Positions 1-34,080 of a stretch of DNA of 34,080 nucleotides are shown here, piece after piece (positions within the stretch are counted from its first letter, which is position 1; every line of letters starts with the position of its first letter). The stretch comes from a virus. Its lineage: Duplodnaviria; Caudoviricetes. A program made the position numbers and the translations under genes. The notes under the pieces are model-generated. The model had not been told where the DNA came from. It saw nothing but the letters and a program-made list of their open reading frames with translations, and made no database searches. The DNA lies in IMG/VR virus record IMGVR_UViG_3300043407_000008, positions 1 through 34,080 of that record; one strand, written 5' to 3'.

Positions 1-1083
1 ATAAACTGATGGATCAGTTGCAATTCCAAAAGTATGTTGATTTAGAAATTGAGCCATATCATAACCCAAATCAACAAACATTTTTTTCACAGTAGTTGGA
101 GCATTTGACTGAAGCGCCCGTTTCATTGGCGTTGTGATAGCTTTGTAGAAAACGCTATCCGTAAGCCAGTTTGCAGGAATGCCATATGGATCATCAACAT
201 TAAAGCCAGAGTCTTCTATGTGACGAATGCCAAGTTCATTGCGAAGTTCTACAGCACTACGATCAATCTCTAAAGCTTGATCTCGCAATTCTTGTGGAGC
301 ATCAGGCGCTTCGGCTTGAGAGCGAAGAGCGTTTGCTTCAGAAACTTTTGCACTTAGTTGCGTGTTAATTTCTACATCGCTTAAAGCGCCAAACTGCCGT
401 TCTTCTTTTGGAGCGCGGGTAGCAAACATTTCAGGAGTAACGCTTATTGCGTTCTCGTTTGCTTTCTGAACTGTGTAAAACTCGTTGAGATACTGTTTTG
501 TTTTTTCAAAAGCTTGAGCGCGATTAATGGTTGGGGCTGAAACTACAGCACCAATAGCCGCACCAAACAAAACAGAAGAAGCAACATTAATGCCAGCTTC
601 TTGAAACGAAGCAGTAGGATCAGTGTATAGAATTGCACCTTCCCGAAGAGTTTCAATTGCCCCAACACTAACAGCAGTGCGTAGAGCGGAACGCCCAATA
701 GTTAATGCGGGGCCACCAAATGGAATGCCCAAATAATTAACTGGGTCAAGGAAACCAGCAAGAATTGTTTTTCCTGAAGTTGCCATCCCAAGGGTTTGCC
801 TTCTTTCAAGGGACCGATCAATTTGCTGACGCAAATGAACAGCAGCTTTTTCATTTGGAAGAGCAGCAAACTCATTGGCATAGTCACTATACTGACCACC
901 AATGTATTTCTTGAAGTCATACTTCGAGTCTTTGGTCCAGCCAAATCGGAAGTTGCGCTCTATTGTAGAGATGATGGGATCAAAAGTCCTATCTACAGTT
1001 GCTACTACAACATCGCCAAACGCTGGGCTTTTGGGCACAGGCCCAGAAGTAATGGGCATTCCAGTAAAGAATGTTTCAGCCAT
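1..1083 (-). CDS. Large internal virion (ejection) protein, N-terminal part; runs off the left edge of the window
   Basis: Not in the ORF track because there is no stop inside the window. ATG at 1083 lies directly after the stop of 1085..4381. The frame is open to position 1 (MAETFFTGMPITSGPVPKSP...LAGFLDPVNYLGIPFGG...QHTFGIATDPSVY). Its position after the other core genes fits an internal virion protein. Confidence 0.8.
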   Translation of the reverse strand, partial: MAETFFTGMPITSGPVPKSPAFGDVVVATVDRTFDPIISTIERNFRFGWTKDSKYDFKKYIGGQYSDYANEFAALPNEKAAVHLRQQIDRSLERRQTLGMATSGKTILAGFLDPVNYLGIPFGGPALTIGRSALRTAVSVGAIETLREGAILYTDPTASFQEAGINVASSVLFGAAIGAVVSAPTINRAQAFEKTKQYLNEFYTVQKANENAISVTPEMFATRAPKEERQFGALSDVEINTQLSAKVSEANALRSQAEAPDAPQELRDQALEIDRSAVELRNELGIRHIEDSGFNVDDPYGIPANWLTDSVFYKAITTPMKRALQSNAPTTVKKMFVDLGYDMAQFLNQHTFGIATDPSVY

Positions 1084-1084
1084 G

Positions 1085-4000
1085 TTACTTCCCTTTATTA
1101 AAGACGTTGGCGTTTGCCTTGTCATTACGTTCTGCTGCTGCTCTTGCCCCTTCTGAAATGCCTGTAGCTACTGAACTAAACCATTCATAAACAGGCGTTA
1201 TGCTAACATCTGGAAAAAGAGTAATTGCATTTGGATCAGCACCCATATCACCAGCAGCAAATTCTACATCAGCAGCAATACGAGCATTGCCAGCCGCAAT
1301 AGCTTCAGCATCTTTAATGCGTTGCGCATCCTCAAGCATTTTTACAAATGCAGGATCGTTACTGTTGATAGTCATAACTGGATAAAAGATCATTGGAGTT
1401 TCTCCAGCTTCTGGCTTTACTGGAATGACTACCTTTTCACGGACGGCAACTGAGTCGCCATCCATCCACCTCATTACAGTATAAGATGTTCCACTTGATG
1501 TGGGCGGGCCATCTGGGCGCAACATAATTTTAGGCAACTTGCTGTATGGCGTAGGTTCTCCTGCTGGATAGCCACCAAGCCCACCAACATTGGGAAGATA
1601 TTGCATAGTTCCTTTTTCAATATTAGTAAGATCAGCAACTACAGCACCAGTAATTTTTGTTCCATCTTCCATAAACCCATTTAGGTTTACGCGATCTAAC
1701 GTAAAGCCTTGGAAGGCTGGTGCATTTGCACCAAGAACAATTGATGGGGCAGAACGTGAACCCAATCCGCCAAGTCCATTTAATACCCACCCATCTGCTG
1801 GAAAGGATCGGTTAATTTGAGCGGTAAGAGTTTCTCGGATCGTATCAACGCTATTGCCAGTGACAGTTGACGCGCCAATCAATCCAAGAGTAGCGGCTGT
1901 AATTGCTGCCATATCCTCTGGCATAGCGCCATCCATGCCATCAAGAGAAGCCACAAACACATCAAGCGGTTCACCAAGTATCTCTTCAACAGTTTTTCTA
2001 TAGGTTTCGTTCCCTACATATTGATCATAGAGACGCATAGTTTGCTGTATTTTTTCTGGAGATTCTGCAAACAAAGATGAAGCGCCAGCTAACAAATCCA
2101 TCTTTGCAATGTCTTTTTGATCCATTGAAGCAATCACAGCGGGAGACATAATTTCACCGCCAGTAGTTTCATTTGTAGTGTAGCGAAGATTTTGCCACGC
2201 TCTTAAAGTATAGGATACTTTATCAGCCGAAAGCGTTCCGCGAGTAGCACCCCTAAATGCGTCAACAACGCTTTGAGGTAGAACTGACATAGAAGCCAAG
2301 TCATTTAGGGCTGTAGACATCTTTGGGTCATTAAACAACTGACCATTGCTGATAAGCAATCCAGCATTAAGGCCATTAAGTTCTGGATGCCCTTGAGTAA
2401 AAATCTCATCAGCAACAGTCCTAACTTTTGCATCAGAACCATCTGCATAACCAACCATAATGCTAAAAGCTAGTTTGCCTTTGGCAACTTTCTCAGCTTG
2501 AACCTTGTCATTTTCTCTTACGTTATCAATAAACTCGCCAGCTTTTGTTGCAAGGTTTGAATTTTGCCCAGAAATTGTTGTGTATTGACGAGCCTTATCA
2601 AGTTCAATTTTTTGAGCGGGAGTAAACATTTCTCCGCCCTGACCATCTGTAAGATATTTCTTTACGTTTATTAGTTGATCTTCATTCATAGTCTGCCCAG
2701 AAAAAGCACGGCTTAAGTGAGCAAGTGCAGCATTATGAGCAAGGTCTTTAGTTAAGCTTTTGCGGTCTTCATCACGCAAATTGCTATTTGCAAATGATGT
2801 AATGCCAGACTCATATACACCATCAATTGCATCTGGAAGAAGGTTTGCCATATGCAAACCAGCATTTGCTACATACGAAGAAGCAATTGTAAAAGACTGC
2901 AACTGCTTCTTTTCGGTAATAATTTTCCCAGTGTTTTCCCGATAATCTTGCGCAAAACTCCCAAAAGAATCAATGGAACCAGCAGAGATGTTTTCTAAAG
3001 CAAGAATTGCATTGGCGGTATCTTGAAATTGCTGAGGCAATTGGTTAACTTTTTGGCTTTTTATTGCACCCTCAATCAATGATGCCTCAGCTACACTTGC
3101 GCCATCTAACGCCCGAATAAACAATCCACGCTTTGCTGCGTTGAAAAGTATCGTTGCTTCTTCTGTGATGGCAGCAGCTTCATCAGTGCGACCATTAGAT
3201 TTAAGAAACGCTGCTTCTGATGTTCGATTAACAAAATCACTTTCTATAGAAGAAAGGACTGCTGGCAAAGGATTAGTTAACGCAATGCTAGTTACAGCAT
3301 TTGAACTAGCGGTTGCATTTGTCTTGATTTGCGCAGCAGCAATAATGTGTTGGCTTGTTGCAAAGTCTGCTTCTTGTCTTTCAATAACCTCTGCCGCCTG
3401 AAGAGCGTCATCAAAGATACCAGAAGAAAACTTTTCAAGATCAGCAAGCGCAGCATAGTTTGCCCCAAGACTAGCAATAGAATCTGCAATGTATGAATAC
3501 TTTTGCGGAACAATAGCTGGGTTCCCAGTTCCAATTGCAGAGTTCATTAGCTTTAATTCATCAGAAGTTGCGCCAGACTTTGCAGCATAACGGACAAGGC
3601 CACGGATACGCGCCATGCCCAGTTCTTGATATGCGGCCTTACCCTTATCAGGAGAAATCAAACCAGAAGTTACCCCATCATCAATGGCTTTCTTAACCTG
3701 AATTTCTGTAGAGTTAGAGATAGTGGGGTATGCGCCGCCAAGTGTAGGAGAGGAGGCCCTTTCACCTTCCTGAGTATATTGCCACTCCAAAAAGTTAGTG
3801 CCTTCGGCAATGCTACTCCCAAGAGAGTCAGCAGCGCCAGCACGTTCACGGCGGATTTGATCCATTGCCATCGCAGAGCGAGTAGCGTTGAGGTAGGAAG
3901 TGCCAACATCATTGATGTAGGTCTTGAACTGACCATCAGCGTTCTCAGTCATAGCGCCAATGTAATCAGACATAGCAGCAGTATAGCGGCCTACTGAGCC

Positions 4001-4381
4001 GTCATACTTCACTGCAAGTTCTTGCGCCTTTAGTTTGATCTCTTGCTCAATTCCAGTTTGGAAGCGAGACAAAACAACACGCTGATATGCCTCTTGAGCA
4101 ATCGTGCCAAAGCCTTGAGGTGCATCATAGGCAACTGGCTCACCCGTCTTAGGGTCAATCGCCAGCACCTTCTCCTGCGCAATTGCAGAGCCTTGCTCAA
4201 GGCCAGCCTTCTCAGCAGCTTGTGCGCCTTGGCGGAAGAACATATCCGCCATCTGATTAGCCCCAGCGGAAACAGCATTGGCTACTGTGCCAGCAGCATT
4301 GCTGCCAGAGACACCCGCAGATACACGAGCGACCCCAATGGGGCCGATTGTAAAGTTATTTCTCTCACGGATAACTGGCAT
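1085..4381 (-). CDS. Internal virion / ejection protein (1098 aa)
   Basis: Long helical, Ala-rich ORF lying after tail tubular B and a small core protein, matching T7 gp14-15-16 synteny. Confidence 0.7.
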   Translation of the reverse strand: MPVIRERNNFTIGPIGVARVSAGVSGSNAAGTVANAVSAGANQMADMFFRQGAQAAEKAGLEQGSAIAQEKVLAIDPKTGEPVAYDAPQGFGTIAQEAYQRVVLSRFQTGIEQEIKLKAQELAVKYDGSVGRYTAAMSDYIGAMTENADGQFKTYINDVGTSYLNATRSAMAMDQIRRERAGAADSLGSSIAEGTNFLEWQYTQEGERASSPTLGGAYPTISNSTEIQVKKAIDDGVTSGLISPDKGKAAYQELGMARIRGLVRYAAKSGATSDELKLMNSAIGTGNPAIVPQKYSYIADSIASLGANYAALADLEKFSSGIFDDALQAAEVIERQEADFATSQHIIAAAQIKTNATASSNAVTSIALTNPLPAVLSSIESDFVNRTSEAAFLKSNGRTDEAAAITEEATILFNAAKRGLFIRALDGASVAEASLIEGAIKSQKVNQLPQQFQDTANAILALENISAGSIDSFGSFAQDYRENTGKIITEKKQLQSFTIASSYVANAGLHMANLLPDAIDGVYESGITSFANSNLRDEDRKSLTKDLAHNAALAHLSRAFSGQTMNEDQLINVKKYLTDGQGGEMFTPAQKIELDKARQYTTISGQNSNLATKAGEFIDNVRENDKVQAEKVAKGKLAFSIMVGYADGSDAKVRTVADEIFTQGHPELNGLNAGLLISNGQLFNDPKMSTALNDLASMSVLPQSVVDAFRGATRGTLSADKVSYTLRAWQNLRYTTNETTGGEIMSPAVIASMDQKDIAKMDLLAGASSLFAESPEKIQQTMRLYDQYVGNETYRKTVEEILGEPLDVFVASLDGMDGAMPEDMAAITAATLGLIGASTVTGNSVDTIRETLTAQINRSFPADGWVLNGLGGLGSRSAPSIVLGANAPAFQGFTLDRVNLNGFMEDGTKITGAVVADLTNIEKGTMQYLPNVGGLGGYPAGEPTPYSKLPKIMLRPDGPPTSSGTSYTVMRWMDGDSVAVREKVVIPVKPEAGETPMIFYPVMTINSNDPAFVKMLEDAQRIKDAEAIAAGNARIAADVEFAAGDMGADPNAITLFPDVSITPVYEWFSSVATGISEGARAAAERNDKANANVFNKGK

Positions 4382-4957
4382 TTAGCCGATCCTTTCAGAA
4401 TGAGGAATACCGACTGTTCGGCGAGGACGAAACAATGGACCTGTTTTGATTTGATCGTATTGGTATAGACCACCAGCAATGGTGCTGAATGCGCCAACAA
4501 TAGAACTGAGCATCTGTCCACGACCTTCAGCAGTAATAGCAGCGGCACGTTGCTTGCCTTCAGCAATAGCAGACATAGACTCAGCTTGCATCTTCTGAGA
4601 GGTGATCTGAGCCATGAAGTCAGAGCGTGATGTATCACCAGCCGCAACTTCTTCTTGCCGCGCTAGGAATGCTGCAACAGTGCGATCCTGACCGCCAACA
4701 TCACGACCAGCCGCTGAGAAGGTAGCAATGTTTGCTGAGAGGTTTTCACGATAGAGTTCGAGACGATCATTGTGACGTTGCGCAGCCTCAGCCATATTTA
4801 GCTTGCGCTCAGTCTCAATGTTAAAACCTTCAAGGCGACCAGCAAACTCAGACTGCCAAGCGTTGAACTTGGCTGTCCTGTTTGCGCTGATGCCACCAAC
4901 AACAGAGGCCCCTGCTGAGATTAAACTTGAGGCTAGGAATAGAAGTGGGAGTGCCAT
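4382..4957 (-). CDS. Small internal virion protein (T7 gp14-like position)
   Basis: Hydrophobic Gly/Ala-rich N-terminus (MALPLLFLASSLISAGASVVGG), Ala/Gln-rich helical body and Gly-rich C-terminus; immediately follows tail tubular B. Confidence 0.7.
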   Translation of the reverse strand: MALPLLFLASSLISAGASVVGGISANRTAKFNAWQSEFAGRLEGFNIETERKLNMAEAAQRHNDRLELYRENLSANIATFSAAGRDVGGQDRTVAAFLARQEEVAAGDTSRSDFMAQITSQKMQAESMSAIAEGKQRAAAITAEGRGQMLSSIVGAFSTIAGGLYQYDQIKTGPLFRPRRTVGIPHSERIG

Positions 4958-7188
4958 TAGAATATCAACTCCGCGATTAGGCCGTTCACCTGAAGCGGCA
5001 GTGGATCATTTTGGCTAATAGTGATCTGCGGATCACGGCTAAAGCCATTAAGACGAAACTCTTTTTTGCCAGTGAATGCCGCAGTTGTTACAAGTGGGCG
5101 GGTGTTCACTGTTACAGAGCGCGTATCCTTTAGATCAAGGACGGCGCTGCAAACGCCACGGATGTCACCAGTGCGCGGACCATTTGCCGCTGCCACATCA
5201 ATCGGGTTAGTGATGATCTCAACTGGAAAGGATAGCCCGACATAGAAGTTGGAATATCCCGTGAACTCGGACACGCTGATAGTCGATCCACCACTCACAG
5301 TCTTGGTCCCAAGGTAGTCCAAGCGCCCACTGGTTGTTGCGCGGCCCACAACCTTAACCACAGTGGCTACTGGGAACACACTAGATGTTGAGATAGTAGG
5401 ACCAGCACTCTCTATATAGCTGTCTAACCCCACATCTTCTGCAAACTCGCATAGCTTCAGATAAGCACCATCCCAAATCGTAGCGAAGAGGCGGTTATCT
5501 ACAGCCGTCACTGATCCAAAACCATTACAGCTTGTCCACTTAACCCAGCCAGCCCGCTTCTCTGCGCGGTTAGAGCCAAAGATAGCAGCATTTCCATCGC
5601 TAGTAACTACCGCAGCATAAGACTCAGCGCCTTCAAATGCACCATGAACAACATCCATGTCGATAGGATTTTGCAGGATGTGCGAAGCAGCCGTTGATAC
5701 AGCAGTTGAGGTGTAGGCATTCTCAGTGTCTGTGTAGAGATACTCACGCAGCACGCTACCACCATGCTGAGAAAAGAGAGTAGCGCCATCCATAGGAGTA
5801 GGAGTAACAAACTGAGTCCCATAGGGAGTTTGCTTTCTGATCTGCGCATTTGCAGGAGTAATGGATTGGTTCAAGAAGGCAGGGACATAGAACTCAGAAG
5901 CATCGGTAAAGATTTGCAGATCACGACTTGAAACAATGTAACGGATTTCATTAACGTCACCCGTTGCGCCAACAAGGTTGAACGACTCGTTGTCAGCAGC
6001 CGTGCCGACATCAAAGTTAAAAAAGTGTCCAATCTTGCTAAACCATAGAGTATCAGGCTCTTCGATAGTCCCGCCAAAGACCAAACGGTTTTCATGGAAG
6101 GCAACCGCAGCAGGATAGCCGCGAACAGCCGAGTAAGACTGCTCATCCCAATAGTCTGTAGGGGCATGGGTCACGACCTTAACAAGCCCACCGCCATCAA
6201 TAGATGCGTTAGCAGTAGTGCCAGCCGTGATCGTGTAGGTATTCTTATCAATGATTGAACCAACAGTCCGAGCGCCATTGATTTGGTTTGCGTTAATGCC
6301 ACCAACCGCAGAAGCGCCTTCAATTGTAATTGACTCGCCGCCAGCAAAGCCGTGGTCAATATGAGTAACTTCAACTGTGGTGCTGCCATCAATTGTTCGC
6401 AGGGGATCAATGATACTTAAGCGAACACGCAGAGTATCTACAATTGTTCCAGTTACCTGAGTAGCAGACTGAACGCTAGTGATTGTGATTTCACTTTCAC
6501 CATAGCGAAGAACAACCCCAATGTGCTTTGAGTTGGGATAGCTTCCGCTTACCACTGCCCCAGTTGTATCAAAGTAGGCGGCGCTTGTAGTAAAGGTTAC
6601 GCCACTGCCACTCGTTGCACTTGGGTCAAGGCTTACGTTTTCAGCATGAAACTGGCTATAAGGCTGATAGATTTCCTTGTTGTCTGCCCGCTTATCAAAC
6701 GTATAAGGCGTAATGACAAAGGAAGTCAGGCCAGTGCGGATCAGCATCCTTGGCATAAACAAAGGATGGCAGATAAACATCACATCGCCATACTGGCTGT
6801 AGGTGTATTGATGCAGATAATCATCATCAAACGGCAATGCCGCGCTAAGAGTATCTGCGGTCAATGTAGTAACCAAGGTAACTGCTGTTGCCTCAACACG
6901 GAAGCAGCGCACCTTTGCATTCTCAATTGAGATTAGATATTGCTCATCATCTGAGAAAACAAACGGGACAATGTAAGACTGAAACGTCTTAGTCGTGTCT
7001 TTTGTTATATCAAAGCGGTAGAAATGCTTTAGGCCCCTGCGCTTTGCCACGCCGCCTTCAGCAAGAATAACCATGTTCTTAAGACTTTGAGCAGACGCAT
7101 TATAGATGGCGCTGTCTGTCCGCATCATAGCGGAACGACTAACCTCACCATACTGAAAGCTGTTGATAGGAATACGAACTTTCTGCAT
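4957..7188 (-). CDS. Tail tubular protein B / nozzle (T7 gp12 / P22 gp10-like)
   Basis: N-terminal SFQYGEVS...NMVILAEGGVAKRRG and GYPAAVAFHENRLVFGG motifs typical of podovirus nozzle proteins; 743 aa; synteny. Confidence 0.88.
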   Translation of the reverse strand: MQKVRIPINSFQYGEVSRSAMMRTDSAIYNASAQSLKNMVILAEGGVAKRRGLKHFYRFDITKDTTKTFQSYIVPFVFSDDEQYLISIENAKVRCFRVEATAVTLVTTLTADTLSAALPFDDDYLHQYTYSQYGDVMFICHPLFMPRMLIRTGLTSFVITPYTFDKRADNKEIYQPYSQFHAENVSLDPSATSGSGVTFTTSAAYFDTTGAVVSGSYPNSKHIGVVLRYGESEITITSVQSATQVTGTIVDTLRVRLSIIDPLRTIDGSTTVEVTHIDHGFAGGESITIEGASAVGGINANQINGARTVGSIIDKNTYTITAGTTANASIDGGGLVKVVTHAPTDYWDEQSYSAVRGYPAAVAFHENRLVFGGTIEEPDTLWFSKIGHFFNFDVGTAADNESFNLVGATGDVNEIRYIVSSRDLQIFTDASEFYVPAFLNQSITPANAQIRKQTPYGTQFVTPTPMDGATLFSQHGGSVLREYLYTDTENAYTSTAVSTAASHILQNPIDMDVVHGAFEGAESYAAVVTSDGNAAIFGSNRAEKRAGWVKWTSCNGFGSVTAVDNRLFATIWDGAYLKLCEFAEDVGLDSYIESAGPTISTSSVFPVATVVKVVGRATTSGRLDYLGTKTVSGGSTISVSEFTGYSNFYVGLSFPVEIITNPIDVAAANGPRTGDIRGVCSAVLDLKDTRSVTVNTRPLVTTAAFTGKKEFRLNGFSRDPQITISQNDPLPLQVNGLIAELIF

Positions 7189-7769
7189 TAGGTGCGCCTT
7201 TGATAGATAAACCTCGAAGTATTGAGTTTGCGGGTAGTCTGCTGCTGAGAATCAAGACGCCTCGCTTGCATCAAATACATACTTGCCTTCTGCTCGAACA
7301 GAGAAGCAAGTTGAGCATCACGCGCAACGGATACAGCAAGAACAGATGCCATTGAAAACTCTACGGCAATCGTAAAGTAGGGCAACCAGTTAGCCTCATC
7401 GGCGCGGAAGATGTAATCAGCAATTACCACATCTTGGGAAACGGCATTGCAATACGCTTTGTCGCCGTAGATGTCATATTCGATTGGGAAGTCATTGATC
7501 GTAAGTGCATTCAGCATCAGCATTCCAGATGGAAGCTGATAAGCTGAGTCAAAGCGACCAGTTGGAGCAGTTGCAAGCAGGGTTAGCGTTGCTTGATTGG
7601 TAGCAAAACGCCAACGGGTATTGGTCAAACAAGAGCGGGCAACATCTTCATACATTGCATCGCAAACATCCGACTCGACAGTCCCATCCGCAAAGGAAGA
7701 AATAGGAGAACCGCCCATCAGAACAGATGCGCGGGAACATACTTTGATTGCCGTGTTTGCTACGCTCAT
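7188..7769 (-). CDS. Tail tubular protein A / adaptor (T7 gp11-like)
   Basis: ASVLMGGSPISSF, WRFA and AYQLPS motifs; 193 aa; located between the capsid genes and the nozzle gene. Confidence 0.88.
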   Translation of the reverse strand: MSVANTAIKVCSRASVLMGGSPISSFADGTVESDVCDAMYEDVARSCLTNTRWRFATNQATLTLLATAPTGRFDSAYQLPSGMLMLNALTINDFPIEYDIYGDKAYCNAVSQDVVIADYIFRADEANWLPYFTIAVEFSMASVLAVSVARDAQLASLFEQKASMYLMQARRLDSQQQTTRKLNTSRFIYQRRT

Positions 7770-7778
7770 GTGTAAGTT

Positions 7779-7796
7779 GGGGGGCCGAAGCCCCCC
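7779..7796 (-). terminator. GC hairpin with cUUCGg tetraloop after the capsid genes (leaky terminator or translational element)
   Basis: Minus strand reads GGGGGGC-TTCG-GCCCCCC. The U-tail is poor (AACTT). The position is analogous to T7 T-phi. Confidence 0.55.
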
Positions 7797-7804
7797 TTCT
7801 CCTT

Positions 7805-8074
7805 TTAGTCGGTGTCGGTGGCAGTGACAACCACGCCATCGGTAACGTCTACAACGCCGCTAGAGTTAGCATTGCAGTAGAGTTGCGAGACTACGGGGGT
7901 TCCACCCGTAGAGGAGATGCAAAGAATTACATCATTCAGTTCGATCATCCCAGCAGCGTCATTGAAGTAACCGCTAGTGTTTACAGTTGCAACTGTATCT
8001 TCCGTTGAGTAGTGCCACAGCGACACGCCCGAAGCGCCAGCAAGACGAGTCAGGGAAGCGGGGGTATAAGCCAT
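7805..8074 (-). CDS. Putative capsid decoration / cement protein (89 aa)
   Basis: GGAG RBS; directly follows the major capsid gene; beta-rich sequence containing DTVATVNTSGYFND. Confidence 0.65.
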   Translation of the reverse strand: MAYTPASLTRLAGASGVSLWHYSTEDTVATVNTSGYFNDAAGMIELNDVILCISSTGGTPVVSQLYCNANSSGVVDVTDGVVVTATDTD

Positions 8075-8089
8075 TCTATCTGCTCCCTA

Positions 8090-8902
8090 TTAAGTGTTGT
8101 TGTCGCGGACTTTGTAGACGCCCGCGCTGTTGATAACGCAAGCACCCATCGACATCATAGAGGTAGTCAAGTGAGAGACTTTCTCTGGGATGTAGTTCAC
8201 TTCGGTCGTAACGTCCGCATTCACGCCAAGGCCAACAGCATTGGTATGGTATGCGAGGTTCGTGCCCGCAGTGATAGCCGAGGTCGAGAAGATTTTTAGA
8301 CCAAGGAACTCTTTCATGGTCATGCCGCCAGCGAAGGGCAGGTTCTGCGGGCCAACGTAGTCCGACGAAGCGAACTCAGTGATAGCAAACAGGTCTGCAA
8401 ACCCTTGAGGGTTCATCGCCAAGTAGCGTTGACCATCTTCGGGAACTTCGTTAGTGCCCAGCGTCTCGAACAAGGTCAACAAGTTGGCTTTGGTCAGAGC
8501 AGCGCCCGTCGAGGAAATAGAAGTGGCGCTTGCGCCAGCGGTCATTGCCGTTACCAACAGTTCGTCAGTCTTACGACCCAGAGCGGCAGCAGCCGACTGA
8601 GCAACAGCTTGACGCTCGTTGATGTTGATCTTCATTTCGTCGAGCTTGTCGATATACTCGGCTGCATAGAAGTCAGCCATCGTTGCTTCGACAGTGGTGT
8701 GTGCCAATTCCATTGGAGTAACGTTGCCATTACGCGACTTGGTGGTAGCAGTGCCAGTGCCGATCTTTTGGAATCGAGCGGTTGAGCCAGTTACATTCGA
8801 CGTGCGAACAGTGTTCCGCAGCTTGGAACCCATGCGCTGATACGCCATCTGAACTTCAGACTCGAACTGCTTGATGAAGGCTTGGTCAATTGTGTTTGCC
8901 AT
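8090..8902 (-). CDS. Major capsid protein
   Basis: Starts MANTIDQAFIKQFESEVQMAYQRMGSKLRNTV, with IDKLDEMKININER and AAAALGRKTD motifs typical of BPP-1-like podovirus capsids. ATG at 8902 is preferred over the TTG at 8908. Confidence 0.92.
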   Translation of the reverse strand: MANTIDQAFIKQFESEVQMAYQRMGSKLRNTVRTSNVTGSTARFQKIGTGTATTKSRNGNVTPMELAHTTVEATMADFYAAEYIDKLDEMKININERQAVAQSAAAALGRKTDELLVTAMTAGASATSISSTGAALTKANLLTLFETLGTNEVPEDGQRYLAMNPQGFADLFAITEFASSDYVGPQNLPFAGGMTMKEFLGLKIFSTSAITAGTNLAYHTNAVGLGVNADVTTEVNYIPEKVSHLTTSMMSMGACVINSAGVYKVRDNNT

Positions 8903-8930
8903 TTTCAAGGTCCATATGAGGTTTCGGTTG

Positions 8931-8997
8931 GACGGGTATCCGTCTTTTCACTTCGTCGAGGGTATCCTTGCGGGCCTCTCAGTGCAGCACGGGCCGT
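8931..8997 (-). ncRNA. Candidate structured cis-regulatory RNA in the capsid gene leader
   Basis: Nested helices carry the same C/AUAC internal loop twice, plus a GCAA tetraloop (see findings). Confidence 0.55.
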
Positions 8998-9494
8998 AGT
9001 GATTCAGCTTGAACATATTCTGCGTCAGATTGACAACGCACAAAACGAATAACGGACTGTCCATCTTCCTTTTCTATAAAACATTCTGGCTCAAAGCCAA
9101 GATAGGCCAGCCATTGATGGATCATTTCATTCTCAGTCCATACCTCAGAGTAAAGAGTTTCTCTCATTGAGTGGTAAAACTGGATCAGCAAATCAGAAGC
9201 GCGGGCAAAGCTGATCCAATTCTTGCGCAGATCATTAGAGAACAAAGCCCACATCATTCCAGAATCATCTTGGAGAATAATGCCCGTCATAGCGATTGGC
9301 TTTAAGTCTTTCTCCACAACGAAAACCAATTCATCTGGGCCAAGATCATAAAGTGCCTCAAGCGGAGAAATCTTATAGAGAGTTTCAAACTCTCTAAGGT
9401 TTTCTGTGCTAAGGTTGCGGATGAATGGGAGAATGTGCCGCTCTTCAAACGGCACAAGCTTTAATCCCCTAGATTCTATGATGCAATCAGCCAT
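8979..9494 (-). CDS. T7 gp13-like / GNAT-fold protein
   Basis: Pattern NL..ENLRE...SPLEAL...IAMTG...GMMWAL...F.R...V..EN....WL.YLGF resembles the gp13/DUF2833 acetyltransferase-like family. Confidence 0.65.
   Translation of the reverse strand: MADCIIESRGLKLVPFEERHILPFIRNLSTENLREFETLYKISPLEALYDLGPDELVFVVEKDLKPIAMTGIILQDDSGMMWALFSNDLRKNWISFARASDLLIQFYHSMRETLYSEVWTENEMIHQWLAYLGFEPECFIEKEDGQSVIRFVRCQSDAEYVQAESLRPVLH
9034..9044 (-). promoter_or_regulatory. Putative late-promoter motif TTTGTGCGTTG (copy upstream of the major capsid gene)
   Basis: Same 11-mer as 31285-31295 and one mismatch to 12315-12325; TATGTT lies 16 nt downstream. Confidence 0.55.
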
Positions 9495-10218
9495 AGATTT
9501 TCTTAAAGCCAGCCTCTACTTGCTTAACGAAGGCTTCATCGCGCTTGGCTACGTTCCAATAACGCTCATCTTTCATCATAGCTTTCAAGTCTGCTTCAGA
9601 ACTTCCCGTTGCTGGGTTGGCAGCGCCTGAGAAACTGCCGTCTTTCATCGCTTCCATCATAATCTCAAGCGCAACAATGCCTTCTGCGCTTTCGCAAAGA
9701 CGTTCAATCGCTGGCATTGTTTCCGCTGGAAAGAACTTGGTCGCAAACATGGACGCAGCTTCAATGCGCTGGTTTGCATTGTCGCCAAGTTTGCCACGTT
9801 CCTGCGTTAGATCAGGACCAGCGGGCATAGAGTTCATGTAAATCTCAATGCCCTTCTCAAACTCGCTCTGAGAGAAGCCGTTCTCGTAGGAGTGATCTGC
9901 CCACCACTTTAGAAGATCACTTTGCAGCGCCTCTTCTTCAATAACAAAGTCAGGCAGTTCATACTCGCCAGCCGTAGCGGGGCGATCCTTGTAGGCTTCG
10001 GCATTTAGTTCTTCTAGCACCTTCTTGCGAAGGTCTTCTTCCTTCTTGCCAAACTTGCCCTCTAGTTCCTTATAGGCTTTTGCCAGTTCTTCAGGGCTTT
10101 TGTATTTCTCAGGTAGCCACTCAGGGCGACTGTCTGCTTTCGGAGCCTCGGCAACTGGTTCAACTTGCGGGGCAACTTCGACGGCTTCTGCTTCTTCGCT
10201 CAAAAGGGATTCGCTCAT
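9487..10218 (-). CDS. Capsid assembly scaffolding protein
   Basis: Acidic and helical, with the RPEWLPEKYKSPEELAKAYKELE motif of T7 gp9-like scaffolds and a C-terminal YW...FVKQVEAGFKKIYG. Confidence 0.9.
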   Translation of the reverse strand: MSESLLSEEAEAVEVAPQVEPVAEAPKADSRPEWLPEKYKSPEELAKAYKELEGKFGKKEEDLRKKVLEELNAEAYKDRPATAGEYELPDFVIEEEALQSDLLKWWADHSYENGFSQSEFEKGIEIYMNSMPAGPDLTQERGKLGDNANQRIEAASMFATKFFPAETMPAIERLCESAEGIVALEIMMEAMKDGSFSGAANPATGSSEADLKAMMKDERYWNVAKRDEAFVKQVEAGFKKIYG

Positions 10219-10478
10219 TGTTTGCTCCTGTGTGCATGATCAATACGGCGCTCAAGAAGGCCAACGATGTATCGCTGCCCCTCCAAGTGGCGTAGTTCGT
10301 CCGTGCTTATGTTCGGCCCACTCACCATTTCAATGGTGATAGAACGCAAATATCGCAGGACTTCCTTTCCCGTAGGAGAAGAGAAAATCTCTGCGATATG
10401 CTGGCTGATCTTTACGTCCTCAACGTGAGAACGTGTAAAACTATCTATTCCGATGTTAACCTTGGGGTGGCTGACCAA
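10215..10478 (-). CDS. Bbp19-like small head protein
   Basis: FSSPTGKEVLRYLR...EGQRYIV motif between portal and scaffold. The likely start is TTG at 10478 after GGGA, rather than the track start at 10532. Confidence 0.7.
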   Translation of the reverse strand: MVSHPKVNIGIDSFTRSHVEDVKISQHIAEIFSSPTGKEVLRYLRSITIEMVSGPNISTDELRHLEGQRYIVGLLERRIDHAHRSKQ

Positions 10479-12009
10479 CTTGCATTCCCGATTGTTGCTG
10501 CTGCATCTGCTGTTGCGCCATCTGCTGCGCAATTGCAGCTATCTGCTTACGCTGATCTTCATCGCGAATCAAGCTTTCTGGCACACCAAACTTTTTAGCT
10601 AGGTGAATAGCAGTTTTCTCAGAATCAATCAGCATTTGCAGCATTTCAGGTCCAAAGGTCTGACCAATCAACTGCAAGTAACGGGCAACGCTAGAGATGT
10701 CTTGGTTTGCTTGGGCTTGAGCCAGTGGAGATACCGACCGAACCTTAACTTCCCGACCATTTACTGTAGGAACATCAATACGACCCTGCTTTTTCAGGAT
10801 ATATATGACGCGCTGAAGAAGGGGTTGCACCAATTCTGCCTGTAAACGACCAAATGCAGAGCCAATGCGACGAGATAGGTCAGCCATACGCTCGGCAACC
10901 TCGGTCGCGGTAGCTGGTGTCTTGTCTGGATTGCCCAACATATCATTATAGAGCGCCCGTTTGATGTTCAAACGCATATCGCTGAGGATTAGTTGCGCTA
11001 CATCAAAGCGTCCAGCAGCATTAATAGGCTCCAAGCCACGGCTTCCCATAGCTTTTGGAATGATAGTTCCTGGAACAAGACGAATAGTATCTGGATTTAT
11101 GACGCCATCGTCTTCCATTTGGTAGATACCGCTGATCGACATCTGCGCATTCTCAAGGATCAACTCAATCGTAAGATTAGTGGTCTTGATTGCAGACAAA
11201 GCGTTCATCAGCGGGCCACGACCATAGACTTCACCAGCGCATTTAGCCCAGCGGAAGCAAATGAATGGGTTAGAACCCACACCTTTCATCTGCTTCTTGT
11301 AAAGAACAGTCTCGGTCGACATACAAATTGCGTAGTGGTAGTAGCCTTCCTCGTTACGCAGTTCATAGTCACGGCAAACCACCTCAAGCACAGTGGTCGT
11401 GCCATCGCCCTGCATCTGACGCTCTACCTGTGGGTCAAACTCGCCCTTGGGATAGAGAATGCGCAGATCAGCATAGCGGATTTTCTTACGCTCACGGAAC
11501 ACATGGTCAATACGATCATCAGGTCCAGTATCCAGCACCACATGGGGCAACGGGATTGCTGAGAAGATGATAGGATTGATTGCGTCTCCCTCTTCCACAG
11601 CCAGAACGCCAGTGCCAACCGCCAAGTCCATGAACGATTCATGCACCTCTTGGTTGAAGTTGGAGTTCTGTAGGATTTCAAAGACGTATTCAGTGACAGC
11701 ATCAAGTTCGTTGTCTACTGCTTCACGCTCCTTGGGCGGAACCTCGGAGCCAGAGATAAGATCAGCCCACCGCGCAAAGTTTGGAACAAGCCCGCTCTGA
11801 AGCCTACTGGCAAACTCTTGAACGCCAACAACGGCAGTCTCGTCAAAGATTTTATCATCTCTGCGCTGTCCTGCTGTCTCATAGTAAAAGGACTCACGCT
11901 GAGGAAGCGCATACTCGTAGCACTCCTCAAATAGCGGAACCCAATTCTCCCGAAAGGCTTTCGCTTTCAGGTATCGCTCAAGGTATTTCTTTGCCAGTGG
12001 GTCTTTCAT
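10456..12009 (-). CDS. Portal (head-tail connector) protein
   Basis: WVPLFEECYEYALP, IFDETA, DLAVGTG, RWAKCAGEVYGRGP and TATEVAER motifs of T7 gp8 / Bbp21 connectors. Confidence 0.95.
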   Translation of the reverse strand: MKDPLAKKYLERYLKAKAFRENWVPLFEECYEYALPQRESFYYETAGQRRDDKIFDETAVVGVQEFASRLQSGLVPNFARWADLISGSEVPPKEREAVDNELDAVTEYVFEILQNSNFNQEVHESFMDLAVGTGVLAVEEGDAINPIIFSAIPLPHVVLDTGPDDRIDHVFRERKKIRYADLRILYPKGEFDPQVERQMQGDGTTTVLEVVCRDYELRNEEGYYHYAICMSTETVLYKKQMKGVGSNPFICFRWAKCAGEVYGRGPLMNALSAIKTTNLTIELILENAQMSISGIYQMEDDGVINPDTIRLVPGTIIPKAMGSRGLEPINAAGRFDVAQLILSDMRLNIKRALYNDMLGNPDKTPATATEVAERMADLSRRIGSAFGRLQAELVQPLLQRVIYILKKQGRIDVPTVNGREVKVRSVSPLAQAQANQDISSVARYLQLIGQTFGPEMLQMLIDSEKTAIHLAKKFGVPESLIRDEDQRKQIAAIAQQMAQQQMQQQQSGMQVGQPPQG

Positions 12010-12266
12010 TACTGGAACCTACCCAAGAATCCTTGTGCGCCAGCCGAGAATAGGGAGCGGCGACCAGCACCACCCGTCATACCCTCACGCGCAGTCTTGG
12101 TATCAAGAGCAGCGCCAATATCTTCCTGCTTTTTCTTGGCGCGAACCTCAGCTTCTGCTTGAGCAGCCGCATCTGCCGCAGCGCGTTGAGCCGCAGCCGC
12201 ATCAGCTTGTTGTTGTTGAGAAGCAGCCGCCGCTGATTTCTCTGCCTTACTTGGTCCAAAGCACAT
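12009..12266 (-). CDS. Small Ala/Gln-rich virion-associated protein (MCFG start)
   Basis: GGAGG RBS; MCFG N-terminus and GRRSLF near the C-terminus; pre-portal position similar to T7 gp7.3. Confidence 0.7.
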   Translation of the reverse strand: MCFGPSKAEKSAAAASQQQQADAAAAQRAAADAAAQAEAEVRAKKKQEDIGAALDTKTAREGMTGGAGRRSLFSAGAQGFLGRFQ

Positions 12267-12309
12267 GATGTCCTCCTGTGTTGTCTATCGAAAAGCATAG
12301 ATACGGAAT

Positions 12310-12330
12310 TGCATCAATGCACAAAGCTAC
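12310..12330 (-). promoter_or_regulatory. Putative late-promoter motif upstream of the portal operon
   Basis: Minus strand GTAGCTTTGTGCATTGATGCA is 19/21 identical to 31280-31300; TATGCT follows downstream. Confidence 0.6.
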
Positions 12331-13850
12331 ATCCTAGACCAAAGGCCCTGTCTGCGCTTTGGTTTATCAGACCGCGCAAAAACATCAAAGCCTGTCTTTG
12401 CAACTGTGACTTGCGCTGGTTTTTGACTGTTCATCAAGGCACGACCCTCGCCAGCGCCGAGAAGAAGATACTGCAAAGCGTCATGAATATGGCTGAACAT
12501 ATTCTTATCGGGCCGATCAGAGTATCTTTCACCAGATACCTCCATCCGCTTGTAGGAATACCCACCTTCAAAGCCCTTGATGAGCGTAGAACAGCGCCGA
12601 TCAATGAGAAAGCCAGACTTTCCCTCAACCATCTTGGTAAGTTGGGAAGAAACAGCCTCAATCCGTAGGTCAGGAGAGTTAGAAGGTGCTGGGAAAGCCC
12701 TCAATCCAGCGCCTCTTAGGATATGGAAGGGGGTTGATTCATCAGTCTGCGCCCTGAAATCACCAGCGGGATCGCCATAGATGATAACTTCGCTGGCAGC
12801 AGCAAACCGAGAGGATAGTTCGTTGCGTAGAACCTCAGCAAACCGAACAATCCCCATATCAATGGCGACGATTTCAGATTGGATGAGCCAACGGCCTCTA
12901 ACTTTCTGCCCAATAGCCGCAGCAGGGGTCAATCCAAAGTCTAGCCCGACATAGATTGGCAGTCCAGCGGCAATTGGGATTTCTTCTTGGGCAATGTGAA
13001 CTTCTGGCGCGAACATGGAATACACTGGCTTGCCATCCTGAATAGTTCCAAGGCGGTTCATGACATAAACATCAATCCAACTCTTGGTCTTGCCCTGCAA
13101 GAGATTGGAATAGTAGGATTCCATCATGTTGTTGCGGTTCTCAGCCACAGGGTTTGGCTTGTAGTTATCAACCTGACCCTCTTGATCCTTAACCTCAAGC
13201 ATCCCAGCGGGCTGTGTAAAGAAACGCCAGTTGTCTGGCTTCACCAGCATCTTGGCTTGTTCCTTCGGAATGTGATCTGGAATTGGGACTTCTCCAGCCA
13301 TGATGGGCCACCAATGATCTTCTTCAGGCGCATTGGTATCGGCAATAACACCAGTCCAAGAAGGACCGCCATCACGCATAGAAGGATAACGACCAACACG
13401 CATCGTGCAAGCATCGACAATGCTCTTAGGAATCTCTCGCGCTTCGTTAATCCAGATGCCAGTAAGTTCGAGCGACAGAAGTTTCTTAACATCTTCGGGC
13501 CGATCAAGAGCCAAGAAGAGAACCTCAAGGTCAATATCGCCTTTCTTGATGTGATGAGTGTAGGGAACTGACCAGATGAACTTACCCCAATCATTCTCAG
13601 GGAACCAATCCAGCCAAGTCTTAATCGTAGTTGTTCTTAACTGTGGGTTGGTGTTTCGGATGATAGCCCAGCGGCTTTTGCGAATGCCGTCTGGACCCTT
13701 CTGTTGGGCTAGCGCCCTGCGGAAAACCTCAACGCAGCACACCACTGACTTGCCGCTACCAACAGGGCCGCGAATGCCACGAACAAAGGTATCGTCCTTC
13801 ATAAAAGCCTTGAGGACTTCACCATCAGGCTTGTATTTGAAGTCAATCAT
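12327..13850 (-). CDS. terL: Terminase large subunit
   Basis: Walker A GPVGSGKS, Walker B GIWINEARE, DTNAP motif, and RNase H-like nuclease motifs VGLDFGLTPAA and HIHDALQY. Confidence 0.95.
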   Translation of the reverse strand: MIDFKYKPDGEVLKAFMKDDTFVRGIRGPVGSGKSVVCCVEVFRRALAQQKGPDGIRKSRWAIIRNTNPQLRTTTIKTWLDWFPENDWGKFIWSVPYTHHIKKGDIDLEVLFLALDRPEDVKKLLSLELTGIWINEAREIPKSIVDACTMRVGRYPSMRDGGPSWTGVIADTNAPEEDHWWPIMAGEVPIPDHIPKEQAKMLVKPDNWRFFTQPAGMLEVKDQEGQVDNYKPNPVAENRNNMMESYYSNLLQGKTKSWIDVYVMNRLGTIQDGKPVYSMFAPEVHIAQEEIPIAAGLPIYVGLDFGLTPAAAIGQKVRGRWLIQSEIVAIDMGIVRFAEVLRNELSSRFAAASEVIIYGDPAGDFRAQTDESTPFHILRGAGLRAFPAPSNSPDLRIEAVSSQLTKMVEGKSGFLIDRRCSTLIKGFEGGYSYKRMEVSGERYSDRPDKNMFSHIHDALQYLLLGAGEGRALMNSQKPAQVTVAKTGFDVFARSDKPKRRQGLWSRM

Positions 13851-14035
13851 CTAAGACCTTTATCGACACCAAAGCGGATCATCCGCTCAACAATCTCTGG
13901 CCCAAGCCCTTCGATCAACTTGTCGCATTCTTTATCAGGCTTGAAGTCATCTGGCACATAAGCCAAATGAACGTTCCTCACTATCTTGCGAAGAACGTCC
14001 AGATCACTTTTACTGATTGTGCTTATGAAGCTCAT
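13847..14035 (-). CDS. Hypothetical protein (62 aa)
   Basis: ATG at 14035 overlaps the upstream TAA, and its stop overlaps the terL start (translational coupling). Confidence 0.7.
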   Translation of the reverse strand: MSFISTISKSDLDVLRKIVRNVHLAYVPDDFKPDKECDKLIEGLGPEIVERMIRFGVDKGLR

Positions 14036-14406
14036 TAAGAGAACAAGTCCTTCCAACGATTCAAGGCAACCATCAGGCCACCCCTTGCGCCGCCGCCGCC
14101 CTTATTCTTGCTTTCATAATTCTCTAAAAGAGAACGATTGGCCTTACCAACCTTGGTTATGATTGCATCATATTTTTGGTTAACGCTTTTGCGTTCGTTC
14201 ATAAGCTCGGTAACTTGCTTATCTTTCTTTGCGTCACTCTTGAATCTATCTTGCTTCAAAACAGCCTGACGGCTTGCCTCCCGCTTTTCTGCCGCAACCA
14301 TTGCGAGACGCAGTTTTTTTTCCTGCCGCCTATCTGCATTGGCAGATTTAGAGCCAATCTTTTGGTAAAGTTTTTCTCGAGCCTCGAGTTGATCATACGG
14401 GTCCAT
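14035..14406 (-). CDS. Hypothetical basic coiled-coil protein
   Basis: 123 aa, Lys/Arg-rich, tightly packed within the operon. Confidence 0.65.
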   Translation of the reverse strand: MDPYDQLEAREKLYQKIGSKSANADRRQEKKLRLAMVAAEKREASRQAVLKQDRFKSDAKKDKQVTELMNERKSVNQKYDAIITKVGKANRSLLENYESKNKGGGGARGGLMVALNRWKDLFS

Positions 14407-14407
14407 C

Positions 14408-14509
14408 TTACTTTCCCTTGGGCTTTGGTTTGGACTTAGGCATTGAAGGCATAGTCATGGGCTTCGTCGACTTAGGTGCAGTCGGCTTGGGGCCACCTTT
14501 GTTATACAT
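14408..14509 (-). CDS. Very small Lys/Pro-rich protein (33 aa)
   Basis: MYNKGGPKPTAPKSTKPMTMPSMPKSKPKPKGK. ATG at 14509 follows AAAGGAAAG and lies 1 nt after the upstream stop. Confidence 0.55.
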   Translation of the reverse strand: MYNKGGPKPTAPKSTKPMTMPSMPKSKPKPKGK

Positions 14510-14510
14510 C

Positions 14511-14672
14511 TTACTTTCCTTTTGCTGCCATTTCTTGGAACTTAGCCTTACCATACTTCTTGCGACCGATATAAGCAGCCAAAGCCCTTGGGTCTTTAGC
14601 ACCCTCAGATGCTAACTTCTTGACTAGCTTCTTATAACGACCGCCGCCGCCAACCTTCATGCTGTCAGCCAT
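14511..14672 (-). CDS. Small basic protein (53 aa), absent from the ORF track
   Basis: MADSMKVGGGGRYKKLVKKLASEGAKDPRALAAYIGRKKYGKAKFQEMAAKGK. Has a GGAG RBS and fills the gap between its neighbours exactly. Confidence 0.75.
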   Translation of the reverse strand: MADSMKVGGGGRYKKLVKKLASEGAKDPRALAAYIGRKKYGKAKFQEMAAKGK

Positions 14673-14673
14673 C

Positions 14674-14841
14674 TTAAATCTCCATAGGCATCAGAAGACT
14701 GCGAACCTTACCGCCAGCCATAACCTCTTTATACTGGGGATCAACGCGCTGAACAGGGTCAACGCTCAAAGAAGGCAGCTTGTAGTCTGGCTTCACATAG
14801 TCAGTCTTAATCTTTGGCATAGAGCCACCACCAAAGCACAT
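14674..14841 (-). CDS. Small protein with MCFGGG start (55 aa)
   Basis: AAGGAG RBS before ATG 14841; MCFGGGSMPKIK...GGKVRSLLMPMEI. Confidence 0.7.
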   Translation of the reverse strand: MCFGGGSMPKIKTDYVKPDYKLPSLSVDPVQRVDPQYKEVMAGGKVRSLLMPMEI

Positions 14842-14845
14842 AACC

Positions 14846-15151
14846 CTACTCCTTCTTTGCCTTAAGGCGGTTGCTGATAGCCCGCGCCTTAGACTTGGCA
14901 TCATCCTTACTACTTGCGCCCCATGCCTTTAGGCTGAGAAGCAAGCGAGTAGGGCGACCCTTCTCATCCTTCTCTGGCCCAGCCATGTTCCCCATCCTCG
15001 CCAAAAAAGAAGCGCGACGAGGATTGTCTCCACTCTTAACAGGAGCCTTAAGGTTGCCCCCCGTCTCCCGATTGTAACTCTCCCGACCCTTGGAGTTCAA
15101 TCCCCCCGCTGGGTTCTTGCCCTCCTTCCGCTGCCATGCTGGACTCTTCAC
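14846..15151 (-). CDS. Basic phage protein (DUF6321-like)
   Basis: AWQRKEGKNPAGGLNSKGRESYN...LKAP...RRASFLARM...LKAW is a recurrent aquatic-phage family motif. Confidence 0.75.
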   Translation of the reverse strand: MKSPAWQRKEGKNPAGGLNSKGRESYNRETGGNLKAPVKSGDNPRRASFLARMGNMAGPEKDEKGRPTRLLLSLKAWGASSKDDAKSKARAISNRLKAKKE

Positions 15152-15245
15152 CCATCATCTCCTTCGCGACAGAATTATCGCCAATCGGTTGGCGTTCTGG
15201 AACCTTATCGCCAAACCTACCGCCTGTCTTAGCACTAACTCGCAT
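15048..15245 (-). CDS. Hypothetical protein; C-terminus overlaps the next gene
   Basis: ATG preceded by GGGG; first ORF after the terS-downstream spacer. The 104-nt overlap lowers confidence. Confidence 0.4.
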   Translation of the reverse strand: MRVSAKTGGRFGDKVPERQPIGDNSVAKEMMGEESSMAAEGGQEPSGGIELQGSGELQSGDGGQP

Positions 15246-15354
15246 TCGATACCCCGAACCTTTTTGGAGAAAAATAAGAGTGGTAGAGTATTACAGTAAC
15301 ATAGTCGCTAAGTTTTCCCCCCACCCTACATACTACGAGTAGTCGCTGAGGAAA

Positions 15355-15735
15355 TTACCCTAGGTCAATGTGGACCCTTATATCACCTGCAACTTGTATC
15401 TGTGATCTATCAACAGGTTTAAACCCAGCTCTATCAAGTAAATCCTTGCTAGCCTCTAGCTGAACATACTCAGACTTGGCACTCTTAGCTAAGCTTGCCA
15501 CCCTGTGAACAGCCATTGCCGCATGAGTTGCAAACGCCTCGGCTGTTACCTGCATTAGATACTGCTGCACATGTGGAGTCTTCATAGTCTTCCACGCTGT
15601 GACTCTTGCAGAATTGCCCTCAGCATATCCTGCTTCATTAGCGGCTTGCGTTAGGTTACCACCATTTGCAACATACGCTTCAACGAGGGCCTTCTGTCTT
15701 ACAGTTAGCTTACGCATATCCTGAAGTCTTTTCAT
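15355..15735 (-). CDS. terS: Terminase small subunit
   Basis: KLTVRQKALVEAYVANGGNLTQAANEAGY HTH-type N-terminus and ASKDLLDRAGFK. Confidence 0.88.
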   Translation of the reverse strand: MKRLQDMRKLTVRQKALVEAYVANGGNLTQAANEAGYAEGNSARVTAWKTMKTPHVQQYLMQVTAEAFATHAAMAVHRVASLAKSAKSEYVQLEASKDLLDRAGFKPVDRSQIQVAGDIRVHIDLG

Positions 15736-15766
15736 CTATCACTCACCCCCCCTGTCTGTCCCCCCC

Positions 15767-15795
15767 ATCTAGGCTCAGTGTCAACCTCTAGTCAA
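15767..15795 (-). promoter_or_regulatory. Sigma70-type promoter for terS
   Basis: Minus strand TTGACT-N17-CTAGAT, close to the alphaproteobacterial TTGAC-N17/18-CTATAT consensus. Confidence 0.55.
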
Positions 15796-15845
15796 TCCAT
15801 CCGTTACCATATGTGTCAGACTGTAACAAAAAGTGATGGGCCATC

Positions 15846-16444
15846 CTCCTTCGTCGGAGCGGGCTTTCGTGAACAGAGCCAGCAAGCTGTCTCTGCCGCA
15901 AGCGGCTTCAATCCCTTGTCCAAGTGATCCTCTATGATCTGATGTTCAGCAGACTTCACCGACATATGCGTGAAGGACAACCCCGCCTTCAGCGGGATTA
16001 TCTGCTCCACGCATACGTCACTTGGCCTCGTATCTGACTTGGGGCCGTCGGCTTTCGCAAGGCTTCGCGTCGACGGACAAGGATGTAACCCGCTGCGGTA
16101 TAACCATCCATCTGTGCTGCGCTACGCTTGCGATGGATAGGTTATGTCCTCGCTGTGTGGACTCTCACACACATGATCCCCCGTGGGCAGGATATCCCCG
16201 ATAGGCAGGGGGAATAATGCATCGTCAACCCCGTCCCGCCCAAGAGCGGGAGGGGTCGGCAGTTCGCGCCCTCGGTCGCCATGCTCGACGCACACGCATC
16301 CAAGCGGATGCATGTGAGTGCGTCTGCGCGTGGCTCGGTCGTTCGCCGCTATGCTGAACTGCCTTGACCATTCCCGAGTCGCAAGCGCCTCGGTGCGATT
16401 ATTCCCTGCACAAAATAGATATCCTTGGCACGGGAGATCATGTG
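15846..16444 (+). ncRNA. Large highly structured non-coding element (candidate ncRNA, leader RNA or ssDNA structure)
   Basis: More than 12 local and long-range helices forming two multibranch domains, with no credible CDS. G-U wobbles mostly favour the plus strand. Confidence 0.55.
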
Positions 16445-16468
16445 CTTGATAGAAAATGGAGAGATGTA

Positions 16469-16636
16469 ATGCACAGTATATACTGGGTTGACCTATGCGA
16501 TGGAACCGAGCGGCGTTGGTTCCCAAATAAGCGCCGCGCTAAGAAATACGGCAAGGCAATGGAACGTGCTTCAGGATTAACATGGGCTTTCTTTTATCTA
16601 ATGTGGAAACAGGAAATACCGCTAAAGAATATGTAA
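16469..16636 (+). CDS. Small early protein (55 aa)
   Basis: AATGGAGA RBS before ATG 16469; MHSIYWVDLCDGTERRWFPNKRRAKKYGK... Confidence 0.6.
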   Translation: MHSIYWVDLCDGTERRWFPNKRRAKKYGKAMERASGLTWAFFYLMWKQEIPLKNM

Positions 16637-16637
16637 T

Positions 16638-16724
16638 CCCCTAGAGGATCATTCATCTGAGTCAAGTCGACCCGCAAGCGGGCGCAGAGCGGACTTGACT
16701 CAGACGCCTGACCCTCTCTTGGGG
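16638..16724. repeat. Long inverted repeat / hairpin
   Basis: Perfect 13-bp stem 16656-16668/16692-16704 (TCTGAGTCAAGTC) enclosing CCCGCAAGCGGG, with imperfect outer arms. Confidence 0.8.
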
Positions 16725-16779
16725 CGGGCATAATAAGAAGAAACTGTAACCTCAATCAAACATCACAATGGAGAAGATC

Positions 16780-17364
16780 ATGAACACCTACGAAAATATC
16801 AGCTTGCATGACGCTATCGCACGCATCGCATCCGAGTTCAACAATCCCTACCTTGCCACAGAGCAAGACGGCACTATTGTGGAGAAGAATGCTTGGGCTT
16901 GGACACAGAAGCGTGTCATCCAGAGCATGGCTAACGCAGTCTATGCTGACCTATATGACCAGCGCACTTATACAGATGCCAAAGGTATCGCACGACCCAA
17001 GGGTCTGAAGCTACGCTATGACGCACAACTGCGCATGCTTAAGAACCTCGCTAAGAACGCAGACATGGCTAACGAGATTGATGCTCAGTCGTTGATCAAG
17101 GCTGCTGATTTCACTGAGAATCTAGAGGCCCAGCTTGAGTGCCTTGAGCTAGCCTACCACACCATGTGCAACGTCTACGAAGAGATGACAGGTGATACCT
17201 TGAAACCTTACGTTGCATGGCAAGACTACAAGTCGCAGCCTAAAGAGCAAGCGTCATCCGAGACTGCCGATGCAGCCAAGCGCGCAATGGCAAGGCTCGG
17301 CATCAAGGTCAAAGAAGGTTACTCTGCTAAGACCGATGGAGTTGATACTCCTGATGCGGAGTAA
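16780..17364 (+). CDS. Early hypothetical protein (helical, 194 aa)
   Basis: AATGGAGA RBS before ATG 16780; followed by its own terminator. Confidence 0.8.
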   Translation: MNTYENISLHDAIARIASEFNNPYLATEQDGTIVEKNAWAWTQKRVIQSMANAVYADLYDQRTYTDAKGIARPKGLKLRYDAQLRMLKNLAKNADMANEIDAQSLIKAADFTENLEAQLECLELAYHTMCNVYEEMTGDTLKPYVAWQDYKSQPKEQASSETADAAKRAMARLGIKVKEGYSAKTDGVDTPDAE

Positions 17365-17371
17365 AGAAGAA

Positions 17372-17399
17372 GAGGAGGGGCGCAAGCCTCTCCTTTTTT
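17372..17399 (+). terminator. Rho-independent terminator
   Basis: GGAGGGGC-GCAA-GCCTCTCC followed by a T-run, right after the stop at 17364. Confidence 0.85.
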
Positions 17400-17521
17400 C
17401 TTGCTACCTCGACCTGTTCCACAACGGTCGGGAGGGGGGCGCAAGGGGTTGGAACTGTCACGCCGCGCCTCGCAAGACTGACTGAAACGCTGAACAAATC
17501 AAAACCAAATGGAGAACTATC

Positions 17522-17704
17522 TTGTTTCGATTCAAGTATGATCCAGCCTACGGGCTGGCTGACGAGACACGCACTCACGCAGTCCTCGCTTCCATTGCTT
17601 ATGGAACCAAGAAGGCTGCGGAAAAGTGCAGCGTATCTACCACTGCTATCTACAAATGGCGCAATGATCTGGGCCTAATCAACAAGGAGAATACAAATGC
17701 TTGA
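17522..17704 (+). CDS. Small HTH DNA-binding protein
   Basis: AATGGAGA RBS with TTG start; TKKAAEKCSVSTTAIYKWR fits a helix-turn-helix pattern. Confidence 0.65.
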   Translation: MFRFKYDPAYGLADETRTHAVLASIAYGTKKAAEKCSVSTTAIYKWRNDLGLINKENTNA

Positions 17705-17876
17705 ATGGATCATTCGTAATGAGCAAAACCGTGATGAGTTCTGGAGTAATGATTTTGGCTGGGCTGATTGGCAGTCCGCTACGCGCTTTCCGACAACCGA
17801 CTACCGCCTTCCCATCGGTGGTGAGTGGGTTGCAGACGTAACGAAAATACTAGCAATGGAGAATACAAATGCTTGA
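17686..17876 (+). repeat. 19-bp direct repeat GGAGAATACAAATGCTTGA (17686-17704 and 17858-17876)
   Basis: Exact copies, each containing an RBS, an ATG and the upstream gene's TGA. Confidence 0.9.
17697..17876 (+). CDS. Small Trp-rich protein (59 aa), absent from the ORF track
   Basis: MLEWIIRNEQNRDEFWSNDFGWADWQSATRFPTTDYRLPIGGEWVADVTKILAMENTNA; AAGGAG RBS; coupled to neighbours at both ends. Confidence 0.75.
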   Translation: MLEWIIRNEQNRDEFWSNDFGWADWQSATRFPTTDYRLPIGGEWVADVTKILAMENTNA

Positions 17877-18696
17877 CATGAGTATGGAAGCCTTCGCTTT
17901 CCCAACGGAAATCCAACCGATCTTTGATCGCTTTGGCAATGAGATTCCAAATCAGAAGTGCGTCATGCGCACCGATACCAACGCTGTGCTTGGTGTTCAT
18001 GGCTCACGTTATAGCATCGTCAAGCATGATGATGTGGTGAACAGCATGATGGATGCACTACGCGCAGCCAACGTCAGCCAAGATTACACTACCAAGTTCA
18101 GTGTCATTGAAGATGGGCGCAAGTTGCGTGGTGAAATCCTATTCAATGATCTCACTGTCCAGCCCAAGGTTGGTGACTACGTTAAGTTCCGCATCAGCTT
18201 CTTCAATTCATACGATGGTAGCTGGGCGTTCAGCCAATCGGCTGATGGCCTACGCTTGTTCTGCCTTAACGGCATGACACGCAGCGATGCGACAGCATAC
18301 AGCAAGTTCAAACACACGCAGTCCATCAACATAGATGGCTCTGCTGCTAAGATGATACTAGGTCTAGAGACTTTCATGCAGCAGCCAGCCCAATGGCAAG
18401 CATGGACTGACCATCAGATTGAGTATGATGCAGTCGAAACTTTCTTCAAGTCTACCATTGCCAAGTCGTTCACGCACCAGACCAAGGAGCGAACAAACGA
18501 AAAGCAATTGGAGAAGTTGCTGTCTATCTACAGTGATGAGGCAAGCAACCTAGGTCCCAACAAGTGGGCCTTGTATAACTGCTTGACCTACTGGGCTAGC
18601 CATACCTCTGACCTGAAGAACCCTGAAGTAACTCGTCGCAATCGTGAGGAAGCGATTGCCAAAGCAATGCAACACAAAATGTGGGAGATGATCTAA
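17869..18696 (+). CDS. DUF932 family protein (phage/plasmid)
   Basis: R.DTNAVLG...Y.IV, NSYDGS, RLFCLNG, FKHT and WALYNCLT.W..H signature motifs. Confidence 0.85.
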   Translation: MLDMSMEAFAFPTEIQPIFDRFGNEIPNQKCVMRTDTNAVLGVHGSRYSIVKHDDVVNSMMDALRAANVSQDYTTKFSVIEDGRKLRGEILFNDLTVQPKVGDYVKFRISFFNSYDGSWAFSQSADGLRLFCLNGMTRSDATAYSKFKHTQSINIDGSAAKMILGLETFMQQPAQWQAWTDHQIEYDAVETFFKSTIAKSFTHQTKERTNEKQLEKLLSIYSDEASNLGPNKWALYNCLTYWASHTSDLKNPEVTRRNREEAIAKAMQHKMWEMI

Positions 18697-18932
18697 TGTC
18701 CATCGAAATCTTAGTCATGAATGTCGTTAAGTATGAAACAAAAATTACATACTTCGATACTTTCAACATCCGCACAGTGCGCGTCACTGACAGGAAGGGC
18801 GCAGTCACCGAGTTCAAGATGTATCATCAGGATCATGATGTGCTTGAGAACAAGCCCGTTGAGTTCATTGACTATCGCAATCATCCAAACAAAGAGGGAA
18901 CCTTCCATGAAGATGTCGAAGCAACACTTTGA
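18696..18932 (+). CDS. Hypothetical protein
   Basis: ATG overlaps the DUF932 TAA; GGGAG upstream. Confidence 0.6.
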   Translation: MSIEILVMNVVKYETKITYFDTFNIRTVRVTDRKGAVTEFKMYHQDHDVLENKPVEFIDYRNHPNKEGTFHEDVEATL

Positions 18933-19110
18933 TTTCATTGCAGATACAGTAGGGCCAATGGTTGGTTGGCCCTCCCAACTGCATGATCTTGCTGACAAAC
19001 TCGCAGCATCTAACCCTCGCTTTGATCGCGAGAAGTTTCTGAACAGAGCAACCAATGCATGGGAAAAGAACTATGCACCAAAGGAGTTCGAGGATGAAAT
19101 CCCCTACTGA
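18907..19110 (+). CDS. Small early phage protein (NPRFD motif)
   Basis: GAGGG RBS; KQHFDFIAD...LAASNPRFDREKFL is a recurrent phage early-gene pattern. Confidence 0.7.
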   Translation: MKMSKQHFDFIADTVGPMVGWPSQLHDLADKLAASNPRFDREKFLNRATNAWEKNYAPKEFEDEIPY

Positions 19111-19309
19111 AAAACTAGCTAAGGTTTTCTGGACGCACACCATCAAGAAGCAATACACAGTCTGCGAAGATTGCGATGGCGCTGGAGAGATTGAGTATCT
19201 CTCTACGCAATGGCAATCACGCGCTGCTGGTGAACCCTACCTAGAATGGGGTGAATGCGAAACCTGTCATGGTCATGGTCATATCGAAACCGACTTGACT
19301 CAGGAATGA
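19094..19309 (+). CDS. DnaJ-type zinc-finger protein
   Basis: Two CxxCxGxG motifs (CEDCDGAG, CETCHGHG); AAGGAG RBS before ATG 19094. Confidence 0.75.
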   Translation: MKSPTEKLAKVFWTHTIKKQYTVCEDCDGAGEIEYLSTQWQSRAAGEPYLEWGECETCHGHGHIETDLTQE

Positions 19310-19330
19310 AATCGCTGCAACAGTGCAGCA
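19295..19330 (+). promoter_or_regulatory. Putative promoter with overlapping palindromic operator
   Basis: TTGACT at 19295-19300; GCTGCA-acag-TGCAGC at 19314-19329 covers the -10 region, immediately before ATG 19331. Confidence 0.55.
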
Positions 19331-19612
19331 ATGAAATCATATCTCATCATACTCACTGAGCAAGCCCAGCAAAAGGGCTTGACTCTCCTCCAAGCTTTCA
19401 AGGGCGCTGACATCCCGACATCCACCTACTACCGAGCGGTGAATGGTGTTACGGAACTGCGCCATGAAACAGCAGTGAAGGTAATGAACTCAATTGAAAA
19501 ACTTCACTCACTTCAGCAAGCCCGTAACTATACCGAATCACTACGAAGAACTGGTGAGAAGGTTAATCGACGCACGATCCGTGCGAAGTTTAAGCCAAGA
19601 AGTGTTGGCTGA
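19331..19612 (+). CDS. HTH transcriptional regulator (Cro/XRE-like)
   Basis: TLLQAFKGADIPTSTYYRAVNG helix-turn-helix pattern. Confidence 0.65.
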   Translation: MKSYLIILTEQAQQKGLTLLQAFKGADIPTSTYYRAVNGVTELRHETAVKVMNSIEKLHSLQQARNYTESLRRTGEKVNRRTIRAKFKPRSVG

Positions 19613-19742
19613 TAAGATAGGATGCACCGTCTCTCTCATTCACAAATGGGAAACGCACAAGCGAATACCCTCTGGCTTCATGCTGATGTGTTGGCTTGAT
19701 GCGCTCGACTACGAAATCGAAGTCAAGCAGCGGAACAATTGA
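19494..19742 (+). CDS. XRE-family HTH regulator
   Basis: LIDARSVRSLSQEVLADKIGCTVSLIHKWETHKRIPS is a canonical XRE/HTH_3 pattern. Confidence 0.85.
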   Translation: MKNFTHFSKPVTIPNHYEELVRRLIDARSVRSLSQEVLADKIGCTVSLIHKWETHKRIPSGFMLMCWLDALDYEIEVKQRNN

Positions 19743-20001
19743 ATGCGAGTTGTGTCGCAAGCGTGTTGAATATTTCGTAGCAATTCTAAAGACTTACACA
19801 AGCCATACCTTCCTTTGTCTCCCATGTTATGAGGAACAATGCCGAATAAGAATAAATCAAAAGGAACCTACCACGAAAAGTGGATGGTTGAATGGCTTAG
19901 AAAGCAAGGCATCCTCGCCAAGCGACAGCCCCTCTCAGGTGCGCTCGGCGGTGAATATCGTGGTGACATCCTCCTCAAACTCTTGGGACACAGACTGGTA
20001 G
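19696..20001 (+). CDS. Possible small zinc-finger protein
   Basis: CELC...CLPC pair in the non-overlapping part; the C-terminal half overlaps the resolvase gene. Confidence 0.45.
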   Translation: MMRSTTKSKSSSGTIECELCRKRVEYFVAILKTYTSHTFLCLPCYEEQCRIRINQKEPTTKSGWLNGLESKASSPSDSPSQVRSAVNIVVTSSSNSWDTDW

Positions 20002-20222
20002 GCGAGGTTAAGTATCGTGACCTGTCTGGATTCCCAAGCCCCTTCTCTGTCCTAGATAAACGGGACATTGCTTTTTACAAAAGACGGAGCGGAACTCCGC
20101 AAGTGGTTGTCATCATGTCTGGTGAAATCTTTAAACAACTAATGGAGAAACCAAATGAGCGAGTCACAGAACTTGATGGTTCTGGAATACCTGAAGAGTG
20201 GGAAGACATTGACCCCGATTGA
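19839..20222 (+). CDS. Holliday junction resolvase (Hjc-like PD-(D/E)xK)
   Basis: KSKGTYHE...RQPLSGA...GDI...GEVKYR motifs; GAGG RBS. Confidence 0.85.
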   Translation: MPNKNKSKGTYHEKWMVEWLRKQGILAKRQPLSGALGGEYRGDILLKLLGHRLVGEVKYRDLSGFPSPFSVLDKRDIAFYKRRSGTPQVVVIMSGEIFKQLMEKPNERVTELDGSGIPEEWEDIDPD

Positions 20223-20382
20223 TGCCCTTGATTTGTTTGGGTGCTTTCGATTGGCGGGCCGCATCTATGAACTGAAAGATGAGGGTTGGCCTATCCACTG
20301 TGAGCGTAAGCTAGTGCAGAGCGGCAAGCGCGTAGGTCACTACACCATGACGCAAGATCAAACATGGTGGCCCAATGCTTGA
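20155..20382 (+). CDS. Winged HTH protein (HTH_39-like)
   Basis: SQNLMVLEYLKSGKTLTPIDALDLFGCFRLAGRIYELKDEGWPI; AATGGAGA RBS. Confidence 0.8.
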   Translation: MSESQNLMVLEYLKSGKTLTPIDALDLFGCFRLAGRIYELKDEGWPIHCERKLVQSGKRVGHYTMTQDQTWWPNA

Positions 20383-20584
20383 TGTATCCAAACGTGCTGC
20401 TGGTTTGCTTGGCCTCATGCTTGAAGAGGCTGAGATAAACGAAGAAGTGATCTATCACGTTGGATACTATGCTGCTGGTCCGCATAAGAAAGATGCCTAC
20501 GAGTTGTATAAGCAGGGCAAATGCATCCTGTATCAGCGCAAGCGAGATGATGGACTGTTCCAATACATTGCTCAGAAGCGGTGA
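20375..20584 (+). CDS. Hypothetical phage protein
   Basis: Coupled ORF with IYHVGY...LYQRK...FQYIAQKR pattern. Confidence 0.7.
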   Translation: MLDVSKRAAGLLGLMLEEAEINEEVIYHVGYYAAGPHKKDAYELYKQGKCILYQRKRDDGLFQYIAQKR

Positions 20585-20587
20585 CGC

Positions 20588-20809
20588 ATGAGCGTTCAGC
20601 CCAGCACAAGAACACAAGACGAAGACCTTCTGTTAATCTTGAAGATGCGCAGAAGGCATGGCCCATTGGTTACTGCTGATGAACTCAACTTACCAACTGG
20701 TAAGGTGCGAGTAATCTGTAACCGCATACTGAATGACGATCTTAAATACAGCACGAAGGATAACATAGAAACCAAACAGCAAGTGCTGGCTAGCTACTGG
20801 AGAAAATAA
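20588..20809 (+). CDS. Hypothetical protein
   Basis: Tightly packed within the operon. Confidence 0.6.
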   Translation: MSVQPSTRTQDEDLLLILKMRRRHGPLVTADELNLPTGKVRVICNRILNDDLKYSTKDNIETKQQVLASYWRK

Positions 20810-20810
20810 A

Positions 20811-21020
20811 ATGAAACTACTCGCCATCCTACTCATCACATGGATCGACGGCTCTCAGTCTGGATACAAACTACCAGCCGACATGAAGTGCGGCGATCTA
20901 ATGGATGAAGCTATTGCCTTAGCTAAAGCCAATGACATGGAATACACTATGATGCGCTGCATCTATACAGATCAGGTCATCGTATCGCCACGGCCCATGC
21001 CAAGACCGAACAATTTATAA
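20811..21020 (+). CDS. Small exported/membrane protein
   Basis: GGAG RBS; hydrophobic N-terminus MKLLAILLITW; two Cys; Pro-rich tail SPRPMPRP. Confidence 0.65.
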   Translation: MKLLAILLITWIDGSQSGYKLPADMKCGDLMDEAIALAKANDMEYTMMRCIYTDQVIVSPRPMPRPNNL

Positions 21021-21120
21021 CGGACAGACACGGACATTTACTGGACATGTCCAGATTGTCCGTAGTCCAATGACCGGACGGACACGGACACACCCCTATA
21101 GGGGTGTCCTGTCTGTCCGG
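21020..21120. repeat. Iteron/palindrome cluster, candidate replication origin
   Basis: Many GGAC(A)/(T)GTCC units, with perfect palindromes CTGGACATGTCCAG (21041-21054) and ACACCCCTATAGGGGTGT (21090-21107). Confidence 0.7.
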
Positions 21121-21144
21121 ATGGATCACAAATGGAGAAACAGA

Positions 21145-21432
21145 ATGACAATGTATGACATGAGCCGAGAGATGATCCTTGATACAGCCAAGGAGTATGT
21201 CTCAACTGATCGAGCCAAAACACACGGCAGTATTGAACGGAACTTCGAACACATCGCAGCGGTATGGTCTGCGCGTTTGCGCATGAGCATCACCCCGCAT
21301 CAAGTTGCCATCATGCTGATTGATCTCAAGGCAGCACGAGCGTGGAACAATGAAGAACACGCTGACAACTGGATCGACATGGCTGGCTATGCTGCTTGCG
21401 GTGGAGAACTGAGTATCAAGTCACAACTATAA
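21145..21432 (+). CDS. DUF6378-like protein
   Basis: DRAKTHG...NFEHIAAVWS...VAIMLIDLKAAR...DNWIDMAGYAA signature; AATGGAGA RBS before ATG 21145. Confidence 0.8.
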   Translation: MTMYDMSREMILDTAKEYVSTDRAKTHGSIERNFEHIAAVWSARLRMSITPHQVAIMLIDLKAARAWNNEEHADNWIDMAGYAACGGELSIKSQL

Positions 21433-21443
21433 TGGAGAAAAAA

Positions 21444-21779
21444 ATGACCAAAGATAATCCTGTGGTTTACTTAAGCCAGCGGGCTACGCCTCGCCTCTTA
21501 GACTCACCACTCTTCCTTGCATTCTGGAACGCTTATCCTCGCCGCATAGGCAAGGGCGCGGCACGGGCTGCATTCGTTCGCGCCTTAGCCTTAGCGGATG
21601 GCAATGACATTGTTCAAGCAGCCATTGCCTACGCTGCCCACTGCATTGAGGCAAAGATTGAGCCTAAGTATATCCCGCATCCAACCACATGGCTGAACGC
21701 AGAGCGATGGGAAGATGATCTAGCTACAGAGGAAAACAAATCAACATCGGGGTGGGGCAATGTCTTCAATGAACTATGA
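21444..21779 (+). CDS. Replication initiator / replisome organizer C-terminal domain protein
   Basis: FLAFWNAYPRRIGKGAA...KYIPHPTTWLNAERWED motif; AATGGAGA RBS before ATG 21444. Confidence 0.8.
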   Translation: MTKDNPVVYLSQRATPRLLDSPLFLAFWNAYPRRIGKGAARAAFVRALALADGNDIVQAAIAYAAHCIEAKIEPKYIPHPTTWLNAERWEDDLATEENKSTSGWGNVFNEL

Positions 21780-22236
21780 CCAACGCATCAGTCACATCAC
21801 GAACTGGTTTCGAACTGACATAACAATCAGGTTCAACATGCCACGAGATGTTGATCCAAAGATTGCAGCGATGGATGTGATTGAAGCAATCAACGGCAAC
21901 TTACCTTCACCACTAACAGAAGAGCGGATCGGAACCCTCTTGGCCTCAATCACCAGAGAGGTTTCACGATCCGCCAAGAGCCGCACCCTGCCGACTGCTA
22001 AAGAGTTTGTTGATGCAGTCAGGTCATTGACGCAGAGCGGTCAAATAGCCACGCACAGCAGCGATAAAGAACCTTGGCGTGTAGACCCGCTACAGATTGC
22101 ACTCAAGCGCATACGCGCAGGAGAGGCGCTCTGTGAGTCTTGGCTGAAGGGCGGCAAGAGAGAGCAACTCCTTCGCCATATAAATGTTGGCGACCTTGAA
22201 CCTTATGACCTTTACATGGCTGCACATACGCAGTAA
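21760..22236 (+). CDS. Putative helicase loader (lambda P-like position)
   Basis: Directly follows the initiator gene; RTLPTAKEF resembles the P-[ST]-x-x-E-[FI] motif of phage loaders. Confidence 0.45.
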   Translation: MSSMNYDQRISHITNWFRTDITIRFNMPRDVDPKIAAMDVIEAINGNLPSPLTEERIGTLLASITREVSRSAKSRTLPTAKEFVDAVRSLTQSGQIATHSSDKEPWRVDPLQIALKRIRAGEALCESWLKGGKREQLLRHINVGDLEPYDLYMAAHTQ

Positions 22237-22267
22237 CATATCAACACCTAACAACTGGAGAACAACA

Positions 22268-23032
22268 ATGAACCGCAAAGGTTTCATCGGCGGATCGGAT
22301 TGCGTCCGCATCATGGAAGGCGATTGGCTAAGGCTTTGGCAAGTTAAGACAGGCCGAGTTGAGAGCGATGACCTAACCGATAACATTGCAGTGCAGCTTG
22401 GCATTCACACTGAAGGCTTCAACCTTGGTTGGTTTGAGAAGCAGCACGATTGCATCTTAGGCAAGCATCAGTATGAAGTTGAAATGCAGATTGGCATAGT
22501 TCCCGCCAAGGGAATTATAGATGCCATGTGGGAAGAGGCTATTGTTGAAGCCAAGCACACCAATGACCGCAACAATATGGAAGGCATGATTGAAAAGTAT
22601 ATGCCTCAGCTTCAGCTTTACTGCCACCTCAACAAAGCAAACGGCGCTTACCTATCCGTGATCTTTGGCAATGGAAGATGGGAGTCCAGCTATGTCTCGT
22701 ATAACTACAACTATTTCGATTCAATGTGGGCAGTGGTGTCGGACTTCTGGGGTTACGTTCTACGGGATGAAGAGCCTGTTGGTATCGACACGCCCCAAAT
22801 CAACACAGACAAGATTGCGGTGGACAGTATGGTCCGCAGAGATGCCAGCCAAGACAACGAGTTTATCAGCAGAGCCGTTGACTATCTTCAATACAAAGAT
22901 TCAGCCAAGCGGTTCGAAGATGCCAAGTCAGACCTGAAGCAAATGGTCGGGCCTAACGAACGCGAAGTCTACTGCGATATGCTCACGATCAAACGCTCGA
23001 AGAGCGGCTCACTCCTATTCACGGTGCGATAA
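22268..23032 (+). CDS. YqaJ / lambda exonuclease-like recombination nuclease
   Basis: RKGFIGGSD, QLGIHTE, IDA...IVEAKH and YMPQLQLY motifs; GGAG RBS before ATG 22268. Confidence 0.9.
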   Translation: MNRKGFIGGSDCVRIMEGDWLRLWQVKTGRVESDDLTDNIAVQLGIHTEGFNLGWFEKQHDCILGKHQYEVEMQIGIVPAKGIIDAMWEEAIVEAKHTNDRNNMEGMIEKYMPQLQLYCHLNKANGAYLSVIFGNGRWESSYVSYNYNYFDSMWAVVSDFWGYVLRDEEPVGIDTPQINTDKIAVDSMVRRDASQDNEFISRAVDYLQYKDSAKRFEDAKSDLKQMVGPNEREVYCDMLTIKRSKSGSLLFTVR

Positions 23033-23487
23033 TGGATAAGAACTTAGAACTCTGGAACTCAGTATGTAAATCTGATCCCAAGTATCTGAAGAAAGTTTCG
23101 CTAGGTGCGCGTAGCTTTACTTCGATTGACCCTCAGTATCAGGTCATGTCAGCAACAAGAGCCTTTGGTCCAGTGGGTCAGGGCTGGGGTTGGTATGCCA
23201 AGACCCACTTCATTAACCTAGCCAATGGCGATACGGCTGTTGTCTCTGAAGTAGAGATATGGACCAAAGAACAAGGCAATCGCTTTGGCCCATTTCCTGG
23301 GTGTCGCAAGTTTTTTGATGCAACAAAAGGAAGGATGAACGAAGACGCGCCGAAAATGTCAGTGACCGATGGCCTGACAAAAGCCTTGTCACACTTAGGC
23401 TTCAATGCCGATGTGTTCCTTGGCGAGATGGACGGCAACAAATACGCAGCAGACTCAGGAAAGCCCGCAAGTGAAGGCGGTTGGTAA
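23032..23487 (+). CDS. Single-strand annealing protein (Rad52/Sak-like)
   Basis: FTSIDPQYQ...FGPVGQGWG...APKMSVTDGLTKALSHLGFNADVF; located between the exonuclease and SSB genes. Confidence 0.78.
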   Translation: MDKNLELWNSVCKSDPKYLKKVSLGARSFTSIDPQYQVMSATRAFGPVGQGWGWYAKTHFINLANGDTAVVSEVEIWTKEQGNRFGPFPGCRKFFDATKGRMNEDAPKMSVTDGLTKALSHLGFNADVFLGEMDGNKYAADSGKPASEGGW

Positions 23488-23509
23488 TCTAATCAAAGGA
23501 GCCAGAAGC

Positions 23510-23893
23510 ATGGCAGAGACTTACGATAATTTGGATAAAGGCGCAGCCTTTAAGCCATTCGATACCCAGAAGTTGATCCTTCAAGGCAAGGTCAACAGCA
23601 ATGGCAATGACCGCAAGATTGTTCTGATTAAAGATCAGACCAAGGCGGGCAAAGCCATCATTGAAGTGTTCGAGAAAGTGGGCACTCTCTTTGTCAATGA
23701 GAAGAAAGAAGCAGAGGCAGCGCCAGACTACACTGGTCCAGTATGGGAGCGCCGCATTGCAGCATGGAAGCGCATGAAGGATGGCAATCCATACATGACC
23801 TTTGCTGTCTCAGATGCACGGGACAAAGAGGAAGCCAAGCCAGCAGCAGCCAAGCATCGCAATGATCTTGACGATGATCTAGTGCCGTTCTAA
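23510..23893 (+). CDS. Single-stranded DNA-binding protein
   Basis: GTLFVN...APDYTG...IAAW motif and acidic SSB-like tail DDDLVPF; AAGGAG RBS before ATG 23510. Confidence 0.75.
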   Translation: MAETYDNLDKGAAFKPFDTQKLILQGKVNSNGNDRKIVLIKDQTKAGKAIIEVFEKVGTLFVNEKKEAEAAPDYTGPVWERRIAAWKRMKDGNPYMTFAVSDARDKEEAKPAAAKHRNDLDDDLVPF

Positions 23894-23932
23894 GGTAGGG
23901 CACTTCTCCATGTTGGTTACTGCCAATGAACT

Positions 23933-23962
23933 GCCAGAGCTTAATTGCTCTGGCTTTTTTTT
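23933..23962 (+). terminator. Rho-independent terminator
   Basis: GCCAGAGC-TTAATT-GCTCTGGC followed by a run of 8 T. Confidence 0.85.
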
Positions 23963-23975
23963 AACAGGAGACAGG

Positions 23976-24311
23976 ATGAATATCTCCCATAGAAACATGA
24001 TCCTCAAAGCAAACAACTATGATGTGCGCGTAGTGATCAAAGAGTTTGCAGAACTGGCTGAGGTAGAGCCAGAGAACTTCCTTAAGCGAGACAAGTCACA
24101 GCCAATTGCTGATTGGCGACACGTTCTAATCTTCAGCCTTAAGCTACACACTGGATTATCTTATCCAAAAATTGGCTTGATAATGAAACGAGATCATTCA
24201 ACCATTGTTCACGCAGTAAAGATGGGTGAGAAAATCGTAAAGGAAAACCCGTTTCTTTATGAAGTCATAGAGAAGGTCTTTGATAAGGCAGAGTGGGCTG
24301 AGATAGACTAG
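23976..24311 (+). CDS. DnaA C-terminal (domain IV) HTH protein
   Basis: RHVLIFSLKLHTGLSYPKIGLIMKRDHSTIVHAV matches the Bac_DnaA_C signature; AGGAG RBS before ATG 23976. Confidence 0.85.
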   Translation: MNISHRNMILKANNYDVRVVIKEFAELAEVEPENFLKRDKSQPIADWRHVLIFSLKLHTGLSYPKIGLIMKRDHSTIVHAVKMGEKIVKENPFLYEVIEKVFDKAEWAEID

Positions 24312-25426
24312 ATACCAGCGGTATATCGCATGACCTCGCCGCGCTCCCGATGAACAGTCACGCACTTCATGGTTGATCTGCCAGTGTATCCAAAGCCAGC
24401 AGCCGCCGCATCGCGGGTAGTAATAGCGCGATGCGATTCCCAAAAGATACCACCAATGTCCTTGGAACTATCTTGGTGAATGTGACCTGTATCTAGATAA
24501 CGCCAATATGTCCTACCCCACATCGGAGCATGAACATCAGCCACTTGCATTGCAAGGCGCTCTGGCTTGGTCTTATCCCCATGATGTGCAGCCAAAAGGT
24601 TGCGTCCAAATTCCATGACCCACATTTTAGCTGGGTTCCAATGCACAGTAACGCGCTCGTCTTCTTCGTAGCGCATGAGCAATGCGATTGCTAACATAGG
24701 CGTAAAGTCAGGGTCGTGATTGCCAGCCAATACAACAACTTCAATATGCTTGTGCTTTGCTTTCGCGGCCTCAATCATCGCAACGTGCGCTCGGACCGCA
24801 GCCAGTGCCGTCTCTGCAAAGCGCCCACCAACATCTAAGATGTGGCTGCTGGTCGGCGTCATGTTCTTGCTGTCATTCTGATGGAGCGTGTCTCCCAAGT
24901 TCAAAATAATTGCACGATCAGTGTAAGGAGCAGCATTGATTAGCATTGAAGATGCTTCACTCATGCGTTGTGCGGCGATTTCAATGCTATACTCCGCACC
25001 CGTCTCGTCTTTCCACGCCCTCATGCCAAAATGCACATCGGCAATTAAGTAACGAGGCAAGAGATCATGGGAAACATTGTCTGGTGTTGGAGCAACAAGA
25101 GGCTGGGGAACGGAGCCAAGGGCTTCTTTAAATAACTCAGCCCAAGTTGCTAGATCATCCTTAAGGCTTTCTGCCTTCCAAAATACACTGTCCCATGATC
25201 CTGTTTCTTTGTTCTGAACACGCCGCCAACCATGCTTGCCTGTCTCAAGAGATAGACCAGTGCTTTCTAATGCCTCAACAATACCTTCATCTGAGTTTAA
25301 CCAAGCCTCGGCTAAGGCATAAGCACGACGAACATAGGCTTTGTCGATCTGCAATTCCTTAGCAGCAGCAGTCTTACTTCCAAGACGTTTGACTACTTCG
25401 TATATCTCACGCTGACGAGGTGTCAT
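24308..25426 (-). CDS. Calcineurin-like metallophosphoesterase with N-terminal HTH
   Basis: DVHFG, NLGD, GNHD, HHGD and GHIH motifs; N-terminal SKTAAAKELQID. Confidence 0.85.
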   Translation of the reverse strand: MTPRQREIYEVVKRLGSKTAAAKELQIDKAYVRRAYALAEAWLNSDEGIVEALESTGLSLETGKHGWRRVQNKETGSWDSVFWKAESLKDDLATWAELFKEALGSVPQPLVAPTPDNVSHDLLPRYLIADVHFGMRAWKDETGAEYSIEIAAQRMSEASSMLINAAPYTDRAIILNLGDTLHQNDSKNMTPTSSHILDVGGRFAETALAAVRAHVAMIEAAKAKHKHIEVVVLAGNHDPDFTPMLAIALLMRYEEDERVTVHWNPAKMWVMEFGRNLLAAHHGDKTKPERLAMQVADVHAPMWGRTYWRYLDTGHIHQDSSKDIGGIFWESHRAITTRDAAAAGFGYTGRSTMKCVTVHRERGEVMRYTAGI

Positions 25427-25620
25427 TTACTACACCCAGCATCAATCTGTTGAATTAGTAACGCGCCCGTAACCAAGGAGAGTGGGCCACCATCCGCCGC
25501 CAGCGCCTCAGCATGGGATGTCCTGCTTTGCGCCGTGCCATTACAGATTGCGCTGTCGTTCAGCCCTGCGGCGCAGCCACTCAGCAGCAGCATCGGGATC
25601 AGGTATAGGCTCAACCGCAT
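25423..25620 (-). CDS. o-spanin (Rz1-like lipoprotein)
   Basis: MRLSLYLIPMLLLSG-C lipobox; overlaps the 3' end of the i-spanin gene. Confidence 0.75.
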   Translation of the reverse strand: MRLSLYLIPMLLLSGCAAGLNDSAICNGTAQSRTSHAEALAADGGPLSLVTGALLIQQIDAGCSK

Positions 25621-25756
25621 CAATACGTTTTGAGGTTTCAACATAGCGGTCATACTCCTCAATCTTCGCAGCCTGTTGCCCTGCTGATCTTCCTGCCGCC
25701 CACACGGCGAGGAAGTTCAGCAAGGGCTTAAGCAACGAAGAGATTAAACCAATCAT
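25541..25756 (-). CDS. i-spanin (Rz-like)
   Basis: N-terminal hydrophobic segment MIGLISSLLKPLLNFLAVWAAG followed by a helical region; ATG 25756 overlaps the holin stop. Confidence 0.7.
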   Translation of the reverse strand: MIGLISSLLKPLLNFLAVWAAGRSAGQQAAKIEEYDRYVETSKRIDAVEPIPDPDAAAEWLRRRAERQRNL

Positions 25757-25920
25757 GCTTTGCGTTTGGCAATCACAGACCAAACCGCAACGATGATTGT
25801 AGCCGCAGCACCACCAACAGTGGTTGCAGTCTCGCTATCAATCAAACCCTTGCCGACTAGATAGCCGCCAAGTGCAGATGCTAGTGCGCGGGCGATGCCG
25901 CCAATTTCAGTAGCACTCAT
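25753..25920 (-). CDS. Putative holin (55 aa, two hydrophobic segments), absent from the ORF track
   Basis: MSATEIGGIARALASALGGYLVGKGLIDSETATTVGGAAATIIVAVWSVIAKRKA; coupled to the endolysin stop; basic C-terminal tail. Confidence 0.75.
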   Translation of the reverse strand: MSATEIGGIARALASALGGYLVGKGLIDSETATTVGGAAATIIVAVWSVIAKRKA

Positions 25921-26465
25921 TTCTTTATTCCTTGAAACATCGCCAAGATGGCGTTGAAGATTGCAGCTAGACCAGACTCAGTTTTTTCTTTCTCAGTCAT
26001 AGTGTGCATGTCAGCAGTGACAGGCGTTAAGAACAGCTTGATCTCCGCCTCACGGCGATTGACCAGACCTTTGATCACCTCCCCTCCAGCTTTATTCCAC
26101 ATCCGAAAAGCAGCAGCAGCCTTGTCCTTGTGACCAACATTCAGTTCACGCAGCACAGTGCTTTTGGCAAAAGCATTCGGGCCGATGTTGTAGGCCAAAC
26201 ACACACACGCACCACGTTCATTTTGATTAACCTTGGTTGTGATCATTGCATCAACTGTAGATGCAAACTTATCGACGCCCATCCGCAACAAATCTTCAGC
26301 CCGATCCTGCGTGATAGTCATGCCTTTAGCTGGCACTATGCCAACATCAGCCATCGCGGTTGTGCCGTAGCCGATAGTCCAAATCCCAACGATGTCTTGA
26401 TAGGCCGTCAACTTGCAGCCTTCGTATTGCTTGATCAAATCAAGCGTTGCTTTATTCACGCTCAC
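25917..26465 (-). CDS. Endolysin, GH24 (T4-type) lysozyme
   Basis: E-x8-D-x5-T catalytic pattern (YEGCKLTAYQDIVGIWTIGYG), AYNIG and GLVNRREAE. Confidence 0.95.
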   Translation of the reverse strand: MSVNKATLDLIKQYEGCKLTAYQDIVGIWTIGYGTTAMADVGIVPAKGMTITQDRAEDLLRMGVDKFASTVDAMITTKVNQNERGACVCLAYNIGPNAFAKSTVLRELNVGHKDKAAAAFRMWNKAGGEVIKGLVNRREAEIKLFLTPVTADMHTMTEKEKTESGLAAIFNAILAMFQGIKK

Positions 26466-26716
26466 TTGTGCATATCCCTCTGGATTTCATCTAACTTTTT
26501 AAAGATGCTAGACAAGGCGTCCTTGATTTCTTTAAGTTCTCTGTCGTGTCCTTCTTTAGTTAAGGAAAACTCAGTTTTTATGACGGCGATCTCTACGGCA
26601 TGACCTTGTGTCATCTTGTAATGTGCCCACATAAAGGCAACGATAGGCAGCACTGCGAATTGCAGGAGAAGTTTAGCTAGTTCCATCAGGTCCATCTCCC
26701 GCTGCATATCAATCAC
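26462..26716 (-). CDS. Small membrane protein (one TM plus coiled coil), lysis-associated
   Basis: LLLQFAVLPIVAFMW segment then a heptad-rich tail; directly upstream of the endolysin. Exact start is uncertain. Confidence 0.6.
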   Translation of the reverse strand: MIDMQREMDLMELAKLLLQFAVLPIVAFMWAHYKMTQGHAVEIAVIKTEFSLTKEGHDRELKEIKDALSSIFKKLDEIQRDMHK

Positions 26717-26967
26717 TCACTTGGATACGGGAAACGGGCCTTGATCTTTGCGACTTTGGCTTGCCATTCCTCAAGGGTAGCTTCACCGCGCTGAGCCTTG
26801 AAGAACAGCGGGTCGGCTTCTGCGCGATATGCTGCGGCACGGGCTGCTTGTTGTTGCTCAAGGGTAGGGATGCTTGCAGCTATAGCCGCAGCTATCTCTT
26901 CGGGTGTATAGGGTCGAATAGTCTGCTCACCCGTAGAAGCGTCCGTGATGACTTCAAAGTAATCCAT
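26713..26967 (-). CDS. Fibre-associated small protein / assembly chaperone, copy 3
   Basis: MDYFEVITDASTG start; RAAAYRAEADPLFF...W..K...IKARFPYP resembles tail fibre assembly proteins. Confidence 0.7.
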   Translation of the reverse strand: MDYFEVITDASTGEQTIRPYTPEEIAAAIAASIPTLEQQQAARAAAYRAEADPLFFKAQRGEATLEEWQAKVAKIKARFPYPSE

Positions 26968-27653
26968 TATTTTACCCCGTAGATAAGGATAGAACCAGCA
27001 TTAAAGGTAGCTCCAGTTGACCAAGTAAATGCAATACTTGTGGAAGCAGTTGTTATACTTGGATTGCCGTAATTTGAAGTTGCAGTTGTTGCGCCAAGAG
27101 TTGTAGTAACAGTTGTAGCAATATACCTACCACTTACTAAATCAAAGACAGCATTTCCTGACACATTCCCAGTATTGTTTGGCGAAAAGTTAAATGGCCC
27201 AGTCATAATAAGCGTAGCAGCACTGCCACTGCTTTGACCGACAGCATTAAAAAATACATAAAGAATTTTATAGGATGTCAGCGTAAGCCCAGAAAGCGTC
27301 TGTGTAGTTCCACTGGTGGTAGTCAGCGTCCCAAGCAGCGTCATGCCGCCAGCCGCAGGAACATTAGCCAGCACAAACGCAGTCGTAGCAATCTGCGTTG
27401 TATTAGTCGCAACCGCAGCGGTCGGAGCAGTTGGTGTGCCTGTCAGCGCAGGAGATGCAAGGTTGGCCTTAAGGTTGTCCGCAGTAGTAACAAAAGCAGT
27501 CGTAGCAAGCTGCGTCGTGCTAGTTGCAGCCGTTGCGGTCGGCGCGGTCGGCACACCTGTCAGTGCAGCGGATGCCACGGAAAGACCATTGGGAAAGCTA
27601 GGTGAACCTGTGCCCGCAGCGTCAGTAACTGTATTAGCGCGAATCTCTGACAT
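26967..27653 (-). CDS. Auxiliary tail fibre / receptor-binding protein, copy 3
   Basis: Two S.ALTG.PTAPTA...TTQ.ATTAFV fibre repeats, then the shared C-domain MTLLGT...IYGVK. Confidence 0.75.
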   Translation of the reverse strand: MSEIRANTVTDAAGTGSPSFPNGLSVASAALTGVPTAPTATAATSTTQLATTAFVTTADNLKANLASPALTGTPTAPTAAVATNTTQIATTAFVLANVPAAGGMTLLGTLTTTSGTTQTLSGLTLTSYKILYVFFNAVGQSSGSAATLIMTGPFNFSPNNTGNVSGNAVFDLVSGRYIATTVTTTLGATTATSNYGNPSITTASTSIAFTWSTGATFNAGSILIYGVK

Positions 27654-27655
27654 GG

Positions 27656-27910
27656 TTATACCTCTGGATACGGATAGCGGGCTTCGATCTCAGCTATCTT
27701 GTCGAGCCACTGTTGTTGTGTAGCCTTGCCACGCTGGGCCATGAAAAAGAGAGGATCAGCTTCTAGGGCGTATGCTGTGGCACGGGCTGCTTGCTGTTGT
27801 GCAAGGGTTGGGATGCTTGCAGCTATGACGAAAGCAATCTCTTCGGGTGTGTATGGGCGGGTTGTTACTTCACCCGTGGAAGCATCTGTGATGACTTCGA
27901 AGTAATCCAT
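27656..27910 (-). CDS. Fibre-associated small protein / assembly chaperone, copy 2
   Basis: Close paralogue of 26713..26967 over its whole length. Confidence 0.7.
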   Translation of the reverse strand: MDYFEVITDASTGEVTTRPYTPEEIAFVIAASIPTLAQQQAARATAYALEADPLFFMAQRGKATQQQWLDKIAEIEARYPYPEV

Positions 27911-28884
27911 TATTTCACCCCGTAGATGCTGATAGAACCCGCATTAAACGTGCTTGCGCTGGTGGTCATACTAATAGAAGTGCTTGCTGTAGTTATGTTA
28001 GTTCGCAAGATAACTTGCTGAGTAACAGCGGTAGAGCTTGGAGCAGCTGCGGTTATTGAGCCAAGCGTAGAGACACCAGACCCCGTTGCTAAATCTATGT
28101 TAAGGATGCCGCGATATTGTCCTCCCCCAGCGATCAGTGTTGCGTTGATAGTGCAGTTTGCAAAAATATAATTGGAATTTGTAGAAACGTGACCGACACC
28201 ATTAAACACCGCAATCAAACCGATATATCCCGTGAGCGTTAGGCCAGAGAGCGTCTGAGTTGTGCCGCTTGTAGTAGTTAGTGTGCCAAGCAGCGTCATA
28301 CTTCCAGAACTTGCCCACGAAGGCGCTGCACTCGCACCACCAGAGGTGAGAACCTGACCAGATGTGCCGTAGTTACCGCCGCCGACGCCAAATTGACCTA
28401 GAGCGCCGATGTCAAATCGTGCGGCGGCAGATGTCTGGAATCTTATAAAACCCGCATCTTCGGCATTAAGGATAAGCCCACCCGTACCGCGATGCGTTAT
28501 AGTGCTGTTGGTATTAGCCCCACTATTCTCTCGAATAATACGCAGACCAAAGTCTGTGTTGGTGGCATCCCCGATAAAGTCGATGAAAGCATAGCCGTTG
28601 CCCGTTCTTCCAGCGCCAATCTCAACAAACCGAGATTCCGTGGTGGCTGCTAGCAGCCCAAGGTTTCCATTTACTCCAAGCTTTTGAGTAGGCGAACTTG
28701 TGCCAATCCCCATGTTGCCAGATGCGTCGATCCGCATCCACTCAACGCCGCCCGTAGCCACAGCCACTGTATCCGCCGCTGGAAAGAACATACCCGTGTT
28801 GGCATCTGCACCCTGCACCGATGGGGTAGCAGCAGACCCGTCAACCCCTGCAATGCCTGTCGTGCCGTTGATGGTAATGGACAT
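27910..28884 (-). CDS. Auxiliary tail fibre / receptor-binding protein, copy 2
   Basis: MRIDASGNMGIGTSSP fibre repeat, IDF...DFGLRI motif, GTSGQVLTSGG linker, then the shared C-domain. Confidence 0.75.
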   Translation of the reverse strand: MSITINGTTGIAGVDGSAATPSVQGADANTGMFFPAADTVAVATGGVEWMRIDASGNMGIGTSSPTQKLGVNGNLGLLAATTESRFVEIGAGRTGNGYAFIDFIGDATNTDFGLRIIRENSGANTNSTITHRGTGGLILNAEDAGFIRFQTSAAARFDIGALGQFGVGGGNYGTSGQVLTSGGASAAPSWASSGSMTLLGTLTTTSGTTQTLSGLTLTGYIGLIAVFNGVGHVSTNSNYIFANCTINATLIAGGGQYRGILNIDLATGSGVSTLGSITAAAPSSTAVTQQVILRTNITTASTSISMTTSASTFNAGSISIYGVK

Positions 28885-29135
28885 TAGATCACCTCCAGTG
28901 CGCGTAGTTCAACACGCCATGCTTGGCGCTGGGCAAGCACATCTGGCTTGCTCTTATCGTAGTCTGCCAGTGCCACATAATCTGTGCTGGCAAGAAGTTG
29001 CTTAATTTCAGCAATGCGGGCCGAGGTGGTAGCAGCTTGTGCAGCGGCTTCACAGGCGGCAATCTCTTGCGCGGTATAGGGGCGGATCGTTTGGTTGCCA
29101 GTGCTGGCGTCTGTAATGACTTCAAAGTAATCCAT
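28884..29135 (-). CDS. Fibre-associated small protein / assembly chaperone, copy 1
   Basis: Same N-terminus as copies 2 and 3 but a different C-half (LLASTDYVALADY...RQAWRVELR), resembling another tail-assembly-chaperone type. Confidence 0.7.
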   Translation of the reverse strand: MDYFEVITDASTGNQTIRPYTAQEIAACEAAAQAATTSARIAEIKQLLASTDYVALADYDKSKPDVLAQRQAWRVELRALEVI

Positions 29136-29779
29136 TATTTCACCCCGTAGATGCGGATAGAGCCAGCGTCGAATGTTCCGCCACCTGATCCAAAACTTAT
29201 GCTAGTAGATGACGTTGTAAGAGTATTTTGAACTCCCACATGATATGTAGTAGCGGCGGTGACGTTATTAGTTTCCGAAACAGCAAACACAGTGTTGTTA
29301 AATGCAAATGTTCCAGCCGTTAAGTCCACTGTAAGTATTCCCCAAACTCCTTGGGTATTCAGACAGCCAGTATTGATTTGTAAGCTAGAAAATGTCATAC
29401 CATTAGTAACTGTTGCGCTTACTCCTCTAACCACTGCCACTACTTGTTGATACGATGTTAGCGTTAAGCCAGATAAAGTTGCAGTAGCGCCGCTTGTAGT
29501 AGCAATAGTCCCAAGCAGCGTCATGCCACCAGTAACAATCCCAGTAAGAGCCGACCCATCAATCGCAGGAAGCGCACCAGTAAGCAGGGAAGATGCTACC
29601 GATCCAGTAAGCTGAGAACCAGCAATGCTCTTGTTCGTCAGCGTCTGCGTGGCGTCAGTGCCAACCAGCGTGGTGGTCACATCAGGAAGCGTCAGGGTGC
29701 GGTCTGTGTTAGTCGCAGGAGACGCTAATGTGAAAGTGCCCGTGCCAGAGGGGTTAGATGCTAGTGCAATTTTTGACAT
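29135..29779 (-). CDS. Auxiliary tail fibre / receptor-binding protein, copy 1
   Basis: DRTLTLPD..TTLVGTDATQTLTNK and LPAIDGSALTG fibre motifs, then the shared C-domain. Confidence 0.75.
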   Translation of the reverse strand: MSKIALASNPSGTGTFTLASPATNTDRTLTLPDVTTTLVGTDATQTLTNKSIAGSQLTGSVASSLLTGALPAIDGSALTGIVTGGMTLLGTIATTSGATATLSGLTLTSYQQVVAVVRGVSATVTNGMTFSSLQINTGCLNTQGVWGILTVDLTAGTFAFNNTVFAVSETNNVTAATTYHVGVQNTLTTSSTSISFGSGGGTFDAGSIRIYGVK

Positions 29780-31239
29780 CAGATCACCACATATCGTGCG
29801 CCCGAAGACACAGTGAGAGTTACACCAGAGTTGATGGTAATTGGTCCAGTTGACATAGCGTTCTTGTCCGCTGGGATCGTATAATTAGTTGTCATGGTCT
29901 GTCCGTTTTGAACAAAAACTTCATCAGCACCGCCGCCCGTAGCACCACCACCAACCGATCCCCAAGCGGAACCGCTGTAGCCTTCAAACTTGCCAAGGTC
30001 GGTGTTAAAGCGGAAGAAACCAGCAGCAGGAGAAACATCGCGGTTTGCTTGAGTGCTGGCAGGAACAACCGCAGAACCAGTGCTTGAGGTTTTAATTACC
30101 TTCTCAGCGTCCAACTCTTCAATAGCAGCCTGAACAGTAACCGCTGCAATGTTTCCAGCAGGAGTAAAGCCAATGCTAGAAGCTACACCAGACACATAGG
30201 CTGCAACCCAAGTTGAACCAGTATAAAGCTTCATTACTTGAGAGACGCTATTGAAGTATAGCGAACCAGCAAGCAGCGCATTGCCATCGTTATCTAGAGT
30301 AGGGTCACTTGCTTTAGCCCCAAGATACCGATCATCAAAATTATCGTAAGCTGAGAGCGTAGCGTCACGAGCAGATTCAGCAGCAGTCTGTGCTGCGCTT
30401 GCATTAGATGCACTTGTAGAAGCGGAAGATGCTGAGGAAGAAGCATTGCTTGCGCTGGTAGACGCAGCAGACGCAGAAGATGCAGCATTGGTCGCAGATG
30501 TAGAAGCCGCAGACGCAGAAGAAGTAGCGCTGCTTTGGCTTGCAGCAGCAGCCGCTTGACTTGTGCTTGCAGCAGCAGCAGATGCAGCAGCAGCAGTCTG
30601 AGAAGAAGTGGCGGAAGCCGCTGAGGAAGTTGCAGAAGCTTGGCTAGACGTTGCTGAGTTTTGCGAACTAAGTGCAGAGGCAGCGGATGCAGCAGCAGCC
30701 GTTGCGTATGCCTCTGCGTTTGCAACATTGGCAACCGTAGGTCCGTTAGTAACATTACCACTCGCATCAAAGGCCAAGACCTTGCTTGCGCGGTCAGTTG
30801 GCAAAGTCAGAGTAGCACTGAGATCATAGGGGTTGAGCGTAATGCTGCGATCAATGCGATCATCTTCATCAGCAATCATTGCCGTGAGAATATCTAGCTG
30901 TTCGTTTAGAGCAGCGCGGTTAATGTCAGCACCAGCAGAGAAGTCGCTTGTCCGCTCAAGTGGAGTAGCGCGGAAGATTACAACACGGCTTCCACCAGTA
31001 GCACCAAGGACTTGCTGAACCGCAGGGGGAGTAGCAGTAACAAACACCACGTTACCAGTAGAACCATCTCCACCAGTGAGCGTGTAGTGAGTGCCTTGTG
31101 TTTTGAGAACGCCATCAACATAGACATTTATGTCTGGGTCGTTGAAGAACTCAAACGGCACAGCAAATGTTTGCTGAGTTGCTCCTTGCGCAACAGTGTA
31201 GGCAATGCGCGGATTGTTGTCGGCAAGATTGATGGTCAT
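29779..31239 (-). CDS. Main tail fibre protein with T7 gp17-like N-terminal anchor
   Basis: FAVPFEFF...INVYVDG...HYTL...LNEQLD anchor; Ala/Ser-rich coiled coil; FDDRYLG; RFNTDLGKFEGY; C-terminal NYTIP...NAMSTGPITI domain. Confidence 0.88.
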   Translation of the reverse strand: MTINLADNNPRIAYTVAQGATQQTFAVPFEFFNDPDINVYVDGVLKTQGTHYTLTGGDGSTGNVVFVTATPPAVQQVLGATGGSRVVIFRATPLERTSDFSAGADINRAALNEQLDILTAMIADEDDRIDRSITLNPYDLSATLTLPTDRASKVLAFDASGNVTNGPTVANVANAEAYATAAAASAASALSSQNSATSSQASATSSAASATSSQTAAAASAAAASTSQAAAAASQSSATSSASAASTSATNAASSASAASTSASNASSSASSASTSASNASAAQTAAESARDATLSAYDNFDDRYLGAKASDPTLDNDGNALLAGSLYFNSVSQVMKLYTGSTWVAAYVSGVASSIGFTPAGNIAAVTVQAAIEELDAEKVIKTSSTGSAVVPASTQANRDVSPAAGFFRFNTDLGKFEGYSGSAWGSVGGGATGGGADEVFVQNGQTMTTNYTIPADKNAMSTGPITINSGVTLTVSSGARYVVI

Positions 31240-31279
31240 TGGCTACCTCTTTGCGATACTATTCGCAGCGCAAGGATGC

Positions 31280-31300
31280 TGCATCAACGCACAAACCTAC
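31280..31300 (-). promoter_or_regulatory. Putative late-promoter motif upstream of the tail fibre operon
   Basis: Minus strand GTAGGTTTGTGCGTTGATGCA, 19/21 identical to 12310-12330. Confidence 0.6.
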
Positions 31301-34080
31301 CCCCTTAAAGCCTGTGCTAGTTCAGATACTTCACCCTTTATAAACCACATATTCGATAGAGGAAGCATTCTAAGAAGATCAGCAGTCCCATTGCCATAAT
31401 CTCCACTGACAACTTTAAACAAACCTTCTGCAATATTTGCAGCCCATGATGGACCAGCGCCAGCAAGATCAGTTACAACATCAAAAGCATTTTCGCGTTG
31501 CTTAAATTTTGGCTGAAGAAACCCACCAGTAATGTTGGGACCGCCAAGAGCAATAGTTGAGTGCATCGTCCGATAAAACATATCAGAGTAGAAAGGAAGA
31601 AGGCCGCTTGCATCAACAGACCTAGCCATCTTGTCTTGGAAACTCATATTGTTCCAAGTATTTTCTGGCGTCTTTATTTTGAGAACCATGTATGCAAGCC
31701 CAAGCATTGTAGCTGCACCAATGGCACGATTCTTTACCTGACCATGCGCCATTGCAGCAGCAGTTTTGTTCATAGTTCCAAAAAGAAAGTTGTAGAATTG
31801 GAATGGCAAACCGAGAAAGCCGTTCTCAATTCGAGCATACCCTTTTAGAACGGGATGTTCTTTAAAGCCAAACTTACCAGCAATGCTCATTGGCAAGTGA
31901 ACAACGCCATCAGTAATAATTGGTCGATCCGCAGGAGAACCATGAATAACGGTGTTTGTGATGCCGCTGTTTAAACCAACACGAAACCGCTCGACATCAT
32001 CAATAGTAGTTTTTTGCGCTGCTTTGTAATCAACCATAGCCAGTTCATTGATTTTGTTTTCATAGGCAACAGTATCTTTTGCGTTGATACCTAAGTCTTT
32101 TGCACTGAAACGAGAGTGATTAACCTCATGCAACATAACAAAGTTAGCCCACTGCTTGGGCGTCTTGAAGATGTCGGGCAAAGCATTAACGCCTTCTGTG
32201 CGCGGCTTTAGCCATGCCTTTCGCTGAAACATTGTGCCTTCAATGTAATCACGATCAAAGTAAATAGTATTTGTTTTCCGATTATAGTAAGCGGGAACAA
32301 CTTCACCTTTTGAGTTTGTTTTGCTTACAGAACTTCCATCTTCCATAGCCTCAATTACAGTGATGCGCTTGCCCTCAATTTCAGGAATTTCAATATGATC
32401 AGCCCACTGCTCAGTGTTTGGAAGAATTAAGCCTTCTTTGTTGCGCTGCCACGGGGCCTTAGCAAGCTTACGAGCCAATGCTTCGTCAACCCCGTGCATA
32501 GCAAGAAATACTCGGTCGCTTTGGCTAATCGTTCCGTCAACAAGACGAAGAGAGTAATCAATAAGCGTATGCCCCATAACCAACCCAGAGAGTTTTTTGT
32601 AAGCAATCGTCAATGGCGTTAAGCCATTGGCAATGTAAAACAAATGCTGGGCCGAGTTTAGAAGCTTTGGTGAAACAAAGTTATTACTAACTTGGCTTTC
32701 AAGCCGCAACATACCATGTGTATATTCAAGCGCAGAACCAGATAGCTGTGTCTCTAAACCAGATTGGCGAAGGGTATCCATGTCAATCATAGACTTGACG
32801 CCCTTCATCATTGGCCCCAATTCATATTGCATAACAATACGGCCAAAATCTGGAATTGAAGATAGACCAGCGCCACCCATAAAGGTAAGGCCCGCTAGAG
32901 TCCGAAGCCCATAGGCAATTTTTTGGTTTAGCGCATCTGGGTTATCCAAGACATTGCTAACTACACGACGATACAACGAATCAAAATCTCTGCGCATTGC
33001 ATTGATCTCAGCATCACTTGCCCCAGCGCGGAGCATATCTAATTCCATCTCAGTTCTAACGCCATTGTAGTCTTTGCCAAACTTTTCTTGGAACAAAGCG
33101 CGAGGACGAACCCGTGCATTGTAAGAAGCAAGAACGGAAACAGGATTTGTTTCAACGTAGTCAATAATTGCAGATGTTGGAATATCTAAGTTCCGATGGC
33201 GAAAATGCTTAGAGCGACCAAGACCAGCAACAACATCGCCAGACTCTACCGCATCACCCTCAGACAGTATTTTATTGGTTGTCGACTCAGCGCGTTTGCG
33301 AAGTTCTACTGGATCAGTGCTAAGTTTTACAAGAACATAGTCGCCAGTTTCATAATTGAAATCATAGACATACGGTTTTTTTTCAAACTCGCGCATAAGG
33401 ATTTTAATGAAAGCTTCACGATTTGCTCTGATCTTATCAAGCTTAAAAAAACGGGCAAAGAATGGTTCAGCTTTTGGTTCTACATTTGCTGCATCAATAG
33501 CCGCTTTAGCGCCATCAATGCGCGTCCGAAGCGCATCAATTGCTTCTGACAGCGTATCCATTGCTTGTGCCATTCGCGGCGTAACATCAAGGATATCCTT
33601 GAGTGCAATGAGATCATCTACTGATTTTGCTGCTTTAAGCTTTGCAATCAAGTCTTTAAACTCAGCAATGGTTTTTTCATTGTCAGGAAGACGAGCATTA
33701 ATGTCTTCGTATAGTTTTTTCTGTTTTGCAGTCAAACCTTTTGATTTGTATAGAGCATCAAGCCTATCAAAGATGGGGCGATCTTTCTTAACTTTGGCGT
33801 CAAGATAGGTCATTGTCTTAGTCATCCATGTCTTGTTCCAAGAAGTAATGTCAGTCATTACGCTTTCGTATTCAGCTAGTTTAGCTGGATCGTTAAGAGC
33901 AATCCTAACAATTCCATCAGCATCTTTTTTCAAATCATCAATACGAGCATCAATGATGTCAATCTCGCGATCAGTTGCATCAATGCGACGAGTAGTCAAA
34001 GCATCAATCTCTTGATTGATAATTCTAATTTTGTTTTCACGACCACGCGCTGTAGCAATCAAACCCAAGTCTTCTAGGTT
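31297..34080 (-). CDS. Large internal virion (ejection) protein, C-terminal part; open at the right edge
   Basis: The frame is open to 34080, so TTG 34068 is probably not a start. GLSSIPDFG, IANGLTPLT and LPFQFYNF motifs resemble podovirus gp16-like proteins. Precedes the tail fibre gene. Confidence 0.8.
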   Translation of the reverse strand, partial: NLEDLGLIATARGRENKIRIINQEIDALTTRRIDATDREIDIIDARIDDLKKDADGIVRIALNDPAKLAEYESVMTDITSWNKTWMTKTMTYLDAKVKKDRPIFDRLDALYKSKGLTAKQKKLYEDINARLPDNEKTIAEFKDLIAKLKAAKSVDDLIALKDILDVTPRMAQAMDTLSEAIDALRTRIDGAKAAIDAANVEPKAEPFFARFFKLDKIRANREAFIKILMREFEKKPYVYDFNYETGDYVLVKLSTDPVELRKRAESTTNKILSEGDAVESGDVVAGLGRSKHFRHRNLDIPTSAIIDYVETNPVSVLASYNARVRPRALFQEKFGKDYNGVRTEMELDMLRAGASDAEINAMRRDFDSLYRRVVSNVLDNPDALNQKIAYGLRTLAGLTFMGGAGLSSIPDFGRIVMQYELGPMMKGVKSMIDMDTLRQSGLETQLSGSALEYTHGMLRLESQVSNNFVSPKLLNSAQHLFYIANGLTPLTIAYKKLSGLVMGHTLIDYSLRLVDGTISQSDRVFLAMHGVDEALARKLAKAPWQRNKEGLILPNTEQWADHIEIPEIEGKRITVIEAMEDGSSVSKTNSKGEVVPAYYNRKTNTIYFDRDYIEGTMFQRKAWLKPRTEGVNALPDIFKTPKQWANFVMLHEVNHSRFSAKDLGINAKDTVAYENKINELAMVDYKAAQKTTIDDVERFRVGLNSGITNTVIHGSPADRPIITDGVVHLPMSIAGKFGFKEHPVLKGYARIENGFLGLPFQFYNFLFGTMNKTAAAMAHGQVKNRAIGAATMLGLAYMVLKIKTPENTWNNMSFQDKMARSVDASGLLPFYSDMFYRTMHSTIALGGPNITGGFLQPKFKQRENAFDVVTDLAGAGPSWAANIAEGLFKVVSGDYGNGTADLLRMLPLSNMWFIKGEVSELAQALRG

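Follow-up and report, generated by a model that had tools for sequence, protein, structure and literature searches.

Large promoters in single-stranded DNA (ssDNA) are established in conjugative plasmids, whose DNA arrives single-stranded, and the minus-strand origin of M13 has a hairpin anatomy. Tailed phages, to our knowledge, are assumed to deliver double-stranded DNA (dsDNA) and to use ordinary promoters at the start, coliphage N4 with its own polymerase being the exception. The plasmid promoters, Frpo/ssi, belong to the leading regions of F, ColIb-P9 and pESBL and are described as classes 1-3 in the relevant parts of PMC9849209, PMC12672017 and PMC11541004. According to section 2.3 of PMC13037366, GCGAAGC and GCGAAAGC motifs are the most stable DNA mini-hairpins, and GNA alone among 64 triloops compared gives a DNA mini-hairpin; the same section gives melting at 39 C for r(GCGAAAGC) and at 76.5 C for the DNA counterpart.

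The locus described here lies in a tailed-phage genome. The window, which is the whole stretch of DNA analysed, is a 34,080-bp virus record with a folded element at the junction of its early and late genes. From sequence comparison, the chance seems to us about even that one part of this element, domain B, is a promoter existing only in folded minus-strand ssDNA, or a priming site, for the first early gene.

Genome setting and folding of the junction element

As seen in Table 1, the element stands between two divergent gene blocks. The 49 open reading frames (ORFs) scanned form a tailed-phage gene set. Leftward from the terminase small subunit gene (terS) lie the late genes, with terL and the genes for portal, capsid, tail and internal virion proteins; from 16469 onward the genes for early functions and replication are read rightward, among them DUF932, a resolvase, a replication initiator and a RecE-like exonuclease. 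The labels "podovirus" and "early" were deduced from gene content and layout. No match to an RNA or DNA polymerase or to a relaxase was found among the 49 ORFs (PHROG, Pfam), nor one to a primase among the phage ORFs (PHROG), and a 1098-aa protein carries no annotation. For the 198-aa early protein, an Atlas search returned scores below 0.9 and no usable lead. DUF932 was also considered as a plasmid leading-region family, and the main text of PMC11541004 does not mention it. Among cultured phages, Pelagibacter phage EXVC031P Hodr is nearest (terL 65%, terS 46%). The open frames that run off both window ends (1-1125 and 31297-34068) probably belong to a single internal-virion-protein gene, the genome being circularly permuted; an end repeat was not seen in the window.

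Table 1. Coordinates of genes and structural parts around the junction
Feature	Position	Strand	Basis or remark
Terminase small subunit (terS), first late gene, reads away from element	15355..15735	-	PHROG 51/2538, Pfam PF03592
TTGACA box with a pair of G-tracts, immediately before terS	15745..15784	-	sequence
Module 1 of domain A, branched, begins with tandem G.A / C-GAA-G hairpin	15845..15916	-	19 distinct relatives
Inner stem-loop of domain A	15920..16025	-	folding; largely kept in L003/L004
Stem with GCGAAGC and GCGAAAGC mini-hairpin caps	16045..16076	-	sequence; replaced in L003/L004
Separate hairpin with GC-GNA-GC loops	16100..16145	-	GTA in window, GAA in L002/L003/L004
Domain B, a candidate promoter in ssDNA; multi-branch fold, conserved	16162..16452	-	26 homologues, covariation, DNA z -9.7
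-10-like hexamer GATATC (most relatives: GACAAT)	16191..16196	-	pairs with 16418-16423
Putative small hairpin looped from spacer, 2-3 bp stem, 4-nt loop	16198..16205	-	
-35-like box TTGACG, non-template-like arm	16223..16228	-	pairs with 16364-16369
Tandem G.A hairpin looped from template-like arm, beside -35 duplex	16374..16393	-	
Ribosome-binding site of 55-aa ORF	16458..16463	+	sequence
55-aa first early ORF, predicted first target	16469..16636	+	no PHROG match
Hairpin C, GTCAA/TTGAC stem, two mini-hairpin caps, precedes 198-aa gene	16643..16717	-	
198-aa early protein, function not assigned	16768..17364	+	no PHROG/Pfam match

A sequence-only reading had described 15846-16444 as a densely paired non-coding element. 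All eight helices for which it gave coordinates are present as written, and the inner motifs were all found in the region. Compared with dinucleotide shuffles, the segment folds better than 100 of 100 on both strands, with RNA fold z-scores of -6.80 (plus) and -9.22 (minus) and DNA fold z-scores of -6.43 (plus) and -8.71 (minus). In 300-nt DNA windows, domain B reaches -5.4 on the plus and -9.7 on the minus strand, beyond all 14 control windows spread over the genome (+1.1 to -3.7), and domain A reaches -3.6 and -5.0, respectively. The two closing helices of domain A exist as sequences, but they cannot both form fully because bases 15920-21 belong to both; the GGACAAGG partner of a closing helix is also missing in the near-identical relatives L003 and L004. 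The assignment to no known family agrees with Rfam, which gave 0 matches at E<=1 in the window; on 12 homologue loci, 3 sub-threshold hits were obtained, none of them inside domain B. Four short ORFs overlap the region, yet a coding role is unlikely, as had been claimed, since relatives carry non-triplet indels and exchanged modules across it.

The feature also reaches further than the segment first delimited, as the 55-aa ORF and the related hairpin C follow. Hairpin C occurs in 7 distinct versions, most of them with GNA triloops on the minus strand. It was considered as a second promoter of the same geometry and rejected, because no consistent A..T hexamer could be seen by inspection despite the TTGAC stem. 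On the other side of the element, the G-tract pair and TTGACA box may be an ordinary late promoter or a packaging signal. In many relatives, paired C-tracts and a GTCAA box precede terS by about 10-65 nt, and G-tracts are present at the junction of a second phage group too.

Several variants of the junction were observed. Between 15846-16468 of the window and the relatives L003, L004 and L002, whole modules have given way to unrelated sequence, which is about as long and still folds, and the flanking genes of these near-identical phages are 90-100% identical. A bulged helix of the GCTGTTAACC type recurs in otherwise unrelated modules in the upstream regions of L004, L008, L013, L074 and L171. 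A second element type is a long rod in which the first early gene supplies one arm, with its ribosome-binding site and initial codons; it was found in L007 (upstream 1-650), in the terS-upstream regions of L008, L033, L010 and L013, and in Hodr. L007 carries the rod although its terS region is 98.6% identical to that of the window. Farther into the early genes, 17365-17868 contains intergenic hairpins (DNA z -2.4/-2.9), a 19-nt direct repeat (17686, 17858) that spans ribosome-binding site and start, and a 60-aa ORF with a weak repressor-like match. Additionally, L109 and L117 represent a terS relative present twice, about 32 kb apart, on one 64,971-bp metagenome contig, which is probably a doubled assembly.

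Conservation, covariation and strand of the fold

Searches with terS and the first gene gave at least 164 loci, the terS scans covering the best 80 matches each, and two pattern scans gave 48 and 63 loci; many of the 63 were discarded for want of the partner arm. Requiring both arms gave 80 loci, which leave 26 distinct homologues of domain B after removal of near-duplicates and truncated loci. They come from uncultured aquatic phages and can be divided into two phage groups. Group 1 has terS and terL of the window type and no family A polymerase (2 of the 5 records tested); Group 2 is without window-type terS and terL and has a family A polymerase (3 of the 5). In the Group 2 record examined, the capsid protein is 70% identical to HTVC023P. 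Module 1 of domain A is common to both groups. An early-protein search returned no cultured Group 2 member with the element, and blastn against cultured phages gave no match to the window region or to L168. Among 72,556 plasmids, blastn of domain B gave one 27-nt match (E 0.9) inside a coding region, taken as chance, and the one pattern match in bacterial genomes is a coding-like stretch of Streptomycetaceae in which the partner arm is absent.

The conserved frame, read on the minus strand, starts with an outer stem, the A..T hexamer and a small looped-out hairpin. These are followed by an 11-12-bp helix with a conserved bulged C and a tandem-G.A hairpin with a conserved unpaired GAA, and then by the TTGAC/GTCAA duplex, whose halves are 66 to 273 nt apart depending on inserts, and a junction with a GC-GNA-GC loop and the inserts. 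Covariation was scored on 24 homologues, which have a median identity of 59% and form 12-21 clusters at 75-90% identity; of the 26, L214 and L247 were left out because their inner helix could not be placed. In this set 97.5% of 526 cells are paired, whereas 500 shuffles gave 82.0+/-1.0 and slid controls 25-45%; because the frame structure was derived from the same sequences that were scored, these figures are not probabilities. Two-sided changes occur in 12 of the 22 pairs of the domain B frame, a count that overstates independence since the homologues are akin; the compensatory changes that the earlier reading had asked of homologues are present. The TTGAC pairs are nearly invariant and several spacer pairs show three or four Watson-Crick types, as expected for a box plus a free spacer.

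The first reading had taken G-U pairs as a sign of selection on the plus strand. The RNA minimum-energy folds contain 8 G-U pairs on the plus strand and 17 on the minus strand, and the 16-bp stem of domain B has a single mismatch, C.A when read on plus and G.T when read on minus. Within Watson-Crick helices present in folds of both strands, the 1x1 mismatches on the minus strand include 28 G.T versus 6 A.C (4 and 4 in shuffles), as well as 32 G.A and 18 C.T. Loops were counted in 26 sequences and 200 shuffles. C-GNA-G triloops number 74 on the minus strand versus 24.8+/-5.2 in shuffles (maximum 42), and 18 versus 15.8 on the plus strand; they are more numerous on minus in 20 sequences and on plus in 3. 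Tandem G.A hairpins show the same direction (minus 56 versus 13.1, plus 2 versus 5.8). Of the RNA-type tetraloops, neither cGNRAg (20 versus 14.6) nor cUNCGg (5 versus 4.4) is enriched on the minus strand. The enrichment of cUNCGg on the plus strand, 17 versus 6.0+/-2.4, speaks against the minus-strand reading; of the loop sites, 12 can be read either as a triloop or as UNCG, 62 as the minus triloop alone and 5 as UNCG alone. The second loop of module 1, read on minus in 19 relatives, is GNA in 15 (GAA 8, GTA 4, GGA 2, GCA 1), GTAA in 3 and another sequence in 1; all four N are seen, and taken alone this loop is also compatible with a plus-strand UNCG.

A wider view of the junction was also taken. 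At 71 distinct loci, the region 120-420 nt upstream of terS has z < -3 in 37 (plus) and 42 (minus), compared with 3 and 5 in the terS coding sequence control. Folding energy shows no strand bias in this wider terS group (minus lower in 39 of 71, and in 45 in the coding control), and hairpin loops on 4-bp stems at 43 terS-group loci gave no clear loop class. In L009, L089 and L149, domain A is pyrimidine-rich on the plus strand and bears abundant tandem G.A and GNA motifs on minus; standard models give it z of about 0 on minus and of +2 to +3 on plus. Such near-zero or positive z despite the motifs indicates that standard folding would miss elements of this kind. The contigs of two RNA-labelled runs lie on terS or late small genes and none lies on the element; these are contigs only, and one run is probably DNA, so that this absence carries no weight.

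Mismatch types, loop types and folding energy favour the minus strand, and we are highly confident that the element was selected as a minus-strand fold. Of the earlier interpretation, a selected non-coding single-stranded structure at the early/late switch is retained and plus-strand selection is not; therefore, the plus-strand ncRNA and early-transcript leader that had been proposed are unsupported. The third proposal, a folded ssDNA element, fits best, the loops being of DNA type and not of RNA type. In DNA, both tandem G.A pairs and C-TT-G loops form stable structures. Judging from the loop sequences, the minus-strand fold probably acts as DNA.

Proposed promoter signature and competing explanations

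Early genes use the minus strand as their template. TTGACG is found on the 3' arm of the minus-strand fold, and the variants TTTACG and TTAACG change together with their partner; conservation of this -35 box is partly circular because the search patterns and the filter required it. The A..T hexamer was part of neither collection search pattern. Its A2 is present in 26 of 26 homologues and its T6 in 25, and positions 1, 3, 4 and 5 vary, with mostly G in place of T at position 1. In sigma-70 -10 boxes, no bases are more conserved than A2 and T6. On the partner strand A2 and T6 occur in about 7 of 24, in rough register, and the background rate is 4.7%. The window is the one exception without T6 and the least typical member. 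In 12 further loci, several of them near-duplicates, A2 and T6 are kept in 11, and the twelfth looks like a false match.

The distance between the boxes in dsDNA is 26-32 nt on minus and 29-63 on plus, and A2/T6 lies 16-18 nt after the -35 box in 0 of 26 (minus) and 2 of 26 (plus). In the predicted folds the spacing is 16-25 paired positions in 22 of 26 and 16-19 in 11 of 26, with 4 misfolded, and the spacer without the small hairpin measures 16-23 nt. This modelled spacing, not a clean 17, is the weakest link of the promoter reading. The ribosome-binding site and start codon follow about 40-60 nt beyond the second box, and 37-78 nt (median about 50) past the outer anchor in 22 of 26, some being anchored too early. 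A conserved ordinary promoter was not found: matches occur in 7/26 and 4/26 for the two directions, compared with 9.3 and 8.2 expected, in a scan with the E. coli consensus, which may not be that of the host.

If domain B is an ssDNA promoter, the minus strand would turn single-stranded early in infection. We know of no ssDNA stage in these phages; a gapped genome end, 5'-to-3' resection of a leading end or strand displacement are possible routes, all of them guesses. The exposed strand, presumed to be DNA in vivo, would fold, and its 3' arm, running toward the stem base, would serve as non-template strand. Looped-out side hairpins may bring the -35/-10-like boxes to a usable distance, and host sigma-70 RNA polymerase would then bind the fold and transcribe outward into the first early gene. 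The fold possibly primes second-strand synthesis too, which would turn the folded promoter off, an effect that has been reported for Frpo. Domain A, together with the variable inserts, could act as exchangeable nuclease-resistant modules that keep the strand protected or SSB-free, a role suggested by parts of PMC13037366. It is our tentative view, held at somewhat less than even confidence, that two widespread groups of tailed dsDNA phages expose the early template strand as long ssDNA when infection begins, with a modular DNA-folded split sigma-70 promoter and swappable mini-hairpin modules.

The folded minus-strand ssDNA might instead be a replication, packaging or end-protection signal and not a sigma-70 promoter, for example a site for primase or a phage protein, a place of concatemer-junction processing or a block to resection. 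This is unlikely in our estimate, although not negligibly so. The strand and loop evidence would be identical; the element adjoins terS, in a phage without polymerase or primase match and with a RecE-like exonuclease and a replication initiator, and mini-hairpins occur at the G4 and ssiA priming sites in the passages of PMC13037366 on these. Contig ends are somewhat enriched on the element side, with 18 of 158 in the first 200 nt versus 9 of 157, but duplicates are included in these counts and there is no sharp terminus or peak. A signal of this sort alone leaves the A2/T6 hexamer, the TTGAC box and the fixed short distance to the ribosome-binding site unexplained, and the element is also present in phages with their own family A polymerase and a different terminase.

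A structured RNA from the minus strand is a rather improbable reading; such an RNA could be an ncRNA standing alone, a decoy that mimics a promoter, or the leader of the late (terS) transcript. The RNA fold z of -9.2 agrees with this reading; G.U pairs, tandem G.A pairs and G-CUUG-C loops occur as RNA motifs too, and a conserved core with modular inserts is typical of large ncRNAs. It is opposed by the enriched minus-strand loops, which are GNA triloops and not GNRA or UNCG, and by the absence of an Rfam match. It also requires a leftward promoter within the variable early genes, where a 9/12 match is found in 4 of 26, scattered.

A plus-strand RNA, either an ncRNA or an early leader that opens the first transcript and serves RNase III processing or translational control, is very unlikely: the plus fold z of -6.8, the excess of cUNCGg (17 versus 6) and the pairing of ribosome-binding site and first codons in rod-type variants speak for it, but mismatches and loops are biased toward minus, domain B is closed upstream of the ribosome-binding site and a conserved upstream plus-strand promoter is absent. 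An unselected by-product of inverted duplications or recombination, to which the swapping of whole modules between near-identical phages could point, is hardly credible and is largely refuted by covariation at 59% median identity; bulges are conserved and loops are strand-specific as well.

A DNA-type fold that covaries on the template strand of the early genes in two groups would mean that this strand passes through a single-stranded stage. If the ssDNA promoter reading is true, tailed-phage infection would include a single-stranded step that has gone unrecognised and has its parallel in plasmid conjugation, and the elements would be a natural family of functional, structured DNAs that covary as RNAs do. 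The first wave of expression would be self-limiting, and there would be a bearing on the encounter of phages with host nucleases. The element can be tested at small scale, as a 300-nt oligonucleotide whose boxes and whose start site, near 16429-16432, are predicted. It would also serve as a warning that screens for phage ncRNAs by covariation can return structured DNAs; counting GNA triloops against GNRA and UNCG loops per strand is a simple way to separate structured DNAs from ncRNAs.

Comparison with known single-strand elements

Among phages, the early promoters of coliphage N4 share with the element single-strand hairpins with GNA triloops upstream of early genes in a tailed phage, as given in parts of PMC13037366. 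The N4 promoter described there is a short 5-bp hairpin used by its own 3,500-aa virion polymerase, whereas the element here is about 300 nt long, with sigma-70-like boxes and no polymerase match. Folded ssDNA for RNA primer synthesis is a further likeness, seen with mini-hairpins at the G4, ST-1 and alpha3 origins and ssiA (PMC13037366, in part) and at the M13 minus-strand origin (PMC7948647, in part). Those genomes have an obligatory ssDNA phase; the present fold belongs to a 34-kb tailed phage and faces a gene start.

Pelagiphages of the HTVC010P type resemble the window in having early and late regions on opposite strands and no RNA or DNA polymerase, and the parts of their description available in PMC8477408 do not mention a structured element. 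Hodr, with its 65% identical terL, has a long fold-back at the same junction; it is a rod pairing the first ribosome-binding site and not domain B (L277:2620-2850). In searches of the open-access literature, no such element was found reported in these phages.

The Frpo/ssi promoters share more of the proposed architecture. As far as the described parts of PMC9849209 and PMC12672017 extend, the predicted fold of domain B matches Frpo geometry: both are large stem-loops of the template strand with -35/-10-like boxes on the facing arm, directly upstream of the first-expressed genes (here judged from layout). Frpo is not expected to work as dsDNA, and the consensus scan is consistent with the same for domain B. 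Domain B differs in having no sequence similarity to known Frpo/ssi elements (blastn against plasmids), in its multi-branch form with swappable inserts, and in boxes 26-32 nt apart on the arm, so that looped-out hairpins are required. Frpo/ssi belong to conjugative elements and domain B to tailed dsDNA phages, for which ssDNA entry is not known and the promoter role is putative. By analogy, domain B would be Frpo-like in its proposed working, and it stands outside Frpo by sequence and by its non-conjugative setting.
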